Shown here: positions 1 to 62,267 of the stretch, piece by piece | How positions within the stretch are numbered: position 1 is the stretch's first letter | Layout of the letters: each line of letters starts with the position of its first letter | Source: Girardia tigrina | Lineage: Eukaryota | Reading direction: 5' to 3' | Assembly (NCBI GenBank): GCA_001938485.1 | Contig: MQRK01248532.1 | Span: 11,730 to 73,996 of the forward strand | Length of the DNA: 62,267 nt | The notes under the pieces: model-generated | The model's input: the letters and a program-made list of their open reading frames with translations, nothing else | Told to the model about the DNA's origin: nothing | Databases searched by the model: none | Program-made: the position numbers and the translations under genes

Positions 1-32
<32 letters not shown>

Positions 33-357
33 AAGCTAATAAAAAGAATGGAAAAATATATGCAAGAAATGTTTTCTTAAACTTTATCTATAAATCACAA
101 TTGATTATAAAATTCTTTAAAAAATATACATAGGGTGTATATTAGGGTGATTACTTTTATACAACCTCATTTCCCTGTATAATATATGAATGAGTTTCCA
201 TGTAAGATTAGATAAAATCTTATATTCTAGATGATTTGATAAAAAAACCTCAATCAAAAAATGATTTCAAAAATTGTATTTATCACACATTATATAGAAT
301 CATCAAACAATCAATAATCATTAATGAAAATAAAAAATAAAAAAACTAATTAGAACG

Positions 358-480
358 ATGTCAAACGGTAAATGGTGTCCCGAGAGTTGTGATGACTCTA
401 AATGTGTTAATAACAAATATTCAAACAATAATTGTCTCAATGTTTTTAACAGGGGTAAAACACAAATTTTAGAAAATTGA
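358..480 (+). CDS. Small Cys-patterned ORF family member (40 aa), function unknown
   Basis: aattag-aacg-ATG; MSNGKWCPESCDDSKCVNNKYSNNNCLNVFNRGKTQILEN*; homologous to ORFs at 969(-), 47764(+) and 61568(-). Confidence 0.35.
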   Translation: MSNGKWCPESCDDSKCVNNKYSNNNCLNVFNRGKTQILEN

Positions 481-798
481 ATAAAAACTTTTATTTATCA
501 TTAAAATTTCAAGACAAAAAACTATTTAATAACGTTTGATAAATTTTCTTCATGAATAAATACGTTTAACTATATTTCAAATTGATCTATAATTATGTAA
601 ACAAGTTAAGAAAACAAAAAGTAGAAAAGAAGATAATTAAACGACGATGTCGGAAGTTAGTAATTCTTCTTTTTGCATCAAATGATGAGTTAAAATAACG
701 TTTTTTATGATTTTTAATATATTTTTTTCTTTTTTTCAGAATTGAAATTCCAAAATGTTTGTTTCAAAAGATATCTTATTGAAATCGCGTAGAAAAAT

Positions 799-969
799 TT
801 AGACATTTTTAAACATCTCTGACTTAAAACAGCCAGTAATATTCGAAGATTTATGTTTTTTTTTTAAATTAAACTTGTTAAAAGCATCGAGACAATTATT
901 AGTAGAACATTTATTAATATCACATTTAGAGTCATCACAACTCTCAGAAGATCCCTCATAGGATGGCAT
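799..969 (-). CDS. Small Cys-patterned ORF family member (56 aa), function unknown
   Basis: caattag-aagg-ATG; MPSYEGSSESCDDSKCDINKCSTNNCLDAFNK...; inverted paralog of 358-480. Confidence 0.35.
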   Translation of the reverse strand: MPSYEGSSESCDDSKCDINKCSTNNCLDAFNKFNLKKKHKSSNITGCFKSEMFKNV

Positions 970-1029
970 CCTTCTAATTGATTTTATTTCTATAATAATG
1001 ATTATTCGAACCATTTTTCTTATAATAAA

Positions 1030-1810
1030 ATTTTTTATTCAATCAATATATTTCGACGGAATAGCCGTCATTATCAGGCGATTCTGATTCTAGCTGTTAA
1101 GCTGATATATGTTAAAATGATGATTATGCAATTTATTATGTAAGTACTGTTTCACATTTTCAACAAAGTTGATGAGTCACTTGATTGCACATTAATTGCT
1201 GGATTAACCGCTTTAATTATTAATGCCTCACACGAGACTCTTTCCAATAATTTTTAAAGTTGCTGCATAAAACTTTAAAATTATTTATTTCAACAGGCGA
1301 TTTACAATGTTTTTATGTTCAGTAATATTACCACTACCACTTAGATGTCCATGCTGACGAACCCGTTTACAGAGATGAGGGACTGTCTCTCCAATATATG
1401 TGACGTTGCACCCATTACACTCAAATTTATACAAAAGACCAGAGCATAAACTGAAAGGAGTTTTCGAATTATTACTGAAAATATTTTAAATACGATTTTT
1501 AAATTCAAATTCATAGCATTAATTGAACTTAGAATAGAATTTGAATTTTTTAAAACCTTCAGAATAAGGAACAGTTAATGTCTAACTACAATTAAGTCTC
1601 TCTTTCGTTCCTATGTTCCTATGATTAAAGGGTTGGTGTTTCGTTCTTGGTCTTTGTCTTCAACTTATTCATAGGCCAATTTTATTTTTAAAAAGTTGAG
1701 TGACCTTTTACATAAGAATCCGATATTCATAATCTTTCCTTGAGAAATTAACTAGAGAAACAATTGATAAATTATTTAAAGATGGTTTAAGTAAAATAAA
1801 TGAAGGAAAT
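1030..1810 (-). mobile_element. Penelope-like retroelement 3' fragment (GIY-YIG endonuclease) with an inverted RT-thumb segment
   Basis: Minus strand ~1170-1575 gives VPYSEG, GLLYKFECNGCNVTYIGETVPHLCKRVRQHG and EALIIKAVNPAINVQ. Plus strand ~1625-1790 gives IKGLVFRSWSLSS (PLE RT C-terminus). Degenerate hammerhead core at 1051-1077. Confidence 0.85.
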
Positions 1811-2134
1811 AATGATTTGATTATTATTATTTTAATTATGTTCGAATGGTTAATTTTCGTAAACACAAAAAAATACCAATTTCAATCTGGATGGGAGAAT
1901 CTCCATTCTAGATTCAACATATTCAAATCAACATACTGCATTCATACAATTTTAAATATTCCTCACAAAACTAAAGTGACTAAATTAAACTATAATCATT
2001 CATATTTATTAATAATAATAAAATAAAAATTTGAAATTATCTTATAAAATATATTCATTATAAATTTTCCGCTTTATCAATAATTACAAAAATCAAAGCG
2101 ATTGTCAAATTGATGATTTCGGCGTTTAGAATGG

Positions 2135-2173
<39 letters not shown>

Positions 2174-2754
2174 TTTTAATGGAAAATAATTAATTGTTAA
2201 ACTGCCCTCTGTAATTATTAATTAGGAAAATCGACAAGATAAATTAAAAAAAATAATTAATACTATAATAGAATTATGATTTCTGTCTGTGTGAAGTTCC
2301 CGATGATTAAAGTGATTCGTTTAAACAACGACGGGAAATTTACAAATTATTTTGAATATCTTTATCTTTATAATAATTATTTTAATTATTTTACGATTAT
2401 CTACAAATGTTTAAACTGTTTTTCTTGATTTTTTAACCCACTTCCCGTGATGCTATCAAGCTGAAATTTTCTGGCTAGTTGTATTTTGCTACAACATATC
2501 GATTCAACAAATCAACTGATCTTAAAAAGTTAATTTAATTTTTTTTGGAAAAAAATCGATTTACGATTATCTACAAATGTTTTGTATTTTTTTGCTATTT
2601 TAAAGCACTTCCCCTGATCCTATCGAGTTATTATCACTTATTATTTGTATTATTATCATTATTATTCTTAAAGTTTCCTTTTACTTATTATAAAAAAATT
2701 TAAATTAAAAAAAATTAAATTGACATTCAGAATGGGCAAAGTAAGGTTATATCA

Positions 2755-3005
2755 ATACTTAAAATTTTTAATTAAAATATTCTTTTTGCCATTATTACCC
2801 AATAATTCTTTGATAAATAATAATAATTAATTTCTTCGTTACCTTTTAGAGTAAATGTATCTATTAAAATTGTATTATTCAAACAATTCAATATTCATAT
2901 ACTAAACATCCGAAAATTGCTGATGATGATGTATGTAAACATCGAAACATGTCCATAATATATATCCATTATATAAAAAAAGCTTTAATCAAATTATATT
3001 TTCGA
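2755..3005 (+). repeat. ~250-bp hammerhead-bearing dispersed repeat, copy 1
   Basis: Similar to 26075-26260, 25857-26047 (inverted) and 51350-51484; all end ...aagctttaatcaaattatattttcga. Confidence 0.8.
2916..2957 (+). ncRNA. Minimal type I hammerhead ribozyme motif
   Basis: ATTG-CTGATGA-T-GATGT(ATGTAA)ACATC-GAAA-CATG-TC-CA: core boxes, 5-bp stem II, palindromic ACATGT stem III, GUC site. Stem I is weakened in this copy. Confidence 0.75.
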
Positions 3006-3456
3006 TATATATATAGAAAGCAAGCTAATAAAAAGAATGGAATAAAGGAAATTGATCGGCTAATTAATCCTAAATCTACATTAATTTAAGTTGTTGTTCA
3101 TTTACGAATCAAAATTTTTTTATTTTGAAGTCTAAGTGGTTGACAGAAATTAATTATCATTTATTTTGTGGGATAGACATTAGTTCGCAATATCAAATTC
3201 GCTATTCCGTTTTATTGAATTTTTTGGATTTGAAGATATACTAATTCTGTCTCGATTATCTTGGAACCTGATCATACTTATAACATCTATCATATGTGAA
3301 ATATATTCTTTGAATATTTTTCATTTCCTCTATCTCATAAATCGTTATCTGAAAATCTTGAGTCAAATAGTTTACTTTTGATGAAATTTTATTCATCCTA
3401 AACTAGTCTTTTGATCAATCTAATTTCCCTTCTCTTTATACAACTATTACTGTTAA

Positions 3457-3696
3457 CCCTACAATGCGCAATTTTTTTAATTATCATAAAAAATATGTTT
3501 ACGCGGCCAGTATTACAAACTGAACTGTCATTTTTGTTGACAAAATATATTGCATTTATGACTTTATGGGCAGTTATCATTCCATAGACAATGTTTTTGG
3601 TTCACAGTATGTAAACACTCAAAGAATATCACGTGATTAAAAGATATTGAGGTAAAATATGGTTGATTCAAATATGAATCACGGCGCATTGTAGGG
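3457..3696. mobile_element. piggyBac-type MITE
   Basis: 13-bp TIR CCCTACAATGCGC / GCGCATTGTAGGG flanked by TTAA on both sides. Confidence 0.8.
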
Positions 3697-5919
3697 TTAA
3701 TTATTTGTTTTCGATATTCATCCTTATTATTATTAATAATAATTGTATTTTAAATTCTTAATTGGTTATTGGTGTTATAATTAATTCATTTATTCACTAA
3801 AAAATAAGATCAACAATATTCTTTAAACTTTTCGTGAGATAATTATTTGTGTTTTTTCAACAAAATATTATATGGAGTAAAGAATGACGAGGTCGATAAA
3901 ACATGATTTTGTAGATATTTATTCAAATATATTTTAAGACATGATATTGCATATTATGGGAAGGTTTATTCCAAATCAATTATATTATGAATTTTGTATT
4001 TTGGGAAACCATTTTCCGATGGTCCACGAAAGGGTTAAGGTTTTGACAATCACAATAAAATAGCACCACTTGTAAAAATCCTAAAACACTTTATCCAAAA
4101 TACAACTTTCAGTTTCTTCATATTACCAGAATATTAATAATTATAATATTTCATATAATTTTATAAATTTAACTCGGAATAATAAATAATGATAATTTAC
4201 AATCTTCCTGGGTCAAGTGAATGTATCAAATAAATATTTTAACGTTACTGAAAGAGTTTAAAATATTGAAACAAAATAATTGTTTGCCATATGTATCCAT
4301 TCTCTTTCTTGCAGGGAATAAATAGTTTTAGCGAACGAAGACGAGGAAATGTTTTGAAAAAGAGATTTTTTTGTAATTATTTACTATTTATAAAATATAT
4401 TTATGGTAATTTATAATAATAGAAAATTATAAGGACATATTTTAATATTTTAATAATTTATTACAAGTCATTTTTTTTAATGAAAGTTGTATCCGACCAG
4501 TCCATGATAAAGTTTATAATTTTTAATTTTTTCCATTATTACTGTTTTATTGTACAAGTTTACTTTTCCTGTTTATTATTCAATTATTTTTTTATAGAAA
4601 AATTATCTTTTTATGTGTAAATATGTTTATTGAAAAAAATATTTTAGTACAATTTTGTAAACACAAGTTCGTACTCAAGGGGTCACGTTTAATTTAATAT
4701 TAAAATGAATATTAATAATCAATTCAAAATATTTTTGTCTGTTTTTATTGAATTTATAAAAGAACCCATTCACAAATTACCTAACCAGATTTAGAAATCA
4801 TAAAATCCTACCGAGTTTCATTAACTATATTGCGGAATATTTTTTTTTATTCTCGGGAAAAATCAAACCGTTTCTTATCCAAAAATCAGAGAAATATTTG
4901 TTATTCTATTGATGAAAGTTTCCTTTAATTCTATAAATTCCGATAAATTAATTTAAAAAAAAATCCTTCAATCTAATATTCAATTTCTGATCTGAAAAAT
5001 CCGACTAAACTTTAATTAATACGTCCTTTATATCACAGAGCTACAGCTCAAGAATATTTAATTAAATAAAATACGTGACTTATTTTTGATATTTAACGTT
5101 CTTCAAATAACTTTTGTCTAAGATTTCTTTTTAATATTTGACTATTAACAGTTTTATATTAATATTTATTGATAAGATTAAATGGGCTTTTTCTTATTAT
5201 TTAAAACAATAATTAAAACAATTATATATTATAAAATGTAATTAATTTAATTTTTTCAAATTTTATTTTTATTTTTTTTAATGCTGATATTTTGAACAAT
5301 TTTTGTCGAATAGAAAATTAGAAGAAAATAAATTCAAAGGAATGGAAATTTATAAATTAACATTAATATATCGATTTTTAATGCATGACCGAATAATTGT
5401 TTTAAAAGAAACATTATTTTTTCCATTGTTGAATTCGAGACAAAATCATTATAATTATTGTGAGGCTCTTGATAATACTTTTCGGATCAATAATTTCTTA
5501 ATTTCAGAAATTACATTTTCCTATTCTGAAATATAATAAATTTCCAATTTAGAATTCATTTCAGACTTAATATTTTTTAAAATATTTTTACTTTTATTAT
5601 AAACCAATTGTTTCTATAATTATTAGAAGACTTCGAGACTGTCATAATATTTATTTAAAGACAATAAAATGAGGAATATCATCAGTATATATATTGATTA
5701 ATACCGTCATCAATCTGGGTCAAACATACACTCATTCATTTCACCATACACACTATTTCGGTCGTGACCTATTACACAACAATACAAAGATCACACCTAG
5801 AACATTCCATAGATAAATTACGCAACATATATTTATTAGTTTTGATAATAATTTATTCTTTTTTTTTGATAATAATTTATTATCTATTTATTTGATAATA
5901 GGTTTATTCTTCCTCCAAA

Positions 5920-7560
5920 TCCTTTCAGTATCGCCGTTTTAACTTTTTAACTTTGTCGAAGACTAAGTTAAAAAGACAAGGTTTCATCATACATTCCTGT
6001 TTAGCATATCTTTCTTTGAGAAACGCACAATCCCCCACAGAAGCAATAAAGCTCTCATGGAATTCCTTGATCAGGTAAAGAATCTTGTCCGTCAAGCCTA
6101 ATCTTTTCAGCTGGGCCCACAGAACTTCTTCTAGGACACTATTAAATGCCTTTTCCAAATTGATGAATATCACAAATATTTTCTAGTTTGTATATCGACC
6201 TTCTTCCTGTATCCACCTGAGTATACTTATAGCTTGCAAAGTACCTCTTTTTGGCCGAAAACCAAACTGCCAAAAGTTTAACCTTTTATCTACCACTAGC
6301 GTTATTCTATTTACGACTATTCGTACAAAAACTTTGCCGGTGACTTTCAAGAGGAAGGTCCCTCTATATTTATTCGGATCAGACCTTGCACCCTTTCTTT
6401 TGAAGAGTGTTATCACTTTTGCACTACTCCAAGCCGTTGGGAACTGATGATCATCCCCGTTCCAAATCATCAGCTTCAGTTTGTCAATGAGGGGTCGCCC
6501 GCCTCATTTTTGAACCTCTGCAATCACCTCATTTGCGCCGGGGACCTTCCAATTACTCATTTGTGATATGGCAAGCCGTACCTCTTCTGTGTTAGGTGGA
6601 TCTATACCGATACAACTTTCCTCGGGGAATTGAGTCATATCCGCCCACTCAATAAGTGAGCGCGCTTTGAAGAGCTTATGATAATGAGTTGCCATCTGAC
6701 TTTAAGAGACTGATGACACAGGCGTAAAAAGCGTATGCATTTTCGTTTCTGGATTCCCCAGCATACGTAATTTTAGATAAGCCACACCTTTCTTCTTCAA
6801 GCTAATGAGGCGCAAATGAGGTGATTGCAGAGGTTTAAAAATGAACCGGGCGACCCCTCATTGACAAGGTGAAGCTAGATTTTGAGATGATTTGGAACGG
6901 GGATGATCATCAGTTCCCAACGGCTTGGAGGAGTCTCTCTCGCTTCCATTTACAAATGGATCTGGTTACTTTGTTTCTGGAGGCTTTGGACTACCTAACT
7001 ACTGCCTCTGCTTTTCCAACCACGGTGTTTAGAGAGTCACCGAATGTGGTTTTCTAGCTGTCACTGTATCCAGTCAGTTGGAGAGTACACTCCTACGATA
7101 ATTATTCTGAAGGAAATGAATTCGATACGAAAATGCCCTAAACTCGGCATCACCTTTAGGCAGTCTGGTTAATAAACCAACTACTCTTTCTCTAATTTGT
7201 CCCATTTGTTGTCCACTGTTGTAAAGGATACACTTTTTATAATTCTCAGTCACGACGCCAAATTTGTGCGTTTTCATCAGAATGACTACGTTTACATTTA
7301 GCTTTTCTAGAGCGTCAGTAACACTTAAGACTTTCTGATTGTCGAATCCTCGAACATTCCATGTAGAAAACTTTTTCAAACCCAACCACGAATAGAATCG
7401 TACCAACTTTAGAATAGAATTCTTTAGATGTTTGAATCTTTCAGGATAAGGTAAGCTCAATGTGTAACCTGGTATGAAAGAATTTATAATCTTAAGATCC
7501 TTCTCCACTTTATCCTTCACTTTTTCATCCCCAAGTGAATTAGTTGTCTCGTTAGACTGA
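5920..7560 (-). mobile_element. Degenerate non-LTR retrotransposon (APE + RT, RTE-like)
   Basis: APE start STWNVRGF (ORF 7074-7520); RT motifs KVPGANEVIAE, WSSAKVITLFKRKG..DPNKYRG..LL, QFGFRPKRGT, FINLEKAFNSV; multiple stops and frameshifts. Confidence 0.85.
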
Positions 7561-7701
7561 GCAATTCTTATTCGTTTTCTTTCAATTATTTTGTCTATAG
7601 TCTCACGAGTGAGTTTCTCAATAAAAACATTGAATATCCATTGTTAGAATGTATATTCTGTTTTATAAGCAATAAAATTCTAAAATCTTATATTTTATTT
7701 T

Positions 7702-7738
<37 letters not shown>

Positions 7739-8318
7739 CTAACAAATTTTTTTGTTATGATCAATCAAGAAAAACAGGCGAATGACACAAAACGATGTAC
7801 TGTTAAAGTATTAAAAGATTTTTTCTTGAAGTTTCTTTTTTTATTTACTTAACAGTAATATTAAATAAATAAAAGAAATTTTTTGTTGCTTTCAAATTGA
7901 CTTTTTCCTTTAATAATATTAGTTGAAAATAATAATCTATTTTATTGAAAAATTATTAATTTTTTTCTGAGGCTCAATAGCGTTTATCCCTATTATTCTG
8001 ATTGCATTTCTCCCAATCTCGGAATAATTACCCACGCATGGAGCTATAATTAATCGCTCTGTATGAATCAATCGTTAGAATTTTATTTTTACAGTTTCTC
8101 AGTTGATGAAATGAGTTAAAATTTTTAAAATTAATTAATCTTCGATAATATTAAAAAAATATTTTTTTCCTTTTTTGTCATATCCGTTTATATGGTATGA
8201 CTATTAATTAAAAAATAATTCCATTGAAATAACGCAATATCAATGATAATTAATACAAAAAAATAAACTAATTTTTTTAAATAAATATTTATTTATTAAA
8301 AGGAAATATTTCTTTTAG

Positions 8319-8469
8319 TTTTTTAGTTCAAACCAAGAAACTCTAGTAAATCGTTTGAAAATTCTCCTTCGACATTACGCATTTGGATCTTCTACAAATA
8401 AAACAGTAGAAACATCCCCGAAAAACGCTTTATCGATTCCAGTGGGCGCCGACTCAATTTTCGATATTG
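8319..8469 (+). CDS. DYNC2LI1: Cytoplasmic dynein-2 light intermediate chain 1, internal exon (third from last)
   Basis: ttttag|TTT...ATTG|gtaaga; translates FFSSNQETLVNRLKILLRHYAFGSSTNKTVETSPKNALSIPVGADSIFDI(G), resembling my recollection of vertebrate DYNC2LI1 [22 protein letters not shown]...KPLFITAGLDSFGQIG. Ends in phase 1, compatible with the next exon. Confidence 0.88.
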
Positions 8470-9199
8470 GTAAGAAATCATTTTTATGGATAGAAAGTCT
8501 ATTGAAATTTAAAATATTTTATTTCATTGAATCTAAATATATATTTACAACAAATTTTTTTTTCGTTATGTTTGTTAAGAACATTAAGACAATTTTCATT
8601 ATCATCTTTATTACAATCACATTTGGAATCATTATAACCCTCGCAAGACCTTACACTGTTGGGCATCGCTCTAATTGGTCTTTTTATATCTATTTTTTAA
8701 TCATGATTATTTGAACATTTCCTTCTAATTCTTTTTAAAATATTTATTTCATAAAAACTTTAATGAAAATAATAATTTTAACCATTTGTTTATAAAAACT
8801 CAGAATAATAAAAAAACTTTTTTTAAAAAATGAATTTAATTTAAATCTAATTAAACAGCAAAAGTGGAAGAATGTGGCTTTAAACTTGCTCGTTTCGGTG
8901 GGCGCACCGAACTTAGAACCCATTTGAATAAACACGAGTCCATCGATTATTTCAAAATGTATTTGATGCAAATACAGTAGACACAAATTTGAGAATCAAA
9001 TTTACAAAAAATATTCAGTCCACTCTTTTAAACACTCCGCGCGGCTAAATATTTAAACAACTCCTGAAATTTTATTATTTATTTTTAGAAACATTTTTCA
9101 CTTCTTTTGATATTAGACAAATGTTTTTTATTTACTAGTTAAATCTTCAGGTTTCACTTCAGGATTCGTAATAACAACAAGTAGAATTTATTAATTATT

Positions 9200-11396
9200 T
9201 ACAATCTTTTTAGAATACTTAAACAAATAATAATCACAACTTTCCCCTCTTTTATAATTCGTTATTTACTTTCTTAATCCACTCAATTCTTCGACGAATT
9301 ATGTTTCCATCTTTCAAATTCTGTAGTTCCAATTGGTGTGGCGATATATGTCTTAAAATTTGGTACGGTCCATCGAATGGGAAAGTGTCCTTTCTCTGTT
9401 TTGTAGGATCTTGTTTTACAAAGACTTTCTGACCATCCTTGAAATGTCGATTTGTTCTCTTCTCTCTCTCCCAACTTTCCATTCGTCTTACCTTCATCTT
9501 GATCACGTTGCTCTCTTCCGTTTTAGCTATTCCTGCTACCGCATGTAAGTTTATTTTTCTACCAAACACAACTTCGAAGGGTGAATATCCGGTCGTACTC
9601 TGAACTGTTGCATTTAGACAGAATTCTATCTTCGGAACAATTTGCCACCATGATCGTTTGTTTGTGTCTCCTCTGCTTGTTACTATCATGTCTCTCACTG
9701 TTCGAATAGTTCTTTCTGCCAACCCGTTTGATTGATGTTGAAATGGGTTACTAAATCTTTGTTCGATTCCATATTTCCTGTACAAATCTTTAAATTTTCC
9801 GCCAGTAAAACATTTTCCATTGTATGTTAATATTGTTTTTGGCTTCCCATATCTATATATCCATTTTATCAACACGCATTGAACTATGGTGTCTTCGTTT
9901 TAAGTTCTAATCTCTGTCAAAGAGACCAATTTTGAAAACTGGTCCACCATGACCAATAGATATGGGTACATGCTATTCTTGTCACCCACATATGCGATAT
10001 CCATCACGACTTGCTCTAAAAACTCGTCACTTCTTATTGGAATCAACTTCTCTTTTGTTTTTTCACTTGGAAATTTTCTGCGTATACATTCTTGACATTC
10101 TCCTATAACGATATGTACCTCTTTCGCTAAATCTGGTAGCATAAAATGATTTTGGATATACTTCTTTGTCTTTTTGATACCTACATGACATAAATCTCTG
10201 TGTATTTTCCTGATGAAATCTATTCTAATTTGCTTCGGAACCAATGGTAACACACAATTTCCTTCTTGCATACCCCATAACCCATTCTGATAAACTAATT
10301 GGTCATGTAGTTGTAATAACTTCTTGGTGATTTCATTCTTTACACCTTCTGCCATCTCCTGTATTTGTTTCAACTGGTTCAACTCTGAGCACTTTTCTTG
10401 TTCGTCTTTTATCCATTGAATTGTAGACTGAATCACCACTGTATTTATGTGTTTCACCCTTGCTTTTGTTATTTTGGTTCTTCGTGTTTTGTTTCACATT
10501 GTGACCAAACGTCGTCGTATAGCCGTGATAATCCATCTGCATTTCCACGTTCGTCACCTTTTCCATACTTCAAATCAAAGTCAAAATCCGCCATGTTTGC
10601 TAACCATGTCTGGAATTGAGGAGTTATTGGTTTGGAAGTACTCTTCATATACACCAGTGCTTTATGATCAGTTCTTGTTGTAAATCGCTTGCCATATAAA
10701 TATTGTTTGAGATGTAACATGAACTCTTGTAATGCTAATAGTTCCCTTCTTGTCACACAGTACCCTTTTTCATGTGTAGTTAAAGTCATCGATGCATACG
10801 CGATTACTACTTCTTTCTCTTCTGATATCTGACTAAGAACTGCTCCTATCGATCCGAATGATGCATCTGTGTCTAAGATGAAATTATTATTCGGGTTCAC
10901 AAATGCTAATATTGGTGCACCACATAGCTTTTGCTTCAATTCGTTAAAACTTCTGTCGAACTCGTCTGACCAAAATATTTCTTAACATTTTCCGCTGTAT
11001 GCACTGTGCAAAGGTGCTGCTAATTCTGAGTAATTCTTGATAAATCGTCGATATTAGTTACACAGACCTAAAAATGCTCGTAAATTTCGAGTACACTTTG
11101 GTATCGGAAAATTTTGAATTTCTGCCACTTTCAATTTATTTGTTGAGATACCTTCTTTGTTAATTGTATGTCCCAGAAAGACCAGCTCTCCCACTCCGAA
11201 TTTGCATTTCCCTCGATTGACTTTTAAACCTACTTTCTTCAGTCTATTCAGTACTTCTTCTAATAGTCTCATATGATCCTTCATTGATTTTGAGTAAATT
11301 AAGACATCATCTAGATATATTACTACTCCAGAGAATAGTAAATCTTCAAATATTTATAATCTTTTTAGAATACTTAAACAAATAATAATCACAACA
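9200..11396 (-). mobile_element. Internally deleted Ty3/Gypsy LTR retrotransposon (RT-RNaseH-integrase)
   Basis: VIYLDDVL, FLGLCN, LDTDAS/ELLA/TDHKAL/ADGLSR, HHCC zinc finger, SNGLAER, GPY. Purine tract AAAAGAGGGGAA before an LTR start; the first ~38 bp of the LTR are directly repeated at 9203-9240 and 11358-11395. Confidence 0.9.
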
Positions 11397-11559
11397 TTAC
11401 TTTAATTTTAATTTTATTTCCAAATTTTTATTATTTTATCTTTTTTTATTTTTCCATTGAAATTTAATAATTAATTATTAATGTCCTTACTTCCCAACTA
11501 AAATTCTATCTCCACTGACTATCTTTTCAAAAAAAATTTTCACCCGAGTTTTAATCTCT

Positions 11560-11660
11560 CCTAAGAAAACTACAGCAGCATCCACCATACAGACCGGATT
11601 TTTCTCTTAGTGATTTTAAACCTTGACAAAGAATCATAAAGGGTCATATTTCGCTACTAA
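11560..11660 (+). mobile_element. Decayed mariner transposase fragment
   Basis: HPPYRPDFSLSDF resembles the HPPYSPDLAPSDF motif. Confidence 0.5.
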
Positions 11661-13705
11661 AACATGATTAATAGACAAAGTGAAGAATATTTTTAGTCGA
11701 ATGTCATTAAATTTCTTTGGAAATGTTATGAAGATCTCAGACGTCATTGTCAGAAGTGAATGAGCAACAATGTTCATGTATTGAGAAATGCCTCTCTGTT
11801 ACATTGTTATTCTGTTTTAAAAATTTCATTTCATTGTCTTTTTCTTTTCTGTTCGAATCTAAAGACTCCTTGGAAATATCATGTATGTTCCATGCAAATA
11901 CAATCAGATGAATTTTATTTGTTCATCTCAAGTGTTTAACTGAAGCCTTTCATTTCAACAACCGATTATTTCCACAAACCCGTATGAGAAGTGCTAGGAT
12001 TTTGGGGAGCTCACTTAAATTTTTGAATTTTAGTATTTAAAGTCTCTAAAAGAAAATTTCAAAATATTTAAAAATTTGTCTTTGTAAATTATAACCTTAA
12101 AAATTATATAATAACAAAATGAAAAAGTTTAATTTAAGATTTTTTTCAAATAAAAGAAAATATATGTTTAACGATTAAAATGAAAACTTTATAATTGAAA
12201 AATTTCCGATATGAAGATTTGTAAAATGATGATTTTAATTTTAATTTTAAAATTTTAAGGATAAAATTTCAATAATGTTGTAAAATTAATTTTAAAGATT
12301 TCTAAATTGGATAATAAAATAAAAGAATTTCAATGAAATTTTTAAAGGATAAATTTTAATAAAAATAATGTTGTAAAATTAATTTTGAAAATTATAAAAT
12401 TAAAGAAATAATTAATTAAAGTATTCGTATTTATATTTCATTATCTTTATATATAAATAGATCGTGCAAAAGAAAACTTGTTCCTCGAATATTTTTTTGA
12501 AAAATATGTTATTGTTTTATATTTAATAAAATTTTGGTGTTATGACTTCAACTTTTGATATCGAATCTAACCAGAAACATGTTGATTAAATTCTACGAAA
12601 AAAATCGTAAGAAAAAGATAATACTGGTATAAAAATATTTATCTATTTGATATGTTTTAAATAAATCGTTATAGAAATATATAAATACATTCATTAAATA
12701 TAAACACGTTTTAAAAATTATTTTTACATTTAATTAAATTTTGACATTGTTTTATTTCGACAAACCTAATGATAATTTGATAGATTTTCATGTTTGTATT
12801 TATTCTTGTCAATTAATTTGTCATTTTATCGCTATTATACTTAATTTTTTATTATTTCATATCTAAATTGTTAATAATTTAGTAAATATCCATAAAGTGT
12901 TTATGTTTGTTTTTCTTATTTTATTTGAAAAATATTTTTGTTGACGAATATTAATAGTAAATAAATTACATTTTGTAAATAAAATAAGGAAATATTTTAT
13001 TGATGTTGAAAAAACATTTTATTTATAATTGATAGTTAAATTAAATTCCCAAAATTTATCTTCATATTTAATTATTATAATATAATTAATAATTATTATT
13101 TGAATTCCTCATTATTTGAAATCATAGTTTGTTATCTTAGACAAGATTTTTAGCATAATGAATGACTTAAATAATACTCAAACATTCATCAATCAAATTT
13201 AGTATTTACAACTTTATAATGCAACTTTATTATTAAAATAAAATTCTGTAGGTTATGGGCTCCAAAGTGATTCATAACTTTTCATGATGACCTAAAGATC
13301 AATAACAAATAATTGAATAAACAATTTTATTTTTGGAAATAGTACTCTAGCGTAACACTGCTAAGCTGCATTACTTATAGGTATTCTTGGGAATCTAATA
13401 TTAAACAACATGAATCCATATGTACGAAACCAGGAAAGTTAATAAAATACACTAATAATAATTCACAAAAAAATAATGAAATGAGATCAGGGATGAAACA
13501 ATGGGGTTCGCAGTGGCACCAAATGTTAATTTTATACGATTTCATTATAATTTATTTCTTTTTCTCGTTGAATAATATTGTGTTCTAGTTATTGCACTTT
13601 ACTAAAATACAAGGAAACCAATATCAGAAATTATTATTTTATAAGAAGTCCATGTGTGATAAAGCTATGAAAACCTTTCTTTAGACGAAAAAATCTAGCA
13701 AATAT

Positions 13706-15727
13706 TGTGAAAAACCGAAAGTGTCTTCACTTTTTTAAATAAAAATCCAAGAATAATACTAAAAATATATTTCGAACGACTAACAATTTAACTTTTTATT
13801 TCATCAATTTATAAATCAATTTAATTTTATTATAGGAATTAAATCCTATATCCAAGAGTAGGTCATTACACAAGCCCCCCTTTTGTAAGTGGAGCGTTAC
13901 GTTGTTTCAAACACTTTGAAAATTATGTTCGAATCTTGATTTGATTTTGTTAAGCAATTCGTTATTTAAATGTGTGAAATCAATTTCCTCAAATGGTTTT
14001 TTTGCACAAAATCTGATTCGTTTCTGGTTTACAATTGTTTCGATGCCATTTATGATCAAAAGGAAAGAATTTTTTTGATTTTTCACAATGTTGTATGGTC
14101 CGTCGAATCTGCCAGTTATGTTATTTCTGACTAAAGCTCCAAAGTCAGAAAAAGTATTTGTAAATGTTTCATTGATTTCCTCAGTTAACAATTTGTTGAT
14201 GTTCTTAATTTGACCTACGGAAGTGATGTTGTTAACTTGATTTTGTTTTTTTATAAATAGATGATATTCCTTTTGATAATCGTGTTTTATGCAACTGCTG
14301 ATGTCTGTGGTGAAAGCCGTCTCTTGATTTGAAATATGAAGATTTGTTTGACTAAGAACATGATTTTCTTTAATTTCTTCGTGATGTGTGTAATTGTCCT
14401 TGTGGGTTCTCGATGATAAGTTTTCAGTCGAAGTGGTCTGTACTATCTTGTTCTGAAATGTTTTGTTAAAAGTTTTAACGTCATTTTGAGGAATATGTAA
14501 AATTTCGTATCCTGGGGTCATTGGACTCAACAAATGTGTTGTGGTAGGTGTTACATTAGGAGGAGAAAGATTCTGGGATTTTGTAGTAGCCACCCCCTTT
14601 AATGTTTGAGCAGTCGTATGGGAACTATTATTACTAGAAGATTGTAAATGAGATTGAGGAGCTGCTGTTAATCCAGCTAATGTAACACATGGTGTTGCAG
14701 TGGACGAATCAGTAGACTTCGGTTTAGTTTGTAGAGATGCCATTTGTTGTGCATAATTAGGGTTAGGAATGACGGCGGCAGGAATTTGATGAACGTACTG
14801 AGGTTGCGGTAAATACATCGTTGTGGCCGATTGAGGTAACATCATAGTTGCATATTGTGGAGACATCACTGTTAAAGCTGAATAATGTTGCACAGGAATC
14901 TGACATAAAGTTGATCTATTTTGCAAAGCATATGGAACTGGTCCATTATATGAGACTGTTCCAGAAATTTCTTGTCGAGGATATAAATGTTTCTTTCTTA
15001 CAGCTTGTTTAATGTTCAATTTTCTCTCTTTAAAGATCAATGTTTCAGATTCATTCTTGGTGAGATTTTCAGCAATTTCTTCNNNNNNNNNNNNNNNNNN
15101 NNNNNNNNNNNNNNNNNNNNNNNNNNNNNNNNNNNNNNNNNNNNNNNNNNNNNNNNNNNNNNNNNNNNNNNNNNNNNNNNNNNNNNNNNNNNNNNNNNNN
15201 NNNNNNNNNNNNNNNNNNNNNNNNNNNNNNNNNNNNNNNNNNNNTGTACCAATTTTCGGTATTGATACGTGAGAAAAAGAATTGAGCTGATTTATTTGAT
15301 TGATCTTGTTATGCTTCACTTTATTTATAGTTTTAGAAATTCCCAATGCCAATAAAGAGTATTCAACATTTTTTTGTACATCGAAAAGCAGTCTTTTTAA
15401 TAGAAAATTGTATTTTACGTTTAACTGCGATACATTATCTTGTTGATCTTGATATGTGGATAATAATTCCTGGATTAACTGATTGAAATTTCTTTTTGAA
15501 GAACGTTTCTTTCTTAATGGAGGCATAATCTCCTTCTTTCTTTTTTTTCTTCTTACACCAGTTGTGAAAAACCGAAAGTGTCTTCACTTTTTTAAATAAA
15601 AATCCAAGAATAATACTAAAAATATATTTCGAACGACTAACAATTTAACTTTTTATTTCATCAATTTATAAATCAATTTAATTTTATTATAGGAATTAAA
15701 TCCTATATCCAAGAGTAGGTCACTACA
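13706..15727 (-). mobile_element. Young non-autonomous LTR retroelement (~2.0 kb)
   Basis: 165-bp TG...CA LTRs at 13706-13870 and 15563-15727 with one mismatch; 5-bp TSD AATAT. On the minus strand, PBS-like TGGTGTAAGAAG follows the 5' LTR and PPT AAAAGGGGGGG precedes the 3' LTR. Confidence 0.93.
13907..15526 (-). CDS. Unknown ORF filling the LTR element; basic N-terminus, Q/P/T/S-rich middle, integrase-like GPY/F tail
   Basis: Open on both sides of the N gap (15083-15243); MPPLRKKRSSKR start; RFDGPYNIVK...IVNQKRIRF near the C-terminus; no CCHC, DTG, YxDD or DDE motif visible. Confidence 0.65.
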   Translation of the reverse strand: MPPLRKKRSSKRNFNQLIQELLSTYQDQQDNVSQLNVKYNFLLKRLLFDVQKNVEYSLLALGISKTINKVKHNKINQINQLNSFSHVSIPKIGTXXXXXXXXXXXXXXXXXXXXXXXXXXXXXXXXXXXXXXXXXXXXXXXXXXXXXXEEIAENLTKNESETLIFKERKLNIKQAVRKKHLYPRQEISGTVSYNGPVPYALQNRSTLCQIPVQHYSALTVMSPQYATMMLPQSATTMYLPQPQYVHQIPAAVIPNPNYAQQMASLQTKPKSTDSSTATPCVTLAGLTAAPQSHLQSSSNNSSHTTAQTLKGVATTKSQNLSPPNVTPTTTHLLSPMTPGYEILHIPQNDVKTFNKTFQNKIVQTTSTENLSSRTHKDNYTHHEEIKENHVLSQTNLHISNQETAFTTDISSCIKHDYQKEYHLFIKKQNQVNNITSVGQIKNINKLLTEEINETFTNTFSDFGALVRNNITGRFDGPYNIVKNQKNSFLLIINGIETIVNQKRIRFCAKKPFEEIDFTHLNNELLNKIKSRFEHNFQSV

Positions 15728-15869
15728 AATATAATAAAATCTTCTTAAGTCTGGTACTTTAAAATAATGACTTGGACTATATGTTTTATTATTTTTTTCA
15801 ATAAAACTTTTATTTGCCACCCAATATTGATGAGACAGAATAATTATCTTTTTGTTTTTTTAATAATAT

Positions 15870-16104
15870 ATTCAAGAAAGCAGATAGTAAAAAGTGCAGC
15901 GACTTTAGAACGATTAGTTTGATCAGTCACGCATCAAAGGTTTTGTTGAAACTGTTACAAAAAAGAATCACACCGAAAGTGGAGCATCTCAGAGAGATGC
16001 AGGCAGACTTTAGAAGGGACCGCGGTACTATGGAGCAGATAACTAACCTAAAACTAATTTGTGTGAAAACCAGAGACCACAAAAGAATATTTTGTCATAA
16101 CTAG
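15870..16104 (+). mobile_element. RTE-like LINE RT fragment
   Basis: KKCSDFRTISLISHASKVLLKLL...QADFRRDRGTMEQI. Confidence 0.8.
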
Positions 16105-16289
16105 GGTATGGAATTTAATGACCTTAAAAATCAAATAAATGACTCTATTTTATTTCCTCTTTCCTGATGAGATATTATTTGTTCTTCCCCTCTACCAATA
16201 GAGTCGCCATCGTCACCAATCCGCCGCAGTCACATTACTGCGCCACCCACTCCATTATCAATGATTATTATTAATATTAATATGGAAAT

Positions 16290-16699
16290 TTATTAATATT
16301 AAAAAACAAGAACATAATTTTAACGAGTTCTTAATTAATCAATGCATTGCAAAAAACGATCCACCACATTCTCGAAAGACGCACAGAGATTGTGATAAAC
16401 GTATTGAGACAATAGTGATCGATTATAATAATCGTAATTTATTAGTGTTAGGAATTTTTTATGAAATGTTTTTTTTAAATTTTTGAAATAATAATTGAAT
16501 TCAAAGTGTCATTTTAAAATCAAAAAGAATCAAGAACTAAATAAAGTTATATTAACTATTATAAAATTTCATAAATTTAAATTTAAAAAAATGAAGTTAT
16601 TTAATTCTCAGAAAGTAAAAAAAGTCAAATGGATTATTAATACTATATTTATTTTTATTATACCGGTTTGATATTTATGAAGTAAATAGTTCCTCAAAA

Positions 16700-16701
<2 letters not shown>
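16290..16701 (+). repeat. Duplicated MULE-fragment plus LTR-like segment
   Basis: Near-identical to 19490-19880; the part from 16446 also matches 50640-50878 inverted. Confidence 0.75.
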
Positions 16702-16739
<38 letters not shown>

Positions 16740-16789
16740 NNNNNNNNNNNNNNNNNNNNNNNNNNNNNNNNNNNNNNNNNNNNNNNNNN

Positions 16790-16842
<53 letters not shown>

Positions 16843-17679
16843 TTTTTGAGAGAAAGCTTTATGCGAGGGGTTACTAATACAATCTTATAACCCTAAACAT
16901 TATATTCAAAATCATATACTATTAATCTAATATAAGCTTTTTAAGAGGCATAACTTTATTATAACTTTATTATTATAAAATGCAGTAAAAATGAATGTAA
17001 TGTTGAAATATGTTGCCAAAATATTATTATAAAAAATAATAGACTTTTTTCACAAAATATTAACTTTATAAAAATCCTAGAAAAGCAGCATTTTCAACTC
17101 AGACTTTAACATTAGTACTAAATTAAATTTTAATAGAAATAGTTATAAGAACCTATTTTACAGGATACATCTACGTGGACTTCTTCCTGCTTAATTTTTA
17201 ACTTTTCCTTCTATGATTTTCTTATATTTTAGAAAATAAGTTACTTTTAATTAAATAGAAAAGTTCATAATTTCGAATTTAAAATTTAAATTTCTTGATT
17301 CTAAAATCCTTCTTAATAACTATAAATTCCATAATTAATATTATAATGCTATTATATACATATTTATATTTATATTTATATATAACATTTGTCCTAAATA
17401 AAAGTTTCAATTCTAAAACGCTTTACTAAACTTTGTCTTTTTCCAACACATTTTTAATATATTCTCAATATGGAAATAACGTGGTTTTATTTGTTATGGT
17501 TTTTTGATTTTATTTTTTTTATTTTCATTTGTAATCGAAAAATGATGAAATATACAAAAGAACATTTTTGAAGATTAAACCAGAAGGTGAATCGGCGTGA
17601 ATCGGCTAGAAAACAGTGCAGAAAATATCCGACAAAATTTGAATGGAACGTGAGGATAATTAGAACACCTGTTAATAAA

Positions 17680-18045
17680 ACAGTCTAGATTTGGCCTCAT
17701 GTGACTTTTACTTGTTCTCAAAAATAAAGTCTCACTTAAGAAGCAGAAAATTTAACAAAGATTAAGTCTGTTATTAAAGTCCAGTTTGATAATAATTGCG
17801 GAGACTTTATGTAAATTAAATTTAAATTTATGTAAATGTTCACTAGTTCATGTTTTGAGATGAAAATTTGTCTGTTCGATGTAGGCCTCTAATCTCTATT
17901 TTAGTATTGAACATCAGGCTTTTAAAGGGTCCACCAAAACTGAAGTCTTTCATGCAACCAAATAGGCATCCTTCATGGACGTCAGACTTTGCTCCCGAGA
18001 CTTCTTTGATATTCCTATTAAAAACTGTAATTCATGGACATTATG
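17680..18045 (+). mobile_element. Decayed mariner transposase fragments
   Basis: DLASCDFYLFSKIKSHLRSRKF and HPSWTSDFAP...LKTVIHGH. Confidence 0.55.
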
Positions 18046-18739
18046 TCTATGATTGATCTTACCTTTGGTTGTATTTTGGACTAAACGTATCCCGGAAATG
18101 GATATTTGAGTGTAATTAAAAATCTCAAGTGCATTTCGGTAGCCGCCTCAAACATTTCTGTAATTTATCAATTTAACCATTGTCGATATTTTTATAAATG
18201 CTATTCTTTAATTTTCTAAATCCTTCTGAACATTAAATTCTTATAATTTGAATCCGCTATCCTTCAACCTCATTTTAGGTCTCGTGATTATGGACTCTGT
18301 ACAACTTTAGGCTAATATTACTATTTTTATTCAGGTACATGTAATTAATGAATTTTATCAATATCAATTTGTTCTCAATTTAAAATATAAAAAAGTTGTT
18401 TTAAATATATTTATAGATATCCTTTTTATGTACATAAAACATGTTTTGCAATTTCAGAATTTAAAATAAATATTGTATTTTACTTGTAAGTAGCCCAAAG
18501 AAATAATTTTTTTATTTTCTGATTGCTGAATTGTAAAATAATAATCCTTCAATAAATCAGATAATAATAATTTGTGAAAGAGAAACCGTTTGATGTTTGT
18601 TATCAAACCCTTTGTAAATGCTTTTTTATCTGGAAGGAAACGAAACTAATTTTTAATGCCAAATAGCAATTCTATAAGCAAAAATAATTTGATACCATTT
18701 TTATGTTTTCTTAAAATTAATTTAATTTTCTTATTTCTG

Positions 18740-18785
<46 letters not shown>

Positions 18786-19289
18786 TTATTTGTAAATTTT
18801 TTAACTCAGAAAAATTAAACGTACCACATGAAAAATAATTAAATGAGCAAATAAATCGAAGAAAAATATTCTGTTTTGTTTGAGAGATAGATATCAATTT
18901 TCAATTTTTTTCTGAAAATAGTAAATTTGATTGTTTTTTTTCAACAAAATTGGAATGTTATTTTTTTATTTTTTTTTTGCTTTTTATTTAATAAATATAG
19001 TTTGGATCCACGAGCTATTATATTTGTTTTTATCAAGTATATACTTAGGTGAGCGTTAGATGGGCTTAAGTAAGACTTAAAGCGACATTATAACAAGTTA
19101 ATAGTATTTTTCCGAAGTTATTCATTTAAATAAATGAATTTAAATGAATCTAGAATAAATATAATTATGTCTGTTTTTATAGATTGCATTTATATGTTTG
19201 CATTCAAATTGTGATGTTGTTAATAATAACGTTTCTGGTCCTTTAATTAAAAACTTATTACATAGTATTTCTTGGAAATAGTTCAAGAG

Positions 19290-19645
19290 CTGCTAGATTA
19301 ATTTGAAGATAATTATGTTGGAATACCTTATTTTAATAATATTCGTCGCCGACCGAGAGTTTGCAAATGATTTATTGAATTATTCCGCAGCAGTTGAAAA
19401 TGGAATTCCGAAAACCAATAAATATGTGGAAGGGTGGTATCGACGGTTTAGTCAATTGATTGGAGAAAATCATCCGACAATATTGAAATTTATTAATATT
19501 CAAAAACAGGAACATAATTTTAATGAGTTCTTAATTAATCAATGCATTGCAGAAAACGATCCACTACATTCTAGAAAGACGCACAGAGATTGTGATAAAC
19601 GTATTGAGACAATAGTGATCGATTATTTTAATCGTAATTTTTTGA
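19290..19645 (+). mobile_element. MULE transposase C-terminal fragment
   Basis: PKTNKYVEGWYRRF....GENHPTILKFI resembles the PRTNN.EGWH...HP.IWKFI region of animal MULE transposases; compare 59145-59354. Confidence 0.75.
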
Positions 19646-20474
19646 ATTTAATTAATCGTAAAATTTTTGAAATAATAATTGAATTCAAAGTGTCATTTTG
19701 AAATCAAAAAAAAATCAAGAACTAAATAAAGTTATATTAACTATTATAAAATTTAGTAAATTTAAATTTAAAAAATGAAATTATTTAATTGTCAGAAAGT
19801 AAGTCAAATGGATTATTAATACTATATTTATTTTTATTACACCGGTTTGAGATTTATTGAGGAAATTGTTCCTCAAAAGTAAAAGAAATTAAATGAATTT
19901 TATTTCGATTAAATTTGTTTAAATAAAATGTATTAGACATTTTGTTTAGTACAGAAATAAAATTTTAAAAAGTGATGTCGACTTCTAATATCGATAGCCT
20001 TGAGATGTTCCAAAAACATCTAACAATTAGATTATCTTAGAAGAATTGCATATAATTTTGATTCAAATGTTTAATAATTTCGATTTTGTAACATGTAGTT
20101 GCTTTAATGTAATTTAATGGAATAATATTTTTTATATCTAGGAAAAATATATTAATTTAAAATTTTGTTGGTAAATAAATAAATTGCTATAGAAATGTTA
20201 TGAAATTGTTTGAATCTTAAATTATTCACTTTAAAATTTGTATAAAAATCAAGCACGGCAATGTGACACTGAAGCTACTTCTTGGAAATAATTTTTGAAA
20301 ATTGTGTTTCCAAAAATAAAATTGTGTTTCTAGCAAAATAAAAAAAATTTATATCGAGTTGTTTAAAAAAAACAGAAGCATTTGAAGTTCTCAACAATGG
20401 ATAAATGTGTGATTCGAATAAAATTATTAATGTCCCTGAGATATACAATGAAAATTATTTTAGATTATGTAAAG

Positions 20475-20890
20475 AATAATATTATTAATAAAAAAATTTT
20501 TTTATAAAAACAACCACGTTTTTCAAGCATTACCAATGCACTAAAAAGAGGAAAATAATTTTTTTTCTAGACATGTGAGAAATTTTATACCTAACCAAAA
20601 ACGTGGGGCGGATTTCTGAATCAATAGTGTGTTAAAAACATAATATTTTGCTTTTAGAAACTAGAAGAAAATTTTTAAATTTTAGAAGAATTTCGCCTAT
20701 CAGGAAGTGAAAGAAAAATTATTTTAAAGCTTTTTAGTAACAATCGATCATTTCTATGCCCCACGTTTTTGGTTAGGTATAAAATTTCGCACATGTCTAG
20801 AAAAAAAATATTTTCCTCTTTTTAGTGCATTGGTAATGATTGAAAAACGTGGTTGTTTTTATAAAAATTTTTTTTATTAATAATATTATT
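20475..20890. repeat. Fold-back inverted repeat (MITE-like)
   Basis: ~135-bp near-perfect arms 20475-20609 and 20758-20890 around a ~148-bp spacer. Confidence 0.8.
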
Positions 20891-21159
20891 TAACTATTTT
20901 TAGTTATCATTTAGGAATTCAAATCTTNNNNNNNNNNNNNNNNNNNNNNNNNNNNNNNNNNNNNNNNNNNNNNNNNNTTCAAATCTTTCGATTGATTTCG
21001 AATAACAGAAATGATAATAAAACCAAAATAACAAAGTTTTATTTTAATAAAAGCAAGTTTTATTTCAAAATAATTTTTTTGTACGTATTAATTATTGATT
21101 TTTTTCATAAAGTTAAATTATAGCATATGCGGTTTATGTAGAGCCGTAAATGTTTTAAA

Positions 21160-21290
21160 ATATTGTATTGTCATCGGAAGCAAGCCTGTATAAAAAAACT
21201 CAGCTCAATTGGATGACTGAAAGTGGTCGAAAAATCAATCGCAAGATTTGTTCCAGACAAGAAAGCAAGCTAATAAAAACGTGGTAAAAA
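21160..21290 (+). repeat. 3' end of a dispersed repeat (Helentron/DINE-1-like architecture)
   Basis: Terminal motif gaaagYaagctaataaaaa recurs at ~28-56, 3016-3046, 21261-21290 and inverted at 22600-22625; three of the four abut (TA)n. Family assignment is inference. Confidence 0.4.
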
Positions 21291-21670
21291 GGAATAACTG
21301 GAATATAAATAAATGAAATGCAACAGTAAATAAGTTAGTAAATAAACTTATCTATTAAGTTTTACCGTGAAAAACGGGAATTTGGTCATCTGAAAAATGA
21401 CATCTCTTCCACAATTCTCCTTTCTTGATTCCTAGACAATATTTATTGATTATCAGATCTCCAAATAATAGAAACACAGTGTAACAGTATATAATTGCAG
21501 CTCTTCTAAATTAAATTATTTCTTTTCCAAGAATTTATTTGTAATTTTTTGGAAAATATTTCTTTGATATTTTATTGAATAATTTTTATTTTATTTCTAA
21601 TATATTGTATTTAATTATATTTCTTGTTATTATTATTGTATTATTGCTTTATTAATTATTTGTTTTTCAG

Positions 21671-21762
21671 GTAAACTTGAATTTAGTGATGGAAGTTTCA
21701 ATCAGTTACCAAGTGAAAATCTCGTTCAATTTTGGAAAAGAGCTTATTTTTCTTTCTTTTCG
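21671..21762 (+). CDS. DYNC2LI1: DYNC2LI1 penultimate exon
   Basis: ttttcag|GT...TCG|gtatta; phase 1 in, phase 0 out; GKLEFSDGSFNQLPSENLVQFWKRAYFSFFS matches the ...ELWKKVYEKLFP region. Confidence 0.85.
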
Positions 21763-22622
21763 GTATTAAATTTTTATTCTTTTTTTAAATTAAATTTAGA
21801 TTAATATATTTTCCTTCAAGAATAAGCTGAAATTTTGTTTTGTAATTATTTCTTGTTATTGTTGAAACTAGATATGAATGTGTAAATCAATACAGAGAGG
21901 AATTTAAGTTGTCAAGAAAATATTAATTTATTAAATTTTTATTATTTATAACTTTTCTTACTAATATAAGTAAATTAATGAAACAATTTTAACAACTTTC
22001 AATCATATTCAAGTATTATGACTCTAAAAATAATAATAATATTATTAATTTCCAGGAATGTTTGATGTGTTTGAATGTTGTGTATTGATTTTGGATTGTG
22101 TCTCTTCTACTCAGATGGCTGATTAATATTTTAATTCTTCTTATCTAAAACTAATTAGATTTAATTTAAAGTTTAATGTTTAAATTAATTATAAATTTAA
22201 AAATCGTTGTAAAATTTAAAACAGATGGAATAATTTATTTTAAATTTTTCAATAAATAAATCAAATTTATATTTTTTAGAATAATTAAATTTTATTTTAA
22301 TTTTAACCAATGAAATTTATGAGGTATATATTTTTTAAATATTGAAGTATCAAATTCGATTTAGATAATTTAAAAATATAAATATTAATCAAATTGAATG
22401 ATGCAAACCTACGAGAGGTGTTAATACTTGTCCTGAGGACATATCAACTTGTAATAATTGTAAAAATATCGAACATCATGTTTGTGTGTTCCTTGATTTC
22501 ATTGCCATTGTTTTTTACAAGTATTATATAACATGTAACAATAAATGATTTTGGTTTAAAACACACAAAGATGATGAAATTTCAATTTGTTTAAACAAAA
22601 GAATTCTTTTTATTAGCTTACT

Positions 22623-22674
<52 letters not shown>

Positions 22675-24429
22675 ATCCATTGAATTTAGAAACATGTTTT
22701 TGAAGGCTTTTTACTCAATCGAATTTCTTCAAACTTTGCCCACTTACTCGATGACAATAAATGATTATGTAAAAATTTGATCGAAAAAAACTTTTTAAGA
22801 TCCCAAAATGGGAAAAAACGGAAAATTCGGAGTTCCCGAAAATTAATATTTGCAAGATATCTACTTATAAATTATAAGTAGTTTATATTCATTTTTATTG
22901 TGTTTTTTAATAAAAAAAATTTTAAATTTTAAAAATTTCGTTGGCAAAGTAGAGTTCTGTCTGCATAAAGAATGTATATAAAAAATTTAATTTTTTGATT
23001 TACTAATTTTAATTGTTAATTGTGACGAATTTTTCAAAAAAATATCTATACACACAAACACCGATCACAATCATACACACATTCACATACATAATATACA
23101 TTAAAAAAACAGAATGATGTAAATAGTTTTAAATTGTTGTTCTTACAAAATTTGAATAAATAGATAAGAGGAAATTATTTATTTATACATTGGCATTCTT
23201 CAAGCAGTTTGGCTACTTTTGTAAGCATAATAAACAGAAAGAATTATTTTCAATATTTTGTCATGATCTTATTGCTAACCAAGTCTAAAAATGTTTGATA
23301 AAATGTTGTTTTGTATTAAAATTGTTTAAAATATTACTGTGAATTCAATTTATTATTTTAAATTAGTTTTATTTTAAACTGTAACAAAATAAATTAAATT
23401 TATATTTTGACTAATGATAGAAATATTATAAGTAAATAGTTTGTAAAAAGTCAGAGGAATTATCCCATGCTTATTCAGTTAATTTGATCGATTTGTTCAT
23501 TGAAGCATTCATTGGAACATCTAACAACTCTTAGAAAAACAAATCAACAGTGCAAAAACGAAAGCAAAAGCAGTTATTTTTGAGAATTATTATTCAAAGA
23601 GTACTGTTTTTGGATACATTATTTGTGAATAAATGCCAGAGTTTTATGTCCCATATATAACATTTTGTAAATAATAAATAAAATCCACCTGACCCGATTG
23701 TTGACCAACTTATTTTTATAACTGAAAAATAACAATAACCTTGATGTTATATTTATTTAGTTTAATGTTAAACTCATTTAATTTTTTTTATTTATACTGT
23801 TTGTAAAGTATCAATAATGCAATAAAAAGATAGAATAAATAAAAATATAATTAAGATCATCTACATTTATCCGAATGTGAAAGGAGTCTATAAAAATTTA
23901 AAGATCTTACTAGTCGAGTCAAAATATCTATAAAAAAAGAAAAGAATTACATATTTCAAAATGATAAATACTTGTAATAATCTAAAAAAATATTTTGACT
24001 ATTCTTTGATTTTACTTAAAAATTATTTGGGGATCCCCCATTTTCGTAGCACTACTTCTGTGCTCTATTTTGCTTGAAATATTTTCATTTGACACTAAAT
24101 CGATAATACTTTTCTAGTTACTTGTTTAACTTTGTAACGTAAGTATAAACTTGTAGGGATAATAAACTAGAAGCTTAAGGATGATAATAATACTTCAATG
24201 AACTTCCTGGATAGCTGTAAAAAAATTTAAGACCTCTTAGTAATATTTAAACATATTTTTTAAATGAAATAAATATTAAAAGAATAATATTTTAACAAAT
24301 TAAAAAAATAAACAATTGGATCAAGCAAAATAATTTTTTTCATTGACACAAAGAAATTTATGAGGAGTTACTACGACAGAGATTGTAACAAAAATTACTT
24401 GAGTTAAACGAAAGATTGTGAATGCCTTT

Positions 24430-24960
24430 ATGTTTTAGTACTTTATTATGGATATGAAAGCTGGAGCACTACGAGGAAGAACATTAAGAAACTACAGATC
24501 TTTAGAATCTTTGCAACAAATATATATTTTAGATGTGAATTAAATAGAAAAGATCCGTATTGACAGAATGGATACTGCATTCCTACTCTTAATGGGCATT
24601 ATCAACAGCAGACGTCTTGCTTTCGATTGTAAGATTGAAATTTATCAAACTAATCTGGACCGTAACAATACCAATGGTGAAGAAAATCAGTGGGAGGAAG
24701 AAGCAATCCATCTACGAATGTCTCCGAGTAGATGAGGCGGTCTACAATGAATTCGTTAATCATGTCATTCACAGAAACCACACTGATGATTGTGAGATGT
24801 ATGTAAACTCCATAATCAGATTATACCGGGTACATCGAACAAAAACAAATATACCGAAACTTATCATGGGTAGAGAGAAGCATTGACAATGTCCAAAAGA
24901 GGGAGGCTTCAAGGAATTTGCCGATCAAAAGGAACTCAATATTCATATCAGAAAAGACCA
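24430..24960 (+). mobile_element. Decayed LINE 3' region
   Basis: YGYESWS resembles the LYG.E.W post-RT motif; a C2H2-like remnant CPKEG...LNIHIRK follows. Confidence 0.4.
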
Positions 24961-25856
24961 AGAGGCGGTGACCTTATCTCATCCTTACAAAAACAAATAA
25001 AGTGATAAACACTGAAGAAGACGCAAAAAGAATCACAAACTAGACCGAGTCAAAATTGCAGAATTGTGTTGAATTAACCAGATCGGCAAAACAATTGAGG
25101 AAGTCGACCAAAACACTTAAGATATTCCAGAAACTCAAAGTCATTTAGCAGCAGAACCTCAGACTACCTCTATTGTACTTGTGGAAAGGATCAGTGCTGA
25201 AAAAACAGGTCTGTTGTTTTAGGATCACAGGCTTATTTGCGAGTTCAGATATTTCTTTCGTAGCTATATAAAGTCCACCAATAGAGCCGAAAGCATGCAA
25301 AACAAGGAAAATACAATCAATTGGTGGTCGTTTCTTACTTGTAAGCCATAAAGATCTCAAAGACCGAAGCAATTCTACCCTGTGTCCTGTTTATCGATGG
25401 CGTGCTAGATACTCTTTAGTTTTGGTTGACTCTCTAAAGAGCCTAGAGATTCAATACCATTGAAAGTGATGGACGACTCCCTTTAGTCAATGAGTCAACA
25501 ATAGACCTTGCCCTTTATTCGAATCTTCAGAGTTTCTTCAAAAAAATATGATTTGTTTATTTTATTTAATAACTTCAACGCAGAGGTAGTCGGAAAAAAT
25601 TGATAAGAGAAAAATTTGTCTGAGTCGTTCACTGTTTTCAACTAACGATTTTTTATATTTATCAAGTTGTTAGGATTGTTTTCTTTCAACTCATCATGTT
25701 TTTTTAATATCGTGTATANNNNNNNNNNNNNNNNNNNNNNNNNNNNNNNNNNNNNNNNNNNNNNNNNNNNNNNNNNNNNNNNNNNNNNNNNNNNNNNNNN
25801 NNNNNNNNNNNNNNNNNNNNNNNNNNNNNNNNNNNNNNNNNNNNNNNNNNNTTTAA

Positions 25857-26255
25857 TATTTCGAAAATATAATTTGATTAAAGCTTTTTTTATATATTAT
25901 TGGACATGACATTTTTTCCATGTTTACATACATCATCATCAGCAATTTTAAAACAATTTTAATAGATACATTAACTTTAAAAGGTAAATTAGGAATTGAA
26001 TATTATTATTTATTAAAGTATTATTGAGTAATAATGGCAAAAATATTGTAATTAAAAATTTTAAGTAAAAAATAAAATATTTTTGCCATTATTACCCAAT
26101 AATACTTTAATAAATAATAATATTCAATCCCTAATTAACCTTTTAAAGTTAATGCATCTATTAAAATTGTTTTCAAATTGCTGATGATGGTGTATGTAAA
26201 CATCGAAACATGTCCAATAATTATATAAAAAAGCTTTAATCAAATTATATTTTCG

Positions 26256-26260
<5 letters not shown>
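25857..26260. repeat. Head-to-head palindrome of two hammerhead-bearing repeats
   Basis: Arms ~25857-26047 and ~26075-26260 are imperfect reverse complements; the left hammerhead (25899-25946, minus) is disrupted at GAAA. Confidence 0.85.
26177..26218 (+). ncRNA. Minimal type I hammerhead ribozyme motif (best-preserved copy)
   Basis: ATTG-CTGATGA-T-GGTGT(ATGTAA)ACATC-GAAA-CATG-TC-CAAT; stem I ATTG/CAAT, GUC cleavage triplet. Confidence 0.82.
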
Positions 26261-26304
<44 letters not shown>

Positions 26305-26354
26305 NNNNNNNNNNNNNNNNNNNNNNNNNNNNNNNNNNNNNNNNNNNNNNNNNN

Positions 26355-26385
<31 letters not shown>

Positions 26386-27605
26386 CCATAAAAATTACAA
26401 TTACAAAAAACGTAAATATGATTATAAAAAATAAGTACATAATCTACAGAAACATTTCTTTTTGAATATTATTCGTACCAGCAGGATTTATAAAATCTTT
26501 TTCTACAATAAACGATTTTTCTCAACATAAAAAAATAATTTTAGAATTTATTAACTATATTTCATTAATTTTCATGAAGACTTTTTTAATTAATTTAACA
26601 AATGTGTCAATTAAATTTTTAAAAAAAATTATTAAATCGAATTTATTAAAAGCCTTTAACTTAAATGATGTGAAAATCGATTTTCGATCCCTAGATCTGA
26701 CAAAAAGTTGACTGGAAATAGATAGTGATATGAGAGTCTGTTTTCTTGAAAGATACGCCAGCCAGCAACTGCCAAATATAGACCGACTGTCTGATTTGGA
26801 TTGCTTATGAGGACATTAAGAAATGAAGTATTTATAATAGAAATTAGCAAATAATTATTTCCAAAAATTAGTGTAAAAAAATTAGTGTCTTGATACATAT
26901 ATGATTACAAGTTGAAATTAGAAAGATTTGTTAAGCGTTCATTTATTTTACAATTAATATTTTATAAAAATCAAGCTGTGTTAATAGCAATGGATAATTT
27001 GCCAATTGAATGGATTTTTCCCTAACTGAAAATTGCCAATTAATGATGTTTCTCTGTTATTTAAAAAAAATTTCAAGTTTTTTTGCCATTCTATAAAAAG
27101 ATAATTATTTGTAGAGAAATTTTCTTTTGCTATAATATATATATATATATACTTAAATGGTTGTGAAATAATGATAATCAAATATTTCCTTTAGGAATGT
27201 CGAAATAATATTCGATTATGATAAATACTTTTTCTTTTAACCGATGAAAGTGCACTTCAGATTTACCATTTTTATTTGATTAAATGTTTTATTAAAATTT
27301 CCGAGCGGTTTTATAAAGAATTTCTGTGAAGTCGGATAAGTATGAGAAGAGATTCTGTTATTTGAAGGGCATCACGTCATTTTAAAGTGAAATGTTGTCT
27401 TAATTTTCATTTTAATACTGACAGTTTATAATTACTGAAGACAGTTTTAAATGTAGAAGGAATTGTATCAATAATAAATTTGAAAATTTTTAATATTTTT
27501 TTATAAAAAATCGAATTCATAAATTTTTTTAGTTAGAAATATAAAAAGCATGTTAAGTATATTTCTATTCAGAGTAATACAAAAGACATCCAAATATAAA
27601 TCATG

Positions 27606-28736
27606 CAGTGGAACTCGGATATCTCGAATTCGATGGAGAACGAAAAAAAATCGAGATGTCCGAGGTTGTAATTAAATTTACCGTTGACGAGAATCTCATG
27701 CTGTTTTAATTCAGAAATTCTCACTAGACATTAATGGAATCAATCCCCCAGATTAAAAAAAACCCTAATTCACATTTTAAAAAACTGTTGCTCTTATTGA
27801 AAATAAAACGCAAGGAGAATTAATGGATCATAAGCATGGAATAATGTGCAATACATACACTACAGTATATTACTGGCATAGCAGAAACAGAGATTTACAA
27901 AAGAAGTCTGTTATGAGAGTCTGTGTTTTCTTTCCCTAAGGTGAGTTAGCATTGCGATTTCGTCGGTTAAAACTCATCATTGTGCTTTGCCCATTTCTGA
28001 AGCAGCATTATTGACTCGAAGATTTATTTTGTGGAAGGAAGAGGTGGTTCAATGGATTCCTCATCGTCAATTTCAGATAAATGAGACTCGTCATCCCCTT
28101 TAGTCAAAACGATTATCGTGATGACTTTGTCTGTCATTAAACCTGCGACTGGCACCTCATCATCGACAACAGCATATTCAGAAAAGCTCAAGGAACTAGA
28201 AATTTGAAAATGAGATCGCATCTTTTCGAAACTTTTCTCTACATTTTTAACCACCGTATCAACGTGAGTATTTAATATACTTGAACGCCTGCAGAGGGCC
28301 AAAACCGCAATATCTGAAGCAATTTTGAATAATACATGCAGATATGCTGTCCCATAATTGCTTCAAAGAAAAGAGACAGTTAAGTAGATTGAAGCATAAT
28401 TGTTGATTCGCCTCACTGGCTGCTAATCTTCTGATAAGAACTTTCTTTCTGTATTGATGTGCAAAATAAGAAAAAACATTGTTCCACATAAATTTGTTTG
28501 AAAAATAGTTAATTGTTATATTAATAAATATTTTATATTATGAACATATCGTTGATCATGAATCCAACACAGACTTAACCACTATTTTTAAAACAAATAC
28601 ATTTAAATTATAAAAATTCGAGATATACAAGTTTTCGAAATAGCCGACACAATGATAAAGAAACAATATAAGAAAAATTTGGGACCACAAAATGTTTTCG
28701 AGATAACCGTGTTTTCTAGATAACCGAGTTCCACTG
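27606..28736 (-). mobile_element. Internally deleted pogo/Tigger-like DNA transposon
   Basis: TIRs CAGTGGAACTCGG(A/T)TATCT; C-terminal transposase remnants (WDSISACIIQNCFRYCGF, acidic tail). Confidence 0.85.
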
Positions 28737-29751
28737 TATATAATTCATTAATATTAACTTGAAATATATTAATATTAATTTGAAATGCTGTTAGTATTAA
28801 TTTGAAATATAGTAAATATTATTATGAAAAACCCTGTAATTAAAATATAGTAAATATATTTGAAATATTACTGGAATAGTAGGCGTTTTTTACTTTTCAG
28901 GAATTTTTGCGATTTTTGGGGAGTGCACGTTTATTGGAATATTTACTATATGTATATAAATAAAAATAATTAAAGTAAAACAATGCTAATAACATTTATT
29001 ATAGAGTACAGGGCTGTGTTGGCAATAAATAAAGTGAAAATATTGGAACATGATAGGTTGGGTGTTAAAAGCCAAATAATAGAGTACCAGTATCCACTCA
29101 ATTGCACCTCTCATAACACAAATGTATGAAAAATTGTGAAATGTGTGAGAGATTAGATATTCAATTAATACCACACACAGTCAGTAAAGAGGTTATCAAA
29201 ATTTTATAGCAGCGTCTCCCAAACGTCCCCCTCTTCTCTACCACCTCCCCCCCCCCAAAAAAATGTCAAAATGCCCCCTGGGGGGTGATACCGCCCCCGT
29301 TGATAAACACTGCATTAGAGTATAATCCGCTTCGAAAATTACTTTTACAATCTAATGTACTTTAAAGATAAATTGAAATGCTCCTTCATTGACCCAAGAA
29401 AAGGAAAGTTTCTCGGTCGTAAAACAATGGCATAAACTGGCTATGCATTATCACCTTCATTATTAACACCGAACGGGAACATTCGTGCCCAGCTAATAAA
29501 AATGGCTGTAAAAGTAAAGACATTACATTTAGCTATGTTTCGTTGATAAGGTGTGTACTCTGAAGCTTCAGAACACATACGGAACATGTTTTGTTTCTCT
29601 GCCACCAAGCATTATGAAAAATTATGAAAATTATGGAAAATTCATATTACATAATTCTCGGCATTAATGGGTTAATCTTTTAGTTCTATCACTATAAAGC
29701 GGTATTGATTATTTTAATTAAATTTTTAGTATAAAATAAATATATACTATA

Positions 29752-31239
29752 CTACTGGACAAAATATTTGCAATTACATTTTCGTGCATTTTTAAAAGTT
29801 TTAGGTAAATTAGTTCTTTTTTAAACTAAAGTCAACCTATTGATGTATTATAATATACATTGACACATTTGTTTGNTTTAATAGTTTATTAGATAATAAT
29901 GAATTTGTGTATTTTTGTAATGTTTTTTTGGCCACATTTTTGCACTCATTTAATTTTTTTATTAGTAATAAAAATAAAACTAAGTAACATTTATTATACG
30001 CAATAATGCACCATCATTCTTTAATAATAGACACACATTTTCTTTAAAATGTCTATATAAGTTTGATAAAATACCAAACTCTTCATCATTGATTTTATCC
30101 ACTTCATGACAAATTCCAGACCATAGTGACTCTTTGCCATCAAATTGTGGACCATTATATAATCTCTGCTTAATAATACTCCAGACTTTCTCTATAGGAG
30201 ATAAGTCAGAGCTATGAGCTGGCCAGGGTAATATGTCTACTTTTTCAGCAGTAAGCATCTCAATGGTTTTCTTGCTTGTGTGCGCACGCGCGTTGTCTTG
30301 TTGGAATAAAAATGAATCTATTTCATTCTTTANCAACGGAAATATGTCGTCCTTCAACATATCACAATAGGAATTAGAATTAATGGTGCCTTCAACTCTT
30401 CTAACAAGCAATGGTCCATCACGGCTAATGCAACCCCAAATCATTATCGAGCCACAACCAAACGGTCGTTTTGCACGCTGTGTGTTATTATCTTTGCTCC
30501 ATGACATAAAGTTATCGTTGCCGTCGAGAGAAAAGCGGCACTCATCAGAAAAAACATTTTTGTCAAAATCGACATTTTCAATAATCCATGACCGCACTAT
30601 TTCTACTCTTTTGGCCTTCTGATTGTCTGCCAATTGTATCCTTTGACATCTCCTACGATAACTCAATCCCATTGAACAAATACGCCTTCGTATCGTGCGG
30701 GTGGACACATTGTTGGACAATATATTGCCAATTGCCACTGATGTCACTTTTTTATGACCCTTTTCTAAAGACACTATAGCTTTTTTAATTTCATTGTTTA
30801 TTTTATCTTTCTTCNNNNNNNNNNNCCTTGGAGGATTAAAACCTCTTGCACCACTTGCGACACTATAAATCGTCCTCAGGCTAACATTTAGGGTCTCAGC
30901 TATGACCTTTTTGGAGGTTCCTTTCAATAAATAATTTTTAATTATATCAATTTTTTCAACGCTTAGCGTCATTCTAAATATCTAAAAATAATATATCTAT
31001 CAAAAGAACATTAAATAATTAATTACAAAACATTAAAATATAGTAATGCAAAAATATGGCCAAAAAAACATTACAAAAATACGCAAATTCATTATTATTT
31101 ATTGAACTACTAAAACAAACAAATGTGTCAATATATATTATAATACATCAATAGGTTGACTTTAGTTTAAAAAAGAATTAGTTTACCTAAAACTTTTAAA
31201 AATGCACCAAAATGTAATTGCAAATATTTTGTCCAGTAG
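29752..31239 (-). mobile_element. Full-length Tc1-family transposon with ~195-bp TIRs
   Basis: TIRs begin CTACTGGACAAAATATTTGCAATT; TA flanks on both sides. Confidence 0.95.
29980..30972 (-). CDS. Tc1 DD34E transposase, apparently uninterrupted (330 aa)
   Basis: FSDE, FQQDNA and DLSPIE with 34 residues between the second D and the E; a few N bases. Confidence 0.9.
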   Translation of the reverse strand: MTLSVEKIDIIKNYLLKGTSKKVIAETLNVSLRTIYSVASGARGFNPPRXXXXKKDKINNEIKKAIVSLEKGHKKVTSVAIGNILSNNVSTRTIRRRICSMGLSYRRRCQRIQLADNQKAKRVEIVRSWIIENVDFDKNVFSDECRFSLDGNDNFMSWSKDNNTQRAKRPFGCGSIMIWGCISRDGPLLVRRVEGTINSNSYCDMLKDDIFPLXKNEIDSFLFQQDNARAHTSKKTIEMLTAEKVDILPWPAHSSDLSPIEKVWSIIKQRLYNGPQFDGKESLWSGICHEVDKINDEEFGILSNLYRHFKENVCLLLKNDGALLRIINVT

Positions 31240-31951
31240 TATATAAATCATTTAATATACAAAACATGTTATTTTTTAATATTTTTATATTTTTATGTAC
31301 ATCTACAGTCAATTTAATCTTATGCATCATTACTTATATATAATTAACTTATTAATTAATAATATTAGGTAACTAGGTTTTGTTATAATAGAAATCTTAT
31401 GCACAAATACAAACTTAAAACACTTTGATAATTTTAAAATGTATCCTTGTCTTTAATTTATATATGGTGATAAAATCTAGATCGATTTCGGTAGTACTGA
31501 GGGATTCTTACGTATCGAAATTCCCTTTATTTCCCATTTTCAATTTGATCACTGCTGAGCTTTTGCTTTAAGTATAAGAAACTTGATCTACTAAAGTTAA
31601 TTTACTAAAACTGAGATTATATTTTCCTTTCATTAATTTTTATTTACACAAAAACGAAATTTCACACATTCAAATAATTGTCATTTTTTAGAAAAATATA
31701 TTATTAAAAATTTTAAAAATTAAATGACATATTAATATTTTTTTAATAAATCCTTTTAGTGTTTTGAGTTATTTCTATCTAATCAAAATTTTGAAAAATA
31801 TTCTGCAGTTGATACAGACTCCTTTTTGGTTTTATTTTGGTAATTTTAACGATATGTTCTATCAATGGACGATCCACCCGATGATGTTCTGATAAGAACG
31901 AAACATAATGTGAATTGTGAAACTAATTATTATCTCCGAACTTTCTTTATA

Positions 31952-33311
31952 AGAGGTGTGTACCAAAAGTTCGCGGACTGATAAGTAATAACAAATTCAA
32001 AAAGTTTATTCCAGTTAACAAAATTGATCAATCCTCATCAGAATCGCTATTGAACTTTTCCATATAATCATCATTCAGTTTCACACACTTTTCCCATTTC
32101 TATGTCAACTTCATAATACCATTATCGAAGAAAATACACGGTGTCTCCGCAATCCACGCACTGACTGCTGTTTTCATTTCATTCAAATTCGTGAAATGAT
32201 GTCCTCGAAGGGGTTTCTTCAATGCCGAGAAAAGGGGATAATCACTCGGCGCGAGGTCCGATGAATATGGGGAGTGAGGTAAAAGTGTCCAGTCCATGAT
32301 GAGGCATGGTACTGACAGTCAAATTCACTGTAGGGGGACGTGCGTTGTCCTGTTGCAATAATGGGATGGATGACAACTTTCCCCACCGTTTGTTCTTGAG
32401 AGCTTGGCGCAAATCTTTGTCGAGCAGGTTCGTGTAGTATGCGCTGTTGATGGTGACCCCCTTTGGCAGGTAATCAATGTGAATTATCCCATCACAGTCC
32501 CAAAAGACTGTTACCATTACCTTCCCGGCTGAAGAGAGGGTCTTCGCCTTTAAAGGGGGTCTGTCAACTAGGCGGCACCATTGACGGGAATGGTCCTTGG
32601 TTTCAAGAAGATAAAACGGGAGCCACGTTTCGTCCACTGTCACAATCCGTAACCAGAACGCCTCACCGAGATCATTAACCAGTTGCAGCAGTTCTTGACA
32701 AGCAGACTTTCGATTAGCCTTCTTGTCGTTGTTGAGGAGGCGCGGCACCCACATGGCAGTCAGTTTCCTCATATGCAGCTCCTCTGACATGATGCGGTGC
32801 ACCTGACTTTTTGAGAAGCCTGTAATAGCTGCTATCTCACGGATAGTGAGACATCTGTCACCAAGAATGACTTACTCGATAACTTTCACATTTTCTTGAC
32901 ATCCGGACGTTGTTGGTCGCCCACTGCGTTCATCATCCTCCAATGATTGACGCCCTGTCTGGAATGGTTGCACCCACTTAAAGACAGTCGTTCTTCCCAT
33001 AGCGGCAATACCAAAGACGCGGTGTAAACGGTGCACAATATCTACAGTGGGAGTGTCTTCCTTCCAGAGGAAATAGATGATTGCTCGTTGAGATTTCACT
33101 GCCTCTTCCATACTAACTACAAGAGAGAAAAATGACAAATTAATACATTCGTATGTCACACACATGCCAACGGGCAGCCAATGAGAGTTCACCTCAATTA
33201 CAATTGGTTGGTTACCCCTCATGTCATCGTACACACACCACGCGTTACAGTCACGCACACACGTGACCACGCCATATTCTCCTAGTCCGTGAACTTTTCG
33301 AACACCCCTCG
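31952..33311 (-). mobile_element. Full-length mariner with disrupted transposase
   Basis: Imperfect 28-bp TIRs (CGAGGGGTGTTCGAAAAGTTCACGGACT), TA flanks; WVPR, TVDETW, QQDNA, PYSSDLAPSD across three ORFs. Confidence 0.93.
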
Positions 33312-33958
33312 TACACGAAAATTTATGGATAGGTGGTAAAAAAAATAATAAAACTAAATTTATGTTAAATTGTTGGTATTAAATGAACAATCATGCAAAT
33401 TTAACACAGACTCAAATACACCGAAACAATAAGGAGTAGTTCTCGAATCAAATTGAGACAAGAGAGAAAGAATAGAAGAGTTAATAACTTTATCACTGTC
33501 TTGTAGCGTTCTCGAGAAAAATAGATCTTAGCAAAAAACTGCTGTTCACAAAATATTTGATTAGTCTATTATGGAATAGAATCGGATTTACTTATTCAAA
33601 ATGTAATCTGAGACTCTGGAAATGATCGTTTCTTCTTCGGAGCTAGATTGCTGGTAAAAGGAGAAAAAGAAAATAAATTGCTAAATCTAATTCTGATTTT
33701 TGTACCATTTCTTTCAATCGTAATTAATCTTGCGTATAGAATAATTTGATTCTTAATTTTTTAAAACTTTAACTATGACAATATGGATCGAAAGATAGAT
33801 ATTGCCATACGATATTTAAATTATAATTTATGATATTAATAATAATTAAAATTAAGGTGTGTATAGTATTATAATAATATAATAATAAATAACTAATATA
33901 CATATAATAATTATCCTTTTATATGTGATGTAATATAATATTCAATAAACTATATCTA

Positions 33959-34012
<54 letters not shown>

Positions 34013-34701
34013 NNNNNNNNNNNNNNNNNNNNNNNNNNNNNNNNNNNNNNNNNNNNNNNNNNTATATATATATATATATATATATATACGATTTTACTAT
34101 TTATACATGTAATGGTCATAGTAAATACTTTAATTTATGCAAATGTTTCGAAAAATAATAAATAATTACGTACTATGGCTTACTATATCATTCCATAATT
34201 ATTTTTATATCTATATTCCAACTTTACGATATTATTGAAGCCGTCGTTCTACGAACAATTAAAAAAAATAGCCTATCCAAGAATCAAATCAAATTACCTA
34301 AAGTAATTTCCTAATCTAATATAGAATTATCTATCAAAAATTTTTAAACCAAGAAGTCAATTCCTACGAATTACAAAAAAACTATTTGCCTTTGTTATCA
34401 TTAACAAAGACGAGAACATTTTTTTATTGGACAAATTTGACAATCGAACTTGCCAAGTTACTAATTTATCTGTATTTATCTCTCATTAACCTTTTCTTGT
34501 TGTGTGATCGAAAATCGTCTTTCTTTTTAAATCTTTCCGTTTTTGGTTATTAATAATAAAAGTTACTATTTAATATTATTTATTTATAACTTGTTACAAT
34601 AAGTGAGTTTATTGATTAATTTCATAATCAACCGACTCACTTGTTATTAAAATTATTACATATTATTTTTGATCATATTACAAATCTCTAATATACTTGA
34701 T

Positions 34702-35571
34702 CAGGGTCTTCATACTACAGCCCGCGACGCAATTTTTACAAAATCAACAGCAGTTACACCATTCTCACTAGTTAGACCTTCCACTACTCGTCCAATTTTT
34801 TTTAAAATAATTATTAAATGGAATTTAATGTTATATTTTTTTATTTTTTTTCAAAATTTTCACTATAATGTAAATACAATTATAATTTTATATGTTCATA
34901 TTTTTAATAAAGTTATTATTTATATGTGTTGTGGGGATTCGAATCGCGATACAAAATGACAATTATCAAAAAATGTTTCATTTAGTGAATTTAAGATCGT
35001 TGTTTTAATAGTGTAAACAAATCACAAATTTATGTAAACGTTTCGAAAAATAATAAATGTCGTCCCTTGTATGTATTGTTTTTGAATAGTTAAAGATTTT
35101 CTATCAATGAATTCGCATGAAAATATCCGTACACGGATGAAATCGACCGTATCAATTGCCCCATAGTCTCACGATTTTTGGCGACGCATGGCGGATCCCC
35201 ATAACCTTACCGACCACGCACTCGGGGCGCATGTCGACGAACTGAGGGAACCACTAGTCTTTTCGAGTGACATCTGCGGTCCGGGAAGCCGCATCAAGCC
35301 GGGAGAGCGACCGTTACTTAATGGTGCTCCGATCGGCACCGGTCGGGTCCAATCGAATTCTGGTTGGCATTAGACCGGCCAATTCACCCTGTCAAGTGAC
35401 GATTTCCCGCTCATTGAAAAGGTGATGGTCCCCACAGCTTGATCCGGTGGCCAGGTCCTCATGTGTAATCACTGATTATGCGTCTTTAATACTATAATTT
35501 ATATATGTCACCCGCGGGACTATCTTCAAATACCCCATCCAGCCCAATTGAAAAAAGTTTGGAGAACCCTG
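34702..35571. mobile_element. Non-autonomous hAT-like element
   Basis: CAGGG...CCCTG termini; 8-bp flanks TACTTGAT / TACTTGAC (7/8 match). Confidence 0.65.
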
Positions 35572-35660
35572 TACTTGACAATTACATATCCCTACTTTCA
35601 AATCGATATAATTAAAGACGCGTACTAAATTTAAATCACAACAATGCATATTATACAATA

Positions 35661-36131
35661 CAGGTAGCCGTCGACTTACGACCACGATTGGTTCCGACAG
35701 ACCGGTCGTAACACGATTTGGTGGTAAGTTGAGTAGGCTATATGTACAGTACTATGCAACTGGTACAATTGGTTTAATATTTGCAAAACATACAAAATTA
35801 CAAAATACAGGTTTAAAAAATACAATAGGAAACATTTTTCCAATTGCAAAACATAACATATACAAATATATAGACATGTATGAAACATTATATTGACTGC
35901 TGGTGCTTGGCTGCGGATCATTGATGTCGTCATCGATGCGGGATTTAAACGGTGTTCGACAACTCATGAGGTGCCTGGAGTGTCTGCAGACCAGATCCAG
36001 TTGAAATGGTACACGCATATATGGTAGTGCTACCGGAACCTGGTATGCACTGTCGTGCGCCGTGGCTAGCGATTGTGGTCGTAAAGTCGAATGGTCGTAA
36101 GTTGCATAGGTCGTAAGTCGACGACTACCTG
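35661..36131. mobile_element. Tigger/pogo-type MITE
   Basis: TIR CAGGTAGYCGTCGACTTACGACC, TA flanks, internal GGTCGTAA sub-repeats. Confidence 0.85.
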
Positions 36132-36625
36132 TAATAAATAAATATATGAAAACAACATTCCAACGGTTCAGGAACTTAAAATACAGTAGCAAATAAATTT
36201 GTAAATATAAATTCTCAATTACCTTAAATAATAATCTCTTAGCAAAAGATATGTTTTATTTATAAATAATTTATATTTATAATTTTCATTTCCAGGTTAA
36301 TTTAATAACTGGCATTTTCTGTTTTGATAATATAATTAAATATTTAAATAAGAAATGTGAATTATATTACTAAGAAAAGAGCTGAATATATTTTCTCTGA
36401 CATTCTTCTACGTCAAATTACACATTCCTGTTTCCCAATGAGAATAACTGACACGGTATGCTTATGGATACGATTATTTACAGTTGTCATAACTTTTAAT
36501 TTTCGACTGTCATTTGGGAATGTTGAATTTGAAAAATTCATTGTAATTAAAACGAGTTAATAATTGCTTTCATAATAGAAATCTATGAAAAATTCTTTTA
36601 ATAGGAAAATAATTCATAATTTTAG

Positions 36626-36808
36626 CCTCCAAACAATTTAATGGCGGACATTCCAGATCCAGGAAAGAATACTCAATTTGAAGAACATTTAGTCGACGAA
36701 GCAAAACGACAGAAAGATGAAGAACTAGAAAAATATCGCAAACTCAGTGACCGTAGGATGAGAGATTTGCGTCAACAAGCAATAAATGACGGAATTGTTG
36801 TCGTTTAA
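36626..36808 (+). CDS. DYNC2LI1: DYNC2LI1 terminal coding exon
   Basis: ttttag|CCT...TAA; PPNNLMADIPDPGKNTQFEEHLVDEAKRQKDEELEKYRKLSDRRMRDLRQQAINDGIVVV* matches the DP.KDPQY.E..VDE.R.QKD.ELE.Y C-terminal motif. Confidence 0.9.
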   Translation, partial: PPNNLMADIPDPGKNTQFEEHLVDEAKRQKDEELEKYRKLSDRRMRDLRQQAINDGIVVV

Positions 36809-36828
36809 ATAATATATTCTTTGTTTCT

Positions 36829-36834
36829 AATAAA
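36829..36834 (+). promoter_or_regulatory. Candidate polyadenylation signal of DYNC2LI1
   Basis: AATAAA ~20 nt after the stop codon; weak because the hexamer is common in AT-rich DNA. Confidence 0.4.
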
Positions 36835-37096
36835 ATAGTTTACTTCTCTTTGATTGCATTTTTATGAGATTATATCAAGCCAAATTTCTAAAATTTATAA
36901 TGTTTTTGCATTGTCTTTCTATATATTGTCGTAATTTTTATATTTTCTAGAAAATCAAACGAAAATAAATAAAATATTAACCAATAAAATTGAACTTTAT
37001 TATTATTTTTAATAAAATAATTTCATTAAATATAATAATAATTAAATAAATTATTAAAATAAAAATTATAAAAATAAATATAATACAAATATATTA

Positions 37097-38375
37097 ATAT
37101 GGCAAAAAAGTTTTTTTCCGTTACTCCTCTGTATTTCTAATTTCTAAATGAAACAAATATAAAACAACAAATATATACTTCTACACAACAGTATATTCAC
37201 CATTACAACAAATAACATTTTCAGCATGTGTAAAAAGTTTATCAAATTCATGTGAAAGTTTTTCTCGTGAGAGATTCCTCATAATATCACTGACCGCTTG
37301 TAAGACATCTTCCTCACTTGCAAATGATGTTGTTCTTAGTGATCCTTTTAAAAATTTGAATAGCCATTTGTCACACTGATTTAAATCAGGCGAATAAGGA
37401 GCTTGCTTAATCAATTCAACATGTTTTTTCTGAAAACACTCCGTGGTAAACTTGGATGAATGTGGTCGAGGATTATCATGCTGCCAAAGAATTTCTCGCA
37501 TATTCACTCGTCGTCTGTCTTTACTAAACTTCGTAAGACTATTTTGAATGAATTCTGTATATCTTTCAGAATTGATAGCATCACCAGATTTTGTTACTTC
37601 GATGTGAAACTTACCATCAGCTGTGAATGCCAAAATAAGCATTGTTCTTCGTTCAAATTTTTTTGTTTTGAACAGCACGTGGTCGAGGAACATCTCCACT
37701 TGCCCATTTCTCGTAAGTCAGATCTCCATAATGTAGGGGAAAATGATATCCACGTTTCATCAACTGTTATCCATAGTTTCATCAAGTATTCTTTCCAATA
37801 TTTTGGCACAAGTTGCAAAAAATTTCTTGAGGATTCAATACGTTGTCGTTTGTGATCATCAGTCAGTTGATAAGGCGCCAAGATGCTCAAAATCTTCTTC
37901 CTGTTCAAATTTTCATGAAGGATTGTCCTTATTGATTCTTTGTTGACATCAAGCATTTCACTTATGTGTCTTAATGATATTTTTTCATCCTACTCAATTA
38001 GTTCCTAACTTTTTCAATCAAATCATCAGTTGTTGTTGCTGAAGGACGTCCACTTCGTGGGTGATCGTCCAACGATAGCCGCTTGCCTGAGGTAAAATCA
38101 GAGAACCAGTTTCTTATTGTGCGTTCCGTTGAGCAATCATCAGGGAAGGCATCGAACAACTTTCTATAGGTTTCAGCTGCAGTCGTTCCATTTTTCCACT
38201 CAACATATGCATATAATCGACTGTTAGATTTTGAAAACTCCATTTTTACCGACAACCTTTTAAATCTAATATGAAAAGTGATCACATGATACAAATTAAT
38301 ATATATATATATATATATATATATANNNNNNNNNNNNNNNNNNNNNNNNNNNNNNNNNNNNNNNNNNNNNNNNNN

Positions 38376-38407
<32 letters not shown>

Positions 38408-38527
38408 TGATCTCTTTACAAAAAAACATTTATAAACATGAATTAACAAAGAAATAGCATTAGAATGGCAATTTTCTTTCTTCCACTTTATAAGTGGAGA
38501 GTAACGGAAAAAACTTTCTTGCCATGT
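37097..38527 (-). mobile_element. Mariner (DD34D) with disrupted transposase
   Basis: TIRs AYATGGCAARAAAGTTTTTTCCGTTACTC; TVDETW, QHDN-34-D, APYSPDL; a (TA)n/gap lies in the 5' UTR. Confidence 0.92.
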
Positions 38528-41181
38528 TAATAGTTGCTGAAGACGATGAAAACCTGACTATCGTTGATTATATAAAAATGCTTTAACCTCGTGAAATTTT
38601 AAGAGCATGATTTTAAAAATATTTTTACATTTTTCGTGAACTTTGAAAATCTTTATTTTTTACGAATTTTTCCAATAATTTATATAAGTATTAAATTATA
38701 TATGTATTAAATATGTATTGATTATAGTAGTGAATTGAAAAAAATTAGAAATCATCCCTTTTTTACAGATCTTTAAAATCAGAATTCTGCTAAATTTTAA
38801 TTCCGTTTTATTTATCAAGTTAGCCTGATATTTTAATGGGATTTTTTACTTAAATAGTAAAGGGTTCATAAACAAAACATTTCATAATGATTATGCACTT
38901 AAATAATATAATAAAATTTAAACTCTGAAAAGAAGAGTACACTTATAATATCACTTTTGGAGTTACCAGGTACTTTCCTGAAAACCTCATCAAGTCAAAA
39001 ATTCTTATAATAACAATTCTATCGTTATGTATATGAAATTTCATGAAGTTAGTGTACCATCAATCCATACTTTTCTATAAAATGCTTTTATGGACTGGGG
39101 GTAGATTAATTTTGTCCTGGAACCGCCAATTAATCAATTCAACATTCTAGGGATTCCAAGATTCTCCACAATCAATTTCTATCATGATAAAACAAAAATT
39201 ATAAATGTAAAATTTTTTAACTCACTAATAAAGCCTAAATACTGAACTTCGATGCCTTTGGGCCAGCCCCCTGGGGGCTGTTAGCGAAAAAACTCATACC
39301 GATTATTTTTTTGGGCCAATAAACAACTTTAAAAAATAGTGGAGGTCCGATTTGCGTGCGGTACTTTGGGATCTTCCCTTTTAAGTATATATTACTCTAG
39401 CCCAAAACTCACCGGACACTGGATTTCTTTCATCATCTTTTTAAATAAATGAGTATAAAATAATGGTCTTCATATATTTTTCCATAGTAGCTATAAGATT
39501 AAAATATGTTTCACTACTTATGCTGGTCCATATGCTAAATAATCTTTCAATTAACTCGTGCTTAGTTTTCGGTCGATTTACATTTGACTTCCTAATTTTC
39601 AATTGTGTTTAAATCTGGACTTGATGAAGGCTAATCTAGTACAGAGATGTTATTATTTTTGAACCAAAACTTGCTTGATTTTGCCGTGTGACAACTGGCT
39701 CCATCTTTTTGAATAATATAATTTTGTAAATTGTGGCCTGAATGCATAATCGGTAACAGATTTTGACTCAAATTTTTTTGGTAAATGACAGAGTTTATAA
39801 TAATATCGATGATATGTCAATTTTCCACACCTTTGGCGGTCATGAAACTCCAAACCATAATTGATTCTGGAAATTTAATCTTTCGCTGCAGGTAGTCTGA
39901 ATTGAATGATTCTTCAGAATTCAGTCATACAGGACACTAAAGGACTAATGCATTTATATTTTTATTTATTATATTGGCGATGTTTTTTTTGTAAACAGAC
40001 TAATAGTTTATAGTTATGCTTTAAACTTTTTTTTCTTTCAATTGAAGACACATCTGAAATCGTTTTATTTAGAACAAAATATATAGTTAATCTCTTATAA
40101 TGACTTTTTTCTTTATTCAGTATTTTGAAAATAATAATGATTATTTATATATTTTATTTTATATATTATTATATTCATTTTTTGATTGTACGCGAAAGAA
40201 TGTATTTCATTGATTCCTGACTGTTTTCGTCGTACTCTCTTTGTGGTAATCATAATATTGTCAGTTTGCATTACTCAAAGAGATAAAATACAGGAGCATG
40301 TTTACAAGAATAAATGAAAAACATTAAAAATATTTATACAAAAAGCACAAATCAGTTTGCTGAATCAATTTGCTTTCTGGATAATTTCTATCTAAACAAG
40401 GTAAACATTAAACTATACATATTGCGAATAATATTAAATTGGATATTTTTCATGGTGAACAGATTTTTTGAAGTAATTTGAGTGCATTTTGGGGAAATCA
40501 TTCCTAAGTTCATTTTACACGTTTTAATTACGAAAGTGTTTTTCTTCAATAAAATTTTTAGAGAACATTCTTCATATCTCATCAGAGAAATTGCGGTAAA
40601 AATAAATTTCAGAAACACATTTTCTAAAATATTATAAATACTCTTTTTAATATCATTTTTTGGGAAAGAATTTAAGTACAAAATATTTTATTTGACTCAT
40701 TTTTCCTTTGTTTGCTTCAATACTCATCAGAGTCTTCAATGAAAGTTATGGTTGGTTAAGTTGAACAAAAACGGTCACCACAGTCACGTTTTTTACTCAA
40801 ACTGATTTAACTATCAAGTTTCGATTATATCAGATCATGGAGGCCCTTGATTGTTATTCTGTATCACTATATTGTCTCTGATCCTCACGTTTCAAAACTT
40901 CACATCCCAAATTATATTATTTTCATCATTAAAGTCTTCCACAAATGTCTGAAGTTTCAGAGAAAAAATAAATAATGTTTTAATTAAAAACTAAATTAAT
41001 GAAATGGATATTTTCATTAGGAAAATAAATTAATCCGGTACCTCACAAATTCGAGACCTTTAAATTTTCCCTTCATCCTCGAAACAAAACCTAAATCTCA
41101 AAACTCTTTCCACATTTTTTTTATCAACCACTTAATTAATCAGCGAGCATTTCTAAATTTATTTAAGTATATATCTATATA

Positions 41182-42462
41182 AGTACTGAGTGCGAAAAAT
41201 ATTACTAACTTTAAAATCCGATATCTTCAAAACCATATTTTTGATTGAAAAATACCGACTCTTTTGAAAAATGTGTTTCATTCAAAATAATTTTAGTAAG
41301 CTAAGAAAGATTATTTATTTTTTTAATAAATTCTGCGAGCTTTTCCGGAATGCCTGCCATTAGACTTGCATTTGTAGTTTATGTCACGTTTTTGGCTGCA
41401 TTATTCCACTTGTTCCAAAAATCTGCCATTGTCTGTGGGCTCTTGTTTGTCGTCTTTAATTACCTTTTTACCAGGGCCCAATATCTTTCGATTGGGGGAA
41501 GCTCTGGACAATTTTGTTGGTTTGTCTCTATTTGCACCAAATCGACGTTATTGTATTCGTAGCAGTTCTTGGCTACCTTACCATAGTGGCATGATGCCAA
41601 AATCGGTTGAAAGAAAGTAATACTTCCGTGCTGACTTATGAATGGTAATACACGCTTTACAAGCACTCCTTCACATAGACTTCTGTGTTTATTGTGCCAG
41701 ATGTGACAAAGTATTTACTCCTTTTCCCGCATCCACATATAGCCTGCCAAACAAGAAATGTTTTGGGAAACTTAGACTTTTTTTTGCTTCTAAATTTTTC
41801 TTCCTATCTTAGTTGCAGAGTAAAATTCTTGTCCGGGTAGCTGGGAAAACTTGCAGAACACATAAGTCTCATCATCCATAATGCAACATTTTTTCCTCAC
41901 AAGAAAACCATATTTCGACTTGCTGGCTTGCTACTGCGCCTTTACGTTCTTGTTAGCGTTCCGATCTGGTACTGTTTGAACTTTAAACGTTTTTAAACCA
42001 ACGGACTAATTAATTTTCCGAACTGTTTTCTCACTACAATTTGCCTTGACCCCTAGTTTTCGATTTCATAGACGAGGATTTCTCTTTAACAGAGCCTTTA
42101 CTTTCTTCGCATTCTGTGTACACGAAACACCTTTCCTTCTTCCTGAACTAATTTTTCTAAAAGCGTTCAAGATCGCATTGAAGTTTTTAATAACGTTAGA
42201 AACTGTTTTTTTGACAAACCTTTGCCTTTCTGGCAATTGTTTGCGGACTTGATTGTGGATTTTCTTGAAATAAACGAATAAATAATTCGCGACTTCCTGT
42301 TTCTGACGACATATTCATGAAAAATGAAATTTAAAATGAATACTAAAATGAATTTTATTTAGATTTATTCAAACATCAGCATACTTAATTAGTTTTTTGT
42401 AATTTGTGAATTTATGTTGGAGTTATAGAGATTTAAAGTTAGGAATATTTTTCGCACTCAGT

Positions 42463-42465
<3 letters not shown>
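41182..42465 (-). mobile_element. Tc1/mariner superfamily element of DD37E (ITmD37E/TRT-like) type, degenerate
   Basis: TIRs AG(T/G)ACTGAGTGCGAAAAATATT, TA flanks; motifs CIMDDETY, LASCHY, NCPELPPIERYWALVKR. Confidence 0.82.
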
Positions 42466-42516
<51 letters not shown>

Positions 42517-43204
42517 NNNNNNNNNNNNNNNNNNNNNNNNNNNNNNNNNNNNNNNNNNNNNNNNNNNNNNNNNNNNNNNNNNNNNNNNNNNNNNNNNNNN
42601 NNNNNNNNNNNNNNNNNNNNNNNNNNNNNNNNNNNNNNNNNNNNNNNNNNNNNNNNNNNNNNNNNNNNNNNNNNNNNNNNNNNNNNNNNNNNNNNNNNNN
42701 NNNNNNNNNNNNNNNNNNNNNNNNNNNNNNNNNNNNNNNNNNNNNNNNNNNNNNNNNNNNNNNNNNNNNNNNNNNNNNNNNNNNNNNNNNNNNNNNNNNN
42801 NNNNNNNNNNNNNNNNNNNNNNNNNNNNNNNNNNNNNNNNNNNNNNNNNNNNNNNNNNNNNNNNNNNNNNNNNNNNNNNNNNNNNNNNNNNNNNNNNNNN
42901 NNNNNNNNNNNNNNNNNNNNNNNNNNNNNNNNNNNNNNNNNNNNNNNNNNNNNNNNNNNNNNNNNNNNNNNNNNNNNNNNNNNNNNNNNNNNNNNNNNNN
43001 NNNNNNNNNNNNNNNNNNNNNNNNNNNNNNNNNNNNNNNNNNNNNNNNNNNNNNNNNNNNNNNNNNNNNNNNNNNNNNNNNNNNNNNNNNNNNNNNNNNN
43101 NNNNNNNNNNNNNNNNNNNNNNNNNNNNNNNNNNNNNNNNNNNNNNNNNNNNNNNNNNNNNNNNNNNNNNNNNNNNNNNNNNNNNNNNNNNNNNNNNCTT
43201 TGCA

Positions 43205-43248
<44 letters not shown>

Positions 43249-43284
43249 TGGATTTTATTGAATAAAAAGTAAATAAATTAATTA

Positions 43285-46200
43285 TAAATATTTCGGTGTT
43301 GTTATCGTTTTTCCTCTACAAGCTATCATCGGATTTATGTCGAAAATTCTTAAGTCGATAAAATTTTCGACGGTAAAAATTACGATGTGGTGGCCTGGAT
43401 CGAAAAATTAACGACCGTCGCGAAAATTACGAAGGAATGTATAACAGAAGTCATTTCGATGCTTCTGGAGAGCGCAGCTTATGATGTGTGAAACAACCTA
43501 AGTGATGACTCGAAGGAGGAACAGGCTGAAATAGAGAAAGCGTTGTTCGAGGCTTTCGGTGTGTCGAAATTCGACTGTTTTGAATCATTACGCGAAAGGA
43601 AGTTGAGGCGAGACGAGTCGTTGGACGAATGCGCTCAGGCCCTCCGGAAATTGAGTAAAATGTCCGGCGTGAGCGGGAGCGAGAAGCTGCTTGTGTTTTT
43701 TTTGGTGACCGGATTGCCGAGCGATATCAGGACGAAGATTCAAACGATGATCAGGATTCAAGACCTTGATTGTATAAGAATCAATTTTATTTGTCAGCTT
43801 AGGTCCTTTGCGGTTCCATTTCCATTCCACCGTCCACCTTCCATGACTAAATTTTGCGCTAAAGTCTAAATTTTCAATGGATATCTCTTTTCTGTCTACG
43901 ATCTCGCAATCCTTTTTGCAAAAAACGTACTTCTCAGATTCCGGTTTTTTCCGATTTCTTTTGACTTATGAAAGTAAATATTTCCCTTATGATTGATACA
44001 AAGCCCGCCTAATTTCTCTATTGAATCCATTCCCAAAATCACATTGATATTATCAAAAATAAATGAAACGATCATACACGAAACCTCGATTTTCAGCATC
44101 TCTTCTACTTCTATAATCACATCGCACGTGCCTCTCGTGATTAACGTTGCTCCTCCTATCCCAAAGAGACAAAGTGTCGTTGGATGACGTTGTCGAGAAA
44201 GCTCGGATTCTTTGGCAAGAGGCAAGAAAGAATGATGGAAGTGTGGCCTTTGCGACCAGATCATATCGGCAAGATGTTACGTGTTTTAGATGCGGAAAGA
44301 GAGGACACTTCGCGAGATATTGTCACGTACAATGGGTGTCGCCAGCTAGGTGTTATTCCTGCGGAGAAAGCGGTCATAACGCGAGGTCGTGCAGTACCCA
44401 AATTAAGCCTCCGTTAACTGATTTTAAAAAGAATATAACTGGCGCCATGAAACTTCTGTCGAACTCAAGTTCACCGGCCGAGACTATATTGAGTGTGAAC
44501 GGGAGACGGGCGCGTTGTTTAATAGACACGGGAAGCAGCGTGACAATAGTTCGAGAGGCGCTCTGCGGCGTAGAGAAGCGATGGTCTCATAAGTTATATG
44601 GGATCTTCGGAATGCGTATTTGCAGTTACATGTCAACGAGAATCTTTGGAAATATCAGAGGGTATGTTACGATGGGGTCGTATACAATTTGACAAGGCTT
44701 CGTTTCGGTTTGGCGTCGGCTCCACATATTATGACGAAAGTCCTGGAACGTGTGTTGAGCCTCGAAGAAAGAATACGTTCCGGAACCAGCATTTACGTTG
44801 ACGGCATTTTAGTAGACGGATCAGTTGTTTCGGTAGAAGAAGTTGTTGAGCATCTGAAGTGTTTCGGTTTGGAGTGCAAAGAAACGACGGATTTCATCGA
44901 ATCGAAGTTGTTAGGTCTACAAATTTATGAAAATGATGGAACAGTCATGTGAACCAGAGGAAGGACCGTTCTGGAAATTGTCGGTCGTTTGACAAAAAAG
45001 GGTGTGTTTTCGTTGTGTGGACAGTTAATTAGTCTTTATCCAATCGCAGGATGGTTGAGGGTATCTGCAAATTTCATAAAAAGAAAATGCAATCGATATC
45101 GTTGGCAAGAATCAGTATCTGAAGATATACGAACAATGTTAGAAGATACAATCCAACGAGTGAGGAATGACGATCCAGTAAACGGTGTCTGGCACGTCCC
45201 GAAAAGTGAGAAATCTGGTAAAGTATGGTGTGATGCGACTAAAATTGCAATAGGATACATATTGGAGATAGCAGGAAACATTGTAGAGGATGGCTGTTGG
45301 TTACGACGCAAGGTTGAATGTGCACACATCAATGTTGCCGAACTAGAAGCGGTCGTGAGGGAAATAAATTTGGCGTAAAAATGGGGAGTGAGGGAATTTT
45401 ATATCGTTACTGACTCTGCATCTGTCTTTGGCTGGTTGAGTGGGGTTCTGCACAGAGAAAAGAAGATCAAAGTAATCGGAATGAATGAGATGTTAGTCAG
45501 AATGAGATTAACGACCATCGTGGAGATCTTGGAAAGTTATAACGTGAAATGGAAGGGTAATTCAGAATTGTAACAAATGTAATTCGATAGACCCGCATTC
45601 CGTTCGGATCGAGAAGGGACAGCTAACAAAGGACGAGGTGTGGAATACATTGACGACGGATTTCACGCATCACAATGGGAAGCTCTTCGTGACAATCATA
45701 GACTGTTGCTCGCGTTATTCTATCTAGAGAAAGGTGAACGAGGAATCATCAGAAGAGCTATTAAGGCATTTCTGTCAAATATTTTAAGAGTTTGGGCCGC
45801 CAAAGTTGGTTTTAGCAGACAATGGGAAAGCTTTCAGATCTGAGGCGTTTCAGGAGCTGTGTAAAGAGTGGAAAGTAAAGTTACATTTCCGATGCGCCTA
45901 CAAGCCGAGCGGCAATGGCGTGGTCGAACGGGTGCATCGGACGGTAAAGAGAACAATGGTGAGAGCAGCCATAAACTCACGTGATTCCGTTTATTGGTAT
46001 AACGTCACCCCTCGAACTGGAAAGAGGACATCTCCGCAGGAGGAGCTGTTCCGGTACTGATGGAGGATGTTAAGACAGGGAGAGGTTGCACCGAATGTAC
46101 GAGACGTCGAAGCGTGTTACACTGTTGGTAAGCGGGTATACGTGAAACCTCCAAATATTCGCTGTTCTGAAGCGTGGCAGAAAAGGACAATAACCGGCGT

Positions 46201-46592
46201 GAATTCCAATTTTAGCGTGGATGTGAACGGAATCTCTCGACGCGTGAGAGATATAATGAAAGTGAGCGTACCGACCGAGAATGCCGTTGAGTTGTATGGA
46301 GGAAGGAATGATTCGAGTTCCGACGAGCTGCGGGAGGGAGAGTTATCAAACGACGAAATCGATTTAGCGTTGTTAGATGAAGGAATTGGATTGCGACGAT
46401 CGACTCGGCGTAGGGGACCGCCTGCATATTTGAGGAACGACGAGTTGAATCAAAGCTCTGAAGAGGGAATGTAGCAATATGGTTGATATGGCATTTGTTT
46501 AGATTGACATAAATGCGCGCAATATGACTCGACTGAAATGTTGCAGTTACATTGAATAAATATTTCGGTGTTGTTATCGTTTTTGCTCTACA
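43285..46592 (+). mobile_element. Degenerate, rearranged Gypsy-type LTR retrotransposon
   Basis: Partial 5' LTR 43285-43320; 3' LTR 46470-46592 (TG...CA) after PPT GAAGAGGGAA; gag with two CCHC knuckles, LIDTGS protease, RT (LRFGLASAP, YVDG), RNase H (WCDAT, HINVAELEA), integrase (ADNG, GNGVVER). Confidence 0.92.
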
Positions 46593-46820
46593 ATCTCAAA
46601 ACACGGATTAGAGAACATTCACCGCCGAGTCGATCCAGTAAGGTTTTGGATCATTGTGTTTGTTGCAAGAATAGAACCTCTCCCTTTTAAAAGGTGAGTT
46701 TTCTATTCTTCAGATTAACTTTGATTCATATTATGACAGGTTATATTGTGATAATCAAACACTATAACATTAACATTCAAAAGGTGAAGAGTTGGGCAGC
46801 GACAATATTAAATATTTTTA
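46593..46820 (+). mobile_element. Penelope-like GIY-YIG C-terminal fragment
   Basis: LKTRIREH...SKVLDH immediately after the Gypsy 3' LTR. Confidence 0.55.
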
Positions 46821-47763
46821 ATGTATATTTATATTATTTATAGTTAGACAATTTTAAATTTTGAATCGATGCGAAAAGAGCTTCACTATTATTATCATTT
46901 AAATACAGTTTTTTAGCTTTAATTCATTTTAAGATATAATCTTATTTTGCAGATGTTATTCCAAAAAGAAAAAAACCAAACGTTCACCGCAATAATTAAT
47001 ATAATACTCATCAGAATTCCACCAGTTATTAGGTTTATTTAAGTTATTTAAATCGATAATTCTGTTGTTACAGTGAACAATAGACGTTTCTATAGCATAC
47101 ATCTTTTTTTAAAATTCAATTGTTTTCAAATTTTCGTAATTATCAATCAAAGACTAAAAACTCAATTCCTTTTTTTCAAAATTTTTTATTTATATAATTA
47201 CAATTGGTGCAGGTAAACAAACTGCAATTTAATCAATATATATATATNNNNNNNNNNNNNNNNNNNNNNNNNNNNNNNNNNNNNNNNNNNNNNNNNNNNN
47301 NNNNNNNNNNNNNNNATATATATATATATATAATATAAATTTTTACAAATTTCTTTTTTTATACACGCAGACACGTTCACAAAAGACATACATCACAATC
47401 ATATCCAATGATTGATTTTTAAGTCTGTGAGGAATATTTGAATGTTTGATGTTTTGTGTTTGAAGGTGTATGTTGATTTGGAATGTGTCTCTCCTACCCA
47501 GATGGATGATTAATATTTTAATTCTTATTATCTAAAAATATGTAATGTTTAAATTTATTTTATTTCAAATAATTGTAAAATTTTAAATAAGTTAATTAAT
47601 TTTTATAATATTTAATAAATAAATCAAATTAATATTTTTTAAATAATTAATAATGATTTTAATTATTATCCAATAAGTTTTGAGTAAATATTTTATTAAA
47701 ATATTTATTTCCCCATTTGTAAAAAAATAATGAGAATTAATTCATTAATCAATTTCGTTTAGA

Positions 47764-47901
47764 ATGCAAATGTACGAAAGTTTTGACAAAGATTGTCTAA
47801 CAGACAATCAAAATTGTTGTTTAAATAAAAATATAAAAAGTCAAATTTGTTTTCTTAATAAAGTCATCTTAAGAAATCTATATACACACAAATGTTTATA
47901 A
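47764..47901 (+). CDS. Small Cys-patterned ORF family member (45 aa), function unknown
   Basis: tttag-a-ATG; MQMYESFDKDCLTDNQNCCLNKNIKSQICFLNKVILRNLYTHKCL*. Confidence 0.35.
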   Translation: MQMYESFDKDCLTDNQNCCLNKNIKSQICFLNKVILRNLYTHKCL

Positions 47902-49911
47902 TTAATTAATTCATTAATCTGAATCTTTCAATTTAAACATATTTTACTTTTTTCTTTCATCTTTTTATTTTTAAAAATAACAAACTTATTTTGTAATTTT
48001 AATTTGGAATATCAACATACAATCTTAAGGAAAGATTACAAATATCGTTTGTAATAAGTAATGAAAAGACTGCAAAACATTTAAAGAAACATAAAACCTA
48101 GTTACTTTGATCAAAGCAAGCTTTCAACACACTACGTTATATGTTTGTTTATAAAGAAATATGCATTTTTTCTTGTTATTATTTTTATAAGTTGATATAA
48201 GTTTAATCAATTTTGACTTAAGCTTAAAAATACAAAAATTAGGGGATTAAGAAACAATCATTTTTATAATGGCAACAAAAATTAACTCAAAGATAGTGAA
48301 ATCAATAAAGAACAACAAAAAATTGGGAATCAGATTGTTTTTCGAGAAAGAAATTAAGTTGCAGCTTGAGGAATACTTTGAATGGTGTTGTGTTTGTTGT
48401 ATTTTGTGAATAAAGACTATTCAAACAGAACCATAAAAGGTGAAAACAATTGACCTTACTGTACGTAGAAAAGTTGACCTTTCTGTATCCTTATTTTGTG
48501 ACCTCAAATACAAAGACAACCGAATTTCATTCTTTTCTTTTTTCCATACACAGATCATCGCTGTATTTCATGGTTACGAACATTTTTATAATACCATGTA
48601 TCTAAAATTTATTTTCGCCTCGTCAATATAATTTTCTCTCAGTATGTTTTTATCTCGTGTTTCACTAAAGTTCTTTTTTTTAATGTCACATTTTCTCGCC
48701 ATGAAAATATTTTAAAATTTTTATATAAAATGTTGATAAAATAACACTCTCTCCTAATAACTGTCAAAATGCTTACACAGAATTTTGAAATTATCAATAC
48801 TAACATTAGAAAGATTAGAAATATTAGAAAGAGTAATATTGCAGAACATAGGAAAAAATGAATTGAGAATTTTTTTTAAACAAATTTTTCCTAGTACAAC
48901 GCCATTTCATAAAAATCCGATATACGCGTCAAATGTAATCTCACAAATTCATTCGTTTAATTTGATAAAAAATAATAATTCTGTCATCATTAAAAATTTC
49001 CTTTGTAAAGACAAAATTTAGTTTGTCCATTAGTTGTTGAGACATATTTACTAAAGTCAAATAAGTTCTCAGGGGGCAGCTTCAATAGACAGGCAGAAGT
49101 ACTTGCTCTTCCTTTATTCCTATTTCAAATCATCTAATTAGCAAGTTTCAATTGTTTAGTTTTGGTTATTTATTTAAAATTATTTTTTTACATTTTTAAT
49201 CCTCAAATTTTGTGATAAAAAAGAAAGTTTTCAATGTAAATTGGATATGGAAATATCTAATAATGAAGATTGTTTTAATTTAATATTTTATTATATATTT
49301 CACAATGAATAATAAATTTTCAAACTCTATCCTTCCTTTATACAAAAGGACTTCCTTCTGACTTTACTGAGTCTTACTTTGTCTCGGAAGTTTTCCTTCC
49401 AGAAGCAAAGTCAATTCTATATTTTTATAGGTTTTACAAAAGATTAATAATAATACTATTTCCAGAATAAACTTTTTATTTTTATATTGAAAATTGTATT
49501 TGATTGTATAATTTATGAATTTTGAAACGCATTTTATCACACCGGCGTCAATTTACATTTATAATGGCTTTTATACTTAGAGTTCTGTGAAATTGTTTTA
49601 TTACTTTCATTGAAAAAATATTTTTGTTTTATCTTTAAGAGAAACGTGATTTACAATGCGATTTTAAAATATATTTCCGTCTATGAAAATTATTGAATAG
49701 AAAAGTTTTACTATGAACTTGAATAATTATCTTTTGTCCAAACTACACACAAAAGTTACATATATATTTCTATTAATAATATTTTATTAACAACAATATA
49801 TTTATATTAATCTTTTGTACTATCCCGTGCACAGTATGAAAGCTACACCTTACGCTGTCGTTCAGACGACTAGGAACTTCCGTTCTATAAATAACTATAT
49901 AATTAATAAAA

Positions 49912-49958
<47 letters not shown>

Positions 49959-50439
49959 AGCCTTTTTAATGCTAATTTTATATTTTTGAAAAATATTTTT
50001 GTAAAAGTTTTTTTTACGAAATTAATTACTGTCCATGTTTCAGAACTTCATTTTCCATCGTTGGCAAATATAATGTAATATGTAAGATAATAAAATGTTA
50101 ATTAATGATAAATTGTATCTGTAAATATTAATTTTTCAAGATTCTGTCGGACAGAATTAGAATTGCTAATTTTTTTATTTATTTTTATTAAAAATTTTAA
50201 GAATTGAAACAATCTTACTTTGTCCATTTTGAATAATTATTGTTAATAATTGTTAACCAAAAATTGCTCTGCAATTGTGGTAAGTTAATTAAATTGGTAT
50301 GTAATAGTTAAATCGTATTTTTCTTTTAAGTAATCAGTTTAGGCTGAATACCAAAATTTGACTAAAAATATTTTAATAGAATATTTAATTACGTTAATAA
50401 GTTACTGATTGGGAAAAGACAATTCTTTGGTGAACTAAA

Positions 50440-51310
50440 TCAATTAATATTAAATCAAAGAATTCTCTCTCAAATATGTTTCTGATGATAATTTAATTGT
50501 TAGATGTTTTTGGAACATCTTCCACGATATCAGTATTAGAAGCCGACATCAGTTTATCAAATTTTATTTCTCTACAAAAAAGATGTCTAATACATTTTAT
50601 TTAAACAAATTTAATCGAAATTAAATTCATTTTTTTACTTTGAGGAACTATTTATTTCATAAATCTTAAACCCGTATAATAAAAATAAATATATTATTAA
50701 TAATCCATTTGACCTTTTTTAATTTCTGCCAATTAAATAATTTCAAATTTTATTTAAATTTAAGAAATATTTAACATAACTTTATTTAGTTCTTTATTTT
50801 TTTTGATTTTAAAATGATAATCCGAATTCAATTATTATTTCATAAATTTTAAAAACATTTCATAAAAAATTCAGAACATTCCCCTTTTCTTTAATTTTTT
50901 TGAACTTTTCAACATTTCTGATTATTTTTTCTTGTCTATATCTTCCAATTTATAACTCTTCTCATGAATCTTTTCTATAATGGTGTATGGGCCCTCATGT
51001 CTTTCACCTTTATTTCTCACTTCTTTTTTTAGCCACACATGATCGCCCACCTTAAACTTGCGTCTTGTTTGTTCCTCTGGGACTTTAATGTTATCGTCTG
51101 AAACCCGCCTACCATTACTATACCATTTCTGTCTATCTATTTTCCTATTGAATATCATTTCAGCTGGGCTTCTCCAAAATGTTTTTGATATGTCGCATTC
51201 AACATGAATTCCACCTCTGATCGCATATCTGCCAAACTCGTCTCCTTCCTTTCTTTTAAACTTACCTGTATAAATTCACGTATAGTACGAAATTGTCGTT
51301 CCACCATATA
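50440..51310 (-). mobile_element. Gypsy integrase C-terminal fragment, PPT and LTR-like repeat
   Basis: RQFRTIRE, FKVGDHV, EGPYTI; PPT AGAAAAGGGGAA followed by TG at 50878; downstream sequence shared with 16446-16700 and 19660-20050. Confidence 0.75.
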
Positions 51311-51399
51311 GAAAAATTATTAGAAAAATTAATTAGAAAAATTATTAGAAAAATTGTATTATTCAAACAATTCAATATTCATTTACTAAACATCCGAAA

Positions 51400-51441
51400 A
51401 TTGCTGATGATTATGTATGTAAACATCGAAACATGTTCAAT
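51400..51441 (+). ncRNA. Degenerate hammerhead motif in a further copy of the repeat (51350-51484)
   Basis: ATTG-CTGATGA-T-TATGT..ACATC-GAAA-CATG-TT-CAAT; first stem II pair broken, GUU site. Confidence 0.6.
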
Positions 51442-54400
51442 AATTATATAAAAAAAGCTTTAATCAAATTATATTTTCGAAATACTAAACTTGCGTTCAC
51501 AAGACTCAATATTATATAATTATAAATATAAATATAAATATAAATACAAATATAAATATAAATATAAAATAAATATAATTATAATTATAAATATAAATAT
51601 GAATATAAATAAAAATATAAAGTCCATTAATTTAAAACTTAATTAACGGTTGGAGATTTAGAAGAAACCTATCTTCTCTTAATAAATGAATGATCTACAT
51701 AAAATATCTACTGGCGTGAAAGAATATACAGTATACTCAAGGATTATTAATTATTTACCATAATTAAAAGCTTGCTGATGAGAGAATTAACATTTAGTTA
51801 GCCAAATTTCGTAATAAAATTATCATTTTATTCTGATTTTAGTTTAAAAAGATGTGGAAGCGCTGGCAAAAACCATTGTACACATAAGGTTAGATAGGTT
51901 CTTGATAATGGTAAATTGTATTGAAGGGGTGCTTCATGATATGATTGGTTATTTATTATTAGATTTTAATGAAATTAATTTTTTTATGACTTCTTGCAAA
52001 TGTTTAGATTGTAAATGAACACATTTTAATACGATTTGAGCATTTTTATTAGTCTATTTTACTTTTCGGTCGTTTTTAGGCTTTTTAATTTTAATGGCTA
52101 TTTTTAAGTCAATTGTATATTTAAATGTTCATGTTAGGTTGGGAATTAACTTCCCTTCTAAATCAAAAAGAAATTAAAACTTGCAAACTTTTTTCAAAAA
52201 CTACAACAGATTAAATTTGTTATTTAAACAAATTTTCATTTTTTTTATTTTCTTTGTTTTAATTATATTTTTCATTATTTTTTTTAATTTCGATTATAAT
52301 TCGAAATTTTAAAAAATCCAAAATTCCTATTTCCGAAGTTAAAAATTAACAACAACCCTCTTTTACAGTTCAATTTTTAATTTTTTGTCCATATTTCATT
52401 TTTAGTTCATTTTTACATATTTTCTATTCCTATATTTACAATTAAACACGTAATGTCATTTCTGAATCTTTTAATTTAAATTTAAAATGTCATAATAAAC
52501 ATTGCTTAAATAATATAAAAGATATAAATTTTTAGAAGGTTCTTGTAAATTATTTGGAATATTTCCTATGCAAAATAAAGCCATTAACATCACAACACTT
52601 GCGTCATTTAACAAATGAATTAGGAAGTAATATATTCTCTACTATTAAAAAAATTGGTTTTGCGAAATTTGTGATACGAAAATAGCAAATGAGAAGCGAT
52701 TTACAATGGAATGTTGAGGTTGCCTTCATTTATGATGATAACTTGACGCCTTAGAACACTTGGTGATGCTCGGAGACCCCAGGTTAACCATCCTTAACGT
52801 TTTATTAACTTATCCGACTCTCAATAATTTCACTTCCTCGGTGAATTACAGCTCTCTATCTGACATCTGCAAGCAGTGTTGGACTTCAAGTTGCTTTCAG
52901 GTTCAATGCGACAGTGAGTATAACCCGTTTCTGAGGGATATGAATTTAAATCTACACTATTTACATTGAAGTTATTCCTCCATCTCAGGTCAAATGCTCT
53001 TAATGCCATGATAGCACGCCGATCATCACTCTTGAGACACACGGGAACATTTGAATTTATGATTAATTTCTAACACCACAAGTGTGCTTACCATAAATAC
53101 TATTATATCATTTAAACATAAGTTCAAACATCTATATCAGTATTATTGTTAAGTGATTTTATTGCTAAATCGGTAGCTACAAACCAAAGAGAGTAGATGG
53201 TAATCGCTCAGAGCATGCTCAACGGCGCACTCGCATCACCCTCATAGATCCCTCATCTTCATTCGTTCATTGTTCCAAGAAATTGTTCCAAAAGTTCTGG
53301 AGAAATAAATGATTTATTGAATGATTGGATGGATGGAAAGGTTAATTGAATTTGAAATGGAATAGTATGAGACATGGAAAGAGAGAAGAATTGACACAAA
53401 TAAATCCGAATGAATTTTATCAACTATTTTTTCCGAAGATTCAAAATTTAAATAGCCAATGAATTTTGATTTCGATTATTCTATTTCATATGTTGAAACA
53501 AGATTGCACTTCTCCTCTATTAAATCCGTTTTATTTTGAAGTAAATTTATTCATATAATAAATGTCTCACTGGCATAGAAATGACAAATTAAGTCACTAT
53601 TGTTAATTATTAAAAAACAAGATGAAAATAATTATTATCATTGATTTAATGTAAAAATATTTCATATATTTATATTTTTAATTTAATTATTGTGAGGAAT
53701 ATTTTAAATTTGGTATTTTGAAAATGGTTTGTTGAATTTTGTATGTTGAGTTTAGTATTTGGAAATGTGCTTCTTTCACCGAAGTGGAAAATTGATATTT
53801 TAGATGTTCACAATAAATAATTATCGAGTATAATTTGCATTTTAAAGTACAGTATAAGATATTTAAAAAAAACTTTCAAAATATTAAATCGTTTAAAATT
53901 TGAATATTAAATTATTTTTGTAAAGTAAATAATTTTTAACTTATTTATAAATTCAATAAATATTTTTTTCTTTTTAAATAAAATCATTTTAAAATTAAAT
54001 TAATTTTTAGATCAAATTATTAAAAAAATTATAAAAGTAGAATTTATGAAAATAAAATTTGAAAATGATTTAAAATAAAAATTTGTTCGAATAATTGATT
54101 ATTAACGAGACATTAACAAAAAGTTATCAATTTAGTGAGATGTCTAATTATATATATACCCCGACAAAAGAGCCCACCAACATAAACACCACGACAAAAA
54201 CGACCAACGAGAAAAGAGCTCTTACATAAGCGTCCCGACAAGAACCCGAAAATATTATTTCTATTTTTTTTTAAATTCTCACTTAAAATATGTAAAATTT
54301 GATAATATAAAATTTTTGTTTAAATTTTTAACACGCATGATCATTATTTCTGCTATTACTATATTGTTTAAATCCCAAATATTAAACAACTTTTTGAATA

Positions 54401-54629
54401 TTTGCAAAAATATTTGTTAAACATATTATTTGGGATTTAAGCAGTATATAAATAGTAGAAATAGTGATACTTTCTGTTAAGAATTAAAACAAAAATTTTT
54501 ACAAAATTTCAAAGTTTTATAGTAAACAGTATTAATAATAACTCATTATATTTATACCAATAGTATTTAAATTTTAGAATGGCACCATGATTTAACAAAG
54601 TTCTAAAATTATAAAACTGATTTTTAATA

Positions 54630-55928
54630 TTAGGTGTACAACTAATTAATTTCGTATTTGTTACGAAATAACCTTATATTCGTATTTGTTACCTCATTTC
54701 ATATTTGTTACCTCATTTCGAATTTGTTACTAACCTCATATCTATTTATGTAGTCAATAGTCAATTTTATTGAATTTTAGTAAACACACAAATTTTTTTT
54801 ATTGCAGTCAAAATGTCAAATTACGTTCCAACAAAACAACATTTGCGGGGAGGTTTGCTTTTGTTATTTAATTTAAGGAAAAGTGCAACAGAAGCACATC
54901 GTTTACTCTCAGAAGCTTATCCTGAATATGCTCCAGAGGTTAGAGTATGTCAGCAGTGGTTTGCACGATTTAAAAGTGGCGATTTTGACACAGAAGACAA
55001 AGAGCGATCAGGTACATCAAAACAGTTTGAAGACAAAGAATTGGAGGCATTACTCGATCAATATCCATGTCAAACTCAAGAAGAACTTGGAAAAAACATT
55101 GGAAGTCACTCAACAAGCCATTTCTAAACGTTTAAAAGCAGCCGGATACATTCAGAAACAAGGAAATTGGGTGCCACACGAATTGAAGCCGAGAGACNTT
55201 GAGAGACGATTTTGCATGTCTGAAATGCTGCTTAATCGCCACAAAAAGAAACCGTTTTCACATCGTATTGTCACTGGCGATGAAAAGTGGATTCATTACG
55301 ACAACCCAAAGCGTAAAAAATCATATGTGAAGCCGGGCCAACCAGCCAAATCGACACCAAAGCCGAATATTCATAGTTTGAAGGTAATGCTCTGTATTTG
55401 GTGGGATCAGAAGCGTGTGCTGTACTATGAGCTGTTAAAATCGGGCCAGACGATCACGGGAGAGCTATACAGGCAACAATTGATACGTTTGAAGCAAGCA
55501 ATAGCCGAAAAACGGCCAGAATGGGCGACCAGACACGAGAAATTGATTTTCCATCATGACAATGCTCGGCCACATGTTGCAGTACCGGACAAAAATTATT
55601 TGGAAAATGCCGGATGGGAAATTCTACCTCACCCGCCTTATAGCCCAGACATAGCTTCTTTTGATTACCACTTGTTTCGGTCGATGTAGAATCACCTTTC
55701 TGGAATACGGTTCACCAATGTTGAAGGTATTAAAAAATGGCTTGATGACTTTCTCGGCGCAAAAGATGAGAAATTTTTTTTGGGATGGAATCCATAAATT
55801 GCCTGACAGATGGGAAAAGGTTGCCGCTTCCGATGGACAATATTTTGAATAAAATATTTTTTCACTTTTATATTTAAATAAATGGTTTTTTTAACAAAAA
55901 ATACGAAATTAATTAGTTGTACACCCAA
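54630..55928 (+). mobile_element. Full-length Mos1-like (mauritiana subfamily) mariner, frameshifted
   Basis: TIRs TTRGGTGTACAACTAATTAATTTCGTAT, TA flanks, ~1.3 kb; MSNYVPTKQHLR start, WVPHEL, TGDEKW, HHDNA, PPYSPDIA. Confidence 0.95.
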
Positions 55929-57009
55929 TAATATGGTTATTTATTATTTTTGTTAAGAAAATATTTTTCAACATGTAGTTTTGTTTTTATTTTGCACTAT
56001 TTGTATTGCAACTGTGATTGAACGTATTTGGTAGGGTGTACATATTTTATTTGTACACAAAAGTCGGGTTATTTATGTAACACAGTCCTTCTTCGATGGT
56101 TTTTCATTTTGTTCATGGTGATATTCATTGGGAAGAACATATAACATATAAGAACATCAACTTCTTTTCAAGATGTGATTTGTTTTCTCATAGACCATAA
56201 AAAGATGGAATGATCGGAAGGTAATGGGCGTCATTAAGGAACTACTTAAACAGAGTAGCATGATTATGGTTAAGAAATTTATGATCATTGTCGGGGATTC
56301 GAATACAAATGAAGAGCTGTGTGTTGATTTATAAACGGCTGTACTTAAGGAATTCAAACTATAAAAAGGGTGCCCTCAAATGGTGCTCCTATAAAGAAGT
56401 CATGTCAAAAATCAATCAGACAGAATTCATGACAATATAAAAGTGGTTTTTTAAAATATTATTTTTTATATTTATTTGTTTTACTTGAATTACGTTTTTA
56501 AATCTGAAACTTTTTGGAAGTTTATTTTTAAAAATTTTCTTTTAAAAATATACAAAAATGATTAATTTATAAAGTATTTGAAAAGAAATTTCGATTACCA
56601 AACAAAAGTTCAAAATATGAATTAATTTAAAAAACATTTCTAGCTAAAGATTAAAGCCAATGTTGAGAGGAAAGCAAATGAAAGTAGAGAATAAACAGAA
56701 GGAAGAGATTTTGTTTTTCAAATAAGATGTAAATAATACGAACAACTATTGCAATTTATTGCTTTACAGGTTAATGTGATCGGGAAAGTAATTCGTCTTT
56801 AAATAGTCACAACTAACACAAGTTTTCCCAGTTTTAATTAATTAACTTGTAAGATTAAAAGTGTTTCTTTAACAATTTAACCAAAAAAATGTTTCTATTT
56901 TCTAATTAAATTTATTTAATTCGATATTATTTTGATACATAGATACAATGGTAAAGTGTTAAAATTAACATATTTTACTTTATATAAAAATAAGAAAACA
57001 CCATTTTAG

Positions 57010-57253
57010 AATACAATTTTTTATTTCGACGGAATATCCGTCATCATCAGGCGATTTTGATTGTAGCTGTAAAGCTGATATATGTTAAAATGATGATTAT
57101 GCAATCAATTATGCAATTACTGTTTCACGCAAAAACTCTCAACAAAGTTGATGAGTCACTTGATTGGACATTAATTTCTGGATTAACCGCTTTAATAATT
57201 AATGCCTCACATGAAGCTCTTTCCCAATAGTTTTTAAAATTGTTGTATAAAAC
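57010..57253 (-). mobile_element. Penelope-like element 3' end (same family as 1030-1275) with hammerhead core
   Basis: High similarity to 1030-1275; EALIIKAVNPEINVQ; CTGATGA-T-GACGGA(TAT)TCCGTC-GAAA at 57024-57050 (minus). Confidence 0.85.
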
Positions 57254-57468
57254 AATTGTCATTTAGCTAAACGCATTTATTCCTCTAAGAAGTCAGCATT
57301 TGCAATTTAACACAAATATACTATTTAGCAGGTGAGAGTCTCGTTCGTTAACGGAATTAACCAGACAAATCACTCTACCAGCTAAGTACGGCCATGCACT
57401 ACCACCCACTGAATCAAGAAAGAGCTTTCAATATATAAATCTCACAGTGTCCGGACCGGGTGATTTTT
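57254..57468 (-). pseudogene. 18S rRNA fragment (~215 nt, 3' half of the SSU rRNA)
   Basis: Reverse complement contains TCACCCGGTCCGGACAC, GCTCTTTCTTGATTC, GTGCATGGCCGT, GATTTGTCTGGTTAATTCCG.TAACGAACGAGAC, CTGCTAAATAG and ACTTCTTAGAGG in canonical order. Confidence 0.93.
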
Positions 57469-57469
57469 T

Positions 57470-58075
57470 CATTTAAATTTTCATTTAAATATGATACCAT
57501 CTTTCATATTTAAATCAAAAATGCATGAATGTTTACTTTCCAATGATGTTAAAAGAATCCAGAAGAAGATATTAAGAAGAATGATCGAGAAAGAAAAGAA
57601 TGCTAGAAATCAATTGCAGAAGGAATTAGCGATAGTCGAAGCTGTGCTTTTTAATGTAAGTGATGATTATTGCTTTAAATTGTGTAATACTGTTTCATAT
57701 TTTATTTCTAACAAAGTTGTTTCTGATAAAATTGGTCTACAAAATAAAAAACTTCTCAATCTAAGAAAATTATTTGGTGTTTGAAATTTTAATGTAGATA
57801 ATACTATATTGAATTTAAGCAATGTTATTTTATCTAAGGAGGAAAAAGATTTATTAAAATTTGGACCAAAACATGTAATTCGCAATAAATTCCATAAATT
57901 TAAATTTCAAGGTTCAATTGAATCCATATATAATTTCTATTCAAATATTCCAGGATTAAAATTGGATTTTGATTATTTTAAAAACACGCTTTTTAAAAAT
58001 TCGTCAGAATATTTAAACAAAAAAACTTAAAACAAAACCATGATGATTTTAGAATTTTAAAAAACTTAAATTAAA
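57470..58075 (+). mobile_element. Penelope-like element N-terminal ORF fragment
   Basis: NLSNVILSKEEKDLLKFGPKH matches the NLS..L...E..LL..G..F motif upstream of PLE RTs. Confidence 0.7.
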
Positions 58076-58199
58076 CATAAATTAATTCAATTTTGAGCAA
58101 TAATTTTTTATTAAATTAGCATTATATAAAACGATTTATATTTGTAATCGAATAAATCTATAAGATATTGTTATTGTTAATTTTTTAATTTTCTAAATT

Positions 58200-59796
58200 A
58201 GGTATTTTGGTTGAAGTTTGTCGTAGCATGGCAGTTATTAAGGACAGAGTCAAAAAACATTTGAAATTCCTTCATAGATTCGCACTATTTCAATTCTAGG
58301 AATGACTACGCAGCACTCGGTGAACTGCCTAATCAGGAAGCTATTCAAAAAAGAATTAATCGAACAAGAAATGTAGTGAATAATACACCAGCACAACCTC
58401 TAGATGGAGCTTCTATCGAAATAAATGAAAATTATAAAAATTATGAAGATGAATCATTTTTATTATCTGATTCTGGATATGGCAATCGAGACAGAATTTT
58501 AATTTTTGCTAAAGGTAGTGTGAGAAATTGGATAAAACAAGTTGACAAAATCTTCGTCGATAGAACTTTTAAATTAGCTCCAAAACTTTTTGCCCAAATT
58601 TTTGTTATCATGTCTCAATGTGGTAATTATGTCGTACCAATTTTATACGCTCTTCTACCAAATAAAAAGGAGCAGACGTATACTCGAATGATTCAAATGA
58701 TAATTGAATCTTGGCCTACATTTCACCCTACAGCAATATCATTAGACTTTGAGGTTGCAATGATAAATGCTTTCTCTTTTGCTTTTCCTAATACCAGCTT
58801 ACAAGGATGTTTATTCTATTTAGTTCAAAACATAAGGCGTAAACTGGTAGACGAAGGCCTAATCAGTCGCTGTAATAAAGATGCAAATTTTGCTCTTATG
58901 ACGCGCATGATATCTGGCTTGGTTTTTGTTCTAATAGAGGAACTTGAAAGATCATTTGGAGTCTTGAGTAATAGTTTAAGTCAAGAATTTGCTAATATTT
59001 TAGATTACTTTGAAGATTATTATATTAGAAGAATGCTGTATAATAATGTACTTCGCCAGCCTCTTTTCAACCCGTCCATTTGGTCGTGTTATTTGAGAAC
59101 AATAAATAAGAATGTAGGACTTTGCCGAAGCTACCCACAGAAAATTGAATATTGAATTCGGGGCAGACCATCCTTCTCTTTGGAAGTTCATAGATGGATT
59201 GCGTATGATCCAAAAATCAGTTGATCAATTATATGAACAATCTCTTCGAGGAGATCAGCATACACCAAAACGAAAAAAGTATAAATTAGTTGATGAACGA
59301 ATTTTTGAAGTCGTCAATGACTTCAAAAATAGAGAAATACTAAAATTTGTATGAGGAATTGCATACAACTTTGTTATGGATTAAATAAAAGTATATTTTC
59401 TGAATTATTTTGTGTTTATATTAAAAATAATGTTGAGGTAGTTATTTAAATATATTAATAATTATTTATAATTTTTAATCAAAATTTTACATTACATGCG
59501 GATGGATCAATAAGTCTGTGACATGTTCCGTTTCCCACGTTTTAACTATAATTGCAATTCTATTCACATAAACGAACTTCTATAAATATACAATTCCGCT
59601 ATTTTACGCAAGTTGTGTCTCTTAATTTATGTTTGACAGCCATTGAAAGCAGACTAAAATTCCTAATTCATTTCAAATTATTTCATTTTATGCCAAAAAT
59701 CCTAATTAATAACAAATTATTTCATTTTATTCCTATTTCATTTAAATTCTAATTTCTGGCGTCGATATGTCCCGGCGTCGAAATGTTCCGTACCCG
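58200..59796 (+). mobile_element. MULE (Mutator-like) transposon, 5'-truncated and degenerate
   Basis: FVDRTFK, LYALLPNK, DFEVA, GCLFYL, HPSLWKFI; terminal sub-repeats GGCGTCGA(T/A)ATGT at 59758-59790. Confidence 0.88.
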
Positions 59797-61421
59797 GTTA
59801 AACTAGTTTAATGATTGCTAAATGTTTACTACAAATCATGAAACTACACATTTAAACTGGCGTTTAACCGTTAAATGTGTCAATCCCTAGCAATAATAAT
59901 ATATGGATAAATTTCCCAGCGTTGCTGAGTAGGAATCAGCTTGATTTTTACCATTTCTATGATCAATGTTTTAAATATCAAGCTACTTTAGAAATCAAGC
60001 AAGTTTAGAAATTTCAAAAATTCAAATTTTAGAATATCACCATTATATAATAAAGTTTTAATACTCTAAAGCTGATTTTTATTAATTTTCCTTAGTTAAA
60101 ATTACTTTCTTTACTGAAAGCAATTTTCTTTTGATTCAATACAAAAATATTCTTTATTGCAGGATCTTGCTTTTAAAATTGAATAAATCATATCTTTACC
60201 TTCTCCTTCATGGTACTATATCCGAATAGTCTGAAAAATTTCTCGAGAGCATAATTAAGAAGCTAGTTAATTTTCCAGTTCGCTGATCAAAATTTTAATA
60301 AATTAAAAAATTATTAGGAATTAAAATCAAATTCAAAATTTAAAATTAATACTTAGAAAGATACTTAAATATTTTAAATTTGAATTTATGAATTAAAATA
60401 TTATTTTAGTAGAACTGAGTTAATCAAAACAGATCTGAAAAAGTAGATTTAAAATTAAAAATTTTAGGCAAAATTTGATTTTTTTAAAATATTTATTAAT
60501 ATTTGTAAAAATTTATTTTTAAAATTTTAAATTTAATTAGCTAATTATTTTAGCTAATTAAAAAATAAATATATAAAATAAAAAAAATTGAATATTAAAT
60601 ATTAGGTACTTTCAAAAATTTCAAACAAAATATTTGTTTAAAACGCAAAATTAAAAACAGCATAAAGTATTTCATTTGAAAAACAAAATTAAAAAAACAG
60701 TATAAAACTATTAAAATTAACAAAATATTTAAAAAAAAATAATAGTAAAATTAAAAAAAATTTTATAAACGTCAAAGAAATTAAAAATTAAATATACGTA
60801 AAAAATATTTTCATAAATATTTTCATTAAAATTTTAAAATTAAAAAAATAAATATTATTTTGATTTGATAAAAATTTTAAAATAATCAAAGATCGGCGAA
60901 TTGATTATTAAGAAAATAGTTGAAAATTCTGTTTGAAAATTTCGTAAAAATGATTTTTGAAATTGATGTTACTAACGCAACTGACACAGAAAATAAATCA
61001 TTTGTAAAATTCAATGTAATTGAGAAATAAATGGTTATATTAATTTTATTATTAATTTTATTTATTTTTTAATCAATTTTAACACTTTCAAAATTGAAAA
61101 TATTAAATTTAAAAAAAATTGTTAATAAAAAAATTGATTTATAAATTAAGAACCAGTTGAAAGAATTTCTGCGACTCTAAAAGAAGTCAAATAAGAGAAA
61201 AAAGAGAAATCGATTTTCATTGTATAAATTATTCCTTTTTATTTACAATATAAACAGTTTTAATTTTCTGGAATTTTTTTTTAATTTTCAATAAGGCAAA
61301 CACTTTTAAATTATATATTTTCATTTTGTTAGATACATTTTTTGAAATAAATTTATTTTGATTTTTCATTTTTAAAAATAAAATCATTGGAAAAATTGGA
61401 TGATTTTTAACCATAATAAAA

Positions 61422-61568
61422 TCAATTATAAATAAAATTAAAATATCCAGGAAATAAAAAATAATTATTATTATTAAGAACACCAACATGGCTTTTCGAA
61501 CTTTTATTTTCAATACAATCAGAATTGTCTTTTGGACAACTCTCAGCAAAGCTTTCGTAATTCGACAT
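61422..61568 (-). CDS. Small Cys-patterned ORF family member (48 aa), function unknown
   Basis: caatttag-aacg-ATG; MSNYESFAESCPKDNSDCIENKSSKSHVGVLNNNNYFLFPGYFNFIYN*. Confidence 0.35.
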   Translation of the reverse strand: MSNYESFAESCPKDNSDCIENKSSKSHVGVLNNNNYFLFPGYFNFIYN

Positions 61569-61883
61569 CGTTCTAAATTGATAATTTTAGTTAATGTGTT
61601 TTAATAAACAATTATTCAAACAAAATTTTCATTATTTTCAGATTTTATTTTTAAAGTTCAAATTTTGTAATTTTAGTAATAATTTTATCTACATATTAAT
61701 TTTATTTAAAAAATTATTTTATGGAAAGAAAGAACATTTATTTAATTTGAAAATTAGTTAAAAGCTATTTACTTTATTTAAATTTTTAATATGAAAATTT
61801 GAAACGATTTATTATTTTTAAAGTTTTTTAAATATCTTATGCTGTACTTTACAATGCAAATTATACTCGAATAATTATTTATC

Positions 61884-62018
61884 GTGAATATCCAAAATAT
61901 CAATTTTCCATCTGGGTGGGAGAAACACATTTCAACACATTCTCATTTGAAACACATTCTCAACATACAAAATTCAACAAACCAATTTCAACATACCAAA
62001 TTTTAAATATTCCTCTCA
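61884..62018 (+). repeat. WW-like module of the dispersed two-module unit
   Basis: Homologous to 1856-1975(+), 22052-22150(-), 47426-47537(-) and 53691-53811(-); most end aaatattcctc. Confidence 0.65.
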
Positions 62019-62267
62019 ATTATCATAATTAGTTACATAATATTTTAGTAGGTCATTAATTCTAAAATGCATAGATTAGTTAAGTAATACATTTTGAGAT
62101 TAAACATTTCTCATATTTCGTAATGATAGATTATGATTTTTTATTGTAAATGTAAGTAGCGTTTATGCCACTTTCATTATTATCACATTCTAAAGTCATA
62201 ATTTAACACCACCAAAAATTTATTACTATAACAATTCACATTTCTAAAACAAATTTTCCTGTTAATT

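Follow-up and report, generated by a model that had tools for sequence, protein, structure and literature searches.

A planarian family of Gypsy mini-elements with a captured boule1 RRM, apparently in the position of the Gag knuckle

Host genes captured by animal LTR elements are usually short-lived cargo. TRIM and LARD elements usually have a non-coding interior, the plant element Bs1 of maize is a chimera of three genes, and LINE-1 ORF1p combines an RRM with cis preference. The route by which host mRNA enters an LTR element is already known from the LTR-mediated retrocopies described by Tan et al. (2016, PMC5131818), where Bs1 is also mentioned as an LTR element with host mRNA pieces. As described there, a partial, intron-free host mRNA lies in sense and in frame in the element, fusion points show microsimilarity or short non-templated filler, further retroposition takes place, and the copies are young and few. 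Non-autonomous LTR elements with a single ORF are likewise known; plant TR-GAG elements are reported to be short and still transposing, with LTRs, PBS and PPT, a full Gag and no pol enzymes (PMC8704663). Host-like domains fused in frame have been described in the giant planarian Gypsy element Burro/GYPSM1, which is autonomous and exceeds 30 kb (PMC6431247).

The window analyzed here, a stretch of 62,267 nt from the genome of Girardia tigrina, contains on its minus strand an element that a first-pass annotation had presented as a small LTR element with an unfamiliar ORF (Table 1). The two LTRs, which run TG...CA on the minus strand, are identical at 164 of 165 positions, and the flanking AATAT forms a 5-bp target-site duplication (TSD). 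The PBS starts two bases past the 5' LTR; its 18-nt form, which older copies have, complements the 3' terminus of a tRNA-Leu(CAG) gene of the source genome. Re-measurement of the coordinates bore out the annotated LTRs, TSD, PBS and PPT. The ORF extends from the ATG at 15526 to the TGA at 13909-13907 and keeps its frame across a run of 162 N (15083-15244, earlier given as 15083-15243). The 391 codons open after this run have a chance probability of about 1e-12 at this base composition, and the long open interior had rightly been judged unlikely by chance. A Pfam search with both visible ORF parts of the window copy returned nothing above cut-off. The window copy is a very young member of a family of non-autonomous Gypsy mini-elements.

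Table 1. Features of the element in the window
Feature	Position	Strand	Remark
TSD AATAT, one copy	13701..13705		
3' LTR	13706..13870	-	
Polypurine tract (PPT)	13872..13884	-	
Single ORF	13907..15526	-	539 codons, including 54 under N
Integrase C-terminal tail with GPY/F-like motif	13910..14146	-	matches the end of the L129 integrase ORF, 35% over 95 aa
Element-derived low-complexity linker	14147..14478	-	65-70% nt identity to boule-less mini-elements of the L073 type
Captured spliced boule1 mRNA, RRM and downstream region	14479..15259	-	spans the N run 15083-15244
Intron-free exon junctions in captured boule1	15049, 14989, 14970, 14863, 14572	-	
Filler at 5' capture junction	15260..15268	-	9 nt
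N-terminal module, basic start and predicted long helices	15269..15526	-	pLDDT 39-53, low confidence
Primer-binding site (PBS)	15549..15560	-	11 of 12 nt agree with the family PBS
5' LTR, TG...CA	15563..15727	-	165 bp
TSD AATAT, other copy	15728..15732		

Other mobile sequences were observed in the same window. A reverse transcriptase fragment (15844-16104; RVT_1, 1e-5), probably a LINE remnant, lies 116 nt from the element. Two decayed Gypsy-type elements are present, one on the minus strand with RNase H and integrase pieces (9255-10981) and one on the plus strand with CCHC knuckle, protease and RT pieces (43492-46471). Remnants of Tc1/mariner transposases and a single MULE transposase domain lie at 29983-30981, 32245-32871, 37184-37989, 54774-55686 and 58265-59152.

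The ORF did not stay unfamiliar: its central part matches host boule1 mRNA, with 79% identity over 603 nt after the N run, and the annotated Q/P/T/S low-complexity region, although present, turned out to be largely the Boule C-terminal region. In sibling copies most of the Boule RRM lies where the window copy has the N run; evidence on the RRM comes from these siblings, since most of the RRM position in the window copy is N. The protein of one sibling, L028, gave Pfam RRM_1 at 1.6e-15, and its top matches among 65 proteins were Boule proteins of flatworms or RRM proteins from the same group, Smed Boule1 being 74% identical to the element RRM protein over 102 aa. The element protein carries a single RRM, for which Boule is the closest match. 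A search with the Boule1 N-terminus, a part missing from the elements, hit one place in the source genome, indicating that host boule1 is single-copy. The host protein is 98-100% identical to Smed Boule1 over the first two matched exons, which points to a Schmidtea-like planarian, and the gene has eight GT-AG introns in its modelled part, most of which are joined across in contigs of three runs (X4, X16 and X19). When seven siblings and the window copy were aligned to host boule1, the introns were cleanly absent (intron-free junctions: 7/7 in L028, five in the visible part of the window copy), identifying spliced boule1 mRNA as the source.

The captured Boule sequence runs from PKIG on, in frame after the N-terminal module and the filler. 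This filler is identical in 35 of the 38 copies with a readable junction and carries one change in the other three, and four derived RRM residues (K39N, T62I, I66L and Q90K) are common to three subfamilies and absent from the host. Combined, the common filler and the shared residues point to a single capture. The 3' capture junctions differ among subfamilies and appear to have been overwritten by later recombination. That a spliced boule1 mRNA was captured and amplified is, in our judgement, practically certain, and the suggestion of a trans-mobilised mini-retroelement with an accessory or captured protein is supported, the captured part now being Boule.

Several individual sequences deserve mention. 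A truncated copy, L157, has the host lysine where the main subfamilies have asparagine and is possibly an early branch. The deposited Smed Boule1 protein P0068 departs from the host frame directly behind the RRM, at the 19-nt micro-exon of the gene model, and may be an exon-skipped form. On a short contig (L138), a boule-element fragment is accompanied by two tRNA-Leu(CAG) genes at a distance of about 550 nt. An 875-nt insert in the RRM of another copy (L004:1119-1982), very near a host exon junction, was considered as a retained boule intron and rejected: its long inverted ends and 9-bp duplication mark a DNA-transposon insertion, likely a non-autonomous one of MULE type.

The extent of the family was assessed in the source genome with three queries. 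The LTR gave 649 first-look candidates, 40 of which were scored and yielded 41 matches at 96-100%; the interior gave 535 candidates (40 scored); and the RRM gave 594, of which the 150 scored were 66-100% identical and nearly all uninterrupted by introns. The boule-carrying family thus comprises well over a hundred copies (at least 150 scored). Siblings with two LTRs mostly measure 2.01-2.04 kb, each with its own 5-bp TSD, and 3 of 9 lone-LTR loci inspected were solo LTRs with a TSD. In the subfamily of the window copy, the span corresponding to the N run was measurable in 35 of 39 siblings and amounted to exactly 162 nt in 22 and to 161-163 nt in 28; the remaining seven showed deletions, insertions or, in one case, a duplicated-copy artefact. 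Gag-pol sequence hidden under the N run, a concern of the first-pass annotation, was rejected on these grounds. LTRs of L021-L036 are 79-99% identical to the window LTR while the interiors are at 94-96%, so that LTRs diverge faster within one subfamily.

Among 81 loci examined, 63 align over at least 150 host boule1 codons and form groups of 40, 13, 5, 2, 1, 1 and 1 copies. All lie 17-19% (nt) from host boule1, from which it follows that the capture is old. A tree of 39 rows (the host, 15 of the 40-copy group and all other groups) shows three deep element lineages with long stems, each ending in recent bursts. In older subfamilies LTR pairs are 92-100% identical, and these subfamilies have different 3' halves. 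The Boule cassette therefore kept moving long after its capture and changed backbones.

Elements without boule clarify what the cassette probably replaced. A sister family (P0020; L041-L052) of about 1.8 kb and with different LTRs has an N-terminal module 91-93% identical (nt) to that of the boule elements; downstream of it lie a C-x2-H-x9-C-x3-C knuckle, a low-complexity linker and a GPY/F-like tail. The two types part after the same codon of this module, where the sister continues ...NSFSH-KFANY...CWYH-x9-C-x3-C and the boule elements ...NSFSH-VSI-PKIGT, that is, with nine filler bases and Boule. As judged from these alignments, the Boule cassette stands exactly where the sister elements carry the Gag CHCC knuckle, CX2HX9CX3C being given as the CHCC signature of CsRn1-like Gag (PMC2582038). 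No other cargo was found behind the N-terminal module in 20 further loci, all boule-type, sister-type or truncated. Further boule-less mini-families exist (L073-L092). Together with L041-L052 they are single-ORF LTR mini-families of 1.8-2.7 kb without capsid or enzymes, laid out as helical N-terminus, CHCC knuckle, linker and integrase tail; they have the tRNA-Leu PBS in common and have swapped modules among themselves. Weak signs of constraint, from small counts, were seen on their N-terminal and knuckle regions.

The GPY/F integrase tail named in the first-pass annotation was recovered as a match to the integrase ORF end of the full-length element L129 (E 6e-14). L129 is young, with 547-bp LTRs 99.8% identical, and its integrase ORF (L129:5935-7029) contains two matches to the element tail, which suggests that a GPY/F-like C-terminal module has been duplicated. 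The source genome has full-length CHCC-Gag elements with the PBS of the boule elements (L124 and L127), and full-length Gypsy elements of this kind, with the same tRNA-Leu PBS, are the probable helper. The LTR search proposed earlier did yield siblings, but no helper sharing the window-type LTR was present among 20 full-length-type loci chosen by RT similarity to L080. The N-terminal module had no significant likeness to helper Gags (best E 0.17), in which a heptad-like stretch, recognized by eye, also precedes the knuckle. It belongs to no Pfam family and had three matches among 1.84 billion representative sequences, all members of its own family. A recognisable Gag at the N-terminus, named beforehand as counting against the first reading, was thus not found.

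Selection was assessed between subfamilies, net of within-group diversity. dN/dS was 0.15 (0.06-0.35) and 0.12 (0.05-0.26) for the RRM, versus 1.00 (0.63-1.62) and 0.91 (0.58-1.55) for the rest of the captured Boule; dN was 0.068 in the RRM and 0.267 in the adjacent captured sequence of the same age, a fourfold difference. Counts of synonymous to nonsynonymous RRM variants were 37:99 among singletons and 15:7 among variants of at least four copies (p=3.6e-4), the same frequency test giving p=0.01 for the N-terminal module and p=1 for a downstream control region, and stops made up 51 of 899 singletons versus none of 162 widely shared variants (p=4e-4); these p-values are approximate, as sites were counted by simple NG86 and the copies are related. 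Private variants look neutral (0.5-1.4 by region). Low dN/dS is thus confined to the RRM and the N-terminal module.

The signal is unevenly distributed among subfamilies. On the stem of an older subfamily dN/dS of the RRM was 0.04, and 12 of the 15 shared synonymous RRM changes stem from this subfamily, whose shared variants are 12:4 (synonymous to nonsynonymous). On the stem of the window subfamily the ratio was 0.49 (0.12-3.1), not distinguishable from 1. Relative to the host, the RRM of the window subfamily is changed at 15 of 82 positions, some of them conserved in other Boule proteins, and the shared K39N and Q90K also fall at such conserved positions. As to the ORF itself, it was unbroken end to end in one of 22 siblings checked (L028) and broken in 21. 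The few unbroken copies include L028 and the window copy outside N, and the intact copies are young. In the young group, eight frameshift sites, in A-runs, and five stop sites are common to 2-6 copies. Broken sibling ORFs, named beforehand as a sign against the first reading, are thus the rule, but nearly every break is either private or located in an A-run, as decay after insertion would produce. Selection within the element is very probably what has kept the RRM.

Our main reading, to which we assign a probability of roughly 0.5, is that of a non-autonomous Gypsy mini-element in which the Boule RRM replaced the knuckle and was selected, likely for binding the element's own RNA. Capture would have occurred by a template switch of reverse transcriptase in germ cells, where boule is expressed, and mobilisation in trans would come from full-length Gypsy elements that have a CHCC Gag and share the tRNA-Leu PBS. 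A copy that depends on a helper can be selected only if it gains in cis, and the element protein would therefore have to favour its own coding RNA. An RNA-binding domain in the place of a nucleocapsid knuckle would most simply bind the element's own RNA for packaging, the helical N-terminal module docking on helper Gag and the RRM carrying the RNA into the particle. Cis RNA binding for packaging as the specific role of the RRM is somewhat short of an even bet. AlphaFold with a 10-row alignment predicted the RRM with confidence (pLDDT about 60-86), preceded by long helices of low confidence, and a fold search returned RRMs only, with DAZL-RNA structures among many matches. DAZ-type RRMs bind U-rich GUU motifs; no GTT excess was seen in element RNA. 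Runs X4, X16 and X19 hold element contigs, but slight DNA carry-over from hundreds of copies would give these as well, and they are not taken as a sign of expression. Smed-boule is described as confined to the germline and required by germline stem cells (PMC4858218), in keeping with capture and use in germ cells. A wider proposal is tentative: by exchanging knuckle for RRM, the helix and RRM fusion would claim its own RNA for the particle of the helper in germ cells, converging on the design of LINE-1 ORF1p, and protein or small RNA from the hundreds of copies may in addition act back on host boule1.

The main rival to packaging is translational self-promotion in germ cells. Here the RRM would be kept as a Boule-like translational regulator that boosts or stores the RNA of element or helper in germ cells before meiosis or that competes with host Boule, with no part in packaging. 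The same selection on the RRM, the predicted intact fold with DAZL-RNA structures among its matches, and the germline restriction and requirement of Smed-boule all fit such a function. The regions downstream of the Boule RRM are, however, expected to recruit partners, and in the elements the Boule region 3' of the RRM evolves neutrally. Exact replacement of the knuckle is not accounted for by this explanation, and a purely trans-acting product would be unprotected from cheating copies. We regard it as unlikely, yet as the most serious of the alternatives. The Boule piece could also be a passenger without a role, its frame staying open owing to destabilisation of the RNA by premature stops or to a need for the N-terminal module; the stem ratio of the window subfamily and the broken state of most copies would agree, as would the observation of Tan et al. 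that LTR retrocopies of young age frequently have an open frame just because of that age (PMC5131818). This capture, however, is old by its distance from the host, and a passenger explains neither the low dN of the RRM beside its captured neighbour nor the excess of synonymous shared variants in the older subfamily, which leaves the passenger explanation improbable.

Selection might instead act on the host, one or a few domesticated copies serving as extra boule genes with the other copies as their offspring. A few copies are unbroken and boule is an essential germline gene, in agreement with domestication. Against it stand at least three lineages that separated long ago, differ in their LTRs and 3' halves and have each undergone recent bursts, together with the youth of the intact copies and the similar constraint trend in boule-less sister families, again from small counts; we consider it highly improbable. 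Finally, the RRM could merely look conserved through repeated re-copying from host boule1 mRNA. Such re-copying would use the route of the capture itself, a template switch between co-packaged RNAs, and the families clearly swap 3' halves and LTRs. Nevertheless, synonymous distances of the RRM to the host (0.53, 0.82 and 1.08) are not below those of the rest (0.38-0.56), and the four derived residues shared by three subfamilies are absent from the host, so that re-copying is already largely refuted.

Returning to the reading of an RRM selected in the element, the donor gene, the capture junction, the boule-less parent family and the descendant subfamilies are all present in one genome, making the step from cargo to working part traceable, and the animal is a model in which RNAi and germline genetics are available. 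There are also practical consequences. Because 61 of the 63 copies have at least one exact 21-mer in common with the host boule1 coding sequence, cross-reaction with the elements could affect boule1 probes, RNAi and read mapping, and element-derived small RNAs could target this gene. No description of a boule-carrying element was found in the literature searched, which covered neither Repbase and Dfam nor supplements, where an unannotated entry may exist; the word 'boule' is absent from the main text of PMC11410931.

Compared with known systems, the boule elements differ from TRIM and LARD elements by a 539-codon ORF with signs of selection. They resemble LINE-1 ORF1p, described as a coiled-coil trimer binding nucleic acid (PMC3258132), in a helical N-terminus followed by an RRM, by analogy only, class and origin being unrelated. 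From the CsRn1-clade Gypsy elements PwRn1 and AgCR, as described in PMC2582038, they are set apart by a tRNA-Leu(CAG) rather than a tRNA-Trp PBS, by the lack of capsid, PR, RT, RH and IN core, and by the absence of the CX2HX9CX3C knuckle, present in the sister mini-elements and the likely helpers; the GPY/F motif at the integrase C-terminus is shared. As in plant TR-GAG (PMC8704663), a single ORF lies in a short non-autonomous element with LTRs, PBS and PPT, but a host RRM and an integrase tail are found in place of a full Gag, with no capsid-like part. Burro shares the in-frame fusion of host-like domains, those given in its description being AIR1, Smc, MATH, BIR, ankyrin and BCL2, RRM not among them (PMC6431247), whereas the boule element is 2 kb long and its donor gene is identifiable. 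Amplification with domain-specific constraint characterizes the boule elements, comparable evidence for Bs1 not having been met. The closest parallel is with the retrocopies of Tan et al. (PMC5131818), in whose main text the term 'purifying' does not appear. Partial intron-free mRNA in sense and in frame and further retroposition, here as many copies with their own LTR pairs and 5-bp TSDs, are common to both, and the 9-nt filler at the 5' junction may correspond to the short non-templated filler described there; those retrocopies are young and low in copy number, whereas the boule elements descend from an old capture and have reached at least 150 scored copies in several subfamilies, with one domain very probably under purifying selection.

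What the first reader, a model, noticed from the sequence alone, without database searches (positions are those of the whole stretch)
47426..47901. Recurrent head-to-head two-module unit: WW-like segment divergent from the Cys micro-ORF
Seen: the two modules keep a divergent orientation and a ~230-330 bp AT-rich spacer at 22052-22560, 47426-47901, 53691-54150 and 61422-62018. At 799-1975 the same pair is split by a Penelope insertion. Copies occur in both orientations, inside and outside the DYNC2LI1 gene, and are strongly diverged; I found no TIR, LTR, TSD or poly-A. Inference: either an old unclassified mobile unit (e.g. Helitron/Polinton-derived) or a repeatedly duplicated bidirectional mini-gene pair sharing a promoter. 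Five copies in 62 kb implies high genomic abundance.
Basis: partly seen in the sequence, partly recalled or inferred. Interest (0 to 1): 0.7.

Follow-up and report, generated by a model that had tools for sequence, protein, structure and literature searches.

The report
Solo LTRs carrying the gag start
The repeated two-module unit is the leftover end repeat (solo LTR) of several related retrovirus-like jumping genes, not a pair of mini-genes; its small cysteine-rich reading frame is likely the first 32 residues of the element's capsid protein, and its tRNA primer site sits inside that gene, a layout described for yeast Ty1.

Summary
The unit is real but is a solo LTR of Ty3/Gypsy retrotransposons. 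Window 47426-47860 has TG...TA ends and a perfect 5-bp target duplication, with 39 of 39 other scored genomic hits 94-96% identical. Full 5.1-kb elements carry gag-PR-RT-RNaseH-IN, a polypurine tract and a tRNA-Arg(ACG) primer site. The five window copies differ because they belong to different families, not because all are old. The 'WW-like' module is the non-coding LTR start. The 'Cys micro-ORF' is the LTR end: it holds a fixed AATAAA and runs in frame into gag, with an ATG 31-32 codons upstream in three gag-anchored families (22 and 25 in two more), so Gag likely starts inside the LTR; amino-acid constraint is weak. The primer site lies in gag and is predicted to pair about 23 tRNA bases with single-base bulges. 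About 10 of 100 listed junctions instead carry a primer copy, and all 4 that rejoin gag are out of frame, which fits Ty1/Ty3-type non-inheritance of the primer site. The scan found solo LTRs on other DNA of this genome before. Ordinary class, unusual variant.

The parts
47426..47860 (+). Solo LTR, family F1, 435 bp, TG...TA ends
   Evidence: Sharp ends in 20 loci; 406 of 439 columns identical to the 5' LTR of full element L114
47421..47425 (+). Left target-site duplication AAGTC
47861..47865 (+). Right target-site duplication AAGTC
47426..47510 (+). 'WW-like' module: non-coding LTR 5' end (likely U3) with integrase end, TG-rich repeats and a conserved motif at 47491-47504; in 3' LTRs the pol stop codon is LTR bases 3-5
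47764..47859 (+). 'Cys micro-ORF': 32 codons, in frame with gag in 5' LTRs; likely the Gag N-terminus
47824..47829 (+). AATAAA inside the micro-ORF (its conserved Asn-Lys); predicted poly(A) signal
   Evidence: 157 of 181 LTR ends have it 34-45 nt from the end; seven control windows gave 0-34
61472..62018 (-). Solo LTR, family F2, 547 bp, duplication ATAAT, micro-ORF 61473-61568
876..1967 (-). Solo LTR ending in CA, duplication AGTTT, interrupted by a Penelope-like fragment (about 1049-1850)
53691..54151 (+). LTR, family F4, 3'-truncated four codons into the micro-ORF
22054..22495 (+). Old eroded LTR, no duplication left; best genomic hits 75-82% identical
332..451 (+). Lone LTR 3' end (CA) with open micro-ORF
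8573..8696 (-). Lone LTR 3' end (CA) with open micro-ORF

Best explanation
The unit is a solo LTR of a clade of compact Ty3/Gypsy retrotransposons, likely left by recombination between an element's two LTRs, and its two modules are the LTR's two functional ends. Shown: integration with 5-bp duplications; full elements of 5.1 kb; priming by host tRNA-Arg(ACG); the last LTR base plus the first two primer-site bases form a Met codon of gag; the LTR's last 94-97 nt are an ATG-led open frame continuous with gag. Inferred: transcription starts in the LTR just upstream of that ATG, Gag begins there (about 0.65), and the same stretch serves as R/U5 with the poly(A) signal and integrase end, which explains its conservation. 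Inferred: because the primer site is gag coding sequence it pairs with the tRNA as a bulged helix (about 0.7), and the element normally avoids copying the primer back into it, as Ty1 and Ty3 do (about 0.65). The rare copies that took the primer sequence are frameshifted or joined to other DNA.
For: Duplications: 27 of 47 LTR copies lacking a primer site or purine tract match 5/5 and 17 more match 4/5; none is perfect at 4 or 6 bp. Full elements L114 (LTRs 425/439 identical, duplication CTAAT) and L115 (ATCAC). Domains: CCHC, RVT_1, RT_RNaseH, Integrase_H2C2, rve; best solved-structure hit Ty3 RT, E 3e-56. Primer: tRNA-Arg(ACG) genes in L197; reverse copies of its 3' end with CCA fused directly to LTR ends, 14-42 nt perfect, 5 of 9 stopping at 17-18 nt next to tRNA position 58, and one with its first mismatch at that position. 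Frame: anchored on gag alone, 26 of 28 (F2) and 16 of 21 (F8) upstream regions are open in the gag frame against 0-5 in other frames, with the ATG at 32 codons in 20 of 28 and at 31 in 14 of 21; 150 of 181 LTR ends are open in that frame against 0 and 37; further families have the first ATG in frame at 22, 25 and 32 codons; 5 of 5 full-length homologous Gag proteins carry the extension. Primer site: third positions of its seven codons barely differ between families (pS 0.04-0.09 against 0.66-0.82 downstream); duplex -33.2 kcal/mol against -22.2 for the next of 13 other tRNA types; 7 of 20000 shuffles reach the observed pairing length. Of the first 100 of 1357 junctions listed, 87 are doubly bulged and 9 tRNA-perfect; all 4 tRNA-like junctions that rejoin gag are out of frame.
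Against: Amino-acid constraint on the LTR-coded codons is not shown: pN/pS 0.74 in frame against 0.70-0.90 in the other five frames; dN/dS 0.35, 0.39 and 0.95 against 0.04-0.19 in gag proper, with no excess at third positions. At cluster level only 16 of 30 are open and ATG phases among representatives are 15/5/8, as many singletons are decayed. The stop-avoidance probabilities (0.005 and 0.058) used representatives picked among open ones, so they overstate the case. The junction Met also has a good start context and could be the true start. 1.6% of synonymous recodings pair as far as the real primer site, and one family pairs only 11 nt without bulges (L298-L300). No start site, poly(A) site, strand or peptide was observed. 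One old family (L060/L069) differs at the primer site and has stops in the extension.
Confidence: 0.85

Rival explanations
1. Same solo LTRs, but the micro-ORF is not translated: Gag starts at the junction Met, and the upstream frame stays open as a by-product of conserved RNA and DNA signals (poly(A) signal, GU-rich element, integrase end).
For: No frame-specific dN/dS signal; the most conserved residues (Asn-Lys and the last four) coincide with AATAAA and the LTR end; shuffled modules stay open 4-8% of the time.
Against: An ATG is kept in the gag frame at four different distances (22, 25, 31, 32 codons), while gaps elsewhere in the LTR are mostly not multiples of three.
Confidence: 0.33
2. 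A duplicated bidirectional host mini-gene pair (WW-like and Cys-rich peptides) sharing a promoter.
For: A five-residue resemblance to a WW start in 41 of 92 copies; an open micro-ORF.
Against: Stop at the W codon in 42 of 92, frame open in 10 of 92, frameshifting gaps between families; no Pfam match; the unit flanks gag-pol as direct repeats.
Confidence: 0.01
3. A Helitron- or Polinton-derived or otherwise unclassified non-autonomous element.
For: No long terminal inverted repeat; AT-rich body; non-canonical TA end.
Against: 5-bp duplications, primer site, purine tract and gag-pol between paired copies.
Confidence: 0.01

Closest known systems
Ty3/Gypsy (Metaviridae) retrotransposons and their solo LTRs; yeast Ty3 (PMC5371799: passages and section 2.2 read)
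   Same: Domain order PR-RT-RNaseH-IN, RT closest to Ty3 among solved structures, 5-bp duplication, short perfect primer match, primer sequence apparently seldom inherited.
   Different: In Ty3 the primer site lies in untranslated regions and is split between the RNA ends, with tRNA-iMet. Here it is contiguous, bulged, inside gag, and uses tRNA-Arg(ACG).
Yeast Ty1 (Ty1/copia) (PMC5454406: passages read; PMC4551931: passages read)
   Same: GAG starts inside the LTR (my deduction from the paper's numbers: 334-bp LTR, RNA from nt 241, 53-nt leader); the primer site is GAG coding sequence; pairing extends into the tRNA T and D arms.
   Different: Ty1 belongs to the other superfamily (integrase before RT; own knowledge), uses tRNA-iMet, has about 14 LTR-coded codons and separate pairing boxes. 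Here there are 22-32 codons and single-base bulges.
Steamer elements, Gypsy C-clade (PMC8905726: passages and first part of the Steamer section read)
   Same: About 5 kb, primer site immediately after the LTR, LTR ending in an A-rich ...ACA motif.
   Different: Steamer has LTRs of 153-219 bp, a tRNA-Leu site and a single ORF. Here LTRs are about 410-550 bp, the primer is tRNA-Arg, and gag has its own stop. Clade kinship was not tested.
Non-canonical TG...TA LTRs (LTR_retriever, 10.1101/137141: passages read; its supplement was closed)
   Same: TGTA is one of its seven non-canonical motifs.
   Different: Reported from plants, 89% of classified non-canonical elements being Copia. Here a Gypsy clade has TA (169 of 181 ends sampled) and CA families, the change being silent in an Asn codon of the gag frame.

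Membership tests
Ty3/Gypsy LTR retrotransposon | Paired direct terminal repeats around an internal region | tested here: met
   L114 1318-1755 and 6006-6443, 425/439 identical; L115 likewise
Ty3/Gypsy LTR retrotransposon | 4-6 bp target-site duplication | tested here: met
   5 bp; 44 of 47 copies match at least 4/5
Ty3/Gypsy LTR retrotransposon | tRNA primer site after the 5' LTR and purine tract before the 3' LTR | tested here: met
   tRNA-Arg(ACG); purine run abutting the 3' LTR in L020, L114, L115, L119
Ty3/Gypsy LTR retrotransposon | gag, then PR-RT-RNaseH-integrase (integrase last) | tested here: met
   Pfam on L114 frames; protease motif in L109 and PF13975 on close homologues; Ty3 RT best hit
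Ty3/Gypsy LTR retrotransposon | Canonical TG...CA termini (typical, not obligatory) | tested here: inconclusive
   169 of 181 ends are TA and 12 are CA; TGTA is a described variant
A named Gypsy lineage (Mag, C-clade, 412/mdg1, etc.) | Placement in an RT tree with reference elements | not tested
   The 120 best homologues listed were unnamed or generically named; no tree built
Errantivirus or endogenous retrovirus | env ORF after pol | tested here: not met
   pol runs to a stop inside the 3' LTR in L114 and L115; no room for a third ORF
WW domain | About 35 residues with two Trp and a central aromatic pair in an open frame | tested here: not met
Helitron / Polinton | Helitron: no duplication, TC...CTRR ends; Polinton: long inverted repeats, 6-bp duplication (own knowledge) | tested here: not met
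   5-bp duplication, TG...TA ends, no long inverted repeat in the self-comparison
Ty1-like layout (works like) | gag frame begins in the LTR and includes the primer site | tested here: met
   at sequence level only
Ty1-like layout (works like) | Translation actually initiates at the LTR ATG | not testable with these tools
   only contigs were available

The most novel reading that the evidence does not exclude
An animal Ty3/Gypsy clade has independently evolved the Ty1 layout: Gag starts inside the LTR and the primer site is a 23-25 nt helix whose every non-paired base is a single bulge, so primer site and gag peptide are one code. That forces the element to avoid inheriting its primer. The genome keeps a countable fossil record of the failures (primer stops at tRNA position 58, read-throughs, frameshifted gag), and thousands of solo LTRs each seed a start codon with an open frame running out into host DNA.
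Probability: 0.45. Interest if true: 0.58.

Novelty: new variant of a known kind. Interest (0 to 1): 0.36.

Why it matters
The reported unit is ordinary retrotransposon debris and should be masked, not annotated as mini-genes. What is worth keeping is the layout. Non-inheritance of the primer site has been shown in yeast Ty1 and Ty3 (as reviewed in PMC5371799). Here an animal element with more than 1300 junctions allows it to be measured from sequence alone, because primer-derived and element-derived sites differ by bulges. The TA end also means that TG...CA-only LTR finders would miss these families.

Tried and rejected
Rfam scan of the window: no family. WW domain and micro-ORF against Pfam: nothing. 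dN/dS as proof of coding in the micro-ORF: not distinct from other frames, weak. Self-priming or tRNA-independent priming: dropped once primer copies were found. Splice or spliced-leader acceptor at the AG before the ATG: the AG is missing in some families, and no GT-AG joint or foreign leader appeared among the joints and loose ends shown (both tables were cut, contigs only). RNA evidence: two runs on record as RNA (X2, X6, one study) hold contigs over all 30 bins of L114, but contigs show no strand, start or level, and no silent control stretch was laid, so expression is not claimed. The missing 3' part of the 53691 LTR was not found in the window. Literature: searches for a Gypsy element with gag starting in the LTR gave 0, 0 and 0 papers and two off-target listings (PMC11117352 passage read: there pol, not gag, overlaps the LTR). 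These were narrow phrase searches, so precedent is not excluded. The Ty1 review, the original Steamer paper and the Ty strand-transfer paper were not held. PMC6431247 (passages read) describes giant Burro elements, which this 5.1-kb element is not. No structure prediction or lineage tree was run. The host group was not tested; earlier notes call it a flatworm.

Full report
1. Observation. A self-comparison of the window links the five places named, at 73-86% identity over parts, and Rfam finds nothing. Searching the genome with 47400-47920 gave 2940 first-look candidates; 40 were scored, and the 39 other than the window are 94-96% identical and span the same 435-440 bp. In 20 fetched loci the ends are sharp: TG at 47426, TA at 47860. 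Ten have a perfect 5-bp duplication, five have 4/5, three are followed by one shared TGG-led sequence, one is preceded by a purine run and one is unexplained. Over all loci held then, 88 complete copies were found: 38 with the TGG-led flank, 3 with the purine run, and of the other 47, 27 match 5/5 and 17 match 4/5, with none perfect at 4 or 6 bp. In the window, copies 47426-47860, 61472-62018 and 876-1967 have perfect duplications; 53691-54151 is cut short; the copy at about 22054-22495 is eroded.

2. What it is. The TGG-led flank runs into gag with two CCHC knuckles, and the purine run follows the end of an integrase frame. Of 20 stretches fetched around RT hits, L114 and L115 are complete: two LTRs, matching 5-bp duplications, 5126 bp for L114, LTRs 425/439 identical. 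Pfam gives zf-CCHC, RVT_1, RT_RNaseH, Integrase_H2C2 and rve in that order, and the nearest solved RT is Ty3. The unit is therefore a solo LTR of Ty3/Gypsy elements. That it arose by LTR-LTR recombination is the standard inference (own knowledge). The window copies belong to different families of one clade, with LTRs about 60% identical but Gag 57-93%. No named lineage could be assigned.

3. The 'WW-like' module is the LTR's first 100 bp read backwards. The resemblance is five residues. The Trp codon is a stop in 42 of 92 copies, including this one; the frame is open to the LTR start in 10 of 92; gaps between families shift the frame; Pfam finds nothing. What is kept is the integrase end and a short DNA motif. 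In 3' LTRs, bases 3-5 are the pol stop.

4. The 'Cys micro-ORF' (47764-47859) has no stop inside the LTR. In 5' LTRs the last LTR base and the first two primer-site bases form a Met codon, and the frame continues into gag. To avoid circularity I anchored on gag alone. After dropping duplicates, loci with too little upstream DNA and four loci without a recognisable junction, 26 of 28 F2 and 16 of 21 F8 upstream regions are open in the gag frame (other frames 0 and 5, 0 and 0), with an ATG 32 codons up in 20 of 28 and 31 codons up in 14 of 21. Across 181 distinct LTR ends the gag frame is open in 150, the others in 0 and 37, though only 16 of 30 clusters are open. Three further families have their first ATG in frame at 22, 25 and 32 codons, and five of five full-length homologous Gag proteins carry the extension. 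Against a constrained peptide: pN/pS is 0.74 in frame and 0.70-0.90 in other frames; dN/dS between families is 0.35, 0.39 and 0.95, against 0.04-0.19 in gag proper. The best-kept residues coincide with signals: AATAAA lies 34-45 nt from the end in 157 of 181 (controls 0-34). I read this as R/U5 doing double duty: frame and start are kept, residues are mostly free. Translation from the LTR ATG is inferred, about 0.65.

5. The primer. One aberrant copy carried a long reverse copy of a tRNA end. That pattern occurs 18 times in the genome, including tRNA-Arg(ACG) genes without CCA and copies with CCA fused to LTR ends. The ordinary site matches the tRNA perfectly for only 7 nt but continues as blocks of 7, 4, 3, 1, 4 and 4 separated by single extra bases on the element side. 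The duplex is -33.2 kcal/mol against -22.2 for the next tRNA type tested; 7 of 20000 shuffles and 1.6% of synonymous recodings pair as far. Silent positions in these seven codons hardly differ between families whose downstream silent sites are near saturation, so the constraint is at nucleotide level. Of 1357 junctions, the first 100 were listed: 87 doubly bulged, 4 singly, 9 tRNA-perfect. I fetched those 13. Five of the nine stop at 17-18 nt, next to tRNA position 58, and join unrelated, inverted-LTR or pol DNA; one reads on with its first mismatch at that position; three rejoin gag out of frame. One singly bulged copy is also out of frame, and the other three are a separate family with a native 11-nt site in frame. 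A retrovirus-type cycle would be expected to hand the primer sequence to about half of insertions (own knowledge). About a tenth fits the Ty1/Ty3 route in which the primer is not inherited (PMC5371799, section 2.2 read). This step is inference, and survivor bias among families could contribute.

6. Comparison. Membership in Ty3/Gypsy is met on structure; the TA end is a described non-canonical motif (10.1101/137141, passages), and here TA/CA is a silent change in an Asn codon. The layout works like Ty1, whose primer site is GAG coding sequence and whose GAG start falls in the LTR by the numbers in PMC5454406 (passages), while Ty3's site is in untranslated regions. Steamer also has its primer site flush with the LTR (PMC8905726). 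Four phrase searches found no Gypsy element described with gag starting in the LTR, which is weak evidence of absence.

7. Expression. Contigs of two RNA runs of one study cover the element, but they show no strand, start or level and may include DNA, so nothing is claimed.

8. Verdict. The part that survives is the micro-ORF, as a likely LTR-coded Gag N-terminus tied to a bulged, coding primer site. New variant of a known kind; interest 0.36.

Noticed in passing
L193:350-429: An LTR end fused to a reverse copy of the whole tRNA-Arg (73 of 76 bases match), followed by four bases that match the tRNA gene's upstream leader; possibly a primer with an untrimmed 5' leader, or chance.
   Followed up: partly
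L192, L194-L196, L303, L305: Other LTR families with different ends also carry 36-39 nt reverse copies of the same tRNA-Arg, stopping near the anticodon loop; several clades share this primer.
   Followed up: partly
L291, L293: LTR, 17 nt of primer copy, then LTR sequence (inverted start in L291), resembling snap-back products of reverse transcription.
   Followed up: partly
L304: LTR end, 38 nt of tRNA copy, then a second LTR head to tail: looks like a two-LTR junction that kept its primer.
   Followed up: no
window 54152-54900: TA-flanked element with short subterminal repeats and an internal palindrome (54309-54499) abuts the truncated LTR; a mariner-like transposase frame lies at 54774-55686.
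   Followed up: no
window 1049-1273 and 57022-57253: Two 88%-identical copies of a Penelope-like terminal segment; the first 40 bases look like a minimal hammerhead ribozyme (recalled motif; Rfam found none at threshold).
   Followed up: no
window 25856-26261, 20475-20890, 29716-31273: Large palindromic or inverted-repeat elements (82-89% arm identity), probably MITE-like.
   Followed up: no
L185 and neighbours: tRNA genes in tandem arrays; tRNA-Tyr(GTA) genes were called without an intron.
   Followed up: no
L114:2773-3051: A Cys-rich frame at the start of pol overlapping the end of gag, with short TG-rich repeats; possible frameshift region, no Pfam match.
   Followed up: no
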